Shown here: piece by piece, positions 1 to 64,000 of the stretch
Layout: each line of letters starts with the position of its first letter
How positions within the stretch are numbered: position 1 is the stretch's first letter
Origin: Candidatus Iainarchaeum sp.
Lineage (GTDB): Archaea > Iainarchaeota > Iainarchaeia > Iainarchaeales > Iainarchaeaceae
Length of the DNA stretch: 64,000 nucleotides
Direction: 5' to 3'
Assembly (NCBI GenBank): GCA_043812975.1
Contig: JBDRLP010000027.1
Span: forward strand, 1 to 64,000
Notes under the pieces: model-generated
Seen by the model: the letters and a program-made list of their open reading frames with translations, nothing else
What the model was told of the DNA's origin: nothing
Database searches by the model: none
Made by a program: the position numbers and the translations under genes

Positions 1-851
1 GAAAATAATGTTGTGAATACCAGCATTACAATAGAAAACATTACAATAAATTCAGGGTCTAGTACTGCTGCATCTCCTGAAGCAAAACCAGATATCGGGC
101 CTAAAGCACTTGACTTTATACTAGCAGGGTCAATAGTCGGAACTGATGCAATTTGGCTGGATAAAACCTGTACAATGAATGAGCTTACTCCGAATAACAT
201 AGGAGCCCCCATAACCGCTGAAAAAAGTATTAAAAGAACATAAATTGAAATATTGGATTTTATCTCGTCTTCCAAAGAAATCTGTTCTTTTAAGTCATCA
301 CTTAGCTGGAATAATAAATCTGCAATCTGGCCTCCGCTTCTTATTCCCTGGGAAATTAACCAGAGAGTTTTGTCAAGTATTCTTGAGCTTATGCCGATGC
401 TAATCATTCTCAAAGCATTCTCGGTTCTTTCTCCGGAAGCAATTCTTTTTGAAGCGTTTTTAAGTTCTAATTGTAAAGGTCCAAACTCTGATCGTCCGGC
501 AACAAATAGCGCTCTTTCTGTTGTTAAACCACTTTTCATATTTGATGCAACAAGTCTTAATGCGTCAGGAAGAATGCTTTCAACAAATTTTCCTTTAGAC
601 TCTGAATTCATTTTCATTAAAAGATATGCAATTCCTATAAACCCAAAAAATGACAATGCAAAAGCGATTAATGGGTTGAATTCAAAAAATACAAAAGCAT
701 TGGCTGCTATTCCTATAGCAAGAAAAAAACCATAAAGAAACAGGAAACCGACAAACTTGTTAACATTTATTTCAAGACCGTTATAAATAAGCTGCTTCTG
801 AAATTCCTGTCTTATTGAATTTGGGATGAATGATGAAATTCTTGTATACAC
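1..851 (-). CDS. Type II secretion system F family / TadC-like pilus platform membrane protein (3' end runs off the window)
   Basis: Open minus-strand frame from GTG at 851 (MYTRISSFIPNSIRQEFQKQLIYNGLEINVNKF..., hydrophobic segments, LPDALRLVASNMKSG motif). It directly follows the second T2SSF gene and is absent from the ORF track because it has no stop in the window. Confidence 0.8.
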   Translation of the reverse strand, partial: MYTRISSFIPNSIRQEFQKQLIYNGLEINVNKFVGFLFLYGFFLAIGIAANAFVFFEFNPLIAFALSFFGFIGIAYLLMKMNSESKGKFVESILPDALRLVASNMKSGLTTERALFVAGRSEFGPLQLELKNASKRIASGERTENALRMISIGISSRILDKTLWLISQGIRSGGQIADLLFQLSDDLKEQISLEDEIKSNISIYVLLILFSAVMGAPMLFGVSSFIVQVLSSQIASVPTIDPASIKSSALGPISGFASGDAAVLDPEFIVMFSIVMLVFTTLF

Positions 852-852
852 T

Positions 853-1740
853 TTAATCACCAAGCAACGTTGGCCTTGATGACTTTATTATTCCTAGGAA
901 CATAAACTGACCAATAGCAATAAACACAAGCATACCCCAAAAAACCTCTTCGCCAATATTAATCTGAGGAAATACTGACAAAATTATCAAAAAAGTAAGG
1001 CCAAGTGAAGGAATTATTGCACCAAGCATCATGTAAAGAAGAGAAAGAAGTTTAAGAGAATTACCATATTTTCTGACCTGATTACTTTTTTCTTTTGAAA
1101 GATCATCAACAAGCGACTGCATTATCTGGCTTACATCAGAACCTGCTTTCAGACCATTAACTAATTGCCAGATTGTTCTTCGAAAATACAGCGAAGGATT
1201 ATTTTCGCCCATTTCTTCAAGAGCAATTTCCTGAAACTTTCCTGTTTCGATTTTTTCAACTGCTTTTTTGAATTCTATACTCACCTGTCCGTTGTCTCCT
1301 TCTGCAACAATATTAATCGCATCAAAAAGAGTTACTCCGGATTTTATTTCAACAAGAATAGTTCTTAATGCAAAAACAAGGTTTCTTTCAATACTTCTTA
1401 CTTTTTTTTTCAGAATAATTTTTGGGTAAAATAATAATTGTACAGCAATCAAAGAACCAAACAAAAAACCCAGTAAAAGAGGGACAGTGAGCATATGTTC
1501 TGGGGCAAGTCTTGAAACAAAGACTGCGGCAATAAGAGTTCCAAAAGCAAAATATAAAACAAACATTAATGCAATTATTGCGCCGTAAGTTTCTTTGCTA
1601 AAATCTATTTCAGCCTGTTGCAATTCTGTTTTCAGAAAAGGAAACATCTGGCTTATTGTGCTTCCTACTCCCCTGAAATGGTTGGCTAAGCCTAAAATTA
1701 TTTTTGACGGAAGCGGACTGAAAGGAATATTCTGAGTCAT
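853..1740 (-). CDS. Type II secretion system F family / TadC-like membrane protein
   Basis: Transmembrane pairs, ALRTILVEIKSGVTLFDAI and FRRTIWQLVNGLKAG motifs typical of T2SSF proteins; downstream of the pilus ATPase. Confidence 0.85.
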   Translation of the reverse strand: MTQNIPFSPLPSKIILGLANHFRGVGSTISQMFPFLKTELQQAEIDFSKETYGAIIALMFVLYFAFGTLIAAVFVSRLAPEHMLTVPLLLGFLFGSLIAVQLLFYPKIILKKKVRSIERNLVFALRTILVEIKSGVTLFDAINIVAEGDNGQVSIEFKKAVEKIETGKFQEIALEEMGENNPSLYFRRTIWQLVNGLKAGSDVSQIMQSLVDDLSKEKSNQVRKYGNSLKLLSLLYMMLGAIIPSLGLTFLIILSVFPQINIGEEVFWGMLVFIAIGQFMFLGIIKSSRPTLLGD

Positions 1741-3242
1741 ATAGAATCAAATTTTTTGTTTTTATTCACAATATCAATAATGTGCTCTGGTTCAATGTAA
1801 TATTTAGCCATTACAATTCCGACATCATTAACTTTATGAACATCATTTTTCACCATCCACTCAAGGATTTTTTTCTTAATAGCAAGATCTGCATTTATTT
1901 CACTATAAGTCATTCCGGTATGCATTGAAAGTTCATCAAACAGCCTTATACTTTCTGCATCCTTTGCAATAACGTCTCCTGAAGGCCTCCACCTGTAAAG
2001 AATGTTAGCTTTTAGAGTTTCTATTGTTCCTCTTTTTTCAGGAATGTACTCTGCAACCTGAAGAACTCTTCTTACTCCTAAACGACGATTCCTGAACATT
2101 ACAACATTCAAGTGAACAGAATCAAGAACACTAGGCGGGATATTTATTGGAGGGTTTATGAAACGTCTTATTGTTTCTTCGGCAGTGTTTGCGTGGAAAG
2201 TAGTGTATACTGAATGACCTGTGTGCATTGCTTCAAACATTACTTCTGCTTCTTTTTGTCTTCTTGTTTCACCGACAATAATTCTGTCTGGCCTCTGCCT
2301 TAAACTATTTACAAGAAGATCTATCATTGCTACTCCGCCCTTACCCTCAGCATTAGGCTCTCTTGTTGTCATTGGAATCCAGTGCAAGTACTCCGGTAAA
2401 GTTAATTCTCTCGTATCTTCAATTGTAAGAATACGATGGTTAGGCTGAATAAACGGAAGACAAATATTCATGAAACTTGTTTTTCCCGAAGCTGTTCCTC
2501 CGGAAAGAATCATGTTTAATTCGTACTGCATACATGTCCAGATAAGAGCCATTATTTCTGAATTAGTGGTTTTATTTTTTATGAAATCTGTCACAGTCCA
2601 CGGGTCACGTCTGAAACGCCTGATGGTTATTGTGTTTCCTTTACTGCTTATAGGGTATAAAGTAGCATTTGCTCTGTCACCTGTAACCAGGTGAGTGTCA
2701 AGTAAAGGATTAAGAATTGTTATTTGTTTTCCGCCACGCCTTGCAATAATATTTGCATAATTCTGAATCTGCTCCTCTGTTTCAACACGGATGTTTGTTT
2801 TCAACCAGCCAAATTCTTTATGATAAATCCAAATAGGATCTTTTGAATTGTTAACAACGATTTCCTCAAGATAGCCATCAGCCAAAAGAAATTCCATTTT
2901 TCCAAGGCCAAGCATTTCATGAAGCAAAATTCCGATTAACGCAGTTTCTGTTTCTTTTTCAATATTAGGAAGCTGAGTTTTGAGTATTTTAGATGCTTTT
3001 TCAGCAAACTGAACTTTCAGCAAATTCAAAAATTTAGGGTCTAATAATTTTTCAGCTTTGATACTGGAATCCATTATAATGCCGTGCTTAAGGTTATCAA
3101 GCAGAGCCTGGGTTCCTTTACCATATTCCGGAATATCCAATAAATAATTTCTTACAAAATCCCCATCTCGATAAACAATCTGAACTCCTACTTTAACTCC
3201 TTCCGATTCAACCTCATACTGTTTCAAAAGTTTATCTGCCAA
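1737..3242 (-). CDS. Type II/IV secretion (pilus assembly) ATPase, TadA/CpaF/FlaI family
   Basis: Walker A GGTASGKT, TIEDTREL Asp box, LRQRPDRIIVGE Walker B, TGH...TFHA His box. Confidence 0.95.
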   Translation of the reverse strand: MADKLLKQYEVESEGVKVGVQIVYRDGDFVRNYLLDIPEYGKGTQALLDNLKHGIIMDSSIKAEKLLDPKFLNLLKVQFAEKASKILKTQLPNIEKETETALIGILLHEMLGLGKMEFLLADGYLEEIVVNNSKDPIWIYHKEFGWLKTNIRVETEEQIQNYANIIARRGGKQITILNPLLDTHLVTGDRANATLYPISSKGNTITIRRFRRDPWTVTDFIKNKTTNSEIMALIWTCMQYELNMILSGGTASGKTSFMNICLPFIQPNHRILTIEDTRELTLPEYLHWIPMTTREPNAEGKGGVAMIDLLVNSLRQRPDRIIVGETRRQKEAEVMFEAMHTGHSVYTTFHANTAEETIRRFINPPINIPPSVLDSVHLNVVMFRNRRLGVRRVLQVAEYIPEKRGTIETLKANILYRWRPSGDVIAKDAESIRLFDELSMHTGMTYSEINADLAIKKKILEWMVKNDVHKVNDVGIVMAKYYIEPEHIIDIVNKNKKFDSI

Positions 3243-3246
3243 TTCA

Positions 3247-5163
3247 TCACCTTTTTTTCTTTTTATTCAGTTTAGCCATATCTAATTTTTCTTTATGATC
3301 AGGAGTCATAACAACCGCATCTCCAATAGGGGAATACAATAATAAAACCTGTTTTTCTTTTTCCAAAAGATTACAGCATTCCTCTACTCTTTTTCTCGGA
3401 ATATTTAGCTCTTTTGCTATTTTTCCCATTTTTGCTTCCTCATTCTTAGAAATATAATTCAAAACTTTATCAAAATCTGTTACAATTCTTTGTTTTTTTA
3501 TTTCTGTTACAATTCCTTTTACTTCCTCTTTCTTTTTCATCGGAGTTGTGAATCGCATTGCTGTTTCGATTTTTTCAGGGTTTAAAGTCTGGTTTGCTTT
3601 CTTTTCTAATTCAAGAATACTGACAAGTTTGTTTACTGATGCAACCAAATCTCCTGTTTCAGTGTTTCCAAGTTTCTTCTCGATTTCATTTTCACTAATA
3701 TTATATTGTTTCATAAGACGTTCTACTTTCCCTTCAAGTTCGCCTAACTTTTGCTCGTCAATTTTTCCCTGTGCTTTTTTCTCTAAAAAAGAATTAATTG
3801 TTTTTGATTCTGGAGCCTTAATTTCCCCTGATTTAACTGATAATCCTTTAATCTCAGGGGTCAAAGTCATATCTGGAGCTTTTACTTTTGTTCTTTTAAG
3901 GTGAACAACCTGCTGTTTTACTTCCGGCGGTTCATGTTCTATCTGGTGAATTTCTTTTTCCGCAACTACTTCCCGGGGTTGGGTAGAAACAGGCCTTATT
4001 GGGACTGTTTTTGCAGAAGCTGTTTTTATCGGGGCTGTTTTTGGTTTTGGTTCAGAAGCACTAGATTTAGAAGGAACAATAACCTTTTGTTTGGAAGTTG
4101 CTGCAGCTGTTTCTGGAGTGCTTTTAGGAGAAACCTCTAAAACTACAGGTCTTTGCTTTGCGATTTTTTCAAGAGCTTCCTGTTGTATTACAAGAAGATT
4201 TTCCAAGTTGTCTGTCTTGGATAATTGTTCAAGACTAACAGGAACAACATGCGGGATTTTTTTCGTTGTTACTGTTAAATCTTTTTTCTGGCTCGCGAGC
4301 TCTTTCTTTTCGATAGAAAGTAAATGTAATTTTTCCCGATAATTAAACATTTTTTCCTTAAACAAATCCTCTTGGATTTTCCTTTTCAGAAAATCACTTT
4401 CCAAATAATTCATAAGATTTTTTGTCTTTTTTATTTCACTATCAACGTCCACTTTAGTACCTTTAAGTTCGTCATAAATAACCCGAACTCCGCTTAAAGC
4501 TTGTTTAGGGCCAATGCTTTGTTGCTCAACCTGCTTTTTTAGTTTTTCAACTTCCTTTCTGAGACTCCTTATTATTTTTCTGTACCCTTCAATTTCTTTT
4601 ACATGAACTAGAGTCTTTGCAGGTTTTGCTTTCTGAGTTTTTTTAGCAACATAATGTTTTTGTTTTCTGAGTTTTTTAATAACAGAAGATTTTGGTTTCT
4701 GAGTTTTTTTAGCAATAGACGGTTTTAACTCAGGGATTTTTTTAACAACAAAAGGCTCTGGCTTCTGTACTTTTTTAGTTACTAAAGGCCCTGGCTTTGT
4801 TTCTGCAACAGATTTTTTTATTTGCTGTTCTGCTTTTTTTACTTCCGTGATTAGTTTTTTGGTTGTATCAGAAACAGGTTTTGCGATTTCCAAAGAAGGC
4901 TGCTGAACCGGTCTTGGTTTTGACTCCTGAACTTTTTTAATTACAGAAGGCTCTGGTTTTTGAGTTTTTTTAATTATAGGGGGCTTTGGCTTTTCGGCTT
5001 TGGAAACAACAACTGGTTTTAGCTTAGGAATTTTTTTAATTATAGTTGGTTTTGGTTCTTCGATTTTAGAAGCAACAATTTTATTTGATTTTTCCTTCAG
5101 CAACAATTTTCTGATTGTTTCAATGATTTCCCGTAAAGCACCCATCTTAATCACTAATTTCAA
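3247..5163 (-). CDS. Large Lys/Pro-rich protein with ~11-aa repeats, coiled coil and C-terminal winged-helix-like segment
   Basis: 638-aa ORF within the pilus operon. It has KPxPxVIKKxQ-like repeats and a C-terminal IVTDFDKVLNYI...IAKELNIPRKRVEECCNLLEKE HTH-like segment. Confidence 0.7.
   Translation of the reverse strand: MKLVIKMGALREIIETIRKLLLKEKSNKIVASKIEEPKPTIIKKIPKLKPVVVSKAEKPKPPIIKKTQKPEPSVIKKVQESKPRPVQQPSLEIAKPVSDTTKKLITEVKKAEQQIKKSVAETKPGPLVTKKVQKPEPFVVKKIPELKPSIAKKTQKPKSSVIKKLRKQKHYVAKKTQKAKPAKTLVHVKEIEGYRKIIRSLRKEVEKLKKQVEQQSIGPKQALSGVRVIYDELKGTKVDVDSEIKKTKNLMNYLESDFLKRKIQEDLFKEKMFNYREKLHLLSIEKKELASQKKDLTVTTKKIPHVVPVSLEQLSKTDNLENLLVIQQEALEKIAKQRPVVLEVSPKSTPETAAATSKQKVIVPSKSSASEPKPKTAPIKTASAKTVPIRPVSTQPREVVAEKEIHQIEHEPPEVKQQVVHLKRTKVKAPDMTLTPEIKGLSVKSGEIKAPESKTINSFLEKKAQGKIDEQKLGELEGKVERLMKQYNISENEIEKKLGNTETGDLVASVNKLVSILELEKKANQTLNPEKIETAMRFTTPMKKKEEVKGIVTEIKKQRIVTDFDKVLNYISKNEEAKMGKIAKELNIPRKRVEECCNLLEKEKQVLLLYSPIGDAVVMTPDHKEKLDMAKLNKKKKR
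4614..5058 (-). repeat. Degenerate 33-bp (11-aa) coding repeats in two blocks
   Basis: EPKPTIIKKIP/KLKPVVVSKAE/KPKPPIIKKTQ/KPEPSVIKKVQ and KPEPFVVKKIP/ELKPSIAKKTQ/KPKSSVIKKLR/KQKHYVAKKTQ. Confidence 0.75.
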
Positions 5164-5198
5164 TGTTTTTAGTGTTTATATTAATATTTATGTAAACT

Positions 5199-6143
5199 TC
5201 AACTCTGCCTCTTTACATTGAAAATACTATTTTCAACAAGAATATTGGCATCAGCAAAATCGAAAGAGGTTATATTAGAATCAAGCTCCAATAAATAAGA
5301 TAATTCAACTGCCTGTCCAGTAAACTCAATACTTGTTAAATCAGTAAAATCTATTGAAATTTGCGGTGAAACACATCCGGCTCCGGAACAACTCAGATTA
5401 ATGGTGCTTGTTTGTGAAGGATCAAAGTGGCCGCTTACACTGGTTTGAGTAAGAATACAACTAGGGCATTCTGAATCATTAAAATTAAGGTTTAGATACG
5501 GGGTATTTTGCTGAGCATTATAATCATCCTGAAAACAGGTTGATGAACCATTAAAATTGCAAACCATTGAATTAAAGTCGTGAATGCTTTTCAGAGAAAT
5601 ATTCAAATCGTGTTTTTTTATTACCATATAATTATAATCAGCACAAACAAACTCAAACATCATTTTATTAGAATCTAGAATTGAATATTTCAGACATTGC
5701 GGCTGAATTTCAAATGAAATATCCCTGTCAGAACCCCCCCATGAATTCGGAATCAACGTGTCTATGTCAACGTTTAAAGAATCAAATTCTTTAGAATAAT
5801 TAGTATCCTCAAGAAAAACTCTAAACGCATTAAGATTTTCCAAATAAGCTTCGATTCTTTCAGCCCTTAAAGGAAGATCTGTTTGAATAGAAAAAGAATT
5901 ATCATCAACAAGATAATTAAACGGAAGAATCCGCTGGTCAATTAATCTTTCCTGTTTGTTTTTTGTTAGAGTTGTAAAATTATTTTTAATATTTGAAAAT
6001 TTATCTGAAACTTTTCTGAATGCATTAACAGTACTTGATGCTTCCTGAAGCCCTGAATTCTGTTTCAAAGATATTTGGTACATGCTGAGTAAAGATCCTA
6101 CTAAAAACAAAATCATTATTGAAAATAATACCCCTTTCCGCAT
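5199..6143 (-). CDS. Secreted Cys-containing pilus-associated protein (minor pilin-like)
   Basis: Likely start MRKG|VLFSIMILFL (class III-like signal) after a GGAGG RBS; several Cys pairs. Confidence 0.65.
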   Translation of the reverse strand: MRKGVLFSIMILFLVGSLLSMYQISLKQNSGLQEASSTVNAFRKVSDKFSNIKNNFTTLTKNKQERLIDQRILPFNYLVDDNSFSIQTDLPLRAERIEAYLENLNAFRVFLEDTNYSKEFDSLNVDIDTLIPNSWGGSDRDISFEIQPQCLKYSILDSNKMMFEFVCADYNYMVIKKHDLNISLKSIHDFNSMVCNFNGSSTCFQDDYNAQQNTPYLNLNFNDSECPSCILTQTSVSGHFDPSQTSTINLSCSGAGCVSPQISIDFTDLTSIEFTGQAVELSYLLELDSNITSFDFADANILVENSIFNVKRQS

Positions 6144-6144
6144 T

Positions 6145-8094
6145 TTAGTTCCTCCACACAGTATAATCAACCACCACAACCTCGGTAGCAGGGCCGCCAA
6201 AACAATTAACAGCATCAATATTCCCAATAGGGCACTCTAAGATTGAATTTTCATCATTGATAACTGAATATATTACTCCTTCCTGGTCAATATTAACAGA
6301 AGTATATGTCTGTGCAAAATCTGAACATCCGGGGGTATCAGCAGAACACAAAGGAGGAACAATCAGCTGTTTAAGTAATAGGCCACTGGGATCCTGATAA
6401 TAAAATTTCAATGAGGTGCTATTCGCATCCAGTTCGCCAACATTATGGACTCTTACATCCAGCAAAATTTCGTTATTCCCAATCACCTCTCCGCCAATAA
6501 TGTTTACATTAAGGTCTCTTACCTTAAACTGAAGAGTTGTTGATGCATTGAAATCTATTACGTGGGAAACCCCGTCAGGGTCAACGTAAGTGAAAGTTGT
6601 TCCAGCGGGAGGAAAAACCAGTTCATTAAGGCCGCAGACATCCACATCATTACATGGAAAAGTAATTATATATCGTATTATGAAAGTTGTTGAGTCTGCT
6701 GTTGAGCCAGTAATATAAACAATATTTTGATCTCCAACAATGATTCCGCCATTTGCATCCACAATGTCCCCCGCATCGATAGGAATAAAAATATTGGAAT
6801 CGCTTGCATAATCAACAAGACGATTAGCAATTAACTTGTAAAGATCACTCAATGAGTTTCCGTCTTCTGCATAATAATATTCTCCACCTGTAGCTGTGGC
6901 AAGGGTTTCCAGTTCAGTGAGACTATTCACATCAGAACCTATTCCTACTGCAAAAATAGTAATATTATTGTCAACTGCTTTTTGAGCTTCCGTAGCCAAG
7001 TCTGTTGATATTGGATCAGATGTATCAGATCCATCAGAAAGCACAACAACAAATTCCCTTGAACTCGGTCTTTCAAAGTCAATCATTGTATCAAGCGCAA
7101 CCTCTACACCTTCTGCAATACTGTTTCCAGAATTATCTATTAAAAGATTTTTTATTCCTTGTTCTGCTGATGACCTGCTTGAAGTAAGATTTCTTATAAC
7201 GGCACCATCTTCACTATACGCCGCAACACCAATACAATCAGTTGTTGAACCTGCCCCAGTACAATTAGAATTTGTCCAATTGGCGCTGTAAAGGAAATCC
7301 ACCATTACATTCTTATCTGTTCCCGGAATAGATGTGTCTTTTGCCGCAGGAAAATCCGCAACCGGCCTGCTCAGATCCATCACGACCATTATTTCAATCG
7401 GCAACCTCAGACTGCTATCAGAAGTAATTGTTAAAGTAACAGTAACATTTTCATCACAAGTAACAAAATCTGAAGGTTCTACAGTAACATTAAAATCAAA
7501 CTCGATTTCATCTTCAGCAAAATATGCCTCAGAATATAATTCGGAAAAGTAAGCAACCCTTTCGTTGTTTTCAACAACCCAGTCAACTAATTCAGTTTCA
7601 CCAGAAAACCCCGCATAAGGAGTATAAGAAATATTACAGTCTCCTGGAGGTTGTTTTCTTAAAAAGAATTTTTTCCCGGAAACAAAATCGCCCTGAGCAG
7701 ATGTTCCTGAAGTACCAATAACTTTATTTGAATCGGGAAAACACGCAGAAAAATTCTGAGAAACTGCACACTGGTCTGCAAATAAAGTATAAAAACTCAC
7801 TGCAACATTCGCATCAAAACCTGAAGGAAGATTGTTTAAAATTTGCTGCCGTATAAGAGGAGCTGCTAGAGAAGCAGGATTATTGTCAATAGTTTCTATC
7901 ATAAAGCCGGTATTTTCAAGAACAAATAAAGTATCATCAACAATAGTGGTGCTTTGGGCCGCGCTTAAAGTAAAATTATTATCAAGCCCAACTAAAAGAA
8001 ATAATGCCCCTGCAAGGATTGCCATAGCAACCAATGCGTCCACTGAAAACACAAAACCAAGACTAGTAGATTTTAAGCGTGGCAGTTGCAACAC
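6145..8094 (-). CDS. Minor pilin/adhesin with vWA domain and C-terminal CARDB/Ig-like domain
   Basis: N-terminal GFVFSVDALVA pilin-like signal; vWA motifs VMDLS, VVVLSDG, IFAVGIG, LATATGGEYYYA; VRVHNVGELDA CARDB-like motif. Confidence 0.8.
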   Translation of the reverse strand: MLQLPRLKSTSLGFVFSVDALVAMAILAGALFLLVGLDNNFTLSAAQSTTIVDDTLFVLENTGFMIETIDNNPASLAAPLIRQQILNNLPSGFDANVAVSFYTLFADQCAVSQNFSACFPDSNKVIGTSGTSAQGDFVSGKKFFLRKQPPGDCNISYTPYAGFSGETELVDWVVENNERVAYFSELYSEAYFAEDEIEFDFNVTVEPSDFVTCDENVTVTLTITSDSSLRLPIEIMVVMDLSRPVADFPAAKDTSIPGTDKNVMVDFLYSANWTNSNCTGAGSTTDCIGVAAYSEDGAVIRNLTSSRSSAEQGIKNLLIDNSGNSIAEGVEVALDTMIDFERPSSREFVVVLSDGSDTSDPISTDLATEAQKAVDNNITIFAVGIGSDVNSLTELETLATATGGEYYYAEDGNSLSDLYKLIANRLVDYASDSNIFIPIDAGDIVDANGGIIVGDQNIVYITGSTADSTTFIIRYIITFPCNDVDVCGLNELVFPPAGTTFTYVDPDGVSHVIDFNASTTLQFKVRDLNVNIIGGEVIGNNEILLDVRVHNVGELDANSTSLKFYYQDPSGLLLKQLIVPPLCSADTPGCSDFAQTYTSVNIDQEGVIYSVINDENSILECPIGNIDAVNCFGGPATEVVVVDYTVWRN

Positions 8095-8548
8095 CTCCTT
8101 TGTAGCTTACAATTCTTTTAACAGCAACCTGATTTACATTCGCATCCGGTTGTATTCCTGAATTAAAGTCATCTATTCCCTGAAACTCAAAATAAAAATC
8201 ATATTCCTCAAACCCAAGACTGCGCCTTAATTCATTATAATTTGAGGAAAAATCCTGAAAAGCAGTAAGTTTTTGCTGTGAAAGATCTCTATCAGTAACA
8301 GCAAGGCCTGTTTTTTTCAAAGAAGTTATTGAAAGAGATTCCCAGGCAGAAGGAATTCCGGGGCTTTTAACTAAATAATCTATTGCTGAATCCGCCTTTA
8401 CAGCCATTACCCTTACATCAGATTCATTTAGTTCTTCTGCAAGCCTAATGTCAAACTGGGTTGTTAAAAAAAGCCAGGCAAAAACAAAAAGCAAAAAACC
8501 CATTGCAAAATCCATTAACACGGCTTGGCCCTTACACGTTCTGAACAC
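8063..8548 (-). CDS. Class III signal peptide protein (pilin-like)
   Basis: KGQ|AVLMDFAMG class III cleavage motif followed by a hydrophobic helix; LVKSPGIP..W motif. Confidence 0.8.
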   Translation of the reverse strand: MFRTCKGQAVLMDFAMGFLLFVFAWLFLTTQFDIRLAEELNESDVRVMAVKADSAIDYLVKSPGIPSAWESLSITSLKKTGLAVTDRDLSQQKLTAFQDFSSNYNELRRSLGFEEYDFYFEFQGIDDFNSGIQPDANVNQVAVKRIVSYKGGVATATLKIY

Positions 8549-8888
8549 TTATAATCCCCTCATTGTTTGCGATTTTTATTGTTCCACGAACCAGATTCTG
8601 ATTAATCGGGTTTCCTTCAAAATAGCAAAAGTAATCATCAAAATTTATTGTGTTTCCTGTGAAAGTTACATCAAAATTAAGAATTGTCTGGATTTCTGCA
8701 TTTTCAGTTGTTTGAAGCATTGAAACAAAACTTTGTAATTCTGCACATTCTGCTTTTTGTGAATTAGTTGTTTCCAAAAAATCCAGTTTAATATTATTAT
8801 TGTTTATTTGTAAAAAAAGAACAACTACCATTAACAAAACTATGACGACTGCAGTAATAACTTCCAGAGAAATTTGGGCATTAACCAA
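8532..8888 (-). CDS. Class III signal peptide protein (pilin-like)
   Basis: NAQ|ISLE motif followed by a hydrophobic stretch. Confidence 0.8.
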   Translation of the reverse strand: MVNAQISLEVITAVVIVLLMVVVLFLQINNNNIKLDFLETTNSQKAECAELQSFVSMLQTTENAEIQTILNFDVTFTGNTINFDDYFCYFEGNPINQNLVRGTIKIANNEGIISVQNV

Positions 8889-9303
8889 CTTGAGTCACCA
8901 CTACATTCCCGTCAACAAAACTAGCTGAAAGTTTTATTCTTCCTGATTGGGTAGGGAGTGTTATGGGGGTAAGGTTAACTTTTGTATAATCAAATATTTG
9001 AGTGTTGTCATTAAAAGCGACAGTAGCACTTTTCCCTGCTAGTGAAAAATACTGCACTTCATAAGGAATATCAACCTTAAAAATGATAGTGCTTCCTTCT
9101 CCAAAAGACGCAACCATATCTGCAGTGTTTGTGATTTCAGAAACTGATTTAACCGCTTTCACAATCTGAGAATTCTGGTTAAAAGAAAAAAAAGCAAACC
9201 CTGCAAGAATCCCAACAATCAGCAACAGAAACCCAGTTATAACCAAATATTCTAATGCAACTTGCCCCCTGTGACTTGTTTTTGCTTGTTTATTTTCAGA
9301 CAT
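8881..9303 (-). CDS. Class III signal peptide protein (pilin)
   Basis: RGQ|VALEY motif followed by a hydrophobic helix; likely start MSENKQ at 9303. Confidence 0.85.
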   Translation of the reverse strand: MSENKQAKTSHRGQVALEYLVITGFLLLIVGILAGFAFFSFNQNSQIVKAVKSVSEITNTADMVASFGEGSTIIFKVDIPYEVQYFSLAGKSATVAFNDNTQIFDYTKVNLTPITLPTQSGRIKLSASFVDGNVVVTQVG

Positions 9304-9446
9304 AAATAAAACCAATAATAACAACACGGGTTCGATATAAAAATTTAGCGAAAACACACCCCAAAATCCGGAAAAAAGGTCTTTTTTGGGCTTTTTTGGG
9401 TTTTGGAAAGATTTTTAGGGGTTTTCAAGCAAATTATGTATTAATT

Positions 9447-10250
9447 ATGGCTTTTAGTTCTGCAACAGAAACAGGGTTAAAGAAAACTTCTGAAGAAAAA
9501 CTGATTTTGAGAAATATTAGTGCGCTGGAAAAAAGCATTGAAGAAGAAACTAGTGAAGAAAGAAGAAAAGAACTGGGGACACAATTAAGTTCTCTGAAAG
9601 ATCATCTGCAGGGGCCTTCAGAACAAACTGTTCTTGATGTTGACCTCACTAATTCAAAAGAAGAAGAAAAACTGAACAAACTCTACAAAATACTTTTAGA
9701 AAAACACGCAAAACTAATAAACGAACAGGAAACCAAAACAGTCGGCGAAATAAAAGTACTCATAAATAAAGAAGACTTAAGTATACAAGCAGTTGTGAAC
9801 AGTTTTGTTCCGGAAAATTACAATTCCAAAAACCACTTTTTTCAGGCAGCAGAAAAAGCATACAATTACATTGTTAATGAAATTGCTTTCGTGAATACAG
9901 AACTGAATATTTCATTCTGGTTAACACCTAAAGAAATTATTTCAGAAAAAATAGGAGATGATGAAGATCAAGCAGTTTTATTGTGTTCATTCCTTTATGC
10001 ATTAGGAGATGAAAATGCAGAAGTTGTTATAGCTGAATTAGAAAACGGGAATGCACACGCATTTGTAATCACAGAGTTTAACAACAAATTTTTGTTGCTG
10101 GATCCAACACAAGGAAAAGAGTTCAGGAAATTCTTTGGAGAAAAAAAGGAAGTTTTAGAAACCTATTCCTATAATGAAAGCCACATAAAAAGATTCATGT
10201 ACAAGTTTAATCACTCAAAGTACGAACAATTTGTTACTGAAGAAGAATAA
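9447..10250 (+). CDS. Transglutaminase-like (papain-fold) protein, catalytic Cys apparently replaced by Asp
   Basis: FWLTPKE...GDDEDQAVLL...HAFV...LLDPT matches the GDCEDxA..HAW..DPT signature; N-terminal coiled coil. Confidence 0.75.
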   Translation: MAFSSATETGLKKTSEEKLILRNISALEKSIEEETSEERRKELGTQLSSLKDHLQGPSEQTVLDVDLTNSKEEEKLNKLYKILLEKHAKLINEQETKTVGEIKVLINKEDLSIQAVVNSFVPENYNSKNHFFQAAEKAYNYIVNEIAFVNTELNISFWLTPKEIISEKIGDDEDQAVLLCSFLYALGDENAEVVIAELENGNAHAFVITEFNNKFLLLDPTQGKEFRKFFGEKKEVLETYSYNESHIKRFMYKFNHSKYEQFVTEEE

Positions 10251-11210
10251 TCAGATTTTATGTCTTTTTACTTTTGGCCTGCCGTGCTTTTTCAAAAATT
10301 TCTTTACACCTTGCTCCGTTAAAAGAACATTTTTTGTTCCTAAATGGCCAATCACAGAATTTGAATTAGCAGTACCATAAATAAGAGCCTCATCGATTCC
10401 TTTGCCCTTAATTATTGCAGCAGTAAACCCAGAACCAAATGCATCTCCTGCACCTGTAACATCTAATGGTTTGATGTTGAAAGGTTTTACAGAATAAAAA
10501 TAATTGTCATTAGCAGCATGAGCTCCGTGTTTTCCTTCAGTAATAACCACTGTTTCTGCAAGAGCTAAAAGTTTTTTCAGGTTTCTGTGAATATCAGCAG
10601 AACCAGTGAGCTTCAAAGCTTCTTCCTTATTTACAATCAAAACATCAACAAGACCAACTATTTGTTTTAATTTCTTTAAACCAAGTGAAAGTTCTTTTTG
10701 TCCGGGGTTCCAAGCAATTTTTACACCTGTTTTTTTGGCATGAGAAACAATATTTTTCAGTAACGCAGGTTTCGAATGCAAAGAAGTAATGTAAAACCAT
10801 TTAGAATTAAGCTTTGCAAAATTCAACTTAGCTTCTCCCAAAGACGCTGTAGCTTTACTATAAGTTAGAATAACTCTATTCCTTCCAAAACCGGTTAGAA
10901 TAACAGAATAACTTGTGTTTTTACCGCGCAGAGTATGAACAAGACTCGTGTTAACTTTTTCTTTTTTCAAAACAGTTAAAACTTTAGTACCGCTTGTGTC
11001 ATCCCCGATAGTGCAAAGAGCCCCTGCTTTTAAACCAAGCCTTGAAAAGGAAACAGAAGTGTTGGTGCTCCCTCCTCCTGTAAAATAATCCATTTCCTCA
11101 ATTTCTACCTTAGTGCCTGGGTGAAAAACAACCTCTTTACTAGAAAACTTTTTAGGGATATGAACAAAAACATCCGCGGTTGCGGAACCAATAGAAATAA
11201 CATCAAACAT
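10251..11210 (-). CDS. PfkB family carbohydrate kinase
   Basis: GGGSTNTSVSFSRLG, WNPG, VNKEEA and DVTGAGDAFGSGF PfkB signatures. Confidence 0.92.
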   Translation of the reverse strand: MFDVISIGSATADVFVHIPKKFSSKEVVFHPGTKVEIEEMDYFTGGGSTNTSVSFSRLGLKAGALCTIGDDTSGTKVLTVLKKEKVNTSLVHTLRGKNTSYSVILTGFGRNRVILTYSKATASLGEAKLNFAKLNSKWFYITSLHSKPALLKNIVSHAKKTGVKIAWNPGQKELSLGLKKLKQIVGLVDVLIVNKEEALKLTGSADIHRNLKKLLALAETVVITEGKHGAHAANDNYFYSVKPFNIKPLDVTGAGDAFGSGFTAAIIKGKGIDEALIYGTANSNSVIGHLGTKNVLLTEQGVKKFLKKHGRPKVKRHKI

Positions 11211-11268
11211 AGAAAACAAATAAGGAAATTCAATTATATAAAAGTGCCTTAATCCTGAATTTGTATAT

Positions 11269-11436
11269 TTATTTTGTTAGTTTGAAATGATAAACTGCAA
11301 CAAAGTACAGAAATATTCCGATTACTGAATAAACAAAAACCTGAAAAGAATTACCTACAAAAAACAAAGTGGTTGCTATCAAAAAAAGCGCAAAAACAAC
11401 CAAAATTAAACCAATCATTGATTTTGTTAAGTACAT
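11269..11436 (-). CDS. Small two-TM membrane protein (55 aa; below ORF-track cut-off)
   Basis: Translated by hand: MYLTKSMIGLILVVFALFLIATTLFFVGNSFQVFVYSVIGIFLYFVAVYHFKLTK*. It fills an otherwise empty gap. Confidence 0.6.
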   Translation of the reverse strand: MYLTKSMIGLILVVFALFLIATTLFFVGNSFQVFVYSVIGIFLYFVAVYHFKLTK

Positions 11437-11448
11437 ATTCAACAATTA

Positions 11449-11844
11449 TTATCTGTGCATTTCTCGTGCATGTAACAACGGATTACCAATATGATCCGGA
11501 TCTTCCCGCATCTTTTGAATTAGCTTTTGCAATAATTTATCACTATATGCTTTCTTTTTATCACTTGGTATTCTGCTAAGTTCTCTTGCATATTCCTGCT
11601 CAACAACGGCACGCATTTTTTTTCTTGTTTGTTCTAAAGAGTATTTATGTGGCGTGTTTGCTTCTAACCATGCTCTTACCCCTTCAATAACTCGCCTCTG
11701 CTCCATAACACTAATAGCTCTTCCGGCCCTCAAAGGATGTCTTGCCGTTTTAGCAGTCAATTTCACTCTTCGAGTAACTTTTTTTATAATTTTTTTGGCT
11801 CCAGACTTAATTGTTCTTCGAGCAGTATTGCTTGGCCGAGGCAT
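11449..11844 (-). CDS. Orphan basic protein
   Basis: 131-aa Arg/Lys-rich ORF with its own TTTATATA box about 30 nt upstream; no recognisable domain. Confidence 0.65.
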   Translation of the reverse strand: MPRPSNTARRTIKSGAKKIIKKVTRRVKLTAKTARHPLRAGRAISVMEQRRVIEGVRAWLEANTPHKYSLEQTRKKMRAVVEQEYARELSRIPSDKKKAYSDKLLQKLIQKMREDPDHIGNPLLHAREMHR

Positions 11845-11952
11845 TTAAATCAAAAGAATATAGTTTCCCTAAGTATATAAATTTTGTTACCCGCCCTCTC
11901 CAAAAATACTAAAACTTATTCTAAGGCTAAAAAAATAATGAGAGATAAGTGT

Positions 11953-12023
11953 AAGAGAATGGGCACATCAAATGAAGGGTAGTACTCTGAAAGCGAGTGT
12001 AGCTTTGCCCATTCTCTTTTTTT
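11953..12023. other. 13-bp perfect inverted repeat with 40-nt interior followed by a T-tract (structured RNA or terminator)
   Basis: AAGAGAATGGGCA (11953-11965) pairs with TGCCCATTCTCTT (12006-12018). Confidence 0.5.
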
Positions 12024-12162
12024 GTTTCAGTTCTTGTGTAACAGATTTGTTCACCTGAATAGGCAAACGCATAACTAGAATAAAACTTTTTAGAGTTAGA
12101 AATCTGAACAGTACAAAATTAATTATTGGAAACGCGTAAGTGGGGATTTTTACAAAAAATAA

Positions 12163-12423
12163 TCAAAAAGCAAAACCCAATAAATCAAGAAGAATAAGAA
12201 GAATTATCCCGGGAATCCCTCCAAACGCAGTTATCAGGACACTCCAAATATTTATTTCAATATTTACAAACGGGAAAAAATTAAGCAAAACAAGAACTAC
12301 CAAACCAAGAAAACTATTGATTAGTAAAACAACAATTTTTTTGCCTAATTTTAATGCAAAGAAAATCGCAATAATTACTACTGCTGCAGTTAAAACAAAC
12401 CCAATTATTGGATCTAAAGCCAT
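12163..12423 (-). CDS. Pro-sigmaK processing inhibitor BofA family membrane protein
   Basis: LLINSFLGLVVLVLLN...INIWSVLITAFGGIPG pattern typical of BofA-like proteins. Confidence 0.8.
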   Translation of the reverse strand: MALDPIIGFVLTAAVVIIAIFFALKLGKKIVVLLINSFLGLVVLVLLNFFPFVNIEINIWSVLITAFGGIPGIILLILLDLLGFAF

Positions 12424-12470
12424 TAAAGAAACAGGATTGAAATTAATTTAAGCCTAATGTTTAAAACAAA

Positions 12471-12643
12471 TCAGCGAATTAGTGCTATAAGAGTGGAGGA
12501 TTGGCCTCTATAGACTTTACGTACGGCAAAGCCAACACGAGAGGCCCTCAGTTTCGGGACAGAGACCGAGTCAACTCCTTCTACAAATTTTTTCCAGTTC
12601 AATTAAAATCCCCCACCCCTCAGAGGTGAAACTCTGACGCCAA
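12471..12643 (-). ncRNA. Putative novel structured ncRNA with a perfect four-way junction (core 12489-12620)
   Basis: Four contiguous helices of 14, 6, 6 and 7 bp. G.U pairs form only on the minus strand. Upstream TTTAAATA box at 12680-12687; no ORF. Confidence 0.65.
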
Positions 12644-12740
12644 AATTTAACATTTACAACTACTATCATACGCCATTGATATTTAAAAAGATATAAGTAT
12701 ACTAAATATATCAACTATATTTTTTATAGTTGGTGACTTT

Positions 12741-13049
12741 TTGGAACAAAATAATTTTTTCAGGAAAACAAGCGATTTCGTAGCAAAGAAACACAATATC
12801 GCAATAGTGCGAATTTTGTTGAAAAGCACACAGGGCCTTGGTTTTAATGCATTAATGAAACAGATTTCGCCAATAACCCCGAGAATACTTTCAACCAGAC
12901 TGGCAGAACTTGAAAATGAACAACTAATCCAGAAGAACCTCGTATTAGGGAATAAACCTAAAGTAGAATATCGACCATTACCAAAAGCACTAGGATTATC
13001 AAAAGCTATTTTTGAGTTAGAAAAATGGGGTAAAAAGGAACTTGGTTAA
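12741..13049 (+). CDS. HxlR-family winged-helix transcriptional regulator
   Basis: GFNALMKQISPITPRILSTRLAELE...PKVEY...LEKWG HxlR pattern. Confidence 0.88.
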   Translation: MEQNNFFRKTSDFVAKKHNIAIVRILLKSTQGLGFNALMKQISPITPRILSTRLAELENEQLIQKNLVLGNKPKVEYRPLPKALGLSKAIFELEKWGKKELG

Positions 13050-13104
13050 CATACCACAACGTATAAATTATTCAATCGTCCTTGATTAAATAAAAGGTGA
13101 TCCA

Positions 13105-13341
13105 ATGACAAAATTCAAGATTATTTATAATAGGAATGATTGTGTTGCAGCAGGCCCTTGTGCGGCTGTTGATTCAGATCACTTTGAAATAAACCCAAAA
13201 GATGGCAAGGCGGACTTAGTTGGCGGGAAGGAAACAAGCCCCGGTATTTGGGAACTGGAAATAGAAAATGACGAAAATGCCAATCAAGCAGTGGAAGTTT
13301 GTCCTGCAGCAGTCATTTCAATAAAAAAAATTGAAGACTAA
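13105..13341 (+). CDS. Small single-cluster ferredoxin (likely 3Fe-4S)
   Basis: CVAAGPC...CP motif with the second Cys replaced by Ala; GGTGA RBS. Confidence 0.88.
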   Translation: MTKFKIIYNRNDCVAAGPCAAVDSDHFEINPKDGKADLVGGKETSPGIWELEIENDENANQAVEVCPAAVISIKKIED

Positions 13342-13421
13342 AAACAATTAGTTTTTCTAAAAGATTTTTTGACTTATTAGTTAGTTTAATTAATCCGGAA
13401 AACACATATCTTATCGAGGGG

Positions 13422-13745
13422 TTGATAATGGAAACAGATAAATTAATGCAAATTACTCATTTACCAAAGCAAGACGGAATAAAAAAACAAGCACTAATTA
13501 ATGCGATTGAAAAAAGCTATAATAAATTAAACCGTTTTTTACCTGGAAAATTAATGTTGGAAATTCATTTCAGGGAAAGCCGAAAACAAGGCAATCGGGA
13601 ACAATTTGAAGTAAAAGCTAATGCTAATGTAGCAGGAATTTCACTCCACTCAAAGTTCATTGATTGGGATTCCGAAAAGGCACTAAAACGAGTATTAGCA
13701 GTACTTGAAAAAGAAGCCATCAAAGCCAAGACCCCCAAAAAGTAA
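13422..13745 (+). CDS. Stand-alone HPF/RaiA-like ribosome-associated protein (putative)
   Basis: LEIHFRES..G.R.QFEVKA...DWD...AL..VL..LEKE pattern resembles the archaeal HPF-like domain. Confidence 0.55.
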   Translation: MIMETDKLMQITHLPKQDGIKKQALINAIEKSYNKLNRFLPGKLMLEIHFRESRKQGNREQFEVKANANVAGISLHSKFIDWDSEKALKRVLAVLEKEAIKAKTPKK

Positions 13746-13844
13746 GAAAACTTAAGTTTGGCGTAAAAAGTAGTTTGGTTTTTCTCTGCGGGTTTAGTAT
13801 TAACTAGAACGTCTTTTATTAGTTAGAAATCTGGAGAAGTTTAC

Positions 13845-14213
13845 ATGAGCCTAGTAACCCTAACATTCGGAAATAAAGCACATAATGCATCACCACATGC
13901 ATTTATCTCAACACCCGAAGAAAGAATAATACAAAAACTAAACCAAAACGGATTAGCAAAAGGCGAAGCAATCATAAAAAGAGCATGCAGATTTTACTCC
14001 CAAGAAGATATTTACGTGGTTGCTGAAGTTACTGAAGGATTTTTATCAACTAACATGACTGCTTTTTACAATGGAAAAGAACTAGATATTGTTGATGTTG
14101 AATCAAAATACGGGCACAGTGCAAAAAAAGGAATGACTGTAGGATTAACCTTAAGGGGAATTTCCGAAGACGAACTCCAAAAAGATTCCGTATTAAGTTT
14201 TGAAAAACAATAA
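13845..14213 (+). CDS. EF-Tu domain-II-like beta-barrel protein
   Basis: VVAEVTEGFL...IVDVE.K...AKKGMTVGLTL pattern. Confidence 0.55.
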   Translation: MSLVTLTFGNKAHNASPHAFISTPEERIIQKLNQNGLAKGEAIIKRACRFYSQEDIYVVAEVTEGFLSTNMTAFYNGKELDIVDVESKYGHSAKKGMTVGLTLRGISEDELQKDSVLSFEKQ

Positions 14214-14259
14214 TTTTGTAAACTAATTTTCACTACTCCGTTAAGAAACTTAAGCAAGA

Positions 14260-14475
14260 CTAAGAAACAGAATTAATACAATTATTTCTAATTTCATTAT
14301 CAATTATCTGGGTACAAAAACTCAAATCATTTTCATTATGAGCAAACGAAGAATAACACAAATCCCTTTGCTCCATTACCTTATCTTCACATTCCTGAAT
14401 AGTATTGGTTGGTTTTGCTGATAAACAACCAGAAAAAACAACGACCAGCAAAATTAAAACAATAAAAATTTTCAT
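14260..14475 (-). CDS. Small Cys-rich lipoprotein
   Basis: VFSGC lipobox; C...RDLCY...FC.QI....RNNC repeat unit. Confidence 0.7.
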   Translation of the reverse strand: MKIFIVLILLVVVFSGCLSAKPTNTIQECEDKVMEQRDLCYSSFAHNENDLSFCTQIIDNEIRNNCINSVS

Positions 14476-14572
14476 TATTAGAACAAAGGAACCAGATTAT
14501 TTTAATTTTTTGGAAACCAAAATAGATTATGTAGCAGTCAAGCTTTTATATTTGGATTGTGTTGTTATTTGA

Positions 14573-14905
14573 ATGCCTGCAACCATAACGCAACTGCTTT
14601 TATTACTCAGCAACTGGTTTATGCTGATAATAACAATGCTTTTAACAGTTAGAGCAATAGCAGTAGTAAAACCATATGTCGAACAAGTAGTGGTTGCTAA
14701 GACTATGTGGTATCTTTACATGGCCTTTGGTTACTCGCTTATTTCTGTGACTGTTTTTACTTCGTGGGTAATCTGGACATTCCAAGATGTTTGGGGATTA
14801 TTAGTCTTATTTATGAGCTGGTTTATTTTAGTAATAATATTTATTGGCCACAGAAAAATCAAAGAAAGCACAGTACGAAAATCATTCAACATCAAAGGTA
14901 AATAA
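14573..14905 (+). CDS. Hypothetical membrane protein (3 TM)
   Basis: Three hydrophobic segments and a basic C-terminus; TATA-like box upstream. Confidence 0.65.
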   Translation: MPATITQLLLLLSNWFMLIITMLLTVRAIAVVKPYVEQVVVAKTMWYLYMAFGYSLISVTVFTSWVIWTFQDVWGLLVLFMSWFILVIIFIGHRKIKESTVRKSFNIKGK

Positions 14906-15632
14906 TAACTGGTTTCTCTCTCTTATGAGAAGTTGACTCTATTATTTTCTTTAATTTAGCCACTGCCTCTTCTTCCCCTTCAGGAATTTCTTTATTCTCA
15001 AGAATCAAAGGAAGTAACTCGTCAATAACCTCATAACTAAAACCTAATTCTTTTTCGTCTTCCTGTCCAGACCAGAGCTCAGCACTCGGAACCTTGTCCA
15101 AGAATTCGGGTCCTATGTTTAGCTGCTCTGCTACTAACCTTACTTCTTTTTTCAATAAATCACCAATCGGAAAAACGTCAGCTGCTGCATCCCCGTATTT
15201 TGTAAAATACCCCAAATAGAATTCTGACTTGTTTCCTGTTCCTGCTACAATACACTTATGAGAATTCGCATAATTATACAGCACAACTGCCCTTATTCTT
15301 GCAGCAATATTTGCTTTTGCGAGATTGCTTTGCTCCCAAGGAAGATTTTCAAAAGAATTTAATATCGGGTCGATTGGAACAATAAAATATTTAACTTCTA
15401 GTTTTTTGGCAAGGTTTTCAGCATCTTTAGTACTTGAATCTTTAGTTATTTTTGAATTAGGCATTAAAATAGCCGTGACATTCTCCCGGCCAATGCTTTT
15501 GCAAAGTAAAGCTAAAACAACAGCGGAATCTATTCCTCCGCTTAAACCAAGAACTGCTTTTTTCAGAGTTCTGTTATTAAAATACTCTTTTATTTTAACA
15601 ACTAACTTTTCTGACAAATCGCTTTCGTTCAT
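14892..15632 (-). CDS. nadE: NH3-dependent NAD+ synthetase
   Basis: GLSGGIDS, NIAARIR, GTGNKSE, GYFTKYGD and PSAELW.GQEDE motifs. Confidence 0.96.
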   Translation of the reverse strand: MNESDLSEKLVVKIKEYFNNRTLKKAVLGLSGGIDSAVVLALLCKSIGRENVTAILMPNSKITKDSSTKDAENLAKKLEVKYFIVPIDPILNSFENLPWEQSNLAKANIAARIRAVVLYNYANSHKCIVAGTGNKSEFYLGYFTKYGDAAADVFPIGDLLKKEVRLVAEQLNIGPEFLDKVPSAELWSGQEDEKELGFSYEVIDELLPLILENKEIPEGEEEAVAKLKKIIESTSHKREKPVIIYL

Positions 15633-15640
15633 TTTGACCC

Positions 15641-16303
15641 CTACACCAGATTTACTAGATCCGCAATATCTAATAGATCAAAATCTGCTTTGATTCCCTC
15701 ATCCGGAAAAAGCTGACCGTATTTTGCCAATGCGGTTTTCATACCACTTTCCTGAGCCCCTTTGATGTCTCTTCCAGGGTTGTCTCCTACAAACAAAATT
15801 TCCCTTGGATTGCAATTCAATTGTTCTAAGGCTGCTTTAAACGGAAGCACACTTGGTTTCAGTTCCCCTGTATCATCCAGAGTAACAACAAAATCAAAAA
15901 AATCAGTAAGTCCCATTTCCGCTAACCTCATCCAGGCTTTTAATCTCGGGGCATCACTAACAATTCCTAATTGCAATCCTTTTTCACGTAATGAAATAAG
16001 GGTGCTCCGTACATGCGGATAAGGTTCTAAATAACCAGCTTGCATTTTACGGTAAGCCGCTATACCTCTTGACAAAACCCTGTAATCGACCTCTCCTATT
16101 ACTTCTTCTAAAAATTTCTGAAAAATTTCCTGGTGCTCAATTCCATGGACTCCGTATAATGAAAATAATTTTTCGTATGCTTCATCTTTACTCATTTTAA
16201 GCCCCGCATCAATCATTGCAGAAATCGCTGCCTCACAACTAATTTTTTTCATTCTCATGAAATCAATGAGAGTATTATCAAGATCAAAAAGCACTGCTTT
16301 CAT
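15641..16303 (-). CDS. HAD-superfamily hydrolase
   Basis: FDLDNTL motif I, KP and VGDN...DIKGA motifs. Confidence 0.92.
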   Translation of the reverse strand: MKAVLFDLDNTLIDFMRMKKISCEAAISAMIDAGLKMSKDEAYEKLFSLYGVHGIEHQEIFQKFLEEVIGEVDYRVLSRGIAAYRKMQAGYLEPYPHVRSTLISLREKGLQLGIVSDAPRLKAWMRLAEMGLTDFFDFVVTLDDTGELKPSVLPFKAALEQLNCNPREILFVGDNPGRDIKGAQESGMKTALAKYGQLFPDEGIKADFDLLDIADLVNLV

Positions 16304-16364
16304 AGATTATTCTTCCTTGAAAGCTGATAAAAAGCTTATATACGAGGTTGTTCTTTTTCTAAAC

Positions 16365-16598
16365 ATGGAAAAACAAGTAAGCAGCATGTTTATTCAGGCA
16401 ATTTTCTTTTTTATTATAGGGGTTATTTTAGCTTCTTTATTCATGTGGAGTATGATGCAGGGCATTACTTCGCATTTTAACGGAGAGAGCTCCTTGGCAT
16501 TTTCATATTATTTTGTTGGATGGGTCTCAGGAGTTGCTGCTTTTAGTCTCTATTGGCAGGCTAAAAATCTTTTCCATTTTGCCAAAATTTCGAGGTAA
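16365..16598 (+). CDS. Small membrane protein (2 TM)
   Basis: Likely start MEKQVSS after a CTTATATA box; two hydrophobic helices. Confidence 0.6.
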   Translation: MEKQVSSMFIQAIFFFIIGVILASLFMWSMMQGITSHFNGESSLAFSYYFVGWVSGVAAFSLYWQAKNLFHFAKISR

Positions 16599-16637
16599 AA
16601 AATAGCTGCAAACAAAAAAACGTTTGGAAAATTGAAA

Positions 16638-16865
16638 TTATTTAACATCTGTTCTTCTTCTTCCTTTGTAAATAATTTTTGGTGTTTCTCCAATGCCTTG
16701 GGGGCGCACGTGTGTTAATGGTTTTAATCTTTTTGGGGGAGATTGCCCAGGTTTCATTGAAAAAGAACCTGCATACCTTTCTATTTTCCCTTTGGTTACT
16801 GACTCTGATGCTTTTCCGTCTTTGTCTGTTGCTCTTCTACTTGGTACTCTTCGTGGAGGACTCAT
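16638..16865 (-). CDS. Orphan basic protein
   Basis: 75 aa, MSPPRRVPSRRATD N-terminus; TTTAAATA box about 25 nt upstream (leaderless). Confidence 0.55.
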   Translation of the reverse strand: MSPPRRVPSRRATDKDGKASESVTKGKIERYAGSFSMKPGQSPPKRLKPLTHVRPQGIGETPKIIYKGRRRTDVK

Positions 16866-16908
16866 AAATATAAAACGTTTTTCAATTATTTAAACCTACC
16901 TAAATAGT

Positions 16909-17109
16909 TCATTTCTTTTTGCTTTTCTTTTCTGAAGGAATTTCATCTTTGAAATCCTCATTAAATTCCTCTATATCTTCCTCGTCCAACCCAAGGTTTT
17001 TGAGGATTTTATCATGTTCCTCAATAGACATCTGGTCAAAATCTTCCCTCCAGATTTTCATGTCCGCGGTCTCAGGAAGAGGATGCCCTTCTTTTTTCTT
17101 TTTTATCAT
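16909..17109 (-). CDS. Small acidic hypothetical protein
   Basis: 66-aa ORF with helical acidic core and basic ends; TATA-like box upstream. Confidence 0.6.
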   Translation of the reverse strand: MIKKKKEGHPLPETADMKIWREDFDQMSIEEHDKILKNLGLDEEDIEEFNEDFKDEIPSEKKSKKK

Positions 17110-17190
17110 AATTCATGTTGGGCTATAAAAGTTTAAAGGATTTTGAGTGAAACCAGAGGATATTTATTTGGAAAAAACAATTAATTCTAC

Positions 17191-18033
17191 ATGGAAGCTA
17201 ATGAGCCTAAAAATGAGTATTTAGAAAAATTCAAACAAGAGCTCATTATTTCGGGTTACAGCCAACGAACTATCAGTATGTACCTGCTTTACACTAAAAA
17301 TTTACTTAATTCAACCAAAAAACGCCCAAAAGACCTGGACAGGCAGGACATAGTTAGTTTTCTGGCTAAAGAAAAAGAAAAAGGATCCTCAAACTCAACT
17401 CTTGCATTAATCCACGCGGCATTGAAATTCTTCTTTCACAAATACTTAAAAAGCAATATTTTAGATGATATTCCTACTCCTAAGAAAAATAAGTATCTGC
17501 CAACAACCCTTACTAAGGACGAAACAAAAAAACTGATTAAAGCAACAAAAAAAGGCAGAAACCGGTTGCTGTTACAATTTATTTACTCCTCCGGAGTTCG
17601 TGTTAGTGAATCAGTCAATATGAAAACTGAAAATATTAACTTCAAAGAAAGAATTGGCAAAGTAAAATCTGGAAAAGGCGCCAAGGACCGAATTATTATC
17701 CTTTCAAAAAACTGGTGTAAATTAGCAAAAAAATACGTAGAAAAAAAGAAAATTAAAAGTGAATGGTTATTTTCAAAAAAGAACGGTAAAAAACTCTCAT
17801 CAGATACTGTTCAACGTATTGTAAAAGAAGCGGCTGAGAAAGCAGAAATTGAAAAACCCGTGACTCCGCACGTACTACGCCACAGCTTCGCCACCCATTT
17901 ACTGGAAGCTGGAGAAAACATCAGAAAAATCCAAGAACTTTTAGGCCACTCAAACCTAAATACCACCCAAATTTACACACACGTTTCCACAGAGCAACTC
18001 AAGAAAGTGAGCAGCCCCCTGGACAACCTGTAG
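17191..18033 (+). CDS. xerA: Tyrosine recombinase XerA/XerD-like
   Basis: SGVRVSE, GKGAKDR, HVLRHSFATHLL and LLGHSNLNTTQIY catalytic R-K-HxxR-H-Y set; no integron-integrase insertion visible. Confidence 0.9.
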   Translation: MEANEPKNEYLEKFKQELIISGYSQRTISMYLLYTKNLLNSTKKRPKDLDRQDIVSFLAKEKEKGSSNSTLALIHAALKFFFHKYLKSNILDDIPTPKKNKYLPTTLTKDETKKLIKATKKGRNRLLLQFIYSSGVRVSESVNMKTENINFKERIGKVKSGKGAKDRIIILSKNWCKLAKKYVEKKKIKSEWLFSKKNGKKLSSDTVQRIVKEAAEKAEIEKPVTPHVLRHSFATHLLEAGENIRKIQELLGHSNLNTTQIYTHVSTEQLKKVSSPLDNL

Positions 18034-18265
18034 CCCCACACTTCCAATACTTCTGGATAAAAACCAGAATAAAACCCAAAATTTTAATTATGTATATTTA
18101 CATTTAAACCTAAATCGTGTTTTTGGGTCTTAAAATAAAAAACACTATTTGTTATGTATACGTTTGTTTTATAGTTATTTTTTGTGTTTTAAGGTGAAAT
18201 GTAACACAAACTTTATATATTTGGTGAGATTTATTATTTTAGAATAAAGTTTTGGAGGAATTGAA

Positions 18266-18559
18266 ATGACAATTAGATTATCAAAATTGTTTGGAATGGA
18301 TATATACACCACAGACGCAGATCATAAGGGGAAGGTTTTTGATTTAGTTATTAACCTTGAAAAAGGCAAAATTGAAACAATAACTACTGAAGCGTTAAAG
18401 GCAAGGTCTAAAGCTGAAGCAAAGAAGATTATAAGTGATAAAAGCATCCCTTATAACAAAGTCAGATCTGCTAAAGACATCATAATCGTGGGTTCAACAG
18501 CCAAACAAGAAGAGCCAACACAAGACCCTGGTAGCAGAACAATGATTAGAAGACGATAA
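18266..18559 (+). CDS. PRC-barrel domain protein (archaeal family linked to cell division)
   Basis: LSKLFGMDIYT...GKVFDLVINL...IPY..V....DIIIV pattern; GGAGG RBS. Confidence 0.85.
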   Translation: MTIRLSKLFGMDIYTTDADHKGKVFDLVINLEKGKIETITTEALKARSKAEAKKIISDKSIPYNKVRSAKDIIIVGSTAKQEEPTQDPGSRTMIRRR

Positions 18560-18632
18560 AAAAGACGGTTTTACGGCCTTTTTTTATTTTATGTGTATTA
18601 ATTATACATAAAAAGTTTTTGTTTTATAATAT

Positions 18633-19244
18633 ATGCTAGTAACGGAAGCGCGGGGTGTTGGTTTGTTAAAAGGTTATTTTGTTCAATATAAGTTTATTAT
18701 TCCAGAAAACACTAAACATTCCTCTTATACTTATCAAAAACTCTTTAGAGCATTATATGGCTATACCCAAAATGTTACTAAAGCCAACGGAAAAACATAC
18801 CGCTATCTTCGAAAAGGAATTCTTTCTGAAATACCATATATTCGTCCAGGAAAAAACTGCGTAATTATTCCTCCAAAATCTTTCAGTTCTTTAGATTCTT
18901 TTTTCAAAACAGGAAAAAACCCAAGCCACTATTGGAGAGTTAAAGGGGATTGGAAGGCTGTTTTTTATTTAGATGAAAAGAATCTTGAGGAAACCCAAGT
19001 TGTTACGGCAATCAAGGACCAAATCAAAAGATGCTTACAAGGGGAAGATGCGGAAGTCCGGACCCCCAGCATTACCATTCTAGCTGAAAAGATCAAAAAT
19101 AACGAGCCTCTTTCTAAAGATAAAATTCAATTAGCAGTAAATGAAGCAGAACCAATAATTTCAAATCCGTGGTTTAAAGAAGTTTATCGGAAAGATGCCG
19201 GGTTAAAACAGTTTTTTGATGCGTATCATATCCTAAAGCCCTGA
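18633..19244 (+). CDS. Conserved-looking hypothetical protein
   Basis: 203-aa ORF with FRALYGY...YRY.RKGIL motif; function not recognised. Confidence 0.65.
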   Translation: MLVTEARGVGLLKGYFVQYKFIIPENTKHSSYTYQKLFRALYGYTQNVTKANGKTYRYLRKGILSEIPYIRPGKNCVIIPPKSFSSLDSFFKTGKNPSHYWRVKGDWKAVFYLDEKNLEETQVVTAIKDQIKRCLQGEDAEVRTPSITILAEKIKNNEPLSKDKIQLAVNEAEPIISNPWFKEVYRKDAGLKQFFDAYHILKP

Positions 19245-19246
19245 TT

Positions 19247-19666
19247 TTAGCTATTTCTAATAGTTTCTTTTACTTTTTCTGTTTTTTCTTTTTCCTTCTT
19301 TCCTTCTAATTTTATCAGGATGTCTCGTTTTCTCCATTTTTTCTTCCCCCCAACATTATTGGTTTCAACAAGACCAATATCCACTAGTGTTTTGATGTAG
19401 GGGTAAAGGCTTCGGTCATTTTTATAATCCATCCCGAAAAGCTCTCGGATTCTTCTTAGAATTTCATCCATCGGAATCCATTCATCAAACCCTAAAATCG
19501 CAGTAATATGTGCTGCTTGTGAATTATCATTCAATTTAATATAATCCCAAACACTATGAATTTCTTCAATTAATTCTTCTTTTTTTTCATAAATACTGTT
19601 AACAATCGATTTTTTTTCTGTTTTTTCTGATTTGAATATGTTTTTTAACCAATCAAATAAACTCAT
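19247..19666 (-). CDS. Winged-helix DNA-binding protein
   Basis: EILRRIRELFG...SLYPYIKTLVDIGLVET...GKKKWR wHTH pattern; likely start MSLFDWL. Confidence 0.7.
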   Translation of the reverse strand: MSLFDWLKNIFKSEKTEKKSIVNSIYEKKEELIEEIHSVWDYIKLNDNSQAAHITAILGFDEWIPMDEILRRIRELFGMDYKNDRSLYPYIKTLVDIGLVETNNVGGKKKWRKRDILIKLEGKKEKEKTEKVKETIRNS

Positions 19667-20046
19667 GTTATTAATTACTCCAAAGTTCTTTTTATAATTA
19701 TTGTTATTTCCGCGATTACCACTTATCAATAAAGTAATGGCATATTTTTATAATAATTACCATCCTTTTTTTGTTAATTGACGTATTTTTAGTTACTATT
19801 TCTTATTTTTAGCTAATTTTAGCAATAATTTCAACAAAAAGTAAGCGCGTTTTACCTTTAAATTTTCTTATTTTTAGCAGTAGTAGGTAAGATTGTTTTT
19901 TTGTGGGTGTTATTTGAGTGGTTTTTGCGAAATTATTTGTTTTGTGAGTGTGTTTTTTGGTTAATAAATAGGGGTTAGAGAATCAAGTCGTTCAAGTGAG
20001 GGATTTTTTAAGAGACGTAGAAAAAGAAATTTATTTGTAAAGAGAA

Positions 20047-20121
20047 TAGCGGGGGGAGGATTTGAACCTTCGACCTTCGGGTTATGAGCCCGACGGGCAC
20101 TCCTGGCTGCCCTACCCCGCT
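20047..20121 (-). tRNA. tRNA-Met initiator (CAT)
   Basis: AGCGGGG acceptor with A1-U72, GGG/CCC anticodon stem, CTCATAA loop, GGTTCAAATCC T arm. Confidence 0.96.
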
Positions 20122-20323
20122 ATAAAATAAATATACACATTAGACGTAAGTTTAATAAACCCAATTATTTTGCTTAATTTCCTTTATTTTAGCTCTAAAC
20201 CCAATTTAAAGCCATTTAATTCCTTTGTTTGTTATTTTAAGTTAACATTTGGCTTTATTTTAGGTTTAATCCCTTAGTCTAATTGTAACTTGTGTATTTG
20301 TGTGTGTCCAAGAATTCGTGTAT

Positions 20324-20866
20324 TCATATTGCTTTTTCCAAGGAAGTTAACTCAGATTTCATTAGGTCAATTTTCTTTCTCAGGGCTTTGACCCGTTTCT
20401 TGTTGTTTATTGTTTTTAGTGGCCTGCCAGTATCGGGGCATTTAAATCCGTATTCTGCGGCAATTTCAAACGGGTAAAACGCACTATCCTTTCCCGCACT
20501 AAAAAAAGCATGGGTGCCCTCAAATTCAATTTCCTTTTCAAGTTTGGCTATTTCTTCAACTCGTTGTTCTAAGATTAATGTAGCAATCCTTGGGGTTTTA
20601 ATTTCCCAAGTGTATGAATACCAGCCCGTTTTCACATTTTTTGTTTTTTGGTAACAAGCAATCCCTCTGTAATGAAGCCTATTCAAAATAGTTCGGATTT
20701 CAGTAATTTTTAGCGGCAGTTTTTTACCAATTTCTTCATCAGTTACTGGTTTTCTTTTACTCGAACAAATTTTAACTAATTCGACAGCATAATCTCCAGC
20801 AACCGAAGCCAGAAAATCTTTGACTAATAAGTATTCATAAATTTTTTTCTTTAGAAGTTTGCCCAT
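20324..20866 (-). CDS. tfe: Transcription factor E (TFIIE alpha)
   Basis: TDEEI...IRTILNRL...GWYSYTW wHTH and FEIAAEYGFKCP.TG ribbon. Confidence 0.9.
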   Translation of the reverse strand: MGKLLKKKIYEYLLVKDFLASVAGDYAVELVKICSSKRKPVTDEEIGKKLPLKITEIRTILNRLHYRGIACYQKTKNVKTGWYSYTWEIKTPRIATLILEQRVEEIAKLEKEIEFEGTHAFFSAGKDSAFYPFEIAAEYGFKCPDTGRPLKTINNKKRVKALRKKIDLMKSELTSLEKAI

Positions 20867-20914
20867 ATTATATTTTTTTACCGTTATTGTTTTTTAAACT
20901 TAAACGAATTTTAG

Positions 20915-21445
20915 TTATTTTTTACTGACTTTTTTCCCTTTTGCGACTGGTTCGACATAAATTTTGGCTCCTGTAAATTTTTTTACCAGTTCTTTTCCTT
21001 CTTGTATTCGGTCCAAAAAAACAGCCATTGCAGCGATTTCTGAATGAGGTTGGAGGGTCACAGACACATTATAATCAGACATTTCATAAACTTCTTTTTC
21101 GACTTTTTGAGAACCAATAATCACTAATAATTTATCCTTGCTTCTAAGTTCTTGCTCTGTTTCCTGAACTGGCAACCCATACATAGTCAAATGCACAGAA
21201 GTAAACCCTTTCTTTTTGTAATACGTTATTCTTTTTCTCCAGCTTTCAAAAAATTCAACATTAGCTCCTTTTCCCCATTGTTTGTTCATAGTATTAACAG
21301 TATTCTCAATACTTTCATCCTTTTCCCCAATAATTTCTACTTTATCTGCTCCAAAAGCTCTTGCCACTAAACAGCAATGGCTTGTAACTCTGTAATCTCT
21401 TACATGTCTATGCCCGTATCTCAAAACAACAATTTCCTTAACCAT
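20915..21445 (-). CDS. tRNA (cytidine(56)-2'-O)-methyltransferase aTrm56
   Basis: LRYGHR..RD.RVTSH..LVARAFGA, HLTMYG, GSQKV and QPHSEIAA motifs. Confidence 0.93.
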   Translation of the reverse strand: MVKEIVVLRYGHRHVRDYRVTSHCCLVARAFGADKVEIIGEKDESIENTVNTMNKQWGKGANVEFFESWRKRITYYKKKGFTSVHLTMYGLPVQETEQELRSKDKLLVIIGSQKVEKEVYEMSDYNVSVTLQPHSEIAAMAVFLDRIQEGKELVKKFTGAKIYVEPVAKGKKVSKK

Positions 21446-21505
21446 AAACAAATTTCGTCTAGAGCAGTTTTTATTCTTTATTTTACTTAAATTCACTGTG
21501 ATTTT

Positions 21506-22783
21506 ATGCTGGACCTCAAATTTGTAAGGGAAAATTCAGAGTTGATAAAGAAAGACCTCGAAAAAAGAATGGATATTGAAAAAAAACCATGGATAAAGAG
21601 ACTTCTTGATTTGGATAAAAAATATCGTGAACAATTACAGGAAGCGGAAAACCTGAGAGCCAAAAGAAATGAAATAACCGCGGAAGTAAAGAAACTTCTT
21701 TCAGAAAAAAAAGACGCCAAAAAAAAGATTGCTGAAGCAAAAGATCTTCCAAACAAAATTAAGAAAATTGAAAAAAACACTGCTTTGTTGAAAGAAAAAA
21801 TTGATTATTATTTGATGCGTCTTCCTAATGTTTTACATGAATCAGTACCTTATGGGCGCGATGATTCTGAAAATAAAGTTGTGAAAGAAGTAGGTAAAAA
21901 AATTTCACGAAAAGAGCTTCTTCCTCATGGTGAGCTTTTAGAAAAACACGGGTGGGCTGATTTTGATCGTGCAGCAAAAGTTGCCGGTTCAGGATTTTAT
22001 TTTCTGAAAGGCCAGTTTGCGTTATTAGATTTTGCATTGCTGAGGTTTGCAATTGACAAACTTATGAAAAAAGGATATACTTTGATAGAGCCTCCGTTGA
22101 TGATGAATCGTGATGCGTATTCTGGAGTTACTGATTTAAACGACTTTGAGAATGTTATGTATAAAATTGACTCTGAGGATCTTTATTTAATTGCGACTTC
22201 CGAACATCCGCTGGCGGCAATGTTCAAAAATGAAATTCTTTCTGGTGAAAAACTTCCGATTAAGTTTGCAGGAGTATCTCCTTGTTTCAGAAAAGAAATC
22301 GGCAAGCACGGTATTGACACAAGGGGAATTTTCAGGGTTCATCAATTCAACAAAATTGAACAGTTTATTTTCTGTAAACCAGAGGATTCTTGGAAGTTCC
22401 ATGAGGAACTTTTAGAAAATGCGGAGGAAATTTTCAAAGAACTTGGTTTAGCCTATAGAGTTGTAAATATTTGCACCGGTGACATTGGAATTGTTGCTGC
22501 TAAAAAGTATGATATGGAAGTCTGGATGCCTAGAGAAGAAAAATACCGAGAAGTAGTTTCAAACAGCAATTGTACAACTTACCAGGCGGTTCGTTCTAAT
22601 GTAAAATTCAGGCACAAAGATGGAACCAAAGAATTTGTTCATACCTTGAACAGCACTGCTATTGCAACATCAAGAGCATTAAGGGCCTTACTTGAAACTT
22701 ATTATGATAATGGGGTAATAAAAATCCCAAAAGCTTTGCAACCGTATATGAATGGAGTAAAGGAAATTAAGCCTGAGAAATAG
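21506..22783 (+). CDS. serS: Serine--tRNA ligase
   Basis: N-terminal coiled arm, ATSE, CFRKE.G..G.DTRGIFRVHQF.K.EQF and HTLNSTA motifs. Confidence 0.97.
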   Translation: MLDLKFVRENSELIKKDLEKRMDIEKKPWIKRLLDLDKKYREQLQEAENLRAKRNEITAEVKKLLSEKKDAKKKIAEAKDLPNKIKKIEKNTALLKEKIDYYLMRLPNVLHESVPYGRDDSENKVVKEVGKKISRKELLPHGELLEKHGWADFDRAAKVAGSGFYFLKGQFALLDFALLRFAIDKLMKKGYTLIEPPLMMNRDAYSGVTDLNDFENVMYKIDSEDLYLIATSEHPLAAMFKNEILSGEKLPIKFAGVSPCFRKEIGKHGIDTRGIFRVHQFNKIEQFIFCKPEDSWKFHEELLENAEEIFKELGLAYRVVNICTGDIGIVAAKKYDMEVWMPREEKYREVVSNSNCTTYQAVRSNVKFRHKDGTKEFVHTLNSTAIATSRALRALLETYYDNGVIKIPKALQPYMNGVKEIKPEK

Positions 22784-22839
22784 CTTTTCTCGCTGAAGAA
22801 ACCTTAAAAAACCTCTTCTTAGGCAATATTTAGTCAAAT

Positions 22840-22913
22840 GGGCCCATAGCTCAGTCTGGTAGAGCAGCGGACTTTTAATCCGCGTGTCGAGGGTTCAAAT
22901 CCCTCTGGGCTCG
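22840..22913 (+). tRNA. tRNA-Lys (TTT)
   Basis: Full cloverleaf, anticodon loop CTTTTAA, G2.U71 pair, discriminator G73. Confidence 0.96.
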
Positions 22914-22988
22914 TTCAGTACTTTTTTCTTTCTCTTTGAAAGAGAAAGAAAAACCTACACTAAAAAGAAAGAGAAAAAGGCGTGTATT

Positions 22989-25331
22989 TTGTCTGAAGAA
23001 AAAGAAGTTTCAGTATGGTCAGAAAAGGTAGCTGATGATGTTATTGTTAGACATAAAGAACCTTATGTTGTTGAGGGCATGTGGACGCCAAGCGGGTTCT
23101 TTCACATCGGAAACGCGAGGCCGGAAGTGTTTACTCCGTATGCTGTAAAAAGAGCTATTCAGGATAAAGGAAAAAAAGTCACACAGAATTTTATTTTAGA
23201 TGATTTTGATGCAGTGAGGAAAATTCCTGGAGGATTAGGAATCAAAAAAGAAGACGAAGATAAATATCTTGGTTTTCCAATTGCCACTGCTCCGTCTCCT
23301 TTGCCTGGTTTCAAAACATGGGCGGATGCATTTGTTTCTCAGTTGAAAAAGTATGCTCCTGAATTCGGTCTTGACTTGAATTTTATTTCTGCTTTCCAAA
23401 CTTACAAAGAAGGAAAATTTAATGAGTTGATAAAATTCAGTATTGAAAATTCTAAGGAAATTGTGAAGGTTTGGACAAAAGTTGCAGGTTCTGAAAAAGA
23501 AGAAGATTTTGTCCCTTTGCAAGTCCTTTGTGAAAAGTGTAAAAAAATTTATTATACAAAAGTTCTTGGTTTTGAAAACGATTTAGTTGAATATGAATGC
23601 GAATGTGGTCAGAAAGGAAAAGTTTCCCCGTATGATGGTAATGCAAAATTACATTGGAGAGTACATTGGGTTTGCCACTGGATTCTCCACAAAGTGGATT
23701 TTGAATCAGGGGGAAAGGATCACTTTTCTAAAGGCGGTTCTGTTGATGTCGGGCAGGCATTGATTAAGGAAGTTTTCAAAAAAGAACCCCCTGTGCAGGT
23801 GCCAACTGAGTTTGTTCAGTTAGCTGGAGCAAAAATGGCAGGTTCCATTGGAAATGTTATTGATCTTGAATCTTGGTTAAAAGTAGCGCCGCCAGAACTT
23901 TTCAGGTTCATGAATTTTTCTTATAAACCTTACACTGTAATTGAGTTCTCATTCAAAAATAACAGTTTTGTTCTTTTGAACGATCGATTTGAAAGAGCCG
24001 AAAGAATTTATTTTGGTTTCGAAAAAGCAGAAAACGAAAAAATGACTCAGAAATTAAAGAAGATTTATGAATTTTCAGTAATAGGCACTCCGTCAAAAAG
24101 ATTAGTGCAGCTTCCGTTCTCAACAAGTATTTTACTTTCACAGATTCTGGATTTTGAAAATAATTTTGATGAAAGTTTAGATAAAATAAAAGAAGTATCA
24201 AAAATTCCTGAAGATTTGACTAACGAAGAAAAGGAAAAAATAAAAGAAAAACTAAAAAGAACTAAACACTGGGTCGAGAATTACGCTGAGGAATCATTCA
24301 GATTGAGTTTTGTTGAAGAATACGATTCTGGATTATTAGGCAGATTAGATGAAAAAATTGTTTCTGTGCTTACTCAGATAAACAAAAATCTTCTAAGTGC
24401 AAAAACCCAGGAGGAGATTCAGCAATTAATTTTTGATTCTTCAAAGGAAAACAACATTTCTCCAAAAGATTCTTTTAGAGTTATTTATTTGGCTTTAATT
24501 GGCAAGGAAAAGGGGCCTAAAGTAGGTTCTCTTGTTCCAGTTTTCGGAAAAGAAAAAGTAATGAAAAGAATTGAAGAAGTAATTTCTCAGCCAAAACCAA
24601 AAACTGCGGTTAGAGAAAAAAAGGACTCTAGTTTGCCAGGGGCTGAAGAACTTTCTAAAGTTTTCAATTTTGAGGTTTCAGAAAAAGTAAAAGAAAATTT
24701 TCCAAACCTCCGACTAGGAATTTTAGTTCTGAAGAATATTGCTAATGCAAAGCAAAGTCCTGAAATTTCTAAGTTGCTCAGAAAAAAAGAATCCGAATTA
24801 AGAAAAGACATTGAAGGAAAAGAACTTTCTTCAGTTGAAAATCTGAAACTCTGGAGAGAAGCTTACTCAAGTTTTGGCGGAAAACCAAAAAAATACAAGC
24901 CTTCAGTTGAGGCACTTGTAAAAAGAGTAGTTAAAGGAGAAGAACTTCCAAGCATCAATCTTTTAGTTGACATTTACAATTACATTTCTATAAAATATTT
25001 ACTTCCTGCCGGAGGGGACGATTTGGATAAAATTGAGGGCAAAGTTTCTCTTGATTATGCAACCGGAAAAGAGAACTTTTTGATGATTGGGTCTAATGAA
25101 AACGATGCCCCGAAAGAAGGGGAGATTGTTTACAAAGATTCCAAAGAAGTTTTGTGCAGACGTTGGAATTGGAGAGAATGTGACAAAACCAAGTTAACTG
25201 AAGAAACCAAAAATGCAGTAATTTATATTGAAAGTCTCAGTTCAGCAGATGATTTGGATAAAGCACTTGCTGAACTTGCGGAACTTGTTGAAAAGTACTG
25301 TAATGCCAAAACAAGCAAGTTTGTGGTTTAA
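22989..25331 (+). CDS. lysS: Class I lysine--tRNA ligase fused to a C-terminal B3/4 (PheRS-beta editing-like) domain
   Basis: TPSGFFHIGN (HIGH-like), CxxC...CxC zinc knuckle, KLHWRVHW, GKDH, KMAGS (KMSSS-like) and GPK motifs. After ~24660 there is a B3/4 domain (WREAYSSFG..P..YKPSVEAL.KR, INLLVDIYN.IS, D.DKIEG, EIVYKD, CRRWNWRE). Likely TTG start at 22989. Confidence 0.93.
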   Translation: MSEEKEVSVWSEKVADDVIVRHKEPYVVEGMWTPSGFFHIGNARPEVFTPYAVKRAIQDKGKKVTQNFILDDFDAVRKIPGGLGIKKEDEDKYLGFPIATAPSPLPGFKTWADAFVSQLKKYAPEFGLDLNFISAFQTYKEGKFNELIKFSIENSKEIVKVWTKVAGSEKEEDFVPLQVLCEKCKKIYYTKVLGFENDLVEYECECGQKGKVSPYDGNAKLHWRVHWVCHWILHKVDFESGGKDHFSKGGSVDVGQALIKEVFKKEPPVQVPTEFVQLAGAKMAGSIGNVIDLESWLKVAPPELFRFMNFSYKPYTVIEFSFKNNSFVLLNDRFERAERIYFGFEKAENEKMTQKLKKIYEFSVIGTPSKRLVQLPFSTSILLSQILDFENNFDESLDKIKEVSKIPEDLTNEEKEKIKEKLKRTKHWVENYAEESFRLSFVEEYDSGLLGRLDEKIVSVLTQINKNLLSAKTQEEIQQLIFDSSKENNISPKDSFRVIYLALIGKEKGPKVGSLVPVFGKEKVMKRIEEVISQPKPKTAVREKKDSSLPGAEELSKVFNFEVSEKVKENFPNLRLGILVLKNIANAKQSPEISKLLRKKESELRKDIEGKELSSVENLKLWREAYSSFGGKPKKYKPSVEALVKRVVKGEELPSINLLVDIYNYISIKYLLPAGGDDLDKIEGKVSLDYATGKENFLMIGSNENDAPKEGEIVYKDSKEVLCRRWNWRECDKTKLTEETKNAVIYIESLSSADDLDKALAELAELVEKYCNAKTSKFVV

Positions 25332-25376
25332 TGGAAGTTTAATAATGGTTATTTAAGCGAAGTATTTGGTGTTTGT

Positions 25377-25450
25377 GGGCCCATAGCTCAGTCTGGTAGA
25401 GCAGCGGACTCTTAATCCGCGTGTCGAGGGTTCAAATCCCTCTGGGCTCG
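25377..25450 (+). tRNA. tRNA-Lys (CTT)
   Basis: Identical to the upstream tRNA-Lys except at the first anticodon base (loop CTCTTAA). Confidence 0.96.
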
Positions 25451-25452
25451 CA

Positions 25453-26793
25453 TTAAATTTTTTCCAAATATCTTTTAATTTCCCATTTGGAAACTTGTTT
25501 TGCGTAATCCCGCCACTCGGTTTTCTTTGATTTGATGTAATGTGCGAAACAATGTTCTCCAAGAGTTTCTTTCAGAGCCGTGTCCTGTTCAAGGGCGATT
25601 ATTGCATCTCTCAAGTTTTCAGGCAGCGTCTGAATTTTATTATTGTTTAGTTTTTCACTATCCAAATCATAAAGACTTTCTTCAACAGGATTTGGAATTT
25701 CAAGTTTTCTTTTAATTCCGTCAAGTCCTGCTGTCAGCATTGCCGCAAATGCAAGATAAGGATTACAACTTGGATCGGGGCATCTTAATTCTGCACGAGT
25801 AGAATTTTCTCTTCCTTTTGAATATCTTGGTATTCGGATTAATGCTGATCTGTTAACTTGGCCCCAGCTAATGTAAACAGGGGCTTCATAACCAGGAACT
25901 AATCTTTTGTATGAGTTAACTGTAGGGGCCACAATTGCAGCAAGTCCTTTTGCGTGTTCCAATTGACCCGCAATAAAATGTTTAGCAGTATTACTCAACT
26001 TGTATTCATCTTCTGCATCAAAGAAAACATTCTTACTCCCTTTGAATAGACTCTGATGAACATGCATTCCAGAACCATTAATGCCGTAAATCGGTTTTGG
26101 CATAAAGCTCGCATACAAATTATGTTTTTGCGCAATTGCTTTTACTGTGTATTTGAAAGTATTGACTTTGTCTGCAGTTGTAAGTGCTTTTCCATATTTA
26201 AAATCAATTTCATGCTGGCCAAACGCAACTTCATGGTGAGAAGTTTCAACTTCTAAACCCATTTTTTCCAGAGAAAAAATTATATCTCTTCTCACGTCGC
26301 TTGCAAGATCACGCGGAGCAAAATCAAAGTAGCCTCCAACATCGTGTGGTACAGTTTGTACTTCTCCGTCTTTAGTTTGAAATAAAAAAAATTCCAGCTC
26401 AGGTCCAACAAAATACTCAAAGCCTTCTTCATTTGCTTTTGCAATTGCGTTTTTCAGGATGTTTCTCGGATCTCCCTCAAATGGTTTACCATCAGGCATA
26501 TAAACATCACATATTATTCGTGCTTCTCTGTGTCCGTTTTGGCTCCTCCAAGGAATTATTTCAAAAGTGGTTTCATCAGGTTTGAGGTACATATCACTTT
26601 CAAAGATTCTAGTGAATCCCTGTATACTGCTTCCATCAAACCACTGACCTTTTTTAAGGGATTCCTCCAGCTTATGCCCTGGTATTGTGACACTTTTTAT
26701 CTGGCCATCAATATCAGAAAACTGGAGTTCAATTAGTTTCACGTTTTCTTTTTTTATTGTTTCAAGAATATCTTTTGAGCCCATTATAATCAA
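25453..26793 (-). CDS. glnA: Glutamine synthetase type I
   Basis: FDGSSI.GF, GPELEFF, HHEVA.GQHEIDF, NGSGMHVHQSL, NSYKRLVPGYEAP and NRSALIR motifs. Confidence 0.97.
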   Translation of the reverse strand: MIIMGSKDILETIKKENVKLIELQFSDIDGQIKSVTIPGHKLEESLKKGQWFDGSSIQGFTRIFESDMYLKPDETTFEIIPWRSQNGHREARIICDVYMPDGKPFEGDPRNILKNAIAKANEEGFEYFVGPELEFFLFQTKDGEVQTVPHDVGGYFDFAPRDLASDVRRDIIFSLEKMGLEVETSHHEVAFGQHEIDFKYGKALTTADKVNTFKYTVKAIAQKHNLYASFMPKPIYGINGSGMHVHQSLFKGSKNVFFDAEDEYKLSNTAKHFIAGQLEHAKGLAAIVAPTVNSYKRLVPGYEAPVYISWGQVNRSALIRIPRYSKGRENSTRAELRCPDPSCNPYLAFAAMLTAGLDGIKRKLEIPNPVEESLYDLDSEKLNNNKIQTLPENLRDAIIALEQDTALKETLGEHCFAHYIKSKKTEWRDYAKQVSKWEIKRYLEKI

Positions 26794-26909
26794 TTATTTT
26801 ATGCTTTAATTAAGCTTTTTACAAAAAGTTTTGACAATTGTTATAGAATATCCTTAAATAGTTATTTTTTGTACTATTATTTAACTAAATAGTTTGAGAA
26901 AGTAAACAA

Positions 26910-27368
26910 TTGTTAGGTGGATTTATGGAGCCGGATAAAAAAGATATATTAATCCTCAGAGTATTGCAGAAAGATTCTCGTTTGTCTTTGAGAAAAATCG
27001 CCAAAAAAACAGGGGTTTCAATAGTTACTGTGATGAAGCACATAAAACGCCTTGAAGAAAACGGGGTTATAACTCAATATTCTGCGTTTTTGGATTATGA
27101 AAAACTCGGGTTTGATCTTCAGGCCATAACCTCAATCAGTGTCGCTAAAGGTAAGCTTTTTGATGTTGAAAAAAAAATAGCCAGTCATCCAAATGTTACT
27201 GCTGTTTATGACGTTACAGGTCATTTTGATGTTTTTGTAATAGCCAGGTTCAAAAACAGAAAATCCCTTGACAATTATCTTAAAAAAGTCCAGACCTTTG
27301 ATTTTGTTGAAAAAACCGAGACAATAATTGTTTTGAACGCAATAAAAGAGGGGTTGCTCAAACTTTGA
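26910..27368 (+). CDS. Lrp/AsnC family transcriptional regulator
   Basis: D.KD..IL..LQKDSR.S...IA HTH and VYDVTG.FD ligand-binding domain; divergent from glnA. Confidence 0.92.
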   Translation: MLGGFMEPDKKDILILRVLQKDSRLSLRKIAKKTGVSIVTVMKHIKRLEENGVITQYSAFLDYEKLGFDLQAITSISVAKGKLFDVEKKIASHPNVTAVYDVTGHFDVFVIARFKNRKSLDNYLKKVQTFDFVEKTETIIVLNAIKEGLLKL

Positions 27369-27432
27369 ATTCTTCCGCATCGGCAATGTACCCTTTGGGA
27401 AGTTAGTTCTATTCATTTTTTCTTATAATTAT

Positions 27433-28341
27433 ATGAAAAAATCAATCAAGACATCTTTTGGTTCTATCTTGTTGAAAGAACTTGAAACTGTCACGATTCC
27501 AGATTTACCTAGTCAATCTATTAATTTAAGTTTAAAATCTTTTTTAGCAGATGAACATTTACAATTTAATGTGATTAGCCAAACTAAAGATTACTATTTG
27601 TTAAGCTTGGCAAACAGAATCACAACTCTTCCAAAATATCTGACTCCTAAATTAGCTTATTTTATAGGTTATTTCTATGGAGACGGAGGGTTAAAAAATA
27701 TTGAAAAATCTTTCAAAATCACAGGGCGATTTGATCATAAATTCAAAATTGCAGATGAATTTTTGGTTCAAATTAAACAAATTAAATTTCTTTTTGAACA
27801 TTTGTTTGGTCTTGAAATCCCAGTTAGATTTGAACGAATTCATAAAGGAGAAAGAACTCATTATATAGAAATGACAAATAAAATAATTTACTTGTTTTTA
27901 ACAAAAGTTTTTGGTTTGCCTTGTGGGAAAAAAGATAATAAATTAAACACCCCCCAAATTATTACAAATTCTTCAACTGAACTTCAACAATGGTTTCTGA
28001 GAGGTTTATTTGATGCTGATGGGGATACCAGAGCAGTAGAAGCAGGATTCAAATCTCAATCGAGGGTTAAAATTAGGATGAAACAATTGCATTTTATTTC
28101 TGAGTTAAAACCTTTTATTGAATCTGTCTTTAAAGTTTCAGTTAACGGCCCGTATTTCGATTCTGAGGGGGATTCTGCTTATATTCAGGTTGAAAGACAA
28201 GCTGACATAATTAAACTTTCTGGATTGAATTTGTTTATTCACCCGATAAAAAAGTGGCGATTAAAGAAAACTAGAGAATTTTTGTTGAAAAGGAAGAATT
28301 TAAAAGTAATTGCCGCCGAAACTATTACAATGGGAACGTAG
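27433..28341 (+). CDS. Free-standing two-motif LAGLIDADG homing endonuclease
   Basis: LAYFIGYFYGDGG and FLRGLFDADGD motifs; no intein splicing motifs; stop codon lies inside tRNA-Phe. Confidence 0.88.
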   Translation: MKKSIKTSFGSILLKELETVTIPDLPSQSINLSLKSFLADEHLQFNVISQTKDYYLLSLANRITTLPKYLTPKLAYFIGYFYGDGGLKNIEKSFKITGRFDHKFKIADEFLVQIKQIKFLFEHLFGLEIPVRFERIHKGERTHYIEMTNKIIYLFLTKVFGLPCGKKDNKLNTPQIITNSSTELQQWFLRGLFDADGDTRAVEAGFKSQSRVKIRMKQLHFISELKPFIESVFKVSVNGPYFDSEGDSAYIQVERQADIIKLSGLNLFIHPIKKWRLKKTREFLLKRKNLKVIAAETITMGT

Positions 28342-28444
28342 CTCAGCCTGATGCGATTAAGGGTTGAAAAGCTACTTGTTGCAGGCTTAGGAGAGCAATA
28401 CGCTGAAGACGTATGTGTCGCGGGTTCAAATCCCGCCGTTCCCA
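28332..28444 (+). tRNA. tRNA-Phe (GAA) with a 39-nt D-loop intron (28351-28389)
   Basis: GGGAACG/CGTTCCC acceptor; ATACG-CTGAAGA-CGTAT anticodon arm. A perfect BHB motif restores the GCTC-AGCCTGGGA-GAGC D arm after splicing. Confidence 0.9.
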
Positions 28445-28494
28445 TCTCGACAAGTTCTTCGAGGTCTAGTTTATAGTTTTAAATTAAGGCATTA

Positions 28495-28518
28495 CGGGTT
28501 CAAATCCCGCCGACCCCA
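28495..28518 (+). repeat. Partial copy of a tRNA 3' end (T arm plus acceptor strand)
   Basis: CGGGTTCAAATCCCGCCGACCCCA matches 28421-28444 at 22/24 positions. Confidence 0.8.
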
Positions 28519-28530
28519 TTTATTCTCTTT

Positions 28531-29313
28531 TTACAAAATTTTATTCCAATATTCAATTGCGGGTTCAGGAGAGATGCCTTCAAAATGATGTAAAATTTCT
28601 GCAAAAACTCTTCTTTTGATTTGTTCACTAGCAGGGTATCTGCTAACCATTCGTTTCAGAAACTTGAACGTTTCTCTTGGGCCGATACCGTTAGTTAGAA
28701 AATGTAAAGTTCTATAATTAATTAAATGCTCATAATCCGCAATAAATGCATTGAAAATGCTTGAAGTGCTAGTCCAATCAACATTTTGTTTTTTAGCATA
28801 TTTTAAATCTATAATGCTTACTTTTGAGCCTTTTACAGTAACATTCCTAGAAGCAATGTGCCCATGCGAATATTTTGCGGCGTGCATTTCTCCCAATTGT
28901 CTTGCAAATGCTGACAGCAATTTTTTTATCCTTTGTTTTACCTTGTTTCTATTAAGTTTCGAAATATTAGGTCGGGACAGTCCTGAAATCACTTCCCCAA
29001 TATTCTTTCCAGCATCTTCATACGTTAATTGTTCATTATTTCTACGGGTTATTTTCGGGGTATGAATTCCGTGTTTTTGTAGTTCTCTAGTTATTTCAAT
29101 TATTTGATTTGCGGGGTTTATTTTTCGACTTTTAGGAATCCCATCTGGAGTGCCAATGTACCCATGTAAACCTTTTCTTCTGGCTTCCGAAGGTGCTCTT
29201 ACACTATAACCCAAAACTCCTCCTTCTGAACCAGTTTTAATGGGTTTGACCTCTAAAGGAAGGATATAATCAGTTTCTTTAGGCGGTCTTCTCTGGCCTC
29301 TTTTTATTGCCAT
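28531..29313 (-). CDS. Protein-kinase-like (Bud32/Kdo/RIO-like) orphan with HGH in place of the catalytic HxD
   Basis: LQKHGIHTPK...YED...LGEMH...HGHIASRNV...IIDL pattern; basic N-terminus MAIKRGQRRPPK. Confidence 0.65.
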   Translation of the reverse strand: MAIKRGQRRPPKETDYILPLEVKPIKTGSEGGVLGYSVRAPSEARRKGLHGYIGTPDGIPKSRKINPANQIIEITRELQKHGIHTPKITRRNNEQLTYEDAGKNIGEVISGLSRPNISKLNRNKVKQRIKKLLSAFARQLGEMHAAKYSHGHIASRNVTVKGSKVSIIDLKYAKKQNVDWTSTSSIFNAFIADYEHLINYRTLHFLTNGIGPRETFKFLKRMVSRYPASEQIKRRVFAEILHHFEGISPEPAIEYWNKIL

Positions 29314-29387
29314 ATATGAAAGAGCGTTTTTTAGAATTATAATTGTTTCTGTTCCTTTTTTCAATATTTTCCCTTCTTTTATATTAT

Positions 29388-30149
29388 ATGATCAATCTTT
29401 CAGAAAAAACAGTAATCGTTACTGGGGCATCAAGAGGAATCGGAAAAGCAATCGCACTTGCTTTTGCAAAGGAAGGATGTAATTTAGTTTTGAATTTTGT
29501 TTCTGATTCGAGTAAAGAAAAAATAGAATCTTTACAAAAAGAGATTTCAGGATTAGGTGTGAAAAGTATCGCTGTTCAGGCTGATGTTTCTAAAGAAGAT
29601 GAATGTAGAAAAGTTTTAGATTCTTGCGTGAAAGAATTTGGTTCTGTTTTTGTTTTGGCTAATAATGCGGGAGTTTATTCAGGTAATCCAGGAACCCCTA
29701 CTTGGGAACTTGATGAACAGGAATTTGACAAAATTTTTTCCATTAATGTAAAAGGGTTATTTTTTATGGCAAAGCATGTCGGCAAATGGATGATTGATAA
29801 TAAAGTCAAAGGAGTGATTGTTAATACTGCTTCAGTCGCGGGTTTGGATGCAAGTGTTTCAGGGAGTATTTACGGAGCGTCAAAAGCAGCAGTTTATAGT
29901 TTTACAAAAACTTGGGCAGTTGAATTCGGAAAAAAAGGAATAAGAGTTAATTCTGTTTCTCCTGGGCCGGTTTTAACTGATTTATTACAAAGCGTTACTG
30001 AAACAGCAAAAAAGCATTTTGCTGAGGAAACCCCTTTAGGAGATATCGCAAGGCCTGAAGATATTGCTGATGCTGTTGTTTTTATGGCAAAACAGGAAAG
30101 AATTAATGGTCAAACAATTGTAGTCGATGGCGGGCGTTTAAGGCATTAG
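29388..30149 (+). CDS. Short-chain dehydrogenase/reductase (FabG-like)
   Basis: TGASRGIG, NNAG, YGASK and GIRVNSVSPG motifs. Confidence 0.93.
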   Translation: MINLSEKTVIVTGASRGIGKAIALAFAKEGCNLVLNFVSDSSKEKIESLQKEISGLGVKSIAVQADVSKEDECRKVLDSCVKEFGSVFVLANNAGVYSGNPGTPTWELDEQEFDKIFSINVKGLFFMAKHVGKWMIDNKVKGVIVNTASVAGLDASVSGSIYGASKAAVYSFTKTWAVEFGKKGIRVNSVSPGPVLTDLLQSVTETAKKHFAEETPLGDIARPEDIADAVVFMAKQERINGQTIVVDGGRLRH

Positions 30150-30196
30150 CAGGGTAAATTACATTGGCTTTTAATTAGTTTTCATCCAAATTATTT

Positions 30197-32395
30197 TTGA
30201 TTACCTTGTTGTTAAAACGTATTTTTCTGTTAGTTTTAGTGCTTCTTTTTTCAGTTAGCGCATTAGCTGCAGTTCCAACAGTATCTAGTAGCACTCATGG
30301 CGAGGGTGAATGGGCAGATGCTCCTTTCATTAAAGTTAATTTTTCTTATTCTGAAGCAACAAACTTTGCTTATGTTGTTGATAAAGAAATAGACACTGTT
30401 CCAGATACAACTGGCCAGATAAGTAATTTTACTGAGCCTTCAAGTTCTGAAATTTCTTTAGGGTCAAAACTTGATGGAATATATTGGCTGCACGTAAGAG
30501 GAAAAAACTCTTCAGGCTGGAGTGATACTAAGCATTATGAAATTAAAGTAGATTCTAATGGCCCAAAAAGACCGCCTGATGTTATTGCAACTTCGTTAGA
30601 TGACGGCACCATTCAAATAGAGTGGGGCGATGCTGAGGATGACCTTTCAGGAATCGGGCATTATAATGTTTACAGGAGTAATCTTAGATTTGTTAGTGAT
30701 GCAGGAATTTCAAGGGAATTCACTGTAAGGGACGCGGTTGCAAAAAAAATTGGTGAAGAAATAACAGAAATAAGTTATCATGATACTGAAGTAAATGAAG
30801 GTTACAGGTATCATTATAAGATTCAGCCTGTAGATAATGCAGGTAACCTAGGAACTCCAAGTTCTGTAGCTTCTGCACGAGCACCTTCTTTTTGCGATTT
30901 TTCTTTTGTTATTACTGCGGAGATGAATGATGAAAACATAGCTATTGCAATCGAATCCACAGGATTATTCAAAAAAGGGAATGTGAAAGTTGTTGACCCT
31001 AATGGAGTTGAAACAGAAATCGTAGAATCAGAGTCAAATGTTTTTTCCATTGAAACATCTTATAGTTTAACAAACAAACCAAACGGAGACTATAATATTT
31101 TCTTTACCTCCATCGACCCCGACTTTGACGAATGTACTGCCGGAAAGATTTTTGTTTTAGATTCCGCTTTCCCAGAAGTAAAAATAATTTCTCCGTCTTC
31201 CACTGAGGTTTTAACCGATCAGGTTAAGTTTGAAATTGAAGCAAGTGATTCCGGGGTTAATCCATCAGGACTTGTTAGTGTTATTCTTTACATTGAAAAG
31301 TCTGGTGAAGAAGTATTGGTCGGAGAAGCGGAAAAGTCTGGTCAAAATTATGTTTATGACTGGAACACTATTACTTATGAAAATGGAAGGTTCAAAGTTA
31401 TTGTAAAAGCAAAGGATCGTGCAGGAAATGAATCTGAGGATTCAGCTGTTTATAGTTTTGAAAACATTTTCTTCATAAGAACAGAGGCAAGTTCTGCTAT
31501 TGCTTCTGCTGAAAAAGTACGAATTGAGGGGATAAATTATTTAGCTGATTTAAGAGGGCAAGGAATTGATGTACAGGAGTTAGAAGTAAGGCTTGTTAAT
31601 GCAGATTCTAATTTTAATTATGCCAAGGAGCTTTTTGAACAGGGTTACTATTTTGAATTGGCTTCCAAACAAGCAGATTTAGCTAAATTACAGTATAATT
31701 CAATCCTTAGCAGTATTAGTCTGGAAGATTATGGTGCAAGAGTTTACATTTACGATGTAGAACAACTTGACCTTTTCTTAAGTGCATCAGGGCTAGACTC
31801 TGGGATAATAACCAACTCTAAAGACCTAATACAAAAGTTACAGCCTTTAAGAAGATTAGAACTTGTAAAAGTCACAAAAGGAACAAGCTCTTATTACAGG
31901 GCTAATGTTTTGATTTCATTTTCTAATGTGCAGGACAGCAACATTTCTTTAAGAATTTTAGAAATAATCCCGAAACAATTCACTGATAATGCCAATAACC
32001 TAGCTTCCAATTCCGGTTTTGAAATAATTCAATCAGACCCTATAATTGCATTCGAATCGATTGACTCAAGTCCAGGAGAAACAACTTCTATTATTTATTC
32101 TTTAAAACAAGCGCTTACTAAAGAGCAGGCAGATATTTTGCTTTCATCAAATGTAATGAACTTTTATATTTCCCCGCCTATTCTAGTCGATTCAACAACT
32201 GACTTATCCTCAGTTAAGCTTTCTTCGTTACTGAACTTTAATTCATTAATATCTTCTTTACCTCCGATTGAATGGACTACGACTAATCTGGTTATTGTAG
32301 GAATAGCGATTCTTGCAATTTTGTTTATAATTTTAGTTATTGTATTGTTGGCAGTATTTGCAGGGTATTATTTTTTCATAAGAAAAAAACACTGA
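30197..32395 (+). CDS. Large cell-surface protein with FN3/Ig-like domains and C-terminal membrane anchor
   Basis: Signal peptide; W..A.DD.SGI..Y.VYR and Y.Y.I..VD.AGN FN3 motifs; WNT...NG...A.DRAGN Ig-like motif; C-terminal TM plus RKKH. Confidence 0.8.
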   Translation: MITLLLKRIFLLVLVLLFSVSALAAVPTVSSSTHGEGEWADAPFIKVNFSYSEATNFAYVVDKEIDTVPDTTGQISNFTEPSSSEISLGSKLDGIYWLHVRGKNSSGWSDTKHYEIKVDSNGPKRPPDVIATSLDDGTIQIEWGDAEDDLSGIGHYNVYRSNLRFVSDAGISREFTVRDAVAKKIGEEITEISYHDTEVNEGYRYHYKIQPVDNAGNLGTPSSVASARAPSFCDFSFVITAEMNDENIAIAIESTGLFKKGNVKVVDPNGVETEIVESESNVFSIETSYSLTNKPNGDYNIFFTSIDPDFDECTAGKIFVLDSAFPEVKIISPSSTEVLTDQVKFEIEASDSGVNPSGLVSVILYIEKSGEEVLVGEAEKSGQNYVYDWNTITYENGRFKVIVKAKDRAGNESEDSAVYSFENIFFIRTEASSAIASAEKVRIEGINYLADLRGQGIDVQELEVRLVNADSNFNYAKELFEQGYYFELASKQADLAKLQYNSILSSISLEDYGARVYIYDVEQLDLFLSASGLDSGIITNSKDLIQKLQPLRRLELVKVTKGTSSYYRANVLISFSNVQDSNISLRILEIIPKQFTDNANNLASNSGFEIIQSDPIIAFESIDSSPGETTSIIYSLKQALTKEQADILLSSNVMNFYISPPILVDSTTDLSSVKLSSLLNFNSLISSLPPIEWTTTNLVIVGIAILAILFIILVIVLLAVFAGYYFFIRKKH

Positions 32396-32401
32396 TTTAC
32401 A

Positions 32402-33454
32402 ATGAGTTTTGAAAAATTTTTAAAAGAATCTGCTAAGAATATTGATGAAGAACTGGAGAAATTTTTCCCTAAAAAAATCACTGCTAAATGGGTTTCTGAA
32501 TATTTAGGTAATCCAGAATTTAGTTTTGATGAAAATTCTTCGCAAAAAGCAGTTGTTGATCCGATTTGGGATTTTTTAGCTCGGGGTGGAAAACGATGGA
32601 GGCCAACTTTAATGTTACTTGCATGTGAAGCAGTTGGCGGAAATAAAAAAGAAGCAATGCCTTTTACTGTTATTCCTGAACTTGTTCACAATGGGACGAT
32701 AATGGTTGATGATGTGGAAGATAATTCTTCACTGAGAAGAGGTAAACAATCAACTCATTTAATTTATGGGGCGGATGTTGCAATAAATGCAGGAAATGCA
32801 ATGTACTTTCTGCCGTTAGTAACACTAATCAATGACACTAATATTTCTGCTGAACAAAAAGCAACTATTTATGATTTGTATGCAAAAGAACTTCTGAAAC
32901 TTTCTTTTGGGCAGGCAATGGATATTTATTGGCATAATGGCCATTCTGATGTAACAGAACAGCAGTACTTACAGATGACTTCTTACAAAACAGGGTCCTT
33001 ATCAAGATTAGCTGTTGGTTTGGGAGTAATATTAGGAAAAGGATCAGAAAAACAAATTTCTGTTTTGTCTGATTTTGCAACTAGTTTAGGAGTTGCTTTT
33101 CAGATTCATGATGATGTTTTGAACCTTAAACCTGCGAAGGATTGGGGTAAAGAAACCGGGGATGATATCCAGGAAGGTAAAAGAACTCTAATAATTATTC
33201 ATGCTTTTTCAGTAATTAGCCCCGATAAAAAGGATCGATTAACAAAAATTTTGGATGCTAAAAAAAATACTGCGGCAGAAATAAAAGAAGCAATTTCTAT
33301 TTTGGATGAATCAGGTTCGATTGATTATGCTAAAAAGTTTGCAAAAGATATTGTTGTTGAAAGCTGGTCAAATCTTAGTAAGTCTCTTGACGAATCTGAC
33401 GCAAAAAAAATGCTGAAAGAATTTGCAGATTATGTTATTAAACGAGAAATTTAA
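32402..33454 (+). CDS. Polyprenyl (GGPP-type) diphosphate synthase
   Basis: GGKRWRP, VDDVED...RRG, GQAMD, KT, FQIHDDVL and DDIQEGKRT motifs. Confidence 0.93.
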   Translation: MSFEKFLKESAKNIDEELEKFFPKKITAKWVSEYLGNPEFSFDENSSQKAVVDPIWDFLARGGKRWRPTLMLLACEAVGGNKKEAMPFTVIPELVHNGTIMVDDVEDNSSLRRGKQSTHLIYGADVAINAGNAMYFLPLVTLINDTNISAEQKATIYDLYAKELLKLSFGQAMDIYWHNGHSDVTEQQYLQMTSYKTGSLSRLAVGLGVILGKGSEKQISVLSDFATSLGVAFQIHDDVLNLKPAKDWGKETGDDIQEGKRTLIIIHAFSVISPDKKDRLTKILDAKKNTAAEIKEAISILDESGSIDYAKKFAKDIVVESWSNLSKSLDESDAKKMLKEFADYVIKREI

Positions 33455-34197
33455 ACATCGTATTCTTTGTCTACTTTTTTGATGTTCATCCCTTTAGAAT
33501 CAATTTCTATTGGGTGTAAATCTTCCGAATGGTGTGTCGCACGCATTTTTCTTATGTGAAGAGTTCTGTTGCTTCTTGTTCCTATGCCCATGTAGTGTAA
33601 CACTATTACTCCGTCAACAACATATTCTTCTATTCCGTATTTTCCGAATTTGTTTTCTCCTTCAAAGACTTCTGAAGTCATCAATGTCGTAACTCCTATT
33701 CTCATTAAAAGATAAGAAAGTTTCAGAATCGCGTTTCTGATTTCGTTTTCATTTTCATAATTCATTCCCATTGCAGGAATAGAATCAATCACCAGTCTTT
33801 TTGCGCCTATTCTTTTTGTAGTGCGCATTATTTCAAGCAAAAGTTTGTCAATATCAAATCCGGTTGCAGGCATTGCAAATTCTTCTTCGCTAGGAATCCC
33901 GATTTTTGCCAGACTTCCATCAATAATGTGTATCAGGTTGTTTTCTTCAAGTTTTCTTAAATCCCAGCCGAATCTTTGCATGTCCTGTCTTATAAGTTCA
34001 GGTCGTTCATCAAGAGTTACATAAATGCCTGGTTCTTTGTATTTAGAAGCCCCCTCGTAAAGGTATTGGGCGCAAAAAATAGTTTTTCCTGTACCGCAAG
34101 CCCCTGATATTAAGGTTGTTCTCCCTTCTAGAAAACCGCCTTCGATAAGCTTGTCTAATCCGTTTATCCCTGTCGGGACTCTACCCATTTCAGTCAA
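33451..34197 (-). CDS. KaiC/RAD55-family RecA-superfamily ATPase
   Basis: TGINGLD.LI.GG, GACGTGKT, RLVIDSI, EEYVVDGVI and KMR motifs. Confidence 0.9.
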   Translation of the reverse strand: MTEMGRVPTGINGLDKLIEGGFLEGRTTLISGACGTGKTIFCAQYLYEGASKYKEPGIYVTLDERPELIRQDMQRFGWDLRKLEENNLIHIIDGSLAKIGIPSEEEFAMPATGFDIDKLLLEIMRTTKRIGAKRLVIDSIPAMGMNYENENEIRNAILKLSYLLMRIGVTTLMTSEVFEGENKFGKYGIEEYVVDGVIVLHYMGIGTRSNRTLHIRKMRATHHSEDLHPIEIDSKGMNIKKVDKEYDV

Positions 34198-34247
34198 AGT
34201 ATCACGTTATAGTTTGCTTTGAACTTGTATTTATATCTTTTCAAAAT

Positions 34248-34331
34248 GATTAAATTGCATTGATTAAACCGCATAGGTTAAACCGCATAGGTTAAATCGC
34301 ATAGATTAAACTGCATTGAATAAATCACATT
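34248..34331. repeat. Six tandem 14-bp imperfect repeats (consensus GATTAAACYGCATW)
   Basis: gattaaattgcatt / gattaaaccgcata / ggttaaaccgcata / ggttaaatcgcata / gattaaactgcatt / gaataaatcacatt. Confidence 0.9.
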
Positions 34332-34359
34332 TATAATAATTTACTTCTTTAATAAAATA

Positions 34360-35583
34360 ATGAAAAAATATCTATTGGCTCTATTACTAGTTTTGTTCGT
34401 ACAACCTGCGTTTGCTGGTCAATTATTTATTTTAGATGTATCGTCTCATACCTCAATTCCTTCAACAATTTATGCTGGAGATTTGGTCACAGTTAATGTC
34501 AATGTTACTAATACAAGTGGTGTTGGTCAGGCTGCAGATGATATTGGTGTTTCATTACTGCTTAATGAAAACGATTTTGAAATAATTGATGTTGATGAAA
34601 ATATTGATTCAATAAAATCTAAAGGATCAAAAACAGTTTCTCTTAGATTCAGAGTGAAAGAGGATACTCTTCCTGGGATTTATAAAATTCCTGTATTTTT
34701 GGATTATTTTTCAGGATCTGATGAATTAAATCAGGTTGAAACTATCGATTTAACAGTAATTTCATGTAATACTCTGAACATCAATGAAATAGATTTAAGC
34801 AATTTTAAACCACATATTAATGATTCTCTTGTTATTACTGCAACCATTAAAAACAACTGTTCAACTGCCGCAAGAGATGTTGAAATAAGTTTGACTCCGA
34901 TAACTAATGCGACAATTGATCCGTTTATTGTTGCGGCGGATTCCTTAAAGATAGGGGATATTTTGTCAGGAGAGCAGGAACAGGCAAAATTTAATTTACA
35001 GATAACTGATAAGGTCGATTCTCAAACTTACGTTTTCTCAATTGATGCCAACTGTGATAGTTGCACAACAACTTCCAATTCTTTTTCGTTTCAGGTTTTA
35101 GGGAGACCTGAACTTGTTTTTTCAAACATAGAGTATTCTGTTGATGATGTTTTAGGAAACGATTCGCAAATAATGCAGGGAAGTATATTCACTTTATCTG
35201 TACAGCTTGATAACATTGGTGATGAAAAAGCTAAAGCAGTTAATATTTCTGTTGACTTTGATGAAGCTATTGTAGGAATCAGTAAATCATTCTTAGGGAA
35301 TATAGACCCTGATGATTCGGGAGCAGCTATATTCAATTTAAGTGCTGCTTTTGATGCAAAAGCAGGAGAAACACCAGGGATAATTACAGTTAATTATATT
35401 GATGAACTTGGGGTGGAACGATCTTTTACCGAGAATTATTCACTTTACATTAATGCAGTTCCTCCAACAAGCCCAATAGTTTGGATTTTCATACTGATAT
35501 TAATTATTGTTGTATTGGTTTTGGTTTATTTTATAGTGAAATTTGTTTTCAGGCAACTCGTGCTTAGGAAGCAATCGCGATGA
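34360..35583 (+). CDS. COG1361-type (S-layer-domain/Ig-fold) membrane-anchored protein
   Basis: Signal peptide, repeated beta-rich N.G...A..V...G.I motifs and a C-terminal TM; typical first gene of archaeal MacB-type ABC operons. Confidence 0.8.
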   Translation: MKKYLLALLLVLFVQPAFAGQLFILDVSSHTSIPSTIYAGDLVTVNVNVTNTSGVGQAADDIGVSLLLNENDFEIIDVDENIDSIKSKGSKTVSLRFRVKEDTLPGIYKIPVFLDYFSGSDELNQVETIDLTVISCNTLNINEIDLSNFKPHINDSLVITATIKNNCSTAARDVEISLTPITNATIDPFIVAADSLKIGDILSGEQEQAKFNLQITDKVDSQTYVFSIDANCDSCTTTSNSFSFQVLGRPELVFSNIEYSVDDVLGNDSQIMQGSIFTLSVQLDNIGDEKAKAVNISVDFDEAIVGISKSFLGNIDPDDSGAAIFNLSAAFDAKAGETPGIITVNYIDELGVERSFTENYSLYINAVPPTSPIVWIFILILIIVVLVLVYFIVKFVFRQLVLRKQSR

Positions 35584-36716
35584 TAAAATTATCTTTCCTT
35601 AATTTATTCAGAAGAAAAACCAGGACTTTTTTGGCAATTGCTGGTATAGCAATTGGAGTAGCAGCAATAATTGTTCTTGTTTCTCTTGTTGACGGTTTTA
35701 CTCTGGAGTTCGATGAAATTATTGGGCAATATAAAGCAATCACTGTTATGGAAAAAGACGCTCAGGATCAGACTCTATCAAAAGTGGATATTTCTTTTGT
35801 ATCAAAACTCGAATCCCTTCCTTATGTAAAAACAGCAGTACCTGAAATAATGTTTCTCCCCCAAAAAATTGATGGCAAAGCCGCAGGCATGAATTCGATT
35901 TCTCCACCAAGTGTTTATGGGATGGATCCTGATAAGTTTTTTTCAACTGGAGGGACTACTTTTCTAGGAGAACTTGACAAAGGTTCATTAATTAGAAACT
36001 CTGATTTAGGCCAGGTAGTAATCGGGAAAAGCATTGTGGAAAACTATAAAAAATTCGTTGGTTCCACAATAAAAATTAACGACAAAAAATTCAGAGTAAA
36101 AGGGACCTTGAAAGCGGACAGTGATTTGTTAGCCGGAATAATTGTAATGAACCTTGCCGATGCAAGAGAATTAAGCGGTTTTGACGAAGATAAATTAACT
36201 TCTATTACAATTTTTTTAACTGACACTTCTAAAGACACTTATGTCGGCGATTTAATAGGGCTTAAGTATGGTGAGGATTTAAGTGTTTTTACTCAGGCTG
36301 ATATGTCTGAGATGTTCGGAGAAGTTATTGGAAACCTAAGACTCTTGGCAATTGCTGTTGCATTAATTTCAGGAATTGTTGCAGGCATAGGAATAGCAAA
36401 CACTATTCTAATGAGTGTTCTTGAAAGATTTAAGGAAATTGGTGCATTGAAAGCAGTTGGCTGGACAAATAGCAATGTATTGAGAATGATTCTTTATGAA
36501 GCTTTTTTCCTTGGAGTGATAGGAGGAGTTATTGGAATAATCCTTGGTTTTGTTGTTGCTGAATCAATTTCATCTCTTACAGGTATTGGCTATTATGCAA
36601 GCCCTGCGCTTATAATAACAAGTTTTTTATATGCAATTTTATTAGGCATTATTGCAGGAGTATATCCTGCGTATAGGGCTTCAAAGCTCAATCCAATAGA
36701 GGCATTAAGGAGTTGA
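35580..36716 (+). CDS. MacB/FtsX-family ABC permease
   Basis: RTFLAIAGIAIGV, SVLERFKEIGALKAVG and YPAYRASKLNPIEALR motifs. Confidence 0.93.
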   Translation: MIKLSFLNLFRRKTRTFLAIAGIAIGVAAIIVLVSLVDGFTLEFDEIIGQYKAITVMEKDAQDQTLSKVDISFVSKLESLPYVKTAVPEIMFLPQKIDGKAAGMNSISPPSVYGMDPDKFFSTGGTTFLGELDKGSLIRNSDLGQVVIGKSIVENYKKFVGSTIKINDKKFRVKGTLKADSDLLAGIIVMNLADARELSGFDEDKLTSITIFLTDTSKDTYVGDLIGLKYGEDLSVFTQADMSEMFGEVIGNLRLLAIAVALISGIVAGIGIANTILMSVLERFKEIGALKAVGWTNSNVLRMILYEAFFLGVIGGVIGIILGFVVAESISSLTGIGYYASPALIITSFLYAILLGIIAGVYPAYRASKLNPIEALRS

Positions 36717-36720
36717 TGAA

Positions 36721-37431
36721 ATGAAAGAAACCCCCGTGATAGAAATTAAGGACGTAAAAAAATATTATGAATTAGGCGAAGTAACTGTAAAGGCTTTAGA
36801 TGGAGTTTCACTTAAAATATTTGAAGGAGATTTTGTTGTTATAGTGGGGCCGAGTGGTTCAGGAAAAAGTACTTTGATGCACATTCTTGGAACGCTTGAT
36901 TATCCAACTGCCGGTGAGGTTTTCATTGATCAAGAAAATTTAAAAGATTTGGATGAGTGGGAACTTGCCATGCTCCGTAGAAAAAAAATCGGTTTCATTT
37001 TTCAGTCATTTAATCTAATTCCGACTCTTAATGCTCTTGAGAATGTAGTTATTCCAACAGAACCTCTTCCAGGGGATAAAGAATATCTTGAGGACCGAGG
37101 AATAGAACTTTTAAAATCAGTTAAATTAGGAGACCGAATGCTTCACAAACCAGATGAACTTTCAGGAGGGCAAAGACAAAGAGTTTCAATTGCCAGAGCT
37201 TTAATTAATAATCCTGAAATAATTTTTGCTGATGAACCAACAGGCAACTTAGATTCTGTTACAGGAAGACAAATAGTGGATTTAATGTACGATCTTAACC
37301 AAAAAGAGAACAAAACTTTTGTTTTGGTTACCCATGACCCCTCATTGCTGGATTATGCAACCAAACGAATTTTTATTTTGGATGGGAAAATAACCAAAAT
37401 AGAGGAAAACAAAAGAAAAAAACGAAAGTGA
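36721..37431 (+). CDS. ABC transporter ATP-binding protein (LolD/MacB type)
   Basis: GPSGSGKST, LSGGQRQR, ADEPTGNLD and VTHD motifs. Confidence 0.95.
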   Translation: MKETPVIEIKDVKKYYELGEVTVKALDGVSLKIFEGDFVVIVGPSGSGKSTLMHILGTLDYPTAGEVFIDQENLKDLDEWELAMLRRKKIGFIFQSFNLIPTLNALENVVIPTEPLPGDKEYLEDRGIELLKSVKLGDRMLHKPDELSGGQRQRVSIARALINNPEIIFADEPTGNLDSVTGRQIVDLMYDLNQKENKTFVLVTHDPSLLDYATKRIFILDGKITKIEENKRKKRK

Positions 37432-37437
37432 TTTTAA

Positions 37438-38574
37438 ATGTTAAAACTCAGTTTAATCAATCTCACAAGACACAAACTCAGAACTATTCTTTCAGTTTTG
37501 GGGATTGTTATCGGCGTTGCCTCTTTAATTGCGTTAGTTTCAATTGTTGACGGAATAAAATTTGATATTACTGATGCTTTAAGCAATGCTCAAGGAGCAA
37601 GAGTTACTCCAATAGGAAGCACTGATCCTATCTTTGGTTCTTTTGATGAGTCATGGGGTGATAAAATCGAAAAAATTCAAGGCGTAAAAGTCGCGGTGCC
37701 AAATATAATGCAGCTTGCTAAATCTATTGAAGGCAAACCTGTGGATATAGGAACCGGAGCAAGGCTTATAGGGATAAATTTGTTAAAAAATTCTAAAGCA
37801 GGAGCCAGTGGTTTTGATGGAGAATTATTAGAGGGAAGAGATTTTGTTGTTTCAGATGAAGGAAAAAGTGTTGCGATGATTGGAGAAATTGTCAAAGATA
37901 CTCACAATAAATTTCTGGGTTCAAAAATAGAGGTTAATGGGAAAAAATTGCAGATAATAGGAGTTTATAGTACTGGGTCAGATTTGCTTGATAATTCAAT
38001 TTTAATGCCTATTGAAACAGCAAGAGATGTAACTGGGTTTCCTAAAGGCAAAGTCAGTTACATTAATGTGATGGTTAATGTTCCAAGCGAGGATCAAAAA
38101 GTTGTTGATAAAATAAATCTGATTTACGGTGACGAAATCAAAGCCACTAGTTTGAGCGATTTTTCTACACAGTTTGGTGCAATTTTTGACAGCATTACTG
38201 CTTTGGTTGTTGTAATTGCATCAATCGCATCGATTGTTGCAGCAGTAGGCATAATCAATACAATGCTCATGAGTGTTCTTGAAAGATTTAAGGAAATTGG
38301 TGCATTGAAAGCAGTTGGCTGGACAAACAGCAATGTATTGAGAATGATTCTTTACGAATCATTGTTTATTGGAATAATTGGCGGTTTTTTTGGGATTATT
38401 TTAGGTTTGATAGTGTCAATTTTTATAGAAGAATTTGGTTTAACAACTGTTGTTACGCCTGAATTGATTATTGGGTCATTTTCAGGAGCAGTTTTTGTCG
38501 GAGTAATTGCAGGCATATATCCCGCAGTTAGTGCTTCAAGAATGAATCCGGTTGATGCTTTAAGAGCAGAGTAA
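37438..38574 (+). CDS. MacB/FtsX-family ABC permease (second paralogue)
   Basis: Same signature motifs as 35580-36716. Confidence 0.93.
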   Translation: MLKLSLINLTRHKLRTILSVLGIVIGVASLIALVSIVDGIKFDITDALSNAQGARVTPIGSTDPIFGSFDESWGDKIEKIQGVKVAVPNIMQLAKSIEGKPVDIGTGARLIGINLLKNSKAGASGFDGELLEGRDFVVSDEGKSVAMIGEIVKDTHNKFLGSKIEVNGKKLQIIGVYSTGSDLLDNSILMPIETARDVTGFPKGKVSYINVMVNVPSEDQKVVDKINLIYGDEIKATSLSDFSTQFGAIFDSITALVVVIASIASIVAAVGIINTMLMSVLERFKEIGALKAVGWTNSNVLRMILYESLFIGIIGGFFGIILGLIVSIFIEEFGLTTVVTPELIIGSFSGAVFVGVIAGIYPAVSASRMNPVDALRAE

Positions 38575-40425
38575 TTATTCTCTATAAACATTGGTAACTC
38601 CTTCTACTTTTGAAATTTTTTTAAACAATTCTTCTAATTGAGAAACATTTTTGATTTTCAAACCAAATTTACATTCCACTGCATTGTTTGTAATAATTTT
38701 AGCATTTGCAGAACTGACGCGGATGTCGATTTTTGAAATTACCTCAAGCAGGTCTTTTAACAACCCAATCCTGTCAGAAGCATTGACTATAAGCTCTGTT
38801 TCATATGCGCTTTCAGAACCATGCCACGAAACTCCGATAAGAGTTCCTTTGTATTTACTAACTTCATTGCAGTCAATTCTATGAACTGATATTTTTCTTT
38901 TAGTTGTTTTTAAACCTACTATGTCATCTCCTGGAAGAGGAGAACAGCATTTAGCAAGTCTAATTTTTTTATCGCTGATTTTTATTTTTTGTGTACCCGT
39001 CTTGTTTGTTAAAGGCATTTTTTTAGATGTTTGAATTTGTAGCTTAGCTTTTATTTTCTGTTTGGCTTTTGAGGTTTTTACAAAACCAAGCCAGCTCATT
39101 TTAGGACTCTGTTTTTGAGAAGTAACTATCTCAATAATATCACTATTTTTTATAATTGCATGTAAAGGAGCAATACTCCCATTTATTTTTGCATTTTGAC
39201 AATGATCTCCAATATCAGAATGAACTGCGTATGCAAAATCAATTACTGTTGATCCTTCTGGTAATTCAATCACTTGGCCCTTTGGGGTTAATGCAAAAAT
39301 TTCTTTTTTGAATATGTTGGTTTCAGTTTGATCAGTAGATGTTTTTTGCCAGTCTAAAATCTGTTTTACCCATTCAATTTTTTTGTCAAATTTGGAATCC
39401 GTTTTTCCTCCTTTGTATAGCCAGTGAGAAGCTAGGCCGTATTCTGCAGCATCGTGCATTTCTTTTGTTTTGATTTGAATTTCAATAGGGTTTCCCATGT
39501 GGCTTTGAATTGCAGCGTGCAATGCTTTGTAACCATTTCTTTTTGGCTTTACAATATAGTCATCAAATTCCCCAGGTATTGGTTTCCAGACACTATGGAT
39601 AATTCCAAGAACTTCATAACAATCTTTTACTGAATCAGTTATAACTCTTAATGCAATCAGATCATAGATTTTGTTTAACCCTGTTTTTTTTAGCTCCATT
39701 TTTTTGTAGGTGCTGTAAATTGTTTTTACTCTGCCTGAAATCTTGGCATTTATTTTTTCTTTTTTTAGTTCTTTTTCTAATATTTCTTTTGTTTTTTTAA
39801 TATCTTGGGTAACGCCTTTAGCTGTTTTATTTATTGCACTGCTAATTAAAGAATAATTTTTAGGATCTTTATACTTGAATGCGAGTTCATTTAGTTCAGA
39901 ACTAATTTGGTATATTCCTATTTTATGTGCTAATGGGGCAAACAGTTCCTGTACATCAGAAACAAATTCTTCTTTATTTTCTATTGACGTTTCAGGAAGA
40001 TTTCTAAGAATAGTAAGAATATCTGCAAGATGCAGTATTATTACCTCAGGATTTGCTGATACTACTACTAAAAGTTTTTTTCTGAAATCTTCTTTATTCT
40101 CTGATTTTACTTGCAATGCTTTTCCAAATCGGATTTCAGAATCCAGTAAACTTGCAATATTTTTCCCAAATTCGTTTTCTACTTGTTTCAGGTATTTTTC
40201 AATGTTTTTTGGTGAGTGGATTAGGCCAGTAATTACAATGTCTTTTCTTTGCTTAAGGCTTAGTAAGAGATTTGCTAATTCTAGCCCGCGGGCTAAACAA
40301 CTGCTCTTTTTTGGACTTTCACTACACGCATTCGAAATAAATTCTATTCCTTTTTCTGCCTCTTTAATAGAGCCATATGCGGATTCAAATTTTTTAAGGA
40401 AGTCTTTCTGCAGGTTAGATTCCAT
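38575..40425 (-). CDS. Long RelA/SpoT homologue: degenerate HD domain, (p)ppGpp synthetase, TGS, ZFD and ACT domains
   Basis: GRVK.IYS.YKKM, DLIALRVI, EFDDY..KPK.NGY.ALH, EIQI.T..MH..AEYG.ASHW.YK; TGS DFAYAVHS; AKCC.P.PGD; ACT DR.GLL.D. Confidence 0.92.
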   Translation of the reverse strand: MESNLQKDFLKKFESAYGSIKEAEKGIEFISNACSESPKKSSCLARGLELANLLLSLKQRKDIVITGLIHSPKNIEKYLKQVENEFGKNIASLLDSEIRFGKALQVKSENKEDFRKKLLVVVSANPEVIILHLADILTILRNLPETSIENKEEFVSDVQELFAPLAHKIGIYQISSELNELAFKYKDPKNYSLISSAINKTAKGVTQDIKKTKEILEKELKKEKINAKISGRVKTIYSTYKKMELKKTGLNKIYDLIALRVITDSVKDCYEVLGIIHSVWKPIPGEFDDYIVKPKRNGYKALHAAIQSHMGNPIEIQIKTKEMHDAAEYGLASHWLYKGGKTDSKFDKKIEWVKQILDWQKTSTDQTETNIFKKEIFALTPKGQVIELPEGSTVIDFAYAVHSDIGDHCQNAKINGSIAPLHAIIKNSDIIEIVTSQKQSPKMSWLGFVKTSKAKQKIKAKLQIQTSKKMPLTNKTGTQKIKISDKKIRLAKCCSPLPGDDIVGLKTTKRKISVHRIDCNEVSKYKGTLIGVSWHGSESAYETELIVNASDRIGLLKDLLEVISKIDIRVSSANAKIITNNAVECKFGLKIKNVSQLEELFKKISKVEGVTNVYRE

Positions 40426-40523
40426 AGTATTATTTTACTAGTGTAATTATTATAGTATTAATCCTATTTTTGCCTTCAGGTAATCTTTAAATACTACCCT
40501 TCTTTTTCTATACTTGAAGCAAT

Positions 40524-41480
40524 ATGATTCAGTCAATAATTGTGCCAGAAAACGGCAAAGTAAAAAACATCACTTCTGCCCAGCTTTCCGATGTAATAAA
40601 TAAGACATTTGTCTGGATAGATGTTGAAAATCCTAAAGAGGAAGATTTTGAATTTTTAAAAAAGAATTTTCCTTTACACCCTTTAGCAGCCGATCCTATT
40701 TTTGAATCAAGGTTAAGGCCAAAAATAATTGATTTTCAGCAGCACTTATTGTTAGTTTTTCATGAACCAATTATGGAACAAAATAAGTTGTCTTTTTCAA
40801 GAGTTATATTTTTTATAGGAAAAGATTTCCTCATAACTATACACAACAGAAGTCTGCCTTCAATTGATGCAATCAAAGAATTAGTAAACAACAATACAAA
40901 TTTTCTGAAGAAAGGCCCGTCTTTTTTGGTTTATAATATGCTTGATCAGATAACTGATAATTATTTTCCTATTTTGGATGAACTTGATGATGAACTTGAC
41001 AATTTGGAAAACAAAATATTTTTAGGAAATGAAAAAGATACGTTGAGAAAAGTTTTTTCATTAAAGCGTAAAATCCTTGAAATAAAGCGTAAAATTTCTC
41101 CGACAAGAGAAGTTCTTTCAAGCTTGTCAAGACACGAATCAAAAATAATCGATAAAAATGCGTTGATTTATTTCAGGGATGTTTATGATCATGCAATAAG
41201 AATTTCTGACACTATTGATATTTATCGCGATCTATTAACCAGTGTTCTGGATGTTTACATTTCTTTGCAATCAAACAAGTTAAATGAGGTTATGAAAGTT
41301 CTTACTGTAATTGCCACAATTATGATGCCTCTGACTGTAATTACTGGGTTTTACGGAATGAATATTATTTTTCCCGAGGTGGGTTTCTTTAAGGCAGACT
41401 CTTACTTTTTTATTTTGTTCATAATGCTAATAATTTCAGGCCTGATGCTGTTATATTTTAGGAAGAAAAAGTGGTTATAG
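40524..41480 (+). CDS. corA: Magnesium/cobalt transporter CorA
   Basis: YFRDVYDH, LNEVMKVLT and GFYGMN signature; KKKWL terminus. Confidence 0.95.
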   Translation: MIQSIIVPENGKVKNITSAQLSDVINKTFVWIDVENPKEEDFEFLKKNFPLHPLAADPIFESRLRPKIIDFQQHLLLVFHEPIMEQNKLSFSRVIFFIGKDFLITIHNRSLPSIDAIKELVNNNTNFLKKGPSFLVYNMLDQITDNYFPILDELDDELDNLENKIFLGNEKDTLRKVFSLKRKILEIKRKISPTREVLSSLSRHESKIIDKNALIYFRDVYDHAIRISDTIDIYRDLLTSVLDVYISLQSNKLNEVMKVLTVIATIMMPLTVITGFYGMNIIFPEVGFFKADSYFFILFIMLIISGLMLLYFRKKKWL

Positions 41481-42145
41481 TGAAAAATTATTTATTTGTT
41501 AATTTCAAAACTTATGAGGAAGCAACCGGAAATAAAGCTTTGGCTCTTGCGAAAATCATTTCAAGTCAGATTACTGAAGAAGTAGAAATAATTCCTGTGG
41601 TCCAGGCTCTTGATTTAAAAGAAGTAGCTTCAAATGTTTCACTTAAAGTTTTTGCCCAACACATTGATCCTATTTATTTTGGTTCCAATACAGGAAAAAT
41701 ACTTCCAGAGGCAGTCAAATCTGCAGGGGCTGTAGGTACTGTTCTTAATCATGCGGAAAATAAAGTTGAAAATGATTTTATTGAAAAAGCAGTTCAAAGA
41801 TGTAAAGAAGTTGGTCTTACAATAATGCTTTGCGCCGAAACTTTAGAAAGAGCCAAACAATTAGCTGTTTTTAATCCTGATTTTATTGCTGTAGAACCTC
41901 CAGAACTTATCGGAGGAGATATTAGTGTTAGCACTGCTAATCCAGAGCTGATTTCCAATTCAGTGAAAGCAATCCATAAAGTGAACAAAGAAATAATTGT
42001 AATAACCGGAGCAGGTGTCAAAAATTCAGACGACGTTAAAAAAGCAGTTGAGCTTGGTTGCCAAGGGGTTTTTGTTGCGTCAGGAATAGTTTGTTCTAAG
42101 AACCAAGAAGCGTCATTGAAAGAACTTTTAAACGGATTTAAATAA
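41471..42145 (+). CDS. tpiA: Triosephosphate isomerase (archaeal type)
   Basis: VNFKTY, AQHID, LNHAE, AVEPPELIG and GAGV motifs. Confidence 0.95.
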   Translation: MVIVKNYLFVNFKTYEEATGNKALALAKIISSQITEEVEIIPVVQALDLKEVASNVSLKVFAQHIDPIYFGSNTGKILPEAVKSAGAVGTVLNHAENKVENDFIEKAVQRCKEVGLTIMLCAETLERAKQLAVFNPDFIAVEPPELIGGDISVSTANPELISNSVKAIHKVNKEIIVITGAGVKNSDDVKKAVELGCQGVFVASGIVCSKNQEASLKELLNGFK

Positions 42146-42146
42146 T

Positions 42147-42593
42147 TCAGTGCTTATGCGGTGTTCTTTTTATTCTTTCATGCTTTTCTGTTAGTTCTAG
42201 TGGTATCTCCATGCTATTTTTTTCTAAATAATTATAAATTGCTTCTATTAGTGCGTCAGTGGCCAGAATGGAGCAATGTAATTTTACTGCAGGAAGGCCC
42301 CCTAATTCGTCAGCAACTTCTTGTTTGGTCAGGTTACTGGCTTCGTTAATTGTTTTCCCCTTTGCCAGTTCAGTTACCATTGAAGAGGTTGCTATTGCTG
42401 CTGCGCATCCCATTGTTTTGAATTTTACGTCCTCAAGAATTGTTTCATTGTTCGTATTTTTCCCTACTTTAATATAAACCCACATAACATCTCCGCATAC
42501 TGGGTTTCCAACCTTTCCAATTCCATCAGCTTCTTTTATTTCACCCATGTTTCTTGGGTTTCTGAAGTGATCCATTACTTTTTCACTGTACAT
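42147..42593 (-). CDS. iscU: Fe-S cluster scaffold IscU/NifU
   Basis: YSEKVMDHF.NPRNMG, GNPVCGD, GCAAAIA and K.HCS motifs. Confidence 0.93.
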   Translation of the reverse strand: MYSEKVMDHFRNPRNMGEIKEADGIGKVGNPVCGDVMWVYIKVGKNTNNETILEDVKFKTMGCAAAIATSSMVTELAKGKTINEASNLTKQEVADELGGLPAVKLHCSILATDALIEAIYNYLEKNSMEIPLELTEKHERIKRTPHKH

Positions 42594-43743
42594 TTTTTAG
42601 CCCCCCCATAGGGCTCATTTCCCTGAGTTTTTCCACGGTTTCCTTGATACTTTTTATTGCATATTCTATTTCCTTTTCATTGTTGTCCTTTCCAAGTGTC
42701 AGTCTTAAACTTCCATGTGAGACTTCCGGTTTGAGGCCTATAGCGATTAGAACATGACTTGGTTTAAGGGAATTTGTTGAGCATGCTGATCCTGTTGAAC
42801 CCATTATACCTTTTGCATCAAGCATGAGGACAAGTGATTCTCCCTCGATGTAGTCGAACGAAAAATGGACATTATTTGCCAGTCTGTTTTTTCTGTCCCC
42901 GTTTAGCTTTGTGTCGGGTATCTCGAGGATTTTTTTTATTAAAATTTCCCTGAGTTTTTCCATTTTTTCTACATCCCTTTTCATTGTTGTTTCTGAAGCT
43001 TTTGCAAAACCAACTATTCCCGCAATATTTTCTGTTCCCGACCTGAGTTTTTTTTCATGACCTCCTCCGTGATGCAGTGCATCTATTTTTGTCCCTTTTT
43101 TGATGTATAGTGCCCCGACTCCTTTTGGACCATAAATTTTATGTGAATTAATTGTAACCAAATCAAGTTTTTGCTTTTTTACATCCAAGGGAACCTTTGT
43201 AAATGACTGACATGCATCAGTGTGAAAGTAAACCTTGTTCTCATTACAGATTCTGCTTATTTCTTCTATCGGCTCTATAGTTCCTATCTCGTTGTTGGCA
43301 TGAATAACCGAGACCAGTATAGTATCTTTCCTTAAGGATTTTTTTAATTCATCTATCTTTACAAATCCTTTTTCATCCACTGGAAGGTAAGTAACTTCGA
43401 AACCCTGTTTTTCAAGCCACTTGCAGGAATTCAGGACACAATCATGTTCTATTTGAGTTGTAATAATGTGCTTTCCTTTTTCTTTGTTTGCGAACGCTAT
43501 TCCTTTTAATGCAAGATTGTTTGACTCTGTTCCGCCTGAAGTAAAAATTATTTCCTCCGGATCCGCATTAAGTTTTCTTGCAATTGTTTTCCTTGCTTTT
43601 TCCAATGCCTGTTTTACTTTTCTTCCTTCGGAGTGAAGTGAGGATGCGTTTCCGAAATTTTTGTCAAAATAAGGAGCCATCGCGCTTATTACTTGTTTAT
43701 CAACTTTTGTTGTCGCGGCGTTATCAAGATAAATTTTTTTCAT
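42583..43743 (-). CDS. iscS: Cysteine desulfurase IscS/NifS
   Basis: IYLDNAATT, SGGTESNN, HKIYGPKGVG and STGSACS motifs; start MKKIY at 43743. Confidence 0.95.
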   Translation of the reverse strand: MKKIYLDNAATTKVDKQVISAMAPYFDKNFGNASSLHSEGRKVKQALEKARKTIARKLNADPEEIIFTSGGTESNNLALKGIAFANKEKGKHIITTQIEHDCVLNSCKWLEKQGFEVTYLPVDEKGFVKIDELKKSLRKDTILVSVIHANNEIGTIEPIEEISRICNENKVYFHTDACQSFTKVPLDVKKQKLDLVTINSHKIYGPKGVGALYIKKGTKIDALHHGGGHEKKLRSGTENIAGIVGFAKASETTMKRDVEKMEKLREILIKKILEIPDTKLNGDRKNRLANNVHFSFDYIEGESLVLMLDAKGIMGSTGSACSTNSLKPSHVLIAIGLKPEVSHGSLRLTLGKDNNEKEIEYAIKSIKETVEKLREMSPMGGLKNVQ

Positions 43744-44072
43744 TTTTTGTTTCTCTCCCTGGTTTCTTTCATGATTTGGTGAGGTGCGTTGAATTCTTTG
43801 CATATAAAACATTTTCTTTCGGAGTTGTTGTTTTTTTCTATGATTGAATCTGCCAGTTTTCTGATTTTTGCCATGTCGGTTTTGCTGAACTCGTGTTTTT
43901 TCCCTCTTTTGTTTTTTAGATATTGGCATATGGCGGCTTCAGTGAGCCCGAGTTTTGATGCAACTGCTTTTCTTGACATTTCCTTATCTTTTATAAGGTA
44001 AAGTGCGATTTCTCTTCTCATTGCTGGAAGAATTTTCCAGTTTACTAGTTCGCAAGGGAATGTTAAATCCAT
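43740..44072 (-). CDS. Archaeal HTH regulator with Cys motifs (COG2522-like)
   Basis: PCE....ILPA.R, LGLTEAAICQYL..KRG and CFIC motifs; heads the iscS-iscU operon. Confidence 0.8.
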   Translation of the reverse strand: MDLTFPCELVNWKILPAMRREIALYLIKDKEMSRKAVASKLGLTEAAICQYLKNKRGKKHEFSKTDMAKIRKLADSIIEKNNNSERKCFICKEFNAPHQIMKETRERNKK

Positions 44073-44084
44073 AAAAATACCACT

Positions 44085-44102
44085 TATTAACAATTGTTAA
44101 TA
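44085..44102. promoter_or_regulatory. 18-bp perfect palindrome, putative operator of the regulator-iscS-iscU operon
   Basis: TATTAACAATTGTTAATA lies between the TATA region and the start codon. Confidence 0.6.
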
Positions 44103-44205
44103 CTGTTTTTAAATTTGTTGGTCCATTTCCCATTTTCTTTTTCAATTACATTCATGTTTGCTTTTACGTGGGCATTTTAAAGCATTTTGTTATTTTAGTT
44201 GAAAG

Positions 44206-44856
44206 ATGAGTAAATTAAAAGAAATGAAAAAAACTAAAGAACAATCTGACTCAAGTCCAATTTACACTATTATAGGAATTGCGGTTATACTGATTGGAAT
44301 TGCTGTGGTTTATTTGGCTTTATTTGGTTCAGCTCCGGTAATTGATCTTGATCAGTTAGAAGGAAACGGTCACTTTAAGGGCAATCCTGATGCGCAAGTC
44401 AGAATTGTTGAGTTTTCAGATTTCCAGTGTCCAGCCTGTGGTTTTGGTTTTGATCAACTACAACAAGTTTTGCCTCAGTACTTGGATAAAATAAAACTAA
44501 CTTTCCGACACATGCCTTTGAGCAATATTCACCCTTATGCGCAAAAAGCAGGTGAAGCTTCTGAGTGTGCTGCTGATCAGGATAAATTTTGGGAAATGCA
44601 CGATACACTTTTTACAAATCAGGATAATCTGAAAATTGCAGACTTAAAATCTTATGCTCAGCAATTAGGCCTTAATCAGGAAGAGTTTGATGTTTGTTTA
44701 GATTCAAGTAAATATGCTTCAAAAGTGGCTTCTGACTTTTCTTACGGTGCATCAATTGGAGTTAATTCAACCCCGACATTTTATGTTAACGGAGAAAAGT
44801 TTTCAAATCTGACAGCTGAAGAATGGAAACAAGTTTTAGATTCAAGATTAGCTTGA
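44206..44856 (+). CDS. Membrane-anchored DsbA-family (thioredoxin_4) oxidoreductase
   Basis: EFSDFQCPAC, A.EA.ECA.DQ.KFWEMHD and GV.STPTF motifs. Confidence 0.9.
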   Translation: MSKLKEMKKTKEQSDSSPIYTIIGIAVILIGIAVVYLALFGSAPVIDLDQLEGNGHFKGNPDAQVRIVEFSDFQCPACGFGFDQLQQVLPQYLDKIKLTFRHMPLSNIHPYAQKAGEASECAADQDKFWEMHDTLFTNQDNLKIADLKSYAQQLGLNQEEFDVCLDSSKYASKVASDFSYGASIGVNSTPTFYVNGEKFSNLTAEEWKQVLDSRLA

Positions 44857-44996
44857 ATAATTCAACTTAGAAAAAGAATTGATATTTATATCTTTCCATT
44901 ATAGAGTATAATATTGCATCTGTTTTAGGGGTTAGAAACCTTTATATAGCACCTAAACACAATATATGTAATCGATTAATGTTAACAAGTTAACTT

Positions 44997-45761
44997 TTGG
45001 AGGTTTTAGGATTGGATGAAAAATTATATTTATCAGTAAGTTTAATTGTTTCTGCATTAGTTTTATCAGGGGCAATTTTTTTAGTAGGAAATAGTGTCAA
45101 TGATAACCTAACCGGTTTAACCGTTGCAATAGAAAATTCTTCTGCGCCAGTAGCAGCAGGAAATAATGATGGTTCAGGAGATACAGGAACAGTGGCTCCG
45201 CCTGAACAACCAATAGCTCCATCAAATCCAACAATAGATATGGAAGCACTTTTGGATGATGATGCTGTTGAAGGAAATGCTGATGCACCAATAACAATTG
45301 TTGAGTTTTCAGATTTCCAGTGTCCGTTCTGTAGTAGATTTTACACAGATACTTTAGGCAAGTTAAGAGAAAACTATGTTGATACAGGAAAAGTAAAAAT
45401 AATTTACAGGGACTTTCCATTAAGTTTCCATCCTGAAGCAACACCAGCCGCTGAAGCTGCCGAGTGTGCTGGAGATCAGGGAAAATTCTATGAAATGCAT
45501 GACAAGATTTTTGAAAATCAGGAATCTATAAGTGCTGCATCATACAAACAATGGGCTGCTGATCTTGGCCTTAACACAGAACAATTCAATTCTTGTGTTG
45601 ATGATGGCACTCACGCTGCTGAAGTAAGAGCAGACTTTGCAGATGGACAGGCCGCAGGAGTTTCAGGAACACCAACTTTCTTTATCAACGGCCAGAAAGT
45701 TGTCGGAGCTCAACCATACAGTGTATTTGAACAAATAATAGAAGCAGAACTCGCAAACTAA
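44997..45761 (+). CDS. Membrane-anchored DsbA-family oxidoreductase (paralogue)
   Basis: EFSDFQCPFC, YRDFPL and GVSGTPTFFING...GAQP motifs. Confidence 0.9.
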   Translation: MEVLGLDEKLYLSVSLIVSALVLSGAIFLVGNSVNDNLTGLTVAIENSSAPVAAGNNDGSGDTGTVAPPEQPIAPSNPTIDMEALLDDDAVEGNADAPITIVEFSDFQCPFCSRFYTDTLGKLRENYVDTGKVKIIYRDFPLSFHPEATPAAEAAECAGDQGKFYEMHDKIFENQESISAASYKQWAADLGLNTEQFNSCVDDGTHAAEVRADFADGQAAGVSGTPTFFINGQKVVGAQPYSVFEQIIEAELAN

Positions 45762-45823
45762 TTGCGGGTTCCAAATTTCTTTTTTTAGTATCCTTTAAAT
45801 AGTTTAAAATACTTTATTTTTTT

Positions 45824-46066
45824 ATGGGAAAAGTTAGAAATTTCTTTCTTAGAGTTCCTCTTGTGTCAAAATTTTTTAATAGAAGAAAATCAGAAAGGAG
45901 AACTGGTCAAGAATCAAGGGAAGGTTCTACTTTAACTTTTTCAGCTTCGCTTAAACCCTTATCACTTGGTATTAAAATTATTTTTTCAGTGGGAAATTCC
46001 CGTAGTCCCACAAATAATGTTTCAGTGTTTCCTCCTAAAGGAGCAATAATTATGGTTTTCATGTAA
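45824..46066 (+). pseudogene. Probably truncated orphan (basic N-terminus) reading into the antisense of a neighbouring fragment
   Basis: Own TTTAAATA box. The first ~35 aa are Arg-rich and natural-looking; the remainder is the antisense of 45907-46062. Confidence 0.45.
45907..46062 (-). pseudogene. 5' fragment of a CARF-like/Rossmann-fold regulator (DUF6293-like), 51 aa
   Basis: Translated by hand: MKTIIIAPLGGNTETLFVGLREFPTEKIILIPSDKGLSEAEKVKVEPSLDS*. This is a beta-alpha-beta start that ends abruptly; a TATA-like box lies upstream. Confidence 0.55.
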
Positions 46067-46210
46067 ATACTATTGTTTTTTAATTTTAAAAGGAGTTGTT
46101 GAATGTATTCAACTATATTTAAATCAGTTAATGTAAGTTTTAATATGGGATTTAAGCCATAATTAATGTTAAATAAGAGGTTTACTCTGTATATTTAGAG
46201 GTTTTTGATT

Positions 46211-46444
46211 ATGAGTGAAGTAACAATATACACAACCCCTACCTGTGTTTACTGTAACCTTGCTAAGGAGTTTTTTAAAGAAAATAAAATCGAATACAAA
46301 CAAGTGGATGTTTCAACTGATTCACAGAAAGCTCAGGAAATGTTTGAAAAATCAGGGCAGATGGGAGTTCCTGTAATAGAAATTGACGGTAAAATAATAA
46401 TTGGGTTTGATAAGGAATCAATTAAAGAAGCTTTAGGCATTTAA
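46211..46444 (+). CDS. Glutaredoxin-like protein (NrdH/YruB type)
   Basis: YTTPTCVYC and SGQMGVPVI...IIGFD motifs. Confidence 0.92.
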   Translation: MSEVTIYTTPTCVYCNLAKEFFKENKIEYKQVDVSTDSQKAQEMFEKSGQMGVPVIEIDGKIIIGFDKESIKEALGI

Positions 46445-46461
46445 TTTTTTCAGGATCTGAT

Positions 46462-47364
46462 TTGATGGAAAAGTACGATTTTATTATTGTTGGAGCTGGT
46501 TCTGCTGGGTTACCTGCTGCAGTTTATGCTGCAAGATTTAAACTAAAAACATTAGTAATAGGGGCAGTTGTTGGTGGAACAATAATTAATACTCACGTTG
46601 TTGAAAACTGGCCCGGCATTATTGAGGTTTCTGGCTGGGACTTAATGGAAAAACTAAAAGAACACGTTAAAGCCAATGATGTTGAAATTGTAAATGATAA
46701 AGTTATTGATGTCAAAAAAGAAAATAATTTTTTCATTGTAAAAACTAATGAAAAAGAATTCAAGGCAAAAACAATTCTTATTGCAACAGGAACTGAAAGA
46801 AAAAAACTGAATGTTAAAGGCGAAAAAGAATTCACAAACAAAGGAGTTAGTTATTGCGCTGTTTGTGATGGGGCCTTATTTAAAGACAAAATTGTTAGCG
46901 TCATTGGCGGATCAGATTCTGCAGCAAAAGAAGCATTATTCTTATCAGAGCATGCAAAAAAAGTTTACATTATTTACAGGGGGACAAAGATTAAAGCCGA
47001 ACCAATTAATGCTGAGCGTGTTGAAAAAAACAGCAAGATAGAAATTCTTTACGAAAAAAATATTAGTGAAATTTTTGGAGAACAACTGGTTACTGGCATT
47101 AAGTTCAAGGAAGGCGGAGAACTAAAATTATCCGCAGTATTTGTAGAGGTAGGTGCAATTCCAAATTCTGAGTTAGCGGAAAAACTTGGGGTTAAACTTA
47201 CTGATAAAAAGGAAATAATTATTGATGCTGAAAGCAAGACAAACGTTCCCGGGGTTTTTGCGGCAGGAGATGTTGGTAATAAACATTTCAAACAGGCAAT
47301 CACAGGAGCCTCTGAAGGCGTCATTGCAGCTTTTTCAGCTTATGAGTACATTAACAGTAAATAA
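46462..47364 (+). CDS. trxB: Thioredoxin reductase
   Basis: GAGSAG, GVSYCAVCDG and T.VPGVFAAGD motifs. Confidence 0.92.
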   Translation: MMEKYDFIIVGAGSAGLPAAVYAARFKLKTLVIGAVVGGTIINTHVVENWPGIIEVSGWDLMEKLKEHVKANDVEIVNDKVIDVKKENNFFIVKTNEKEFKAKTILIATGTERKKLNVKGEKEFTNKGVSYCAVCDGALFKDKIVSVIGGSDSAAKEALFLSEHAKKVYIIYRGTKIKAEPINAERVEKNSKIEILYEKNISEIFGEQLVTGIKFKEGGELKLSAVFVEVGAIPNSELAEKLGVKLTDKKEIIIDAESKTNVPGVFAAGDVGNKHFKQAITGASEGVIAAFSAYEYINSK

Positions 47365-47396
47365 TCCTAATGATATAATCCCGAACAAGATTCAAT

Positions 47397-48095
47397 TTAA
47401 ACAAGAAGCTTTACTAATTGTGCAACAATTAAACTGATAAAAAACCCAGTCACAAAAAATGAAAGCTTTCCTTCTTTTTTGTAAGGAAGCATATCCCTAA
47501 TACTCACATAAAGCAAAGCCCCAAGCACAAGGGAAAACACGATATAGTAAAGAGTTTTATCCGGGTGCAATAAACCTGCAAAAATAACCCCTAGTAACGG
47601 AGCAATGGAAAGTAAAATATTCACTGTTTGACTTTGTTTGAAATAATTATCAATATGGGTTAATGATACTGATGATGCTAAAGTATGAAGAAGTAAAGCA
47701 AAATAAATCACGATTCCAAGTAACATGTTTGTTGACTGGAAAGCAAACACTATTGCTATTCCTACCACAAAATGGTCAATAAAAAAACCAATTGCATGAA
47801 CCTCAGCAAGATCTTTCATTAGTTTATCTTTGTCCGTAATATGCTGATAAATAAATTTTTCCGATACGTGGAACAAAACAAATCCAAGAATTAAGAGAAT
47901 AAAAATATTATCCCCGATAAAATTCTGTCCTTTGAAGAATTCAGGCATCAAAAAAACAAAAATTTGAGTAATAAATAATCCTGCTGAAAAACTGATTAGT
48001 TCATCATGGAATTTTTCAATTTTATTAGAAAATCTTTCGGAAAAATAATGCAATAAACTTAAAATTGCGGCTAAAGTAATTTCAAAGAAAACCAT
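47397..48095 (-). CDS. ZIP-family divalent metal transporter
   Basis: SFSAG, H...F..DHF..G, LLHT and GALLYV..RDMLP patterns; multiple TM helices. Confidence 0.75.
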   Translation of the reverse strand: MVFFEITLAAILSLLHYFSERFSNKIEKFHDELISFSAGLFITQIFVFLMPEFFKGQNFIGDNIFILLILGFVLFHVSEKFIYQHITDKDKLMKDLAEVHAIGFFIDHFVVGIAIVFAFQSTNMLLGIVIYFALLLHTLASSVSLTHIDNYFKQSQTVNILLSIAPLLGVIFAGLLHPDKTLYYIVFSLVLGALLYVSIRDMLPYKKEGKLSFFVTGFFISLIVAQLVKLLV

Positions 48096-48365
48096 GGAAA
48101 GTATATGTTTTAACTGGTTAAAAAAGTTTACATGTTGTTTTAATTTTTTCAATCATTTTTGAATGATTAAACATAAGTATTTATTTGATTAATAATCCCA
48201 ATTACTGCTGATTTAACGGAAGTGTTTCCAATATGAATGGCGGTGGTGGTTGCGGTTATTAAAGTAGCTAAATAAAATTCCCTGCAGACTAATGCATTTT
48301 GCATTTGGATGTACCCTGCATTTGGATGCAGGTAAATAAATACTCTTTTCTTCTAATTTTTTATT

Positions 48366-49355
48366 ATGGAAAAAATACCAATTAAAGGAGATTCAGAAAA
48401 TCAGGTTTTTGATGCCTTAAAAAAAGCCTGTTCAGGAGTAGAATTTAGTTCTTTTGAAGTAGGTGTTTCTAGTGATTCACTAGAAACTAAATATGAAATA
48501 AGAAAAAAATCAATCGATTTTATAAAATCCACGTTCAAAACAAAACACGACCCTGAAAATTTTGAAATCTATATTCTAATTCACTTTGATCGAGGATTTA
48601 TTGAAGCTACTCCTACAAATGTTCTTGTTGAAGGGGCTTATAATAAAGTTTCAAGAGAAATTGCTCAGACCTTTCATTATTGTTTTAAGTGCAGGGGCAG
48701 GGGTTGCAAAAAATGTAACAAAACAGGAAAACTTTCAGAGGAATCAGTTCAGGAACTAATAGAAAAAATAGTTCTGCCGGAGTTTAAATCATCTGAATCT
48801 AAATTTCATGGTTGTGGAAGAGAAGACAAAGATGTTTTGATGTTGGGTAAAGGAAGGCCTTTTGTAATAGAATTGGTCGAACCAAAAAAACGTTCAGTTA
48901 ATTTGAAGAAACTTGAAGATACAATTAATTCAAAAAATAAGAACAAGATTTCAGTTAATGGTGTAAAGTTTGTTGAAAAGCAAAGGATTGTAGAAATAAA
49001 AAATACGCCATTTGAAAAAATTTATCTTGCAAAATGTTCGTGTTCAGAAATTTCAAAAAAAGAAACTGAATCGCTAATTAATAAAGAAATAAAGATTATT
49101 CAGCGTACTCCTGTTCGAGTTGAAAAAAGACGGGTTGATAAGGAACGTGAAAAAACAGCAAAAATAATTAAAGCAGAAATTCTAAACAAAAAAGAATTTT
49201 TATTAGAAATACTTTCATCGCATGGTCTTTATATTAAAGAGTTTATTTCTGGAGATGAAAAAAGAACTGAACCGAGCATTTCTTCTATGCTCGGAAAAGA
49301 ATGTATTTGTAAAGAACTTGCTGTTTTAGAAATAGTGTTACCTAAAAAAAATTAG
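48366..49355 (+). CDS. pus10: tRNA pseudouridine(54/55) synthase Pus10
   Basis: FHGCGREDKDV.MLG.GRPFV, QRTP.RV..RR and GLYIKEFISGD..RT.PS motifs. Confidence 0.92.
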   Translation: MEKIPIKGDSENQVFDALKKACSGVEFSSFEVGVSSDSLETKYEIRKKSIDFIKSTFKTKHDPENFEIYILIHFDRGFIEATPTNVLVEGAYNKVSREIAQTFHYCFKCRGRGCKKCNKTGKLSEESVQELIEKIVLPEFKSSESKFHGCGREDKDVLMLGKGRPFVIELVEPKKRSVNLKKLEDTINSKNKNKISVNGVKFVEKQRIVEIKNTPFEKIYLAKCSCSEISKKETESLINKEIKIIQRTPVRVEKRRVDKEREKTAKIIKAEILNKKEFLLEILSSHGLYIKEFISGDEKRTEPSISSMLGKECICKELAVLEIVLPKKN

Positions 49356-49377
49356 ATATCCTCTATCCCCCGCTCCG

Positions 49378-49428
49378 CCACCGTTGCGTCGGTGGGGTAC
49401 GCGTCCACCTCACTTGTGTTCGGTAGGA
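49378..49428. repeat. GC-rich ~55-bp hairpin element, copy A, flanked by a duplicated radA 3' end
   Basis: CCACCG-TTGCGT-CGGTGG hairpin; homologous to 59978-60030; exact 22-bp flanking repeats at 49356-49377 and 49433-49454. Confidence 0.75.
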
Positions 49429-51912
49429 CTAAATATCCTCTATCCCCCGCTCCGTTACCCTGTAAATGGCTTCTCCGTCAGGTAATGAAGGGCTATCAAC
49501 TAATTTTGCAACTCTTTTATCTTCCTTGCTTTTCCTCAAATACAGTCTTGTTTTGGAAGCGTGTGCAACCACGTTTCCTCCAACAGGTGCTGTTGGGTCA
49601 CCAAACATTATGTCAGGTCTCTCCATAACCTGGTTTGTTACAAGCACTACAACATTTGACATTTCTGCAAGCTTTTGCAGAGTGCGCATATGTGTGTTAA
49701 GTTTCTGTTGTCTTTCTGCAAGAGTTCCTCTTCCAACGAACTCAGATCTGAATTGTGCCATGAGAGAATCCACTATAACGAGTTTAATATTTTTCTCTTT
49801 CACGAGTTCTGATGCTTTTTCAGCCAATAACATTTGGTGGTCACTATTGTATGCTCTTGCCACATAAATGTTTTTCAAAACTTCTTCAGAGTCAAGTCCC
49901 TGGGCTTCTGCAATTGCAACAATTCTTTCAGGCCTGAAACTGTTTTCGGAATCAATGTAAAGACATGATCCGTCTAAACCTCCTTTTTCTTTTGGTAATT
50001 GTACTGTTACTGCTGTTTGAAAACACCATTGGGTGTTATGCAAGTACACTGGTTTGTTTCCGCCTATGAAACTGTGCACTCCCGGAACCACTAAATCATA
50101 CACCCAGTCATTATATTTTGTGTTGCTAATTTTTGTTATTTTTTCCCATTTTACCTTGCTTTTATGGATTAGTTCAAGCATTCCAAGGTCTTTTTTGAGT
50201 TCTTTGTTTTCAATTAATGTATTTGTCATTTTTGCGAGTGTTTCTGTAATTTCACCTGCTTTTTGCGAACTCATTTTTCTGCTAATGTAGTTTTGGAATG
50301 TGCTTTTGTTCAGATTCATTTCATTTCTTATTTCTTCTGTACTAAAAGGGAGCAGTTCCAATGCTTTGAATACGTGTTTTTTTGAGGGGGTTTCCAGAAA
50401 TTCTTTTGCTTCCCTTATTTCCCACAGCCTTGTTTTGAAAAAATCCTGCATGTCCTCAAGAGTTTTGTGCGTTATTCTTTCCATTGCAGGTTTTTTTGCA
50501 AAAAAACTCACAAACAGTGTTTTGTATCCCTTGTTAAACATTGTTTTTTTGTTCCACTTATTGAATCTTCTTCTTGAACCGCTTAGTTTTGAATAGATTC
50601 TTTTGTAAACAGGTTCAATTGCTTTTAAGGGCAAGCAATATTTTGTCGAAATATTTTTTCCACCGGTAAGCAAATCCTCTTTTTTTATTAAACTATACTC
50701 TTTCATTAGTTTGCCAATAATCATTTTTGCTTTTGGTTCTGTTATAAAGTTTTTGTAAAACTCTTTTTCTTTAATAATGCTTGTTTTTGCCGTAACACTA
50801 ACTCCTGTTCTTGAGAACAAGTAAGCAAGTCCTGTGCTTAATTTTTTCGATCTTGTCCCTGTAATAATACTATTGCTAATTTCCCCGTCACCATCAAGGT
50901 AACCTGCCAAAAATGATTTTATTGTTTCTTCTTTTGCAGTTAAAATTTCTTCTGGGACAAATTTTGTGTAGGAATTGGTTTTGCCAAGTTCTTTCAGGAA
51001 TTCTTTTGTTGGTTTTTGGAAAATAATTAATTGTTTTTTTTCATTAAAAGATGGGGTGTAACCGAATCTTTTTTCAATGTAATTAAGTATCCACTTTTGT
51101 GCTTTTTTGTTAAAAATTGTTATACTGCAAGGATTAGCACAGCCTTCTGCTGAAAACAACCCTAAAAAGTAAGCGTCATCTATTGAAAGTTCTTTTCCTT
51201 CAAAATCAATTTTTTCAGGCACTCCAATAAAATCCCCTTCTTTCAGAAGGCCACTCGATTTCCATCGAATTCCTTCTTCATCGATAGTAAGGAGAGGGTG
51301 ATTTTCTGTTAATTTTATTTCTGCTCCTCTTTCGGTTTCAATTGCCCTGAGTGTTTCACAATACTCTTTGAACAACTTTGAAGCAGACGCTTTTTTCGGG
51401 TTTCCTTGTTTGTCTATTCCAATTACTTGAACAGGTTTTTTTAATTCCGCTAAATAACCTCCATCAAATTTCTTTTCATTAACCGCATAATTTTCGTACA
51501 CTTCCTCAATTGACCTCAAATGTGCCCTATCAGGATTAAAATAAAGAATGTTAGTGTCCTTTGAAACACATTTTCCTGAAGCAAACTTTCCATAAATTTC
51601 TGTAATGCTTTGGGTTTCTATTCCACCGCCTATGAGATTATCTACTTCTTTACTTCCCATAGTTAGTTTTCCTACGAGTTTTCTTTTTTCAGCTAAAACA
51701 GATGCGGATTCATAACCCATTTCTAAAGCATCCCTTGCTGCTTTGATTGCTTTATCAGCTGTGCCATCCCCCAATCCAGCTATTTCCTTTAATTCCTTTG
51801 GAGATGCAACTGCAATATTTTCCAGGGTTTTGTAGCCTGCATTAATTAGTTTTTCACTTGCCAGTGGTCCTACACCAGGCAAATCTTCGATTTTTTTAAT
51901 TTCTTTAGTCAT
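49429..51912 (-). CDS. radA: DNA repair and recombination protein RadA with an intein
   Basis: N-terminal HhH (DLPGVG); GGGIETQSITE.YG...SGK|TQ Walker A split by the intein; YIDSENSFRPER and GRGTLAERQQKL motifs. Confidence 0.96.
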   Translation of the reverse strand: MTKEIKKIEDLPGVGPLASEKLINAGYKTLENIAVASPKELKEIAGLGDGTADKAIKAARDALEMGYESASVLAEKRKLVGKLTMGSKEVDNLIGGGIETQSITEIYGKFASGKCVSKDTNILYFNPDRAHLRSIEEVYENYAVNEKKFDGGYLAELKKPVQVIGIDKQGNPKKASASKLFKEYCETLRAIETERGAEIKLTENHPLLTIDEEGIRWKSSGLLKEGDFIGVPEKIDFEGKELSIDDAYFLGLFSAEGCANPCSITIFNKKAQKWILNYIEKRFGYTPSFNEKKQLIIFQKPTKEFLKELGKTNSYTKFVPEEILTAKEETIKSFLAGYLDGDGEISNSIITGTRSKKLSTGLAYLFSRTGVSVTAKTSIIKEKEFYKNFITEPKAKMIIGKLMKEYSLIKKEDLLTGGKNISTKYCLPLKAIEPVYKRIYSKLSGSRRRFNKWNKKTMFNKGYKTLFVSFFAKKPAMERITHKTLEDMQDFFKTRLWEIREAKEFLETPSKKHVFKALELLPFSTEEIRNEMNLNKSTFQNYISRKMSSQKAGEITETLAKMTNTLIENKELKKDLGMLELIHKSKVKWEKITKISNTKYNDWVYDLVVPGVHSFIGGNKPVYLHNTQWCFQTAVTVQLPKEKGGLDGSCLYIDSENSFRPERIVAIAEAQGLDSEEVLKNIYVARAYNSDHQMLLAEKASELVKEKNIKLVIVDSLMAQFRSEFVGRGTLAERQQKLNTHMRTLQKLAEMSNVVVLVTNQVMERPDIMFGDPTAPVGGNVVAHASKTRLYLRKSKEDKRVAKLVDSPSLPDGEAIYRVTERGIEDI
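50035..51570 (-). mobile_element. RadA intein (512 aa) with LAGLIDADG endonuclease
   Basis: Starts at Cys (CVSKDT), block B TENHPL, LGLFSAEG and FLAGYLDGDG motifs, VYDLVVPG.HSF, ends LHN followed by Thr+1. Confidence 0.95.
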
Positions 51913-52056
51913 TTTGGTTCCTCCCTAAAACCTGTACCTTTGCGAGGAATCTCCTTTGACCTAGAGTTCCACCTGAGCACGGTCTTTTCATTAAAATAAG
52001 TGCTTTTGATTTATAAATACTTTTAGGGTTAGTTGCCGGTGTGGGATTTTATTAGT

Positions 52057-52269
52057 TTATTTAAAATTTGGAGGAAGCCCAGATTTAAAAAATTCCATTG
52101 GAGATATCCCAAGTTTTTCTAATAAAGGAAGCATTTCTTCTCTTATTCTATCTACTTCTTCAGTGGTTTTAGCGACTCTAATTCTGGCGTCGTAATTTTT
52201 AATCTCGAGTATAGTTCCTCTTCTAGTAAAAGGAGTTTTACAGCCAAATTTTCTCCATAATCTTGGCAT
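52057..52269 (-). CDS. Orphan small protein with basic N-terminus
   Basis: MPRLWRKFG...; TTTAAATA box about 25 nt upstream (leaderless). Confidence 0.55.
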   Translation of the reverse strand: MPRLWRKFGCKTPFTRRGTILEIKNYDARIRVAKTTEEVDRIREEMLPLLEKLGISPMEFFKSGLPPNFK

Positions 52270-52307
52270 TATAAAATTTAGTCTTTAGTCCTATTTAAAG
52301 GAAACCC

Positions 52308-53138
52308 TTATTCGCTTTTATCCGCAAAAATCCTTGCACTCCACCCAAGGTGAAGCTCTATTCCGTCTCTTCCTTCTTTAGTGTAACATCCTTCAATCAA
52401 AACTTGATCGCCCTCAGAAAACCTTTCAACTTCATCACACATTTCATTCCATGCAGTCCCCCTTATTTCATTTACTCCTTCGCCAATCATAAAATTCATT
52501 ACTTTTCCTTTTCCTTTCCCGGTTTCGAATTCTTTTGCAGGAAAAACTCTTTTAATTTCAACTTTAACATTAACATCATTCATATTTAAATCAAGATCAG
52601 TTATACTCACAATATTTTTTTCAATTTCAGGAAGTTCAGCAGTTTCATCTTTTGCAAAAGAACTATTATAATTCAGGTTCAGTTGCAAAGTATTATTATA
52701 ACTGGTTACTGCGCAGTTGCTAAGTTTTAATGCAGTTCCTTTTTGGAGCCCCATTTCTGAAAACTTGTCAACATCTTTGTTCCAGAGGGTGGCTCTTATT
52801 TCTCCAGTGTCATCAAGCAGAATAACACTCTGTAATTTTCCCGTTCTGCCATTTTTGTCAAAATTTTTTGGAGCATAAGCCTGTTTTAGCCTTGCGATTA
52901 CATCAATATTATTCATTCCTTCTTTCAGAGAATTAATCTTTATAGCTTCAGTAGGCCTGCTATTCAAGTTAACCCCTAGTTCTTTGGCAATCATAAAAGC
53001 CGCACCTGAATCAGTTAATAATCCTGAAAATTTCTCTTTTTTCTGATCTATGAGCTGTTTAACCTCCGCATTCGTTTTTCCGCTTGAAGAAGCTATTGTT
53101 TCAACTATTCCTTGTTCTGCTGTCGCATTCATTTCCAT
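52308..53138 (-). CDS. Replication protein A-like OB-fold ssDNA-binding protein
   Basis: N-terminal helical GLLT..GAA..IAKELG domain plus two OB folds (DDTGEIRATLW; GTAWN). Confidence 0.88.
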   Translation of the reverse strand: MEMNATAEQGIVETIASSSGKTNAEVKQLIDQKKEKFSGLLTDSGAAFMIAKELGVNLNSRPTEAIKINSLKEGMNNIDVIARLKQAYAPKNFDKNGRTGKLQSVILLDDTGEIRATLWNKDVDKFSEMGLQKGTALKLSNCAVTSYNNTLQLNLNYNSSFAKDETAELPEIEKNIVSITDLDLNMNDVNVKVEIKRVFPAKEFETGKGKGKVMNFMIGEGVNEIRGTAWNEMCDEVERFSEGDQVLIEGCYTKEGRDGIELHLGWSARIFADKSE

Positions 53139-53190
53139 CCTAAAAGTCAAGTGCTTAAAGAATAAATAACTTACTCTCAAGAAAGCTATT

Positions 53191-53838
53191 ATGTTCGAAA
53201 AAATCACTGAAAACCTTTACCGGCTCATAGTGCAGGGAAATAGCAGCAATGTTTTTCTCATAAAAGCAGATCAAAATATTCTAATTGATACCGGTCTTGA
53301 AGCTGATTCAAAAAAACTTGAACAGGCTCTTGAAAATGAGAATCTAATCCCAAAAGATATTTCATTGATTTTACATACCCATGGCCATGCTGACCACATC
53401 GGAGGCGATATTTTGTTTCCTCGTGCTGAAAAATGGATGTCAAAGTTTGACGGTGAATTAGTAAATGAAAAAGACGATTCTTTTGTTCTTGCTTCGTGGT
53501 TTAATCAGTATCATTACCCGGAAATAAATAATTTTTACAAAAAAAATCAGGTTTTTGAATTCGGAAACTTTTCTTTGAAAGTTATTGAAACCCCTGGTCA
53601 TACTCGTGGAAGTGTTTCATTTTATGATGAAAAAAACAAAATTCTTTTTTCAGGAGATACTTTGTTCAAAGGAACAATAGGCCGTTATGATCTTAATTCC
53701 TCAAGCAAGGAAGAACTAACTGAAAGCATCAAGAAAATTTCCCAGTTGGATTATAAGATTCTTTTACCCAGCCACGGAGAAATATTACGGGAAAACCAAA
53801 AAGAGAATATAGAAGCCGCATTTAAGTTGCTTGAATAA
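53191..53838 (+). CDS. MBL-fold metallo-hydrolase (glyoxalase II-like)
   Basis: THGHADHIGG, TPGHT.GS, FSGDTLF and PSHG motifs. Confidence 0.92.
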   Translation: MFEKITENLYRLIVQGNSSNVFLIKADQNILIDTGLEADSKKLEQALENENLIPKDISLILHTHGHADHIGGDILFPRAEKWMSKFDGELVNEKDDSFVLASWFNQYHYPEINNFYKKNQVFEFGNFSLKVIETPGHTRGSVSFYDEKNKILFSGDTLFKGTIGRYDLNSSSKEELTESIKKISQLDYKILLPSHGEILRENQKENIEAAFKLLE

Positions 53839-53914
53839 ATTAAACTCCTTAAAAAGCTTTCCAATCCAGATTACATTTTTATATGGTTTAGAAGTTAGTT
53901 TATTAGTTGATTTT

Positions 53915-54694
53915 ATGGATGATGGCAAAATCTACAAGCAGATATTAAAGAGAATTCAGGAAAAAGGCGGTCTGGCTTTTACAGTAATAGACCCTCCAAA
54001 CCAGGAACCAGTAACCTCAGGAAAATTAGCAAAAGTAGCTGAAGAAGCAGGAATAGACGCAATTGCTGTTGGTGGTTCTGTAGGAGCGCAAGGAGAACTT
54101 TTAGATAATACTATTCTTCAAATAAAGGAAAATTGTTCTTTACCTGTTATTTTATTCCCTGGGAATATTGCTTCAATCAGCAAGCATGCCGATGCAATTT
54201 ATTTTATGTCAATGCTTAATTCTTTAGACCCCTATTATATTACTGGAGCTCAGATAGCGTCATCTTATCCTTTAAAAAAAACAGGGTTGGAAATAATTCC
54301 AACTTCTTATATTATTGTTGAGCCTGGCAGAGCCGTAGGATGGGTTGGCAGAAGCCAACCAATACCAAGAGAACTTCCTTACTTAGCAGGAATAACCGCA
54401 CTTGCCGGTGAATACATGGGTTCAAAGTTAGCAATTTTAGAATCAGGAGGAGGAGCCCAAAGCCCTGCCCCAAAAGAAATGATTGCTTATACAAGAAAAC
54501 TAATTGATATTCCTATTTTAGTTGCCGGCGGAGTAAAAAATGATAAATATGCTTATGATTGCATAAAAGCAGGAGCCGACATTGTTCATATTGGTACAGC
54601 AATTGAAAATGAATCCACTAATTTTTCAAAAGCAAAAGACTTAATGAAAAAACTAGCAACTGCGGTTACAAAAGCAGGAAAAGAAAAACAATAA
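53915..54694 (+). CDS. Geranylgeranylglyceryl phosphate synthase
   Basis: IDP, VGGS, LPVILFPG, ADAI.FMS.LNS and VAGGV motifs; start MDDGK. Confidence 0.9.
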   Translation: MDDGKIYKQILKRIQEKGGLAFTVIDPPNQEPVTSGKLAKVAEEAGIDAIAVGGSVGAQGELLDNTILQIKENCSLPVILFPGNIASISKHADAIYFMSMLNSLDPYYITGAQIASSYPLKKTGLEIIPTSYIIVEPGRAVGWVGRSQPIPRELPYLAGITALAGEYMGSKLAILESGGGAQSPAPKEMIAYTRKLIDIPILVAGGVKNDKYAYDCIKAGADIVHIGTAIENESTNFSKAKDLMKKLATAVTKAGKEKQ

Positions 54695-55567
54695 TCAGTT
54701 CATTATTTTTCTCAAAGATTCTTTAGTTGAAAATTTAAAATCGAATCCCAGAGATTTAATTTTTTTGTTAGAATAATACCTGTCTCTTACCATCCTTTTC
54801 AGATAATCCAAGTCTAATAAAGGAACGATTTTCAAGTAACCATTAATGAAAGCAATAATTTTCCCTAAAAACAGAGGAACCTTTTTCAAAGGCTTTTTCA
54901 TACCGCTTTCTTTTCTAATGAATTCAGCAAGTTCTTTCAGAGTCATTGCTTCGTCATCGCAAAGCATAAAAGTTTCCTCAAAACAATTTTCATTGTTAAT
55001 AGAAAACAATATAGCATTCACAACATTTTCCAATGAAACAAGCTGCCAATGATTGGAACCGTCTCCAATAAGCGGAAAATCCTTTCTTATTATTTTGATT
55101 ATTTTATCCCAATAATGGCCTTTTCCTATTATTATTGCAGGTCTGAAAATTGTCACGGGAAAAATTTCCTGATAAGAAAGAACTTTCTGTTCTGCCTCCC
55201 ATTTACTTCTTTCATACCTAGTTTCAGGGTTTGGTTCTGTTTCCTCATTTTTTAATCCATGGGTTTTCCCAAAAACAGCTACACTACTCAAAAAAATAAA
55301 TTGTTTTACTCCATTTTCTGATGCTGCTTCTAAAACATTTTCAGTTCCTTTAACATTAACATCAAACAAATCAGCAGCATGTTCATCAAGCTTTGCTGCA
55401 CAATGTACAACAATATTAGCTCCCTTTAGAGATTTCTTAACCTGTTCAGTTTTAGTAACATCACAGTTCTGGCGGTTGCATTCAATAACATCAAAATGCT
55501 TTGCTTTTAGTTTTTTGACAAGTGCTTTTCCAACTAAACCATTGCTTCCTGTTACTGCAATTTTCAT
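54695..55567 (-). CDS. NAD-dependent epimerase/dehydratase
   Basis: TGSNGLVG, VVHCAA and YERSKWEAE motifs. Confidence 0.88.
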   Translation of the reverse strand: MKIAVTGSNGLVGKALVKKLKAKHFDVIECNRQNCDVTKTEQVKKSLKGANIVVHCAAKLDEHAADLFDVNVKGTENVLEAASENGVKQFIFLSSVAVFGKTHGLKNEETEPNPETRYERSKWEAEQKVLSYQEIFPVTIFRPAIIIGKGHYWDKIIKIIRKDFPLIGDGSNHWQLVSLENVVNAILFSINNENCFEETFMLCDDEAMTLKELAEFIRKESGMKKPLKKVPLFLGKIIAFINGYLKIVPLLDLDYLKRMVRDRYYSNKKIKSLGFDFKFSTKESLRKIMN

Positions 55568-56607
55568 TTTGAATTCCTCATAATCAACAATAAGTCTTTT
55601 CCAAGTTTTTTCTTTTTCACAATTCGTATTTTTAAAGTCTTTTTGAGTTTAAACGCCTTTAAACCCTGTTTAATTTCTCTGTCAGCAATAATAAAAACCA
55701 ATCTATCAAACATTTTTTTTTCTAATAATTCTGAAGCAAGTCTGTTTCCTGGTTCAATCAAAACTGTTTTGATTCCAAAAGAATAAAGCTTTCCAAAAAC
55801 ATCATCCAAATCAACCCCCTTCTTTGAATCTTTTACAGTAACAACCTTTGCACCTTTCTCAAGTAACTTTTTGACTTTATTTTTCGGAGCTTTTTTTGTA
55901 CAGAAAATAATTATAGTTCCTTTTTCAGAAAACAATTTAGAATTCAAAGGGATTCTTGCTTTCGAATCAAGCACAATCCGTACAGGATTTCTTCCCTTTC
56001 TCACACTCAATTTTGGGTTATCTTTCAAAACAGTATTGATTCCAACAAGTATTGCATTATTTTGTGTCCGCAGTTTCTGAACAAATTCTAATGCTTGTTT
56101 TCCCGAAATTTTCTTTTTTTCCCTGTTTCCGAACGAAATAAATCCGTCATTGCTCATAGCAATTTTGATTGTTATTGTTGGGGTTTTAGTCTCACAATAA
56201 TTTGTTATGTAGAAGTCATATAGTTTTTTAGCTTCTTTTTCATTTGTAATCTTTACAATAATTCCGTGTTTTCTTAATTCTTTAACTCCGTTTCCTGATT
56301 CTTTGTTTGGGTCTCGCCAAGCAATAAAAACACGCTTAATTCCGGCTTCGATAATAGCTTTTGTACAGGGGGATTGCTTTCCATAATGATTACAAGGTTC
56401 AAGTGTCACAAAAAGGTCTGCTCCTTTGGCCTTTATGCCTGCTTTTTCAAGTGAGGTAGTCTCAGCATGTTTACCCCCAAATTGCTCATGAAACCCTTTT
56501 CCAACTACTTTTCCTTCCTTAACAACAATCGCTCCAACCATTGGATTTGGCCATGCATCTTTTCCTTTTTTGGCTAGTTTAATAGCTTCTGGCATGAAAT
56601 TTTTCAT
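55564..56607 (-). CDS. ribD: Bifunctional riboflavin deaminase/reductase (bacterial type)
   Basis: PNPMVGA, HAE and TLEPC.H.G...PC deaminase motifs plus AILVG.NTV..DNP.L reductase motif. Confidence 0.92.
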   Translation of the reverse strand: MKNFMPEAIKLAKKGKDAWPNPMVGAIVVKEGKVVGKGFHEQFGGKHAETTSLEKAGIKAKGADLFVTLEPCNHYGKQSPCTKAIIEAGIKRVFIAWRDPNKESGNGVKELRKHGIIVKITNEKEAKKLYDFYITNYCETKTPTITIKIAMSNDGFISFGNREKKKISGKQALEFVQKLRTQNNAILVGINTVLKDNPKLSVRKGRNPVRIVLDSKARIPLNSKLFSEKGTIIIFCTKKAPKNKVKKLLEKGAKVVTVKDSKKGVDLDDVFGKLYSFGIKTVLIEPGNRLASELLEKKMFDRLVFIIADREIKQGLKAFKLKKTLKIRIVKKKKLGKDLLLIMRNSK

Positions 56608-57434
56608 TAAAATCCTCCGGCTAATAAAAGACCCAGTTCAGGAAAAGCAAATGCCAATAAAACCCCTAAAAAAATAAAAACACCAAATCTAGGAAGATTC
56701 CTGTAAACAAAAATTTCTTTAATTCCTTTTTTTTCAAGTTCTTTTTTTTCTTTTTCCCCATAAACTCCTTTGAAGCCTTTCCCAAATTTTTCCCTTTCTT
56801 TTTCACTCATAAAATCAAATGCAATTATTTCATCTTCCTCAATGTCTTTCAATTTTATTTTTTTGAGAAAAAATTCTTTTCTGATTCCTTTTTCAAATGC
56901 AATAAAAAGAAGTCCAAAACTAAGAGGCAGTCCGAACATAAGCAAATAATTTATTGAAACAAAACCTGTTTTTGAAAGAACAAACAAATAAACAATCAAA
57001 ATTACTAGGAAACCAAGTGCTCTCATTATCCCTTGTTTGTTATACTGAAAGTTAATGCCTTTTCTGAAATATTTTATCATGTAATAAGTTGAAAGAAAAA
57101 TTATTGAAGTTAAAGCAGATAAAAGAACCGCTTGAATAATGAAAACGCTATTGTTGAAGAAAGGCAAAGCCAAAGCAATTCCTGTGTAAAGCTTTACATC
57201 GCCACCGCCGATTTTTCCTGTGTAATAGAGCGCATAACCAATTCCGAAAACTAATAATCCTAAACCTATCCCTAAAAATTCTTGTTCAATAAGGTTCATG
57301 AACAAGCCAAAAACAATTAGCGGGATTGTTATCCAGTCATAAATGTAACCGGTTTTAAAATCAACATAACCCCCGACTCCCGCGGCAAGAAGTATCGCTA
57401 GTTGTCTTAGTAAAATAAGTTCCATGTTTATCAA
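56607..57434 (-). CDS. Prepilin peptidase, A24 family
   Basis: YVDFKTG.I.D and GGGDVKL aspartate motifs; multiple TM helices. Confidence 0.88.
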   Translation of the reverse strand: MINMELILLRQLAILLAAGVGGYVDFKTGYIYDWITIPLIVFGLFMNLIEQEFLGIGLGLLVFGIGYALYYTGKIGGGDVKLYTGIALALPFFNNSVFIIQAVLLSALTSIIFLSTYYMIKYFRKGINFQYNKQGIMRALGFLVILIVYLFVLSKTGFVSINYLLMFGLPLSFGLLFIAFEKGIRKEFFLKKIKLKDIEEDEIIAFDFMSEKEREKFGKGFKGVYGEKEKKELEKKGIKEIFVYRNLPRFGVFIFLGVLLAFAFPELGLLLAGGF

Positions 57435-58777
57435 CGAATTTTGAATTTTTTCTTTTTAGCAAACATTCCCTGTAACTTTTTCATGTTCATTCCTTTTCCG
57501 TCTTCAAACTTTTTAGCATCAACATTGCTGAATTGCTTGAAAACTTTTTTCATTTTCTTAAAACTTTTTATAAGCTCTCTTACTTCTTCCTGGTTAACTC
57601 CTGAGCCTTTTGCAATCCTCGCAATCCTGCTTTTGTTCATTATATCAGGATTTGTTTTTTCTGGTTTAGTCATCGAATCAATTATAACTCCAAATTTATC
57701 CAGTTTTTGTTCTCCTACTTCTGCCATTTCTTTTGGCAGTTGCTGGCTCATCCCCATCATGTCAAGGACTTTTCCCATTGGCCCCATTTTTCTTGCGGCT
57801 TTCATCTGCTGATAAAAAGTTTCTAAAGTAAATTCTCCTTTCAGGAGTTCTTCAGGATCTAATTGTTCTTCTTCCTGAACTTCTTTTGCTTTCTCAAGCA
57901 ATGATTGAAGGTCACCATAACCCATTATTCTGCTTAAATAACGTGTTGCATCAAACTCCTGCAGGTCATCAGGTTTTTCTCCGGTTCCAATAAAATAAAC
58001 ATTTGAATTTGTTAAATGACAAGCAGCTAATGCACCTCCTCCTTTTGCTGATCCATCCATTTTCGTTATTATAACTCCATTAACGCCGACACTTTTGTGG
58101 AATGCTTCAGCCTGTTTCTTAGCTACTTGTCCGACATCTGAGCCAATCACAAGCCATTTTTCTTTTGCTTTGAAAACATTTTCAATTGCCTTTATTTCTT
58201 TTGTGAGTTCTTCATCCAGAGCACTTCTTCCTGCAGAATCACAAATAACCAAATCATAATCTTTGAATTCTTTTAACCCTTGTTCAATTATTCTCGTTGC
58301 ACTCTTTTCTTTTTTATTCCCGTAAAAACCCGCTTTCACTTTTTCTGCAATAGTTTTTAGTTGTTCAAATGCAGCAGGCCTGAAAACATCTGCGGCAATA
58401 ACCCCTACTTTTAATCCTCTTTTGATGTACCATTTTGCAAGCTTTCCTGTTGTTGTGGTTTTTCCGCTTCCGAACAATCCAACAAGCAAAATCTTTTCTG
58501 GTTTTTCCGGGGGTTTAACATGCCCTCCAAGAATCTCTGCAAGATTATCGTGTGTGGCTTTAATCACATGCTCTCTTCTGTTAATTCCTTTTGGCAAGTC
58601 CTGGAATGCTTCTTCTTCTATTTTTTTGCTTAATTTTAGAACTAGGTTTATTTCCATGTCAGAACTAATGAGTGCTCTTTGCAGTTCCTTGATTACTTCT
58701 TTAACCGCGGCTTTGTCAATTTCGGAACTGTTTCTCAGTTTTTCCATTGCTTTTCTCAGGTTTTCTCCAAGTCCCAT
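57431..58777 (-). CDS. srp54: Signal recognition particle protein SRP54
   Basis: GLFGSGKTTT, DSAGR, TKMDGSAKGGGAL and a Met-rich M domain with SRI.RIA.GSG. Confidence 0.95.
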   Translation of the reverse strand: MGLGENLRKAMEKLRNSSEIDKAAVKEVIKELQRALISSDMEINLVLKLSKKIEEEAFQDLPKGINRREHVIKATHDNLAEILGGHVKPPEKPEKILLVGLFGSGKTTTTGKLAKWYIKRGLKVGVIAADVFRPAAFEQLKTIAEKVKAGFYGNKKEKSATRIIEQGLKEFKDYDLVICDSAGRSALDEELTKEIKAIENVFKAKEKWLVIGSDVGQVAKKQAEAFHKSVGVNGVIITKMDGSAKGGGALAACHLTNSNVYFIGTGEKPDDLQEFDATRYLSRIMGYGDLQSLLEKAKEVQEEEQLDPEELLKGEFTLETFYQQMKAARKMGPMGKVLDMMGMSQQLPKEMAEVGEQKLDKFGVIIDSMTKPEKTNPDIMNKSRIARIAKGSGVNQEEVRELIKSFKKMKKVFKQFSNVDAKKFEDGKGMNMKKLQGMFAKKKKFKIR

Positions 58778-58825
58778 AGTTATCACTAAAATATAGTAGA
58801 TTGTATAATAAAAAAAGAATTAAAT

Positions 58826-58848
58826 AGAGGGGAAAAACCCTCTTTTTG
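58826..58848. terminator. Hairpin with T-tract between the small ORF and srp54
   Basis: AGAGGG...CCCTCT stem followed by TTTT on the plus strand. Confidence 0.35.
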
Positions 58849-58851
58849 TTA

Positions 58852-59070
58852 TTAAGCCTTTGCTACTTCTTGGATTACTTTCTTTGCTTCAGTTCCTTCT
58901 TGTACTTCTTTCTTTTTGGTTCTGAAATTAGCATATGGCCTGTATTTTGTTTTAGTCCATGCTTCAGGCTGTTTTTTTCTCATTTTGAATTCTTGTGCTA
59001 AAAGTTCCATTCTGAACTCTTCGTTAGACTCCATTCCTAATAGGTCGTTTAAAGATGTCATGTGAATCAT
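58852..59070 (-). CDS. Small hypothetical protein
   Basis: 72-aa ORF overlapping the TRAM gene stop; GGAGG RBS. Confidence 0.55.
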   Translation of the reverse strand: MIHMTSLNDLLGMESNEEFRMELLAQEFKMRKKQPEAWTKTKYRPYANFRTKKKEVQEGTEAKKVIQEVAKA

Positions 59071-59474
59071 TCCTCCTTTTTTTCTTCGTTTTCATCAGAA
59101 TCTTCTTCAGAATCATCCTCAGTCTCTTCCTCGGTTTCCTCTTCAGTTTCTTCTGCTTCTTTATCTGCTGTGTCTTCGGTCTCTGTTGCTTCTTCATCTG
59201 TGCTTGGGTCTTCGTCTGAATCTTCCTGAGTTTCTGCCTCACCATCAGCAGCTTCCTCAGAATCTCCAATAACTTCCCCAAAGCTTACTTTGCCTCTTAC
59301 AGCATTAATCTTTACTTTTACTTTATCTCCTTTCTGCACGTTAGGCACTATAATCACATAGTTGTTAACTCTAGCGATTCCGTCGCCTTTTTCTCCAATT
59401 CCTTCAATTTCGACATCATAAATGTCTCCTTCTTTTACCGGAATTGCACCAAATCTTCCTCTTTTTCCGTCCAT
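59067..59474 (-). CDS. TRAM-domain RNA chaperone with long acidic tail
   Basis: PVKEG..Y.V.IE.IG.KGDGIARV..Y.I.VP...GD.VKVKI motif plus an Asp/Glu-rich C-terminus. Confidence 0.92.
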   Translation of the reverse strand: MDGKRGRFGAIPVKEGDIYDVEIEGIGEKGDGIARVNNYVIIVPNVQKGDKVKVKINAVRGKVSFGEVIGDSEEAADGEAETQEDSDEDPSTDEEATETEDTADKEAEETEEETEEETEDDSEEDSDENEEKKEE

Positions 59475-59646
59475 TTAATTTCCCCCTTTACTTATTTTTC
59501 AAACAACGTGCGGATGCCAATCAAAACCTGTCTAATGAATTATTACTCATAGAATAAGGTTATTTGTTGAAATCCAATCCTATATTAATAGGTGCTTTTA
59601 AACTATTTAAATGAATCCCTTTTTGCCAGAATCAGCTTATATTGAT

Positions 59647-59934
59647 TTATTTTAGCACTTCTAGGGTTCCTTGTCTGCCTGTACCTAACTGCACTTGGCC
59701 TCGGAATTCAGAGCAGTAACCATTAGAAATCTTGATTTTATCGCCCTCTTCGACCTGATCTGTCTGTTCATTCCATAGGCTAAGGCTTACTTCTCCGGTT
59801 TCATCCTTTCCTGCACAGTTACATACTGTTCCGGATCCTTTTTCATTAGCCCATTTCCTGATTTCGCCTTTTGAGGTTATTTCAAGTTCGATTTCATCAA
59901 CTGGCGCTCTTGCTTTTAGTTCTGAAACTTTCAT
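59647..59934 (-). CDS. Single OB-fold ssDNA-binding protein (SSB)
   Basis: MKVSELK...DETGEV.L.LWN...EGD.I.I.NGY..EF.G..QL..GR.G pattern. Confidence 0.88.
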   Translation of the reverse strand: MKVSELKARAPVDEIELEITSKGEIRKWANEKGSGTVCNCAGKDETGEVSLSLWNEQTDQVEEGDKIKISNGYCSEFRGQVQLGTGRQGTLEVLK

Positions 59935-59977
59935 AGTAAACTCACTTAGAATATGAAAACTATAAATGCTTTTAAAA

Positions 59978-60030
59978 CAACCGTTGCGTCGGTTGGGTGC
60001 GCGGATGTCCAACCCATCTGCGATGGGTTA
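59978..60030. repeat. GC-rich ~55-bp hairpin element, copy B
   Basis: CAACCG-TTGCGT-CGGTTG hairpin plus AACCCATC-TGC-GATGGGTT; homologous to 49378-49428. Confidence 0.75.
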
Positions 60031-60037
60031 TAATGCC

Positions 60038-60086
60038 AAATTAGAAATCAAATAATTCTATCAATAATAAATTCAGGTTTGAATTC
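60038..60086. repeat. Exact 49-bp duplicate of the ftsY 3' end (other copy at 60815-60863)
   Basis: AAATTAGAAATCAAATAATTCTATCAATAATAAATTCAGGTTTGAATTC is present twice. Confidence 0.92.
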
Positions 60087-60777
60087 AAGCCCTTCTGCGG
60101 ATTCTTGAAAGTCTTTTTCGAGAAATTTCAAACCCCCACGAGTTTTTTGCTAGTGTTCTGAGAATATTTGGGGGCCTGCCTAAAAGCGAGTTATGGGTTT
60201 TAGCGGGGAGGTATCTTGCGGCAATTCTGTTTCGGGTTCCATGAGGCAGTAATCTTAAAGCACCCCTACTGATGTGTATTTTTGGCGGGTCTAATCTCCG
60301 TGCTGAATAATGTTCTCCTGAAAAGTGTATGAATGCATCTATTAGTGCAGCATCAAAGTTTTTTCCTGTTGCTTTTAGAAAATCTCTTGGACCTTTCCCT
60401 TTTACCCCGTGCATTTCTGATATAATAAATGGCAGGCCAATCCTGATTTCAATCGAGCCAACAATATTGTTGGCCTTGTCTACTATTTGCAGTGTTGGTA
60501 CATTGAAGTGTTCTTTGTCATTCACTATCATAAAATTACTGTATTGGATTCTGTATCCGTTTCCAAGGTCTTTCTTGAATCTTGTCATTGCACTGCAAAA
60601 CGAAAATAAGTCAGCTCTGTCTTTTTCGCTTAAAGATTTCAAATCATGAGATATACTAGATATCGATATATGCGGTTCTATTTTTGTTGAAAGAATTTTT
60701 TCAGTAGTAAGAACCCCAAGTAATTCTCTTAATTGGTCGTCTAATTCTCTTTCAAGATTTTTTTGGTTCTGTCCCAT
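60085..60777 (-). CDS. Orphan protein enclosed by the ftsY 3' duplication
   Basis: 230-aa ORF with an Arg-rich C-terminus, its own TTTAAATT box and a stop codon straddling the repeat junction. Confidence 0.7.
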   Translation of the reverse strand: MGQNQKNLERELDDQLRELLGVLTTEKILSTKIEPHISISSISHDLKSLSEKDRADLFSFCSAMTRFKKDLGNGYRIQYSNFMIVNDKEHFNVPTLQIVDKANNIVGSIEIRIGLPFIISEMHGVKGKGPRDFLKATGKNFDAALIDAFIHFSGEHYSARRLDPPKIHISRGALRLLPHGTRNRIAARYLPAKTHNSLLGRPPNILRTLAKNSWGFEISRKRLSRIRRRA

Positions 60778-60824
60778 AATTTTATAATGTTCCTTGAGAA
60801 TTTAAATTTTGTTAAAATTAGAAA

Positions 60825-62117
60825 TCAAATAATTCTATCAATAATAAATTCAGGTTTGAATTCTAATAAATCCTCATACCTTTGCCCTGTTCCCACAAAC
60901 ACAATTGGCTTTTTCAATTTGTATAAAAGCGAAATAGCGGTTCCACCTTTTGTATCAGTATCTATTTTGCTTAGTATAAATCCGTCGATTCCAATTGCAT
61001 TATCAAATTCAGTTGCCTGTTGCAGAAGAGCCTGTCCGGTGTAAGCTTCTCCCACATATAATTTCACATCTGGTTTAATCACGCGTTCAATTTTTTTAAG
61101 TTCTTCAATCAGATTTTTGTTGGTGTCCTGTCTTCCTGCAGAATCGATTAAAACAACATCAATATTTTTTGCTTCTGCTGCTTTCACTGCATCAAATGCA
61201 ACAGCTGCAGGATCGCTTCCGTAATTATGCTTTACAACTTTAACTCCGAGTTTTTTCCCGTGTTCTTCTAACTGATCAATTGCTGCTGCTCTGAAAGTAT
61301 CTCCTGCTGCCAGAATAACGCTTTTCCCATGCTCCATAAAGTACTTAGAAATTTTTGCTATTGAGGTTGTTTTACCTGCTCCGTTTGGACCCAAAAATAA
61401 AATTTTTAATGGTTTTTCTGTTCTTGTAAGCAAATCTATTTTTTCTGTTTGCATTATTTTTTCAAGAGAACTTTTAACTTCTGCTTTAAGAAATTCTCCA
61501 ATATCTTCTTTTGCAGAAATATCTTTTCCAATCAGCCGTTCTTTTAATTCATTTACAATTGCTTCTGCAGTATCCTGTTCAACATCAGATTCCAATAAGC
61601 TTAATTCAAATTCATCAAAAAATTCTCCTGCTTCTTTTTCGGTTATTTTTATTTTCCCGCCTACAAAACCGAATAGTTTTTTCCCTAAACCAACTTTTGC
61701 CTTTAATTCTCTTTTCTCATCTTCACGAATTTCTTTTACTTTTTCTTCAGGGGTCTTCTCTTCACCGCCGATAGAAAATTCTCCTTCTTTTATTTCAGGT
61801 TCTTCAATTTCTTCAGTTTGTGGTTCAGTTTCAAGTTCAATTGGTTCCTCAGTTTCCTGTTCCGGTTTTTCAATTATTTCTTCTTTAGAAACAGTTTCCT
61901 CAACAACAGGAGTTTCTTCAATTTCTTTAGTTTCAATAACTTTTTCCTTAACTTCCTGTTTTATTTTAGGTTCTTTTTTTTGTTCCAGAATTGGTTCTTT
62001 TTTCTCCTGAACTTCAGTAATTTGTTCAGGTTCTGGTTTTTTCGGTTCCTGTTTTTGTAGTTTTTCCATTAATTTATCTGTAAAATTAGAGACCTTTTTC
62101 TTTAGGAAATCAAACAT
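60825..62117 (-). CDS. ftsY: SRP receptor FtsY
   Basis: Acidic N-domain; GPNGAGKTT, DTFRAAA, DSAGR, SKID...KGG and GTGQ.Y.DL motifs. Confidence 0.96.
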   Translation of the reverse strand: MFDFLKKKVSNFTDKLMEKLQKQEPKKPEPEQITEVQEKKEPILEQKKEPKIKQEVKEKVIETKEIEETPVVEETVSKEEIIEKPEQETEEPIELETEPQTEEIEEPEIKEGEFSIGGEEKTPEEKVKEIREDEKRELKAKVGLGKKLFGFVGGKIKITEKEAGEFFDEFELSLLESDVEQDTAEAIVNELKERLIGKDISAKEDIGEFLKAEVKSSLEKIMQTEKIDLLTRTEKPLKILFLGPNGAGKTTSIAKISKYFMEHGKSVILAAGDTFRAAAIDQLEEHGKKLGVKVVKHNYGSDPAAVAFDAVKAAEAKNIDVVLIDSAGRQDTNKNLIEELKKIERVIKPDVKLYVGEAYTGQALLQQATEFDNAIGIDGFILSKIDTDTKGGTAISLLYKLKKPIVFVGTGQRYEDLLEFKPEFIIDRII

Positions 62118-62151
62118 AAGGTTAATAGGTCTGCAAGAGAATTACTCAGAA

Positions 62152-62598
62152 TTAATTCTGAGAGGCGTTTTGCTTTTGCATGTGCTGTCTTCCTGCGGCC
62201 AATACTTGTTCAAGCTGGTTTACTCTAGTGATAGCCTTTTGCTGGTCTTCAGCAATTTTTCCTATTGTTTTGTTCATGTTTTCGATTTTATTATCAATAA
62301 TCTTAATCAATTCTTTTGAATCTTTTGTTTTGAAAATATTTCCTGAAAGTGAACTTATTGCTTTTGAAGTTTCATCTATTGCAGCACTCATGTAAATGCC
62401 TGCCCCGAGATTAATTAGAATTTTTTCGCCTTTTTTGGCTTTTCCGATTTCAGTTAAAGCATCTTTAGCCGCTAGTAATTCTGTTTTGAATTCTTGAAAC
62501 CTTTTTACCTGATCATTTATTTGCGCAAGCTTTTGTTTTTCCTGATTTGCCATTTGGATTAACTGGTTTCCGGTTAATTTTACTTTTTTTCCATCCAT
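62152..62598 (-). CDS. pfdA: Prefoldin subunit alpha
   Basis: Coiled coil-beta hairpin (ILINLGAGIY)-coiled coil; conserved position between rpl18a and ftsY. Confidence 0.88.
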   Translation of the reverse strand: MDGKKVKLTGNQLIQMANQEKQKLAQINDQVKRFQEFKTELLAAKDALTEIGKAKKGEKILINLGAGIYMSAAIDETSKAISSLSGNIFKTKDSKELIKIIDNKIENMNKTIGKIAEDQQKAITRVNQLEQVLAAGRQHMQKQNASQN

Positions 62599-62604
62599 TT
62601 TTAA

Positions 62605-62793
62605 TCACTCTTTTTTCTCACTTATTTCATTAATTGTAATATGGTGTCTATTAAGCTTGTGTTTTGAGCCTATTAGGGAGAATGCTTTTTCTTTTGCAAA
62701 GCTTTCATTTACTGCGTTTATTTCTTTTGAAAACTTTTTTTCTTCCTGTTTTTCCTTAAAAATTCCGTTTACAACAAATGTTTTTTCAGTCAT
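62605..62793 (-). CDS. rpl18a: 50S ribosomal protein eL20 (L18Ae/LX)
   Basis: F.V.G.F...F.KEI.A..E..A.EK..S.IGSKH...R..I.I pattern and synteny. Confidence 0.88.
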   Translation of the reverse strand: MTEKTFVVNGIFKEKQEEKKFSKEINAVNESFAKEKAFSLIGSKHKLNRHHITINEISEKKE

Positions 62794-62794
62794 C

Positions 62795-63457
62795 TCATTC
62801 CCCTCTCAATCCTTCATCAATTTTTGATAATTCTATTCCTGATGTAAGCTCTCCAACAATAACTCCTTTTGAGTTGGCCAATACACTGTTTCCGACAAAC
62901 AAGTCTCCGTAATTAGCGGTTGTTGCTGCCCCTTTGACTCCAAAAATTTTTTCAAGTTCTTTGAAATCTTTTTCGTTAATATTTGGGTGGGCAATAAACC
63001 CTTTATTTGTTACTGTTACACAAGCCCCTATAACATCGCTGTCCGCAATGTTCATAACTCTGAATTTAACCCCGAAAAAGCCTTCTAATTCATTTACTGC
63101 TTTTTCAGTGAGTAATGTGCTTGCAATTCCGCCATTGTTATTCAATGCCAACAGATTTCCTGTGGCAGTGTAACCGCCAACTTGTAATATTTCAAACCCT
63201 TCTTTTTCAAGAGTTTTAATCTCATTTTTTTCAACGATGCTTGAAACAGCTAATTTATTATCAATGCCTGTTGCAAGAACTCCTAATAGTGAAGTTCCTC
63301 CAAGGTTTGCCTTGACTGATTTTACCTCTAATTTTGTTTCTATTTTTTTGAGTTCTTTCGGTAAAACAGAATTTGGAACTAAAACAAATTCATCAGTTGC
63401 TATTCCAAAGACTCCCACATAAGGGCTGCTTCTCAGATTGCCCCGTTCAAAATTCAA
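62795..63457 (-). CDS. eif6: Translation initiation factor aIF6
   Basis: YVGVF, GNL...N..G, VTNKG..HP, T.N.G and ANSKG motifs. Confidence 0.93.
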   Translation of the reverse strand: MNFERGNLRSSPYVGVFGIATDEFVLVPNSVLPKELKKIETKLEVKSVKANLGGTSLLGVLATGIDNKLAVSSIVEKNEIKTLEKEGFEILQVGGYTATGNLLALNNNGGIASTLLTEKAVNELEGFFGVKFRVMNIADSDVIGACVTVTNKGFIAHPNINEKDFKELEKIFGVKGAATTANYGDLFVGNSVLANSKGVIVGELTSGIELSKIDEGLRGE

Positions 63458-63466
63458 ATCAAAAAC

Positions 63467-63907
63467 CTACTTTCTTTTCATTTCAACGGCCTTGGCCGCT
63501 GTTTCTTTAGCCTTTTTTTCCTCAAGCTTTTCTTTCTTTCCCTGATCCTCTTCTTTAGTTTCTTTCTTTTCTTCCTTTTTGGATTCTTTTTTCTTTTTAT
63601 CTTCATCTTTTTTCTTCTTATTTTTTGCTTTTTCCTCGAGATAAACTTTCAATTGTTTTCCTTCCTGCAAGAAAACAGTAACCTTATCATTCTCTTTAAG
63701 TAAAACAACATTAACTCTTCTTGGAATGTTCTTTGAGTTCTTGTGTAGTTCCTCATTAATCTCATTGCTGATGTTTGTTTCTTTAGCTCTTGTGTGCTTT
63801 TTTACAAACCTAGTTATTACGTTCAAAGCTTTCCGTATTCTTTTTTTAGGCGGAAACATGAATGCGTTTCTTAATCCAATTGTGTATTCTGCTTGTTCGC
63901 CTTTCAT
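63467..63907 (-). CDS. rpl31e: 50S ribosomal protein eL31 with Lys/Glu-rich tail
   Basis: YTI.LR...P..KR..KA...I..FV.KH...I...INE pattern and synteny. Confidence 0.85.
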   Translation of the reverse strand: MKGEQAEYTIGLRNAFMFPPKKRIRKALNVITRFVKKHTRAKETNISNEINEELHKNSKNIPRRVNVVLLKENDKVTVFLQEGKQLKVYLEEKAKNKKKKDEDKKKKESKKEEKKETKEEDQGKKEKLEEKKAKETAAKAVEMKRK

Positions 63908-64000
63908 TATCTTCGCCCACCGTCTTTTTTACCAGTTCTTCTTTTCTTTAAAGTAGTAATTGCTTTTTTACCGCTTTTTATTTTTTTAATATTTTTAACT
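63907..64000 (-). CDS. 3' end of a basic protein, by synteny probably eL39 with an extension (partial)
   Basis: Open frame VKNIKKIKSGKKAITTLKKRRTGKKDGGRR* ends in a TAATG overlap with rpl31e; the eL39 core is not visible. Confidence 0.4.
   Translation of the reverse strand, partial: VKNIKKIKSGKKAITTLKKRRTGKKDGGRR

Follow-up and report, generated by a model that had tools for sequence, protein, structure and literature searches.

SgrS/SgrT and RNAIII/hld are dual-function RNAs of bacteria. Among archaea, a report on Methanosarcina mazei describes small RNAs that encode small proteins, or spRNAs (10.1101/2025.10.28.685009). The segment considered in this study occupies positions 12471 to 12643, minus strand, of a window of 64,000 nucleotides (the whole stretch of DNA that was analysed) from Candidatus Iainarchaeum sp. 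It resembles the RNAs named above in that it appears to yield a short, separately transcribed, strongly folded, sRNA-like RNA that includes a small open reading frame (ORF) and is likely tied to stress. However, it has no sequence relation to any of them, and no antisense or target-pairing role is indicated for it.

Regulators of the HxlR/YodB/HypR type provide a second comparison. The known targets of HxlR-type regulators are enzymes that detoxify aldehydes, quinones, or oxidants, and sensing in this group of regulators is thiol based. As in those systems, an HxlR-family gene (PF01638) here is transcribed divergently from its presumed target, and palindromic boxes lie between their promoters. 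The presumed target, in contrast, is a protein of 43 amino acids, and because the regulator encoded in the window is without cysteine, thiol-based sensing cannot apply to it.

Escherichia coli Sra is a small (45-aa), basic, stress-induced, ribosome-associated protein. The product of the small ORF is like proteins of this type in its size, strong positive charge, and predicted disorder, and a gene resembling S30AE/HPF lies nearby in the window. However, searches with the small protein showed no sequence similarity to any solved or named protein, and the possibility that it binds the ribosome is only a lead.

The predicted fold of the RNA invites comparison with ROSE and fourU thermometers and with hairpins that sequester the ribosome-binding site by an anti-Shine-Dalgarno sequence. 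In the segment, the Shine-Dalgarno (SD) sequence and two bases of the start codon, the first and second, are predicted to be paired, several of the pairs are G.U, and a conserved copy of the anti-SD sequence (CACCUC) lies upstream. The main predicted partner of the SD, unlike that in the known elements, belongs to the coding region and lies some 105 nt downstream, and the thermometer families gave no Rfam match here. The hairpin ribozyme and U1 snRNA are alike in predicted shape only, having four helices without unpaired bases at the junction, but the segment has no Rfam match, its junction is not kept in relatives, and its helices are made of coding sequence.

A first-pass annotation of the window had read the segment as a noncoding RNA defined by this four-way junction. 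That reading did not survive comparison with related genomes, in which the segment holds a 43-codon ORF kept as a protein and the junction is poorly kept. From the pattern of sequence conservation we consider it very likely that the segment is not a noncoding RNA but a separately transcribed mRNA, about 190 nt long, whose product is a conserved basic protein of 43 residues that is mostly without annotation.

Fold of the minus-strand segment

The MFE fold of the segment, read from 12643 to 12471 on the minus strand, has an energy of -60.8 kcal/mol and a z-score of -3.09; 2 of 200 dinucleotide shuffles equalled it. The plus strand of the same segment folds much worse (-43.5 kcal/mol, z of -1.59), and the strand chosen in the first-pass annotation was therefore right. 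As a control for the chance of meeting a z near -3 somewhere in 64 kb, 90 random windows of 173 nt were drawn from the same sequence. Their z-scores had a mean of 0.03, a standard deviation of 0.97, and a minimum of -2.06, and since none of the 90 reached -3, the stability of the segment is beyond chance. The shuffling check that accompanied the earlier proposal thus came out in favor of the fold. The segment is a G+C island (0.43 to 0.47, against 0.23 to 0.34 in its surroundings), and the genome holds a single copy of the element.

Every helix that had been named by eye was reproduced in the MFE fold. An outer helix of 6 bp (UUGGCG/CGCUGA) is accompanied by a 5' hairpin, also of 6 bp, with the loop UUUCAC, and by the helices P1, P2, P3, and P4, and the four-way junction contains zero unpaired bases, in agreement with the original description. 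For P1 the helix itself stood but its length did not: it has 13 bp in the MFE fold and not 14, because the additional pair competes with the 5' hairpin.

The supposition that the segment matches no known RNA family was also borne out. Over the whole window, Rfam at the gathering score gave only four matches, all to tRNA and none near the segment, and ARAGORN found no tRNA at the segment. A permissive Rfam scan of positions 12350 to 12800 returned a single match, to a snoRNA model, at 17 bits against a cut-off of 100 and with an E of 1.3, which is chance level. Three known RNAs were rejected as identities for the segment, each being found above cut-off elsewhere in the genome (1.24 Mb in 68 contigs, 94% complete): 5S rRNA at C29:19027-19142, SRP RNA at C58:6844-7117, and RNase P RNA at C12:5796-6107.

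The 43-codon reading frame and its protein family

The small ORF, which is in the mechanical ORF list of the window, extends over 12471..12602 on the minus strand and consists of 43 codons and a TGA stop. Its TTG start codon (12602-12600) is immediately preceded by TAA. The product, MNWKKFVEGVDSVSVPKLRASRVGFAVRKVYRGQSSTLIALIR, has nine Lys/Arg residues against two acidic ones (net charge of about +7) and no cysteine.

Searching the DNA of 60 relatives recovered clear homologues of the segment, with 67 to 89% identity, in eight genomes that belong to its genus or family. In the alignment of these nine sequences, the sole gap in the core is 3 bases long, as are all gaps inside the ORF. The conserved blocks GTTTCACCTC and GGTGGGGG are followed by (A/T)TG-AAY-TGG, and the frame that begins at this last motif is open for 43 to 45 codons in all nine. 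Replacements are conservative (K/R, I/L/V, F/Y, and A/S), and in the closest relative the stop is TAA in place of TGA and the codons before it differ synonymously.

A profile made from the nine proteins was used in a six-frame search over 196 genomes of the order, where it detected homologues in places from which DNA similarity is gone. Matches were obtained in 24 of the 196, including 16 of the 22 genomes of the family other than that of the window, and in further families of the order (2/2 genomes of f28, 2/4 of f9, 1/2 of f6, 1/1 of f10, and 1/1 of f16). The full-length matches number 22, and none has an internal stop, although these open frames are partly so by construction, each ORF having been extended from the profile hit to a stop. 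Other frames over the ORF span are open in at most 4 of the 22 loci. The start codon is ATG or TTG at every one of the 22, and the genes share the pattern M-[ND]-W-x-x-[FY]-[VIA]-...-VP[KR][ILMF][KR]-...-S-x-T-L-...-[RK].

Pairwise divergence at the three codon positions is 0.344/0.268/0.603 among the 17 members of the family and 0.403/0.341/0.623 among all 22. Nei-Gojobori dN/dS falls between 0.06 and 0.28 in 8 of 10 pairs, dS being saturated in the other 2. Serines 35 and 36 are kept by way of TCC, TCT, TCA, TCG, and AGC; their retention through different codon families points to selection on the amino acid. The 22 genomes are mutually related, and counts across them therefore overstate independence. 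Taken at the level of sequence, the comparison shows the small ORF, its SD, and its ATG or TTG start to be conserved as a coding gene in this DPANN family and, at a greater distance, in further families of the order. A search for sequencing runs containing the locus listed no RNA run and four DNA runs, the best with 0.41 of the sampled words.

The signals for translation lie within the helices of the fold. The SD, GGGGUGGGGG, at 12610..12619 on the minus strand, lies 7 nt before the start codon and is complementary to the 3' end of the 16S rRNA of the genome (...GGATCACCTCCT); relatives have GGTGGGG (GAGGTGGGGG) or GGAGG at 4 to 9 nt before the start. This SD and the spacer after it form the 5' strand of P1 (12619-12607). 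The 3' strand of P1, AAUCCUCCACUCUU (12489..12502, minus strand), is the end of codon 34 together with codons 35 to 38 (Ser-Ser-Thr-Leu, as TCC-TCC-ACT-CTT), and because it is rich in pyrimidines it resembles an anti-SD sequence. TCC, which makes up 8.5% of the Ser codons genome-wide, is used twice at the P1 site; distant relatives have TCT, TCA, TCG, or AGC for the serines there. P2 takes in bases one and two of the start codon, and P3 and P4 are coding sequence. Ahead of these, the 5'-UTR hairpin UCAGAG-UUUCAC-CUCUGA (12620..12637, minus strand) carries a conserved box, GUUUCACCUC, that copies the 16S anti-SD CACCUC (12623-12628). The sequence GTTTCACC is invariant in the nine-sequence alignment, and CACC...GGTGG is present in 12 of the 22 loci.

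The protein is predicted to be mostly disordered: AlphaFold2, given an alignment of 27 rows, produced a weak model with a pLDDT of 65.7 and a pTM of 0.19, in which residues 3 to 7 and 36 to 42 form two short helices. Searches with the small protein gave one chance match in Pfam (Whi5, by one of nine members, E of 0.0077), none in NCBIfam, one in PHROGs at an E of 0.23, none among PDB sequences at E <= 10, and no usable match in the ESM Atlas. Five relatives have been called among 5.8 billion protein clusters, all unnamed or "hypothetical," and the protein of the window is itself absent from these clusters. An exhaustive HMMER search over 1.84 billion representatives found 18 relatives, nearly all of them stand-alone proteins of 43 to 61 aa. 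Named records assign the relatives to Candidatus Diapherotrites (DPANN archaea). Literature searches on archaeal HxlR proteins, Diapherotrites, and small proteins, covering listings and abstracts, gave nothing on this family. Judged by these searches, this is a new, narrowly distributed family of small proteins.

Scanning contigs with the nine-row alignment gave 21 loci, 15 of which are from Methanothrix/Methanotrichaceae and one from Obscuribacterales, at 35 to 43% identity over residues 1 to 32. Two of the Methanothrix-type matches were translated; in both, a DWRKFVE stretch within a long protein is what matches, and these two were rejected as due to chance. Short paralogues of 29 to 53 aa, each with its own GAGGTGG, have only the first ~22 residues in common, with the pattern MNWxKF[VI]...VP[RK]I[KR]; one is encoded in this genome at C37:8916-9011. 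Two of the short paralogues adjoin putative thioredoxin genes, judged by a WCGPC motif.

The message fold in related genomes

Only this species and its closest relative (G000 and G001) show the complete four-way junction in their MFE folds. When the junction was mapped onto an alignment of 19 sequences and its pairs were counted, 63.1% of cells were paired, against 42 to 47% in slid controls, a comparison flattered by the derivation of the structure from one of the 19. By helix, the paired share of cells was 74% for the P1 core, 52% for P2, 51% for P3, 53 to 72% for P4, and 50% for the outer helix. RNAalifold found no consensus pairs in the 19 sequences. Among the 9 closest, it recovered P1 and some of P4 along with another small hairpin; covariation contributed just -0.32 of the total -15.98 kcal/mol, and in neither set was there convincing covariation for any helix. 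The test of covariation that had been suggested for the four-way junction consequently went against it.

We folded 45 nt of 5' UTR together with the ORF at each of the 22 loci. Against dinucleotide shuffles, the z-score was negative for 20 of the 22 homologues and -2 or lower for 8. Taken together with the fold of the segment above, the values in G000, G001, and G006 run from -3.09 to -3.8. Synonymous codons were then permuted within each ORF, leaving the protein, the codon composition, and the UTR unchanged. By this measure the homologues had a mean z of -1.50, with negative values in 19 of 22 and values of -2 or lower in 7, versus a mean of +0.28 (standard deviation of 0.76) and no value of -2 or lower for 45 control gene starts of the genome. 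The ORF of this genome uses rare codons of high G+C content, and its G+C fraction is 0.46 against 0.34 in its flanks. It is likely that compactness of the mRNA fold has been selected for.

The MFE fold of this genome has the SD paired, and those of all 17 family members have it paired in part or in full, with partners that differ from one to another. It pairs with codons 35 to 38 in seven homologues (G000, G001, G002, G005, G006, G017, and G021) and with codons 38 to 40 in G015. In G003, G004, G010, and G012 it is wholly or almost wholly paired with the upstream CACC(UC) box, and in G014, G020, G011, and G008 it is partly paired with the 5' UTR, G020 and G011 adding partial pairing with codons 35 to 37. 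The mean pairing probability of the SD was 0.80 in native sequences and 0.78 in codon-permuted ones and is thus not higher, whereas the probability that it pairs with the 3' part of the ORF was 0.48 in the native sequences versus 0.30 in the permuted ones. A specific mechanism in which the predicted fold gates the SD is a plausible hypothesis.

These observations bear on an extension of the mRNA reading in which the element has two functions, being a coding message whose compact fold is itself selected and functional. The fold might act as a thermosensor, as a gate that responds to a factor, or as a stabilizer that locks the SD and the start codon, with the junction serving in this genus and other folds elsewhere. 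The strongly negative z-scores of G000, G001, and G006 would be expected on this account, as would the excess over codon-permuted controls, absent from all 45 control genes at the -2 level; the G+C-rich codon usage, with TCC twice at P1; the raised probability that the SD pairs with the 3' end of the ORF; and the RNAalifold result for the 9 closest sequences, in which P1 and some of P4 reappear. It is harder to reconcile with the lack of a consensus structure in 19 sequences, with P2 and P3 being paired in about 51 to 52% of cells, with the negligible covariation term, and with SD occlusion that permuted controls nearly match; in addition, synonymous sites are near saturation between genera. 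We regard this extension as a serious possibility, one to which we nevertheless give less than an even chance.

Promoter, regulator, and proposed mechanism

The TATA box of the small-ORF unit, TTTAAATA, is present at 12680-12687 (minus strand), where the first-pass annotation had placed it, and a TATA-like box is found 52 to 91 nt before the start codon in 21 of the 22 loci. Transcription would begin ~23 to 26 nt past the box, giving a 5' UTR of ~50 to 55 nt. Directly after the stop codon lies a T-rich tract, TTTGTTTT (12463..12470, minus strand), which is likely an archaeal terminator; such a tract follows the stop in 10 of the 22 loci. Promoter and tract together agree with the earlier suggestion that the unit is transcribed independently, as far as such motifs can indicate it.

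Upstream, two palindromes separate the small ORF from a divergent gene. Box B (TATAC-N3-GTATA, 12697..12712), just upstream of the TATA box, is a candidate HxlR-type operator; with one mismatch allowed, it occurs in 19 of the 22 loci, with the TATA box ~10 nt beyond. Box A (ACTATA-N5-TATAGT, 12714..12730), at ~20 nt from box B, may serve as an operator, as the TATA region of the divergent gene, or as both. Its exact pattern occurs once in the 1.24-Mb genome, and a loose form of it is present in 18 of the 22 loci. The divergent gene (12741..13049, plus strand) encodes a winged-helix protein of the HxlR family (PF01638, E of 2.5e-10) that has 102 aa and no cysteine. A look-alike divergent ORF is found at 21 of the 22 loci, the remaining locus ending at a contig edge; 17 of these ORFs align at 36 to 86% identity, and in the 17 loci measured, the start codons of the regulator gene and the small ORF are 103 to 160 nt apart. 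In the window, the HxlR gene opens a plus-strand run of three genes, continuing with genes for a single-cluster ferredoxin (PF13459) and for a protein resembling S30AE/HPF (13422-13745), the match of which is borderline, at 23.4 bits against a cut-off of 23.7. Prediction of a complex of two copies of the HxlR-type protein with the small protein scored 0.00, which is evidence neither way.

Downstream, 47 nt past the small ORF and on the same strand, is a gene for a BofA-family membrane protein of 86 aa (12163..12423, minus strand; PF07441, 45.5 bits against a cut-off of 26.1, E of 8.4e-12). Both its BofA-like character and its possession of a separate TATA box had been noted at first pass and were upheld, the TATA-like TTAAATTAAT preceding its start. 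By resemblance, with the copy in the window being the one scanned, a BofA look-alike lies downstream in 15 of the 17 family loci and in none of the 5 outside the family. This proximity and recurrence would suit an upstream regulatory ORF, that is, a leader peptide whose translation controls the BofA-like gene. Several features of the locus oppose such an arrangement: the spacing between the two varies from about 40 to about 205 nt, the T-rich tract and a further TATA-like box intervene, and conservation takes in the whole peptide and extends beyond the C-terminal stretch expected of an arrest peptide. The BofA-like gene, moreover, is missing in G008, G009, and the five extra-family homologues, where the small ORF and its HxlR neighbor persist, and the invariant partner of the small ORF is therefore the regulator gene. 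We consider control by a leader peptide very unlikely.

Still less can be said for a purely noncoding RNA, with the ORF incidental and conservation reflecting the structure or sequence of the RNA. Its exceptionally stable and strand-specific fold, its G+C enrichment within an A+T-rich spacer, and a promoter of its own are what such an RNA would have, but they are set against a three-base periodicity of substitutions, dN/dS well below 1, indels that are in-frame only, a conserved start codon and SD, amino acids kept through different codon families, homologues that a protein profile finds past the reach of DNA similarity, and no consensus structure in 19 relatives; on this evidence the idea is scarcely tenable. 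Equally hard to credit is a precursor of a modified or exported peptide, with a conserved N-terminal leader and a variable C-terminal core, for although the short paralogues share their N-terminal motif and then diverge, the ORFs listed within about 1.5 kb (read by eye, with those of the window scanned) included no evident modifying enzyme, protease, or exporter, the family protein has no cysteines and a C-terminal S-[ST]-T-L motif that is itself conserved, and the genomes are tiny.

Our best guess is that the segment encodes a stress protein under HxlR-type control, the translation of which may be gated by the fold of its mRNA. In this model, the HxlR-type protein would bind boxes A and B and thereby control the small gene. 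Such control is proposed because of the gene order, the conserved palindromes, and the usual pairing of regulator and target in the HxlR family, and we lean toward it with some reservation, given that box A may be merely the TATA region of the regulator gene. The small protein would be a stress-responsive factor that binds a larger partner, which could be RNA, the ribosome, or another protein. Binding of this kind is suggested because the protein is basic and largely disordered, and the ribosome or RNA is suggested by the S30AE-like neighbor; taken singly, each of these options is doubtful at best.

At the level of the message, the SD would be occluded either by codons 35 to 38 or by the anti-SD copy in the 5' UTR. 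Occlusion would limit or gate translation, which would take place mainly on nascent RNA or once the structure had opened. Judged from the predicted structures, it is possible that the fold limits access of ribosomes to the message, though we think this somewhat less likely than not. In its most ambitious form, the model describes a dual-purpose mRNA. The message would encode a new protein family, disordered, highly basic, 43 aa long, and specific to Diapherotrites-like DPANN archaea, and a cysteine-free HxlR-type regulator would have this family as its one conserved target. Synonymous sites of the mRNA would be selected to lock the SD between two competing anti-SD copies, one in the 5' UTR and one in codons 35 to 38, and translation would occur only cotranscriptionally or upon a physical or protein signal. 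We think it improbable that all of this holds together.

What looks like a convincing "perfect four-way junction" in the A+T-rich spacer of an archaeon can be the mRNA of a small protein. Coding potential should be the first test in pipelines that look for structured RNAs by means of G+C islands and folding energy. This small-protein family escapes gene callers nearly every time, as the five called members among 5.8 billion clusters attest. Gene order links the family to an HxlR-type regulator in genomes of ~1 Mb, where almost all of the genes that remain can be expected to matter. Its message folds more than synonymous controls do, which offers a concrete, testable case of selection on mRNA structure around an archaeal ribosome-binding site and, if the dual-purpose reading is true, these archaea would possess a translational switch built partly from coding sequence.

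Other RNA matches

Positions 28384-28436 of the window (plus strand) gave a partial tRNA match of 35.8 bits that spans only model positions 9-63, and ARAGORN, run on the window, called no tRNA there; it may represent an intron-containing tRNA, a split gene or just a fragment. Elsewhere in the source genome, G000, and not in the window, the archaeal RNase P RNA model has a second match near a contig end (contig C22, 7438-7569); it is partial (model positions 36-191) and, at 42.7 bits, scores under the cut-off. The full copy in this genome is on contig C12.

Neighboring genes and shorter paralogues

Beside the ORF for the 43-residue small protein are three consecutive plus-strand genes (12741-13745), found again in most related loci and encoding an HxlR-type regulator of 102 residues that lacks cysteine, a single-cluster ferredoxin (PF13459), and an S30AE/HPF-like protein, the last scoring 23.4 bits against that ribosome-hibernation family, just below the Pfam cut-off of 23.7.

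Shorter paralogues of the small protein, 29 to 53 amino acids long, are encoded outside the window at G000 contig C37, 8916-9011, and at three further loci (L061, L062, and L059). They share with it only the N-terminal ~22 residues, MNWxKF[VI]...VP[RK]I[KR], and each has its own GAGGTGG upstream. Two, in the related genomes G014 and G011, adjoin ORFs that are putatively thioredoxin-like, judging by a WCGPC motif.

Ribosome-binding site of the small ORF

The ribosome-binding site at 12610-12619 is an unusually long G-run, GGTGGGGG, nearly invariant among relatives. Among 735 long ORFs of G000, GGTGGGG occurs no more than 20 nt upstream of just one and GGTG upstream of 73. A strong Shine-Dalgarno sequence seems to be absent from most genes of this genome.

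Follow-up and report, generated by a model that had tools for sequence, protein, structure and literature searches.

The window analysed here, a 64,000-nucleotide stretch of a Candidatus Iainarchaeum sp. contig (GenBank JBDRLP010000027.1), carries a gene in which a complete class I lysyl-tRNA synthetase (LysRS-I) is joined, within a single reading frame, to a full-length B3/4 domain that we assign, from its sequence and predicted structure, to the CtdA (canavanyl-tRNA-Arg deacylase) kind and not to the PheRS-beta kind. This gene is the only LysRS found in a tiny, 94.5%-complete genome and encodes the housekeeping class I lysyl-tRNA synthetase of the cell. We think it probable, with modest confidence, that the tethered domain serves as a post-transfer proofreading site on LysRS, clearing a non-lysine basic amino acid from tRNA-Lys.

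The fused gene and its surroundings

Translation of positions 22989..25331 of the forward strand gave one uninterrupted frame of 780 amino acids with no internal stop, in which a complete LysRS-I (aa 9-533) is followed by a Lys/Pro-rich linker of 25 residues and a full B3/4 domain of 222 residues. The features of the locus are as follows:

22839..22914, + strand: tRNA-Lys (anticodon UUU), found by ARAGORN, 74 bases upstream of the LysRS start
22989..25331, + strand: whole gene for class I LysRS, linker and CtdA-type B3/4 domain, with a TTG start and its stop at 25329-25331
23013..24077, + strand: LysRS-I catalytic (Rossmann) domain, aa 9-363 (Pfam tRNA-synt_1f, E 4.5e-89)
24345..24584, + strand: C-terminal part of the helical anticodon-binding region, aa 453-532 (Pfam Anticodon_2, E 4.9e-09)
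24588..24662, + strand: linker SQPKPKTAVREKKDSSLPGAEELSK..., aa 534-558, predicted to be flexible and matching no domain
24663..25328, + strand: CtdA-type B3/4 domain, aa 559-780 (HMM envelope 559-780), with the length of a free-standing CtdA-like protein
25377..25451, + strand: tRNA-Lys (anticodon CUU), found by ARAGORN, 45 bases downstream of the stop

Once past the upstream tRNA, which ends at 22914, the frame offers no ATG, GTG or TTG other than the TTG at 22989 before it reaches the conserved N-terminal Trp. An initial annotation, made from the letters of the DNA, had proposed the fusion, and profile searches confirmed it with scores far beyond chance in both Pfam and NCBIfam. All three Pfam models that it named (tRNA-synt_1f, Anticodon_2 and B3_4) were matched, and the NCBIfam model TIGR00467 (lysS_arch, 515 positions) scored 392.1 bits over aa 10-530 against a cut-off of 147.55. 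The short strings that it quoted were all present in the translation (MKRIEEVIS at aa 525-533, WREAYSSFG at 622-630, PSVEALVKR at 638-646, INLLVDIYN at 656-664 and CRRWNWRE at 723-730).

The LysRS body contains the class I motifs HIGN (aa 39-42) and KMAGS (aa 282-286), and its predicted model was aligned by Foldseek to 1irx_A with a target TM of 0.84. Compared with the LysRS-I of P. horikoshii (PDB 1IRX), the first 533 residues make up a complete LysRS-I with HIGN, and the window protein has 247 extra C-terminal residues. This body is of a divergent subtype whose loop reads KM(S/A)GSxGN and in which the place of the second loop lysine is usually taken by V, I or K; the residue after GS is I in the window LysRS, which is usual for the subtype, V being the commonest. 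The linker is the least conserved part of the protein (0-55% identity with relatives), and its AlphaFold2 (AF2) pLDDT was 64-71 over aa 531-550 and below 50 at aa 540-544.

It is exceedingly improbable that two neighbouring genes were made to look fused by an assembly join, or by the loss of a stop codon, in this single assembly, and we regard this explanation as already refuted. The linker DNA does contain an A7 run and one relative (L032) does carry two separate genes; against this, the linker DNA is in frame and stop-free, and a search for the same architecture recovered the fused single frame in all 19 of the relatives' genomes fetched from the phylum, as well as in further proteins from independent metagenomes. 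In L032, a 532-aa lysS and, downstream of it on the same strand, a 233-aa B3/4 gene are separated by just 5 bases, and this close arrangement supports a functional link between the two and not an artefact. As to read coverage across the linker, a check suggested at the outset, X1 was the only sequencing run to contain part of the stretch (share 0.18); one identical 151-base contig from it, possibly from the source sample, spans 24518-24668 and with it the junction, and nothing matched elsewhere. The support from this quarter is weak.

A tRNA-Lys gene adjoins the fused gene in 12 of the relatives' 19 loci, also in L006, where both tRNA-Lys genes lie beside it as they do in L086, L087, L089, L090 and L093; the unfused lysS of the same-genus genome G136 has a tRNA-Lys beside it as well. 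A promoter and terminator scan returned nothing usable, its consensus being bacterial and the host an archaeon. Elsewhere in the genome there was no other strong match to the LysRS-I profile PF01921, and the PF00152 matches obtained when looking for LysRS-II belonged to an AspRS split over two contigs. The ArgRS of the genome is unfused (566-aa frame), no second CtdA-1-type copy was found in it, and it has its own ordinary PheRS-beta.

Identity and pocket of the appended domain

CtdA is a free-standing B3/4 protein (PMC10018355, PMC12449066), defined by hydrolysis of canavanyl-tRNA(Arg) with Arg-tRNA(Arg) spared, and its solved structures are 9F7E (P. canavaninivorans) and 9MKL (S. enterica). 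In the window protein, Pfam B3_4 was matched at aa 622-753 (E 4.8e-29, 101.6 bits against a cut-off of 29.3). A phmmer search with the B3/4 part returned 9f7e_A (E 1e-27, 100 bits) and 9mkl_A (E 5.6e-26), and no PheRS chain at E <= 0.01. Foldseek on the AF2 model, in which the domain block has a pLDDT of 65-96, gave target TM values of 0.83 for 9f7e_A (230 columns) and 0.81 for 9mkl_A, whereas the matches to PheRS-beta were far weaker (E about 1e-7, target TM 0.17-0.18). The likeness to CtdA extends over the full-length fold: the CtdA-specific helical insert (alpha2-alpha4) is occupied in the model by helices 591-608, 617-627 and 639-648, and the domain, at ~220-230 aa, has the size of the free protein. 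The initial annotation was right on both the B3/4 domain and the architecture. By sequence and model, free-standing CtdA resembles this domain more closely than PheT does.

With the B3/4 domain of PheRS-beta, which hydrolyses Tyr-tRNA(Phe), the window domain shares the fold superfamily (Pfam PF03483) and a putative hydrolytic site within a synthetase, but it is flanked by LysRS and does not lie between B1/2 and B5. The active-site residues of PheRS and CtdA differ except for one Asn (PMC12449066). Unlike CtdA, which stands alone, it is part of a synthetase, the partner being LysRS and not ArgRS. Its host is a DPANN-type archaeon and C166 is kept, whereas archaeal members have been described as a divergent CtdA-2 group without C166 (PMC12449066).

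Alignment with S. enterica CtdA (PMC12449066) placed N664, G675, D677, C723, E730 and Y746 in the pocket. Four of these correspond to N105, G116, C166 and Q173, which mutagenesis has shown to matter in CtdA, with N105A and C166G inactivating the enzyme (PMC12449066). The first three are identical in the window domain (N664, G675 and C723) and Q173 is replaced by E730; the active CtdA of C. perfringens also has E at position 173 (PMC12449066). The remaining named pocket residues are not matched, E118 being replaced by D677 and I189 by Y746. Neither canavanine nor tRNA-Arg is implied as a target.

N, G, C and E occupy the four validated positions in 100% of 26 LysRS-I-fused domains, and these positions are invariant in an alignment of 14 full-length proteins, in which the surrounding CRRWNWRE motif is also kept. 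The two divergent positions are D677 in 92% and Y746 in 96% of the LysRS-I-fused domains, and in ArgRS-fused domains the first is E in 88% and the second V or I in 88%; the pair D677/Y746 is a signature of the LysRS-I-fused (C-terminal) clade. The pocket varies with the synthetase partner: at positions 723, 727 and 730 the Lys- and Arg-fused domains have C, N and E in common, and of the three TyrRS-fused domains two have T at 723 and every one has V at 727 and Q at 730. We found no pocket signature common to LysRS-I- and LysRS-II-fused domains and absent from ArgRS-fused ones; the only weak lysine-specific candidate was A625, present in 96% and 88% of the two LysRS groups and replaced by a mixture of I, A and V in the ArgRS group.

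Such conservation bears on the idea that the domain is a non-catalytic appendage, an additional module for binding the tRNA 3' end or for dimerisation, which would raise the affinity for tRNA or dimerise the normally monomeric LysRS-I and would hydrolyse nothing. A tRNA-binding dimerisation domain is found at the C-terminus of many MetRS. The MetRS of the same genome has a more distant B3/4 domain at its C-terminus, domains of the CtdA type are joined to at least five synthetase families, and S. enterica CtdA is a dimer (PMC12449066), all of which would suit this role. We nevertheless consider it quite improbable: the strict conservation of the four validated residues and of CRRWNWRE in the 14 full-length proteins, and of the same four residues in every LysRS-I-fused domain, is more than the fold needs, and it is the whole free-standing enzyme that has been retained and no fragment of it.

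Distribution and evolution of CtdA-type fusions

We assembled a collection of 212 proteins, two of which are the window protein itself. LysRS-I fusions number 16 with a C-terminal and 11 with an N-terminal domain, LysRS-II fusions 21 and 16 respectively, and the collection also holds fusions to 24 ArgRS, 3 TyrRS and 1 MetRS. Closely related domains thus occur at either terminus of LysRS-I, LysRS-II, ArgRS and TyrRS. The two LysRS classes have unrelated folds. In the trees, the LysRS-I C-terminal clade has the domain of a class II LysRS (P0009/L091) nested within it (SH-aLRT 99; 98 in another tree): the domain follows lysine and not the enzyme body. Unfused neighbours also occur: besides the lysS and B3/4 pair of L032, L049 has argS followed after 11 bases by a B3/4 gene.

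Of 201 genomes sampled from the phylum, 20 carry the fusion and 13 a frame of free-standing size, with both occurring together in none. No match of any kind was obtained in 151 of the 201 (about three quarters), and the domain is missing from 118 of the 120 nearest relatives of the window LysRS body; both counts tell against an editing role. The same-genus genome G136 (80% complete) encodes an unfused LysRS of 537 aa and gave no CtdA-like match at E <= 1e-10. The domain can evidently be lost, which we also count against editing.

The locus is syntenic with that of a same-genus relative, SerRS being 87-90% and GlnA 76% identical; the LysRS bodies of the two are only 31% identical and belong to different LysRS-I subtypes, and in the relative, too, the B3/4 domain is still attached. 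The fusion architecture has survived replacement of the enzyme. As to whether the body was swapped or the whole gene replaced, the window domain falls in a polytomy of the B3/4 tree, and approximately unbiased (AU) tests rejected neither a single clade of the four domains on 'type B' bodies (p 0.215) nor a pairing of the window domain with that of L088 (p 0.274).

An alternative that we consider unlikely is that LysRS acts as a mere carrier, the domain doing a CtdA-like job on another tRNA, for example the removal of an arginine analogue from tRNA-Arg, with the tether there only to have the domain co-expressed, stabilised or kept at the translation machinery. The N, G, C and E of the pocket are the same in CtdA and in ArgRS-fused domains, and the domain of an ArgRS fusion (P0022) falls among N-terminal LysRS-I-fused domains in the tree. 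Known targets of AlaX sit on tRNA-Ala, and an AlaX-type domain is also fused to the same LysRS in L092 (one 1044-aa frame) and P0007. Moreover, with ArgRS unfused and no further CtdA-1-type copy, any CtdA-like service to tRNA-Arg in this cell would need to be supplied by the fused domain. Set against this are the repeated fusions, at either terminus, to LysRS of the two unrelated classes, the fact that the domain kept to lysine through a change of enzyme class (P0009/L091), the lysS-B3/4 operon form in L032 and the pocket changes that the LysRS-I-fused clade has made its own. Exposure of uncultured archaea to canavanine, a legume product (PMC12449066), would also not be obvious. Of the two routes put forward in the initial annotation, cis editing of tRNA-Lys and trans editing of another tRNA, both remain live readings of these sequences; the four key pocket residues, being those of canavanine-specific CtdA and of ArgRS-fused domains, do not favour tRNA-Lys over tRNA-Arg, which counts against the editing of tRNA-Lys.

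A proposed proofreading step on LysRS

Editing of tRNA-Lys by the tethered domain is supported by the match to the CtdA family, the kept pocket and its variation with the partner, the repeated fusion to lysine enzymes, the tie of the domain to lysine and not to the enzyme body, the unfused operon forms, the lack of co-occurrence of fused and free forms, the status of the gene as the sole LysRS found, and the persistence of the architecture through enzyme replacement. We infer a mechanism in which the flexible 25-residue tether would hold a CtdA-family deacylase domain, predicted to be catalytically intact, beside LysRS. Should LysRS mischarge tRNA-Lys with an amino acid other than lysine, the nearby B3/4 pocket would capture the 3' end of the mischarged tRNA and hydrolyse its ester bond before the tRNA passes to the elongation factor, with Lys-tRNA-Lys presumably excluded from the pocket.

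The likeliest targets would be the long basic amino acids that a CtdA pocket holds, namely arginine and guanidino, oxa or thia analogues of Arg and Lys. Class I LysRS discriminates well against thialysine. Ornithine had been among the substrates suggested initially, a suggestion weakened by a review (PMC8001834) in which the charging of ornithine onto tRNA-Lys is reported for LysRS2 and denied for LysRS1; it is accordingly an unlikely substrate for a class I enzyme, and Arg or an Arg/Lys analogue is likelier. Since LysRS-I is reported to be selective, a target in need of editing is not evident, and this counts against the proposed role.

To our knowledge, LysRS of either class, and likewise ArgRS, are regarded as lacking a post-transfer editing domain. 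The description of CtdA dates only from 2023 and was confined to a stand-alone defence against canavanine. The synthetase pairings of AlaX and INS/YbaK are textbook cases that have been assayed. The logic there is the same, a deacylase occurring both free and appended, with AlaX in AlaRS/ThrRS and INS/YbaK in ProRS (PMC11580382, PMC12449066), but CtdA-type B3/4 domains fused to LysRS, ArgRS, TyrRS or MetRS are not described in the full-text literature that we searched, most subscription journals lying outside the search. The initial annotation had not recognised the architecture for class I LysRS. The words fused, fusion, LysRS and lysyl do not occur in PMC12449066, PMC12268091 or PMC10018355; the supplement of PMC12449066 (Table S2, Fig. 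S14) could include fused members. The accessible part of the AARS Online paper (PMC11580382) gives no editing domain for LysRS, and a 2026 Nature Chemistry study of deacylase mining (PMC13149037) deals with the AlaX family. Other roles for the CtdA family have been raised by the authors of PMC12449066.

A wider reading, which we hold tentatively and at a little under even weight, is that CtdA-type domains form a modular, mobile proofreading cassette on LysRS of both classes, ArgRS, TyrRS and MetRS, enzymes for which post-transfer editing has long been held unnecessary, with D677/Y746 of the LysRS-I clade marking a new specificity. It would have been plugged in repeatedly by host-dependent scavengers of amino acids (DPANN archaea, CPR bacteria and environmental Chlamydiae), and on LysRS it would act as a second sieve that clears tRNA-Lys of arginine, or of modified or analogue basic amino acids acquired from the hosts.

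The fusion of the sole LysRS to a CtdA-type domain suggests, from the sequence, a proofreading step of a kind not known for lysine enzymes. Such fusions could supply parts for genetic-code engineering with lysine analogues. If the fusion is active, it would extend the CtdA family beyond canavanine and would provide a first lead to what threatens fidelity at lysine codons.

The fused gene and its domains

Positions 22989-25331 (+) form one open reading frame, 780 codons long, starting with TTG at 22989, the sole ATG, GTG or TTG in frame between the end of the upstream tRNA (22914) and the conserved N-terminal Trp. The initial annotation had placed here a class I lysyl-tRNA synthetase (LysRS-I) fused to a B3/4 editing-type domain, and this was borne out: the frame is uninterrupted, the DNA of the LysRS-B3/4 junction is in frame and stop-free, all the peptide strings quoted in support occur in the translation, and the three Pfam domains proposed for verification were all matched, together with the NCBIfam equivalog lysS_arch (392 bits, cut-off 147.55, aa 10-530).

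Pfam domains of the window protein
aa 9-363: tRNA-synt_1f (E 4.5e-89)
aa 453-532: Anticodon_2
aa 622-753: B3_4 (E 4.8e-29, 101.6 bits, cut-off 29.3)

With an HMM built from free-standing relatives, the B3/4 domain was found to span aa 559-780, the full length of the stand-alone protein. Comparison with all PDB sequences at E <= 0.01 matched only structures of the canavanyl-tRNA-Arg deacylase CtdA (9f7e, 1e-27; 9mkl, 5.6e-26). The whole protein was then modelled with AlphaFold2 using an alignment of 14 fused homologues (mean pLDDT 81.5, pTM 0.69, with low confidence in the linker). Its N-terminal part resembled P. horikoshii LysRS-I (1irx_A, target TM 0.84) and its C-terminal part CtdA (target TM 0.83 for 9f7e_A and 0.81 for 9mkl), PheRS-beta chains being far weaker structural matches than CtdA. 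By all sequence and fold criteria the window domain is of the CtdA-1 kind. Residues named and mutated in S. enterica CtdA (PMC12449066) were carried over via the window-CtdA sequence alignment: N105, G116, E118, C166, Q173 and I189 correspond to N664, G675, D677, C723, E730 and Y746, respectively. The active C. perfringens CtdA also has E at the Q173 position (PMC12449066); of the six pocket residues, E118 and I189 are the two that are changed in the window domain.

Occurrence in the phylum and history of the locus

When 201 genomes of the window's phylum were searched with the domain, 20 of them, the window's own among them, gave strong matches (E <= 6.1e-73), which lie in open frames 730-1044 aa long. 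The other 19 were fetched, and each carried the domain and a LysRS in one frame (class I in 18, class II in one). The concern that the fusion might be an artefact is thereby removed, and an assembly join or lost stop codon is excluded. A read check was thin, with one identical 151-base contig across the linker, possibly from the source sample itself. Frames of free-standing size occurred in 13 of the 201 genomes, with no overlap with the 20 fusion genomes.

No second LysRS-I was found in the window's genome (1.24 Mb, 94.5% complete), the ArgRS of which is an unfused 566-aa frame. The class II-type matches in this genome belong to an AspRS broken up between two contigs. This bacterial-type AspRS is divided between the end of contig C2 and the start of C65 (loci L004 and L005), the ends of which overlap in sequence; the split is an assembly break and not biological. 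An amidase (GatA-like) ORF follows the AspRS.

The gene order in the window is aTrm56, SerRS, tRNA-Lys(UUU), LysRS-B3/4, tRNA-Lys(CUU), GlnA, Lrp and a LAGLIDADG-like ORF.

tRNA genes beside the LysRS gene
22839-22914: tRNA-Lys(UUU), upstream
25377-25451: tRNA-Lys(CUU), downstream

A tRNA-Lys gene adjoins the LysRS gene in 12 of the 19 relatives' loci, and likewise the unfused lysS of G136 (loci compared: L006, L086-L097, L100, L103, L108). Placement of the LysRS gene beside its cognate tRNA genes could reflect co-transcription or co-regulation.

In the same-genus genome G034 (L006/L087) the order from SerRS to GlnA is identical to that of the window. Identity is 87-90% for SerRS, 76% for GlnA and 64% for the B3/4 domain, and 31% for the LysRS body. 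The window body (22989-24587), compared with those of L006/L087, L088, L089 and L104, belongs to a different LysRS-I subtype, with WTPSGFFHIGN and KMAGSIGN versus GITPSGVVHIGN and KMSSSKGN in the other subtype. By these sequence comparisons, the LysRS body has been replaced within a syntenic locus. Among the best 120 matches listed for this body, the nearest relatives are unfused, 530-550 aa long and up to 73% identical, and B3_4 is missing from 118; the same body type recurs in three other fused genes (L088, L104 (= P0218)). The domain tree fits replacement in place of either the body only or the whole fused gene (AU test p 0.215), and in either case the locus has the fused architecture after replacement.

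The KMSKS-like loop of the window LysRS (aa 282-289, nt 23832-23855) reads KMAGSIGN. Where the KMSSSKGN subtype has its second loop lysine, V is found in 62, K in 14 and I in 4 of the 106 sequences with a recognisable motif among the 119 nearest relatives; since V is commonest, this lysine is not conserved in the window lineage.

Genome G136 (same genus, 80% complete) encodes an unfused 537-aa LysRS behind tRNA-Lys(UUU) and gave no CtdA-like match at E <= 1e-10, so the CtdA-type domain is not indispensable. The other eight family genomes that lack the fusion yielded no LysRS-I at all, suggesting that their assemblies are incomplete. In the window, a LAGLIDADG-like ORF (27433-28341, +) is located some 2 kb downstream of lysS, and in G136 another one (L108, 2690-3352) immediately follows the unfused lysS. 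The presence of a homing-endonuclease-like gene beside a gene-replacement locus may not be coincidental.

Fusion partners and the conserved pocket

An unbiased search with phmmer across 1.84 billion representatives gave 3519 matches (283 at E <= 1e-30), the best 150 of which were mostly free-standing proteins of about 230-240 aa. A domain search among proteins of 429-1365 aa gave 64 matches, nearly all synthetases. The 212 proteins collected were assigned to classes by BLAST comparison with exemplars, and Pfam confirmed the class of 39 long ones.

Architectures among 212 collected proteins (sample biased towards the query; counts are not frequencies)
Free-standing: 111
B3/4 then ArgRS: 24
LysRS-II (class II) then B3/4: 21
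B3/4 then LysRS-II: 16
LysRS-I then B3/4: 16, two being the window protein itself
B3/4 then LysRS-I: 11
B3/4 then TyrRS: 3
MetRS then B3/4: 1
Other: 9

The architectures with lysine, arginine and tyrosine enzymes number six, and each needs a separate fusion event. In the domain trees, the C-terminal LysRS-I clade (15 rows) includes a class II LysRS, P0009 (identical to L091), with support of 98 in FastTree and an SH-aLRT of 99 in IQ-TREE, and therefore the domain remained on a lysine enzyme even as the class of that enzyme changed.

Scanning species-representative genomes with a pattern yielded 80 loci, of which 70 were free-standing, eight B3/4-LysRS-II (L046, L052, L066, L071, L076, L077, L078, L083), one LysRS-II-B3/4 (a Woesearchaeota record) and one LysRS-I-B3/4. 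The B3/4-LysRS-II records are titled Neptunochlamydia, Simkaniaceae, Chlamydia sp., Parachlamydiales, Chlamydiae and Verrucomicrobiae, with L066 an 'uncultured bacterium'; the titled ones are intracellular or host-associated bacteria. Unfused neighbours were also observed: a B3/4 gene follows lysS (532 aa) after 5 bases in L032 and argS after 11 bases in L049, and a free-standing B3/4 gene has a convergent LysRS-I neighbour in L053 and L060.

Several further combinations were noted. The MetRS of the window's genome (contig C41; L002 1-1956, +) bears a C-terminal B3/4 domain (Pfam B3_4 E 6.5e-24) of a more distant subtype, which shares about 33% identity with that of the LysRS (nearest PDB 9f7e, E 9.5e-10); the phylum sample holds 26 weaker-class matches in 708-818-aa frames, MetRS identity being established for this one only. 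L092 (G008:C28) joins LysRS-I, B3/4 and an AlaX-like domain (tRNA-synt_2c C-part and tRNA_SAD) in one 1044-aa frame, whereas P0007 (1010 aa) has its AlaX-like part at the N-terminus. Other partners of CtdA-like domains are an amidase (P0105), a GNAT acetyltransferase (P0178) and a TyrRS with a YbaK-type tRNA_edit domain (P0191). One ArgRS (P0066) bears a tandem pair of the domains, and for P0065 precomputed Pfam matches (PF07508, PF13408) suggest a recombinase-like partner.

Residues at mutationally validated positions (203 aligned domains)
LysRS-I-fused (n = 26): N 100%, G 100%, C 100%, E 100%
LysRS-II-fused (n = 36): N 97%, G 97%, C 88%, E 88%
ArgRS-fused (n = 25): N 96%, G 96%, C 76%, E 80% (+16% Q)

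By these residues, lysine and arginine partners have one pocket type in common. The three TyrRS-fused rows deviate (T723 in two, V727 and Q730 in all three), and hence the pocket varies with the synthetase partner. In the LysRS-I-fused group, and in no other, E118 is replaced by D (92%) and I189 by Y (96%), and S749 and F697 are each present in 100%. No signature common to LysRS-I- and LysRS-II-fused domains and missing from ArgRS-fused ones was found in the 203 aligned domains.

Proposed function and significance

The best-supported reading, which we hold to be somewhat likelier true than false, is that the domain, tethered to the housekeeping LysRS, would serve as a site of post-transfer editing and clear mischarged tRNA-Lys. 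It is favoured because the family is a proven aminoacyl-tRNA hydrolase, because the validated residues are strictly conserved in the window domain's group, and because the domain has repeatedly been joined to the synthetases of the two long basic amino acids. The unchanged core pocket is a point for the main rival, in which LysRS merely carries a factor serving tRNA-Arg or other tRNAs, as are the relatives with an AlaX-like domain on the same LysRS (L092, P0007); we consider this rival unlikely. A non-catalytic role of the B3/4 domain in tRNA binding or dimerisation is weaker still, and we regard it as improbable.

The CtdA pocket holds both canavanine and arginine, and the wild-type enzyme weakly hydrolyses Arg-tRNA-Arg (PMC12449066). 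On a lysine enzyme, arginine is non-cognate. Jakubowski (1999, cited in PMC8001834) is reported to have found misacylation of tRNA-Lys with arginine by E. coli LysRS. Since the pocket takes arginine, arginine is non-cognate and LysRS reportedly mischarges with it, the leading candidate substrate would be tRNA-Lys charged with arginine or with one of its guanidino, oxa or thia analogues. Ornithine, suggested in the initial annotation, is an unlikely substrate for a class I enzyme (PMC8001834).

No description of the LysRS-B3/4 architecture was found in the open full-text literature, in the main texts of the CtdA papers (PMC12449066, PMC12268091, PMC10018355), in the 2026 deacylase-mining paper (PMC13149037) or in the accessible part of the AARS Online paper (PMC11580382). 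The window presents known domains in an undescribed, functionally suggestive combination. It contributes a sole LysRS found in its genome, encoded by a gene flanked by both tRNA-Lys genes; a locus syntenic with that of a same-genus relative but with a replaced enzyme body; the D677/Y746 pocket signature of the LysRS-I clade; fused and free forms that never occur together in the phylum sample, alongside unfused operon forms; and a second, more distant B3/4 domain on the MetRS of the same genome.

Follow-up and report, generated by a model that had tools for sequence, protein, structure and literature searches.

A 728-nt insertion carrying a single protein-coding gene with its own predicted promoter separates ftsY from the next core gene in a Candidatus Iainarchaeum genome (hereafter G000), and it is flanked by an exact 49-nt duplication of the ftsY 3' end. 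Two relatives of the same genus have an empty site at this position, and insertions flanked by duplications recur elsewhere in the genome. All coordinates refer to the window, i.e., the whole 64,000-nt stretch of contig JBDRLP010000027.1 that was analyzed, unless another contig is named.

The repeat copies at 60038–60086 and 60815–60863 are identical over 49/49 nt, with a spacing of 777 nt and 728 nt enclosed. Read on the minus strand (60863 to 60815), the repeat contains the last 12 codons of ftsY, the TGA stop codon and 10 further bases, as an earlier sequence-only reading of the window had described. Chance is excluded as the source of this duplication. The copy at 60815–60863 (minus strand) is contiguous with ftsY, which encodes the SRP receptor GTPase (60825–62117, minus strand; SRP54-type GTPase, Pfam E-value 1e-71) and is full length, with a C-terminal length equal to that in the same-genus genomes G003 and G001. 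The second copy (60038–60086, minus strand) is collinear with the ancestral ftsY-downstream sequence. Beyond these two copies, the 49-mer was not found in the 1.24-Mb assembly (a bin with 94% completeness). The enclosed cassette (60087–60814, minus strand) has a G+C content of 37%, compared to 35% for the genome, and no inverted repeats were found at its ends. Further downstream lies the core gene for a 95-aa OB-fold SSB-like protein (59647–59934, minus strand; start taken at ATG 59932–59934). A dispersed GC-rich two-hairpin element (59976–60033, no strand assigned) adjoins the second repeat copy as a separate insertion, located between the ftsY end and the SSB promoter. An Rfam scan of 58800–61000 returned nothing real.

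Only one ORF of at least 50 aa lies on the ftsY strand between the repeat copies (60085–60777, minus strand, 230 aa; hereafter ORF230), and a 106-aa antisense frame is also listed within the insert. The stop codon of ORF230 is formed across the junction with the repeat, as had been claimed: T comes from position 60087 and GA from 60086–60085, so that the repeat supplies two of the three bases. No recombinase or transposase domain was found inside the cassette (0 Pfam families in its gene), in agreement with the earlier reading. The 37 nt upstream of ORF230 (60778–60814, minus strand) contain a TATA-like TTTAAAT at 60800–60806, 29 nt before the ATG. The motif TTTAWAW peaks at −30/−29 in 36 of 568 upstream regions of the genome, a leaderless-type geometry, and the cassette copy thus lies where the promoters of this genome peak. 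The proposal that the cassette brings its own archaeal promoter is borne out as a sequence-based prediction.

The ftsY–SSB interval was compared across relatives, as had been suggested. G003 and G001 have a single ftsY end and show a clean 777-nt gap in the alignment against G000, and we therefore conclude that a promoter-plus-gene cassette was inserted recently at the ftsY 3' end, with duplication of the target. ORF230 was not found in G001–G005 (completeness 63–92%). Across 15 relatives the ftsY–SSB spacer measures between 50 and 1255 nt. Six of the 15 carry other cargo in it, none with repeats, and no repeats of at least 11 nt involving the ftsY end were found around the spacer in any of the 15 loci. 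Among 12 scanned proteins of this cargo there is no integrase. The six repeat-free spacers indicate that other routes into this spot exist or that old repeats decay. Both an empty-site allele in relatives and other cases of such insertions (described below) are thus present.

ORF230 had been called an orphan; however, 26 distant relatives were found, and its fold is probably GNAT-like. It belongs to an unnamed family of proteins of about 190–270 aa that is patchily distributed, with members in 8 of 215 genomes. The basic C-terminal tail of ORF230 is a few (about five) residues shorter than the basic tails of its relatives; this early end, together with a stop codon borrowed from the target, fits an arbitrary breakpoint. 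The structure model (pLDDT 83.6, pTM 0.80) probably represents a GNAT (acetyltransferase-like) fold: in a VIA-align search, at least 45 of the best 50 rows are GNAT-type transferases by title, with Z-scores of 7.0–9.0, where values below 8 can reflect a common arrangement. Foldseek gave a best E-value of 6.6e-3, and Atlas matches have TM-scores of 0.38–0.52, with all Atlas feature matches scoring below 0.9. Among curated sequence models, ORF230 matches no Pfam family at E-values up to 1 and no NCBIfam family. Names suggested by PHROGs (best E-value 0.014) and by PADLOC (AbiEii, best E-value 0.009, 13 bits) are not credible. Residues ~63–230 of the predicted fold align with GNAT acyltransferases such as NatD and the tRNA-acetylating toxins AtaT and TacT (Z-scores 7–9), and like these proteins ORF230 is small and single-domain, with a basic tail. 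Its family sits among toxin–antitoxin-rich variable regions in other genomes, but no antitoxin partner is conserved beside it, and the match to a Pfam GNAT model is missing. The family shares a conserved I-Q-G-x-x-G-x-x-P stretch, in which ORF230 has H for the family Q and which differs from the usual CoA-binding motif. ORF230 most likely encodes an acyl-CoA-dependent acyltransferase-like accessory protein. As to a close relative or donor, a word-index search returned only ORF230 itself, scans of metagenome and genome contigs were empty, and one match from the viral scan (36 residues, 42% identity) was treated as chance. The three contig collections searched, which are incomplete, yielded no close relative of the cassette, and a second context for ORF230 or the 49-mer did not appear in any collection.

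The sequence-only reading had also stated that similar duplications recur. For gene insertions this is confirmed in G000, through the genome self-comparison that it proposed, and in a second genome from the same order. Genome-wide, 126 seeds of exact direct repeats of at least 18 nt (spacing 40–8000 nt) were counted, against 0–2 per Markov shuffle (n = 5). From exact seeds of this length, 36 abrupt-ended repeat pairs were obtained in G000: 13 bracket gene-free GC-rich inserts of 34–163 nt, and 17 enclose genes, of which three were compared with relatives, the remainder being defined by repeat geometry and crude ORF calls. Around the other duplication-flanked segments in G000 the repeats range from 18 to more than 100 nt, and each copies a different local target. 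On contig C3, a 62-nt copy of a gene 3' end (61/62 identical) stands behind a two-gene insert, the native end being the upstream copy; the cassette genes are found elsewhere in G010 and G014, which belong to two other genera. On contig C29, the L21e promoter and the first 18 codons are duplicated around two genes, where G001 has a single copy. Close to the gene the two C29 copies hardly differ; further out the resemblance is loose. Both the C3 and C29 cassettes are also present in G003, where the C29 cassette occupies the same site; its identity between G003 and G000 (95%) exceeds that of its flank (87%). In G108 (another family of the same order), an exact 24-nt repeat comprises the last five codons of an ORF230 homologue, its stop codon and 6 nt, and its copy stands behind the next gene, which is self-promoted and encodes 213 aa. 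Another match in G108 (21/24) was not counted as a duplication, because it falls within the native end of the upstream Hef-like gene. No repeats bracketing the ORF230 homologue itself were found in seven other loci. Terminal sequences common to the ftsY cassette and the other duplication-flanked gene segments were not seen when compared by eye. Two cases cited earlier as gene capture are not supported: what the radA duplication encloses is a GC-rich hairpin element of 47 nt without a gene, and at tRNA-Phe a 25-nt copy of the T-arm (23/25) lies 49 nt downstream, again with no gene.

The GC-rich hairpin elements of the same genome resemble the ftsY cassette in that they land at gene ends and copy a stretch of target whose length varies, which leaves the stops and starts of the genes undamaged, and one of them sits 4 nt from the second repeat of the cassette. 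For one subtype, exact flanking repeats of 11–22 nt were found in 10 of 22 copies, compared to 0 of 22 in a shifted control. The longest duplication measured around a hairpin element is 42 nt exact (47 with one mismatch), shorter than the 49 nt at ftsY. The elements further differ in being 50–110 nt long, non-coding, related in sequence and present in tens of copies, whereas the ftsY cassette is unique and protein-coding. Their GC-rich two-hairpin core does not occur within 60087–60814, the sole local copy being the one outside the repeats. A GC-rich stretch at a distance of up to 150 nt does not consistently accompany the gene cassettes: it is present at ftsY, C27:84136 and C60, and not at C3, C29, C25 and C42. 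That hairpin elements are physically linked to gene cassettes was considered and rejected, as this adjacency is no more than element density predicts.

G000 encodes four tyrosine recombinases, namely a XerA-like protein (17191–18033) and three proteins of about 400–430 aa on contigs C26 and C20. The nearest recombinase gene lies 42 kb from the cassette, and the repeats bracketing the other tyrosine-recombinase genes are 14–19 nt long and unrelated in sequence to the 49-mer. XerA had been named as a candidate enzyme, for which we found no evidence of any kind. The attP/attB-like reaction proposed earlier is not supported, and nothing links the 49-mer to a recombinase; the homology-driven integration proposed alongside it may have occurred. 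No reverse transcriptase, Cas1 or Y1 transposase was found in the bin (94% complete). One TnpB-like gene, two DDE transposase genes and one rve transposase gene are present, none of which is linked to the cassettes. RadA is present.

What is observed at ftsY is the 728-nt insertion and the duplication, together with empty sites, promoter geometry and recurrence; how the duplication arose, and that genes and hairpin elements share one process, we infer. Tentatively, with somewhat less than an even chance of being right, we propose that the cassette was inserted with a target duplication made at insertion, as one case of a genome-wide habit of this lineage. A 728-nt piece of DNA with one compact transcription unit, reaching from 8 nt upstream of the TATA box to the last codons of the GNAT-like gene, was inserted recently within the last 39 coding bases of ftsY, and the same event would have duplicated 49 nt of target at the insertion point. 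Such a duplication leaves ftsY complete through the upstream copy and makes the downstream copy a dead 12-codon relic, which by chance finishes the stop codon of the new gene. A linear fragment may have been captured in a long staggered break that was then filled in, or replication may have switched template twice and returned imprecisely. We favour duplication at insertion in one of these forms over recombination between att sites, so that the duplication would not represent a pre-existing att site common to element and chromosome. Under this habit, the ends of genes would receive small GC-rich hairpin elements as well as segments with one or several genes, each flanked by a copied stretch of target that varies in length (~11 to 60 nt and more). 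It counts against this explanation that the genome search identified no enzyme or break-making activity for the insertion. In the literature searched, nothing matching long or variable target duplications in DPANN or in archaeal MITEs was found, and on template-switch insertions only eukaryote papers were found.

A single crossover with a small circle yields the same structure. In this unlikely alternative, a circle carrying the cassette and 49 nt of identity to the ftsY end, either circularised from a fragment of a close strain with the cassette behind ftsY or excised from an earlier insertion, would have been integrated in the manner of Campbell by one homologous crossover of the host, which encodes RadA. 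The repeat-free cargo in the spacers of six relatives is the donor arrangement that it requires, and the higher identity of the C29 cassette relative to its flank indicates that cassettes pass between species of the genus at the same site. The gradient between the C29 copies could mark a crossover between diverged partners, but it equally fits age and constraint on the promoter part. Several steps are required (fragment, circle, uptake and crossover on a mere 49 nt), the origin of the first duplication is left unexplained, and a second context of ORF230 or the 49-mer is missing from the collections searched. Moreover, the 11–22-nt repeats around the 50–110-nt hairpin elements are not accounted for, so that a second mechanism would be required anyway. 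Less likely again is site-specific integration, with the 49-mers as attL and attR of an integrase-type element decayed to one gene or of a non-autonomous mini-element moved in trans by a tyrosine recombinase encoded elsewhere, of which G000 has four. Both the repeat length and the position, in the 3'-distal part of a protein gene with the stop rebuilt, match archaeal integrated elements (PMC6563490). The bacterial analogue is the cis-mobilizable element, which retains attL and attR although its integrase is lost (PMC5704250). However, the cassette contains no integrase, and with 49/49 identity of the repeats a multi-kilobase element would have had to shrink almost at once to one promoter-plus-gene unit. 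The 49-mer was found nowhere else in the genome, repeats around other recombinase genes are short and unrelated, the other segments repeat different local targets of 18 to more than 100 nt, unlike the work of one site-specific enzyme, and the 3' edge of the cassette falls inside the last codons of its own gene.

An assembly artefact, in which a metagenome assembler threaded a repeat-bounded path (a strain variant or a small circle sharing the 49-mer) into the contig, is very improbable. The genome is indeed a bin of 68 metagenome contigs, and the ftsY cassette is found in one assembly only. Public sequencing runs cover only small shares of the stretch (0.11, 0.06 and 0.00); their reads mapped as short scattered pieces and gave no sign of a junction, an empty site or a circle. 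Against this, the insert is in frame with its surroundings (ftsY whole, the new stop completed, the promoter at host spacing), and analogous structures occur in independent assemblies, namely the C3 and C29 cassettes in G003 and the 24-nt case in G108.

Known systems that come close include archaeal integrated mobile elements at the 3'-distal end of protein genes, such as the thaumarchaeal cryptic integrated elements. A 49-nt repeat at a gene 3' end is also the classical footprint of integrase-mediated integration in archaea. According to PMC6563490, crenarchaeal att sites measure 29–69 bp, and 14 of 68 thaumarchaeal integrated elements lie in 3'-distal parts of protein genes. The ftsY cassette shares with the elements described there the flanking direct repeats, the target at a protein-gene 3' end, the reconstituted frame and stop, the empty site in a close relative and a repeat length (49 nt) within the 29–69 bp range. 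Those elements are multigenic and encode an integrase or casposase, whereas the cassette comprises 728 nt and one non-recombinase gene; moreover, we found no cognate integrase or reused att core, and the other cases duplicate unrelated targets of very different lengths. CIMEs, the decayed cis-mobilizable elements of Firmicutes (PMC5704250), resemble the cassette by structure only, with attL/attR-like ends and missing integration genes. They are recognisable remnants that lie beside integrase-bearing elements sharing their att specificity or are related to such elements; a partner of this kind is not seen here, and the perfectly identical repeats of the cassette argue against long decay. IS and MITE transposons are bounded by inverted repeats and duplicate a short target of constant length, unlike the cassette, which lacks inverted repeats and has a 49-nt duplication. 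Integron cassettes are likewise single genes that act as mobile units beside an existing gene, and units can follow one another, as at the G108 locus. The ftsY cassette, however, ends inside a stop codon without an attC-like imperfect palindrome, has no IntI/attI platform next to it, is self-promoted (TATA at −29) and is flanked by a repeat of target sequence and not by a cassette-borne site.

The genomes of DPANN archaea are very small and densely packed, and how they gain genes is little understood. The ftsY site captures the gain of a single gene nearly in the act, with perfect repeats, an empty site in sister species and an essential gene saved by the duplication. If gene and hairpin duplications share one process, it would represent a capture route distinct from integrases, transposases and integrons, and a common duplication process could be searched for in other reduced genomes. 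Should the cassette instead derive from an integrase element, decayed or mobilised in trans, it would be unusual in how minimal it is. In either case, the ftsY–SSB spacer can serve as a marker with which to follow gene flux in the family at strain level. A broader proposal, which we consider doubtful, is that integrase-independent uptake of any fragment with a variable duplication (~10 to more than 60 nt) is a main route of accessory-gene gain in this DPANN lineage. The fragments taken up could be hairpin elements of 60 nt as well as single genes or pairs of genes with a promoter, and the duplication would automatically rebuild the stop, start or promoter at the landing site. In a genome that is 90% coding, the cell would then survive insertions even where they hit the extreme end of an essential gene such as ftsY. 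The ftsY cassette would be the most recent example of gene size.

Two minor observations concern the edges of the repeat. The repeat starts with GAATTC, but an origin as a restriction fragment was rejected, as the genome has 714 such sites against 757 expected and so does not avoid them, and a GAATTC-type edge is missing from the other duplication cases. A public contig of 216 nt (depth 3.4), which may stem from the source sample, is identical to positions 60815–61030; its first base coincides exactly with that of the repeat, the pattern expected if the assembly graph branches there.

The 3' end of ftsY (60825-62117, minus strand; SRP54 GTPase domain, E 1e-71) carries one copy of an exact 49-nt direct repeat (60038-60086 and 60815-60863), on which several repeat comparisons agree. 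Read on the minus strand from 60863 to 60815, this copy comprises the last 12 codons of ftsY, its TGA and 10 further bases. The 728 nt separating the two copies hold a single ORF of 230 aa (ORF230; 60085-60777, minus strand), whose stop codon is composed of one base of the insert and two bases of the repeat. ORF230 is the sole gene of the cassette and, as the sequence-only reading had noted, no integrase lies inside. No third occurrence of the 49-mer was found in the whole assembly of the bin (G000; 1.24 Mb, 68 contigs, 35% G+C), of which the window represents C27:1-64000. Given the presence of genes for L18Ae, L31e, eIF6, prefoldin, TFIIE-alpha and aTrm56, all archaeal markers, the bin is of an archaeon.

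In the closest relatives, G003 and G001 of the same genus, the ftsY end is 85-86% identical to that of G000 at the DNA level, and the alignment shows one ftsY end and one clean gap of 777 nt. Their ftsY genes stop at the same terminal residue position as in G000. A search of all five same-genus genomes (completeness 63-92%) did not find ORF230, and the repeat copies in G000 remain identical at 49 of 49 positions. From these empty sites, the failure to find ORF230 in the other genomes of the genus and the identical repeats, we conclude that the cassette was gained after G000 diverged from its sister species. The exact repeat and the empty sites confirm the insertion with a 49-nt duplication that had been proposed for the ftsY 3' end. 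The insertion is real, recent and limited to a single gene, it is located at a family-wide hot spot, and the target duplication rescued the essential ftsY.

The cassette was also suggested to bring its own promoter, which agrees with the promoter geometry of the genome. In 36 of 568 upstream regions (derived from crude longest-ORF gene calls), a TATA-like TTTAWAW begins at position -30 or -29 relative to the start codon, against a background of about 0-8 per position. Such a spacing corresponds to leaderless transcription in archaea. In the cassette, TTTAAAT is found at 60800-60806, at -29 from the ORF230 start and thus where the promoters of G000 peak. The inserted DNA therefore starts 8 nt upstream of the TATA box and ends in the last codons of ORF230. 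With a G+C content of 37% it is not foreign-looking, and its predicted organization is that of a compact transcription unit.

The interval between ftsY and the downstream gene for an OB-fold SSB-like protein was sought in 22 other genomes of the family, 15 of which have both genes on one extracted locus. Measured between the stop codon of ftsY and the start codon of the SSB gene, their spacers span 50, 50, 58, 68, 86, 131, 155, 243, 311, 583, 729, 792, 845, 867 and 1255 nt, compared to 890 nt in G000. Different cargo, for which a comparison across strains had been proposed, is present in six of the 15. G021 encodes a PemK/MazF-like toxin together with a ribbon-helix-helix partner, the protein of G012 has a weak similarity to methyltransferases (E 0.0016, under the Pfam cut-off), and the proteins of G004, G015, G002 and G019 match no Pfam family. 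Outside this set, G008 has the two genes about 3.4 kb apart, with an HTH-type protein, a SET-domain protein and an ABC ATPase in between. This interval is a hot spot, and in the 15 relatives it contains no repeat of at least 11 nt involving the ftsY end. Small GC-rich hairpin elements, which are dispersed in the genome, are located directly 3' of the ftsY stop in G000 and, as a different type, in G001, but not in G003. The element of G000 (59976-60033) is situated between the relic of the ftsY end and the TATA box of the SSB gene; since a T-run follows its first hairpin, it may function as a terminator.

A word-index search with ORF230 returned only ORF230 itself. HMMER against 1.84 billion representatives yielded 27 proteins at E ≤0.001, including ORF230 (five at E ≤1e-10), with the closest relative at E 9e-21 and 34% identity. 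The label of orphan thus has to be dropped in view of 26 relatives. An alignment of 25 proteins (two very long ones, matched over only about 50-70 residues, were omitted) delineates a family of about 146-266 aa with a basic tail and near-invariant positions G74, Y75, P116, Q123, G124, P130, F133, F141 and L145. ORF230 retains all of these except Q123 (replaced by H), and its C-terminus is about five residues shorter than that of most relatives. Within the phylum, the family profile matches eight of 215 genomes; these eight belong to the same order, but none of the 22 genomes in G000's own family is matched, making ORF230 a patchy accessory gene. Neighboring genes, compared by eye, vary by genome and include PIN-like, AbrB-like and HicA-like small genes, with no conserved partner beside the homologues. 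No credible family name was obtained from Pfam, NCBIfam, PHROGs or PADLOC.

An AlphaFold2 model based on the family alignment (pLDDT 83.6, pTM 0.80) had no Foldseek match in the PDB at E ≤0.001, and the entries topping its weak list were acetyl-CoA-binding or GNAT proteins. Among 48,161 chains, VIA-align gave NatD (Z 9.0, rmsd 4.0, 142 aligned), AtaT (Z 8.3) and Naa10 (Z 8.1), and at least 45 of its best 50 rows are GNAT-type transferases, judged by their titles. The Atlas's own model of ORF230 scored TM 0.52 with a DUF535 cluster and 0.38-0.44 with GNAT clusters. As VIA-align Z-scores of 7-8 are also reached by models without a true match, the GNAT fold is called probable, not proven, and ORF230 is probably a divergent accessory protein with this fold.

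A similar organization is found in G108, from another family of the same order, which encodes an ORF230 homologue downstream of a Hef-like gene (L045, 2107-2893). The last five codons of the homologue, its stop and six further bases (24 nt, exact) recur 763 nt on, behind a 213-aa gene without a known Pfam family, which is preceded by an AT-rich region of its own. This locus repeats the ftsY architecture, with the GNAT-like gene serving as the target. The upstream region of the 213-aa gene and the cassette promoter of G000 have the 10-nt word TTAAATTCTC in common.

Exact direct repeats of at least 18 nt at a spacing of 40-8000 nt are abundant in G000, with 126 seeds versus 0-2 in each of five local Markov shuffles. 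After merging, 36 pairs were retained in which the similarity ends abruptly on both sides. Thirteen flank gene-free inserts (34-163 nt, 43-65% G+C), 17 contain at least one predicted gene and six are of other kinds, e.g., tRNA ends, a DsbA paralogue pair and AT-rich short inserts. Among the gene-containing pairs, we discounted the one around lysS (the repeats being two tRNA-Lys genes), an rRNA contig pair, a 4-kb segmental duplication and a pair belonging to two hairpin elements. The ftsY repeat is the longest perfect one among those remaining, which, with their cargo assigned by Pfam, include a 62-nt pair on C3 (61/62 identical) that encloses an ATP-grasp gene and a FemAB/GNAT-like gene, a 24-nt pair at C27:84136 around a 185-aa membrane protein, a 31-nt pair at C25:4268 flanking a protein of 195 aa, three pairs on C57, one of which encloses an antitoxin-like gene and a PIN gene, a 50-nt pair on C60 (88%) and a 36-nt pair on C42 (89%). 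The latter encloses a 5.4-kb cation-transport segment (C42:26488-31953, L086) that may be an island; its genes encode an ArsR-type regulator, a P-type cation ATPase, a Na+/H+ exchanger with a TrkA-N domain and a CBS protein.

Relatives were compared for ftsY, C29 and C3; the other pairs are putative cases, based on repeat geometry and simple ORF calls (longest-ORF calls outside the window). The C29 case (C29:12650-15100, L056) falls outside the 36-pair filter: about 125 nt, covering the L21e promoter and first 18 codons, are present on both sides of a two-gene cassette (glycosyltransferase and methyltransferase) upstream of the L21e gene. G001 has this stretch in single copy and lacks the cassette. 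In G003 (L070) the cassette is 95% identical to that of G000 compared to 87% for the flank, so it has either moved between species or reached both from one source; the contrast suggests a recent exchange between species. G003 has an additional 195 nt at the cassette junction. On C3, the native gene end is on the upstream copy (K-Y-stop, as in G010); the insert also occurs in G003 (86%), and in G010 and G014 both cassette genes are located elsewhere.

Recurrence of such duplications had been claimed from radA and tRNA-Phe. In substance the claim stands, since duplication-flanked inserts do recur in G000, but neither example represents gene capture. The last codons of radA (49429-51912, split by a LAGLIDADG-containing intein) are repeated at 49353-49382 and 49430-49459; the copies match at 27/30 positions and share a 22-nt exact core, and the 47 nt in between (49383-49429) are a gene-free copy of the dispersed hairpin element. 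At the tRNA-Phe(GAA)-like gene (28332-28444, identified by eye, its D-loop region enlarged by about 39 nt; no ARAGORN call), 25 nt of T-arm and 3' acceptor strand are copied (23/25; the acceptor bases differ) 49 nt downstream (28332-28519 overall), again with no gene in the interval. The duplicate may represent an old att scar or half of a tRNA. Immediately upstream of the tRNA-like gene lies a LAGLIDADG-like ORF (27433-28341).

Exact flanking repeats of 11-22 nt surround 10 of 22 copies of a hairpin subtype defined by a 14-nt core (up to two mismatches), versus 0 of 22 in a shifted control (maximum 9 nt), and other GC-rich inserts have repeats of 35, 41 and 42 nt. This two-hairpin GC-rich subtype, to which the copies at 59976-60033 and 49383-49429 belong, also occurs in other genera of the family. 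On C65 (2725-2830), an element with a 17-nt duplication is inserted at an ATGA stop/start overlap; the insert has an open frame of 32 codons that begins at the duplicated start and closes with a TGA overlapping the real one.

For the ftsY duplication, three routes would yield the structure seen. We lean, at somewhat short of even confidence, toward a duplication made during insertion: a fragment would be placed into a long staggered break whose overhangs are then filled in, or a replicating strand would jump to a foreign template and return 49 nt upstream of its departure point. This is favored because every duplication-flanked case repeats its own local target, with repeat lengths from 11 to more than 100 nt, because the inserts have no common end sequences (compared by eye) and the ftsY cassette no inverted repeats at its ends, because the 3' edge of the cassette cuts into its own gene, and because the hairpin elements of G000 require such a mechanism anyway. 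A single crossover with a small circle bearing 49 nt of homology would fit the repeat-free cargo in the relatives' spacers, the higher identity of the C29 cassette (95%) than of its flank (87%), and a genome that encodes RadA; we nevertheless regard it as unlikely, as it needs many steps, relies on short homology and leaves the first duplication unaccounted for.

Integrase-type att recombination, followed by decay or mobilization in trans, seems less likely again. The length and position of the repeat are classical for archaeal integrated elements, going by PMC6563490, where 14 of 68 thaumarchaeal elements are located toward the 3' end of protein-coding genes (3'-distal) and crenarchaeal att sites are quoted at 29-69 bp; bacterial remnants that retain attL/attR without an integrase are likewise described in PMC5704250. 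Against this, the cassette lacks an integrase, its repeats are perfect, no reuse of the 49-nt core was found elsewhere in the 94%-complete bin, and the repeats linked to the recombinases of G000 are 14-19 nt long and unrelated. Neither the site-specific reading nor XerA as its enzyme finds support. The ftsY insertion is a variant among known integrated elements. An assembly artefact is highly improbable. A 216-nt contig in public run X1 is identical to 60815-61030, and its start coincides exactly with that of the repeat, as expected from a graph branch at this position, but it may derive from the source sample itself. The rest of the probability falls to something not considered here.

Searches of the bin (94% complete) for a reverse transcriptase, Cas1 or Y1 transposase were negative, and its one TnpB-like, two DDE and one rve transposase genes are not linked to cassettes. 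No donor of the ftsY cassette was found in the contig collections searched, and full-text literature searches returned no description of long variable target duplications in DPANN archaea. If the footprint common to gene cassettes and hairpin elements reflects one capture mechanism, the ftsY insertion gains interest.

Elsewhere in the window, a class I lysyl-tRNA synthetase gene is fused to a B3/4 domain (22839-25451) and has tRNA-Lys genes (UUU and CUU, 74/75 identical) on both sides, the first of which overlaps the annotated start of the synthetase ORF. A full-length RelA/SpoT-type protein with HD, synthetase, TGS and ACT domains is encoded at 38575-40425 in this DPANN archaeon.
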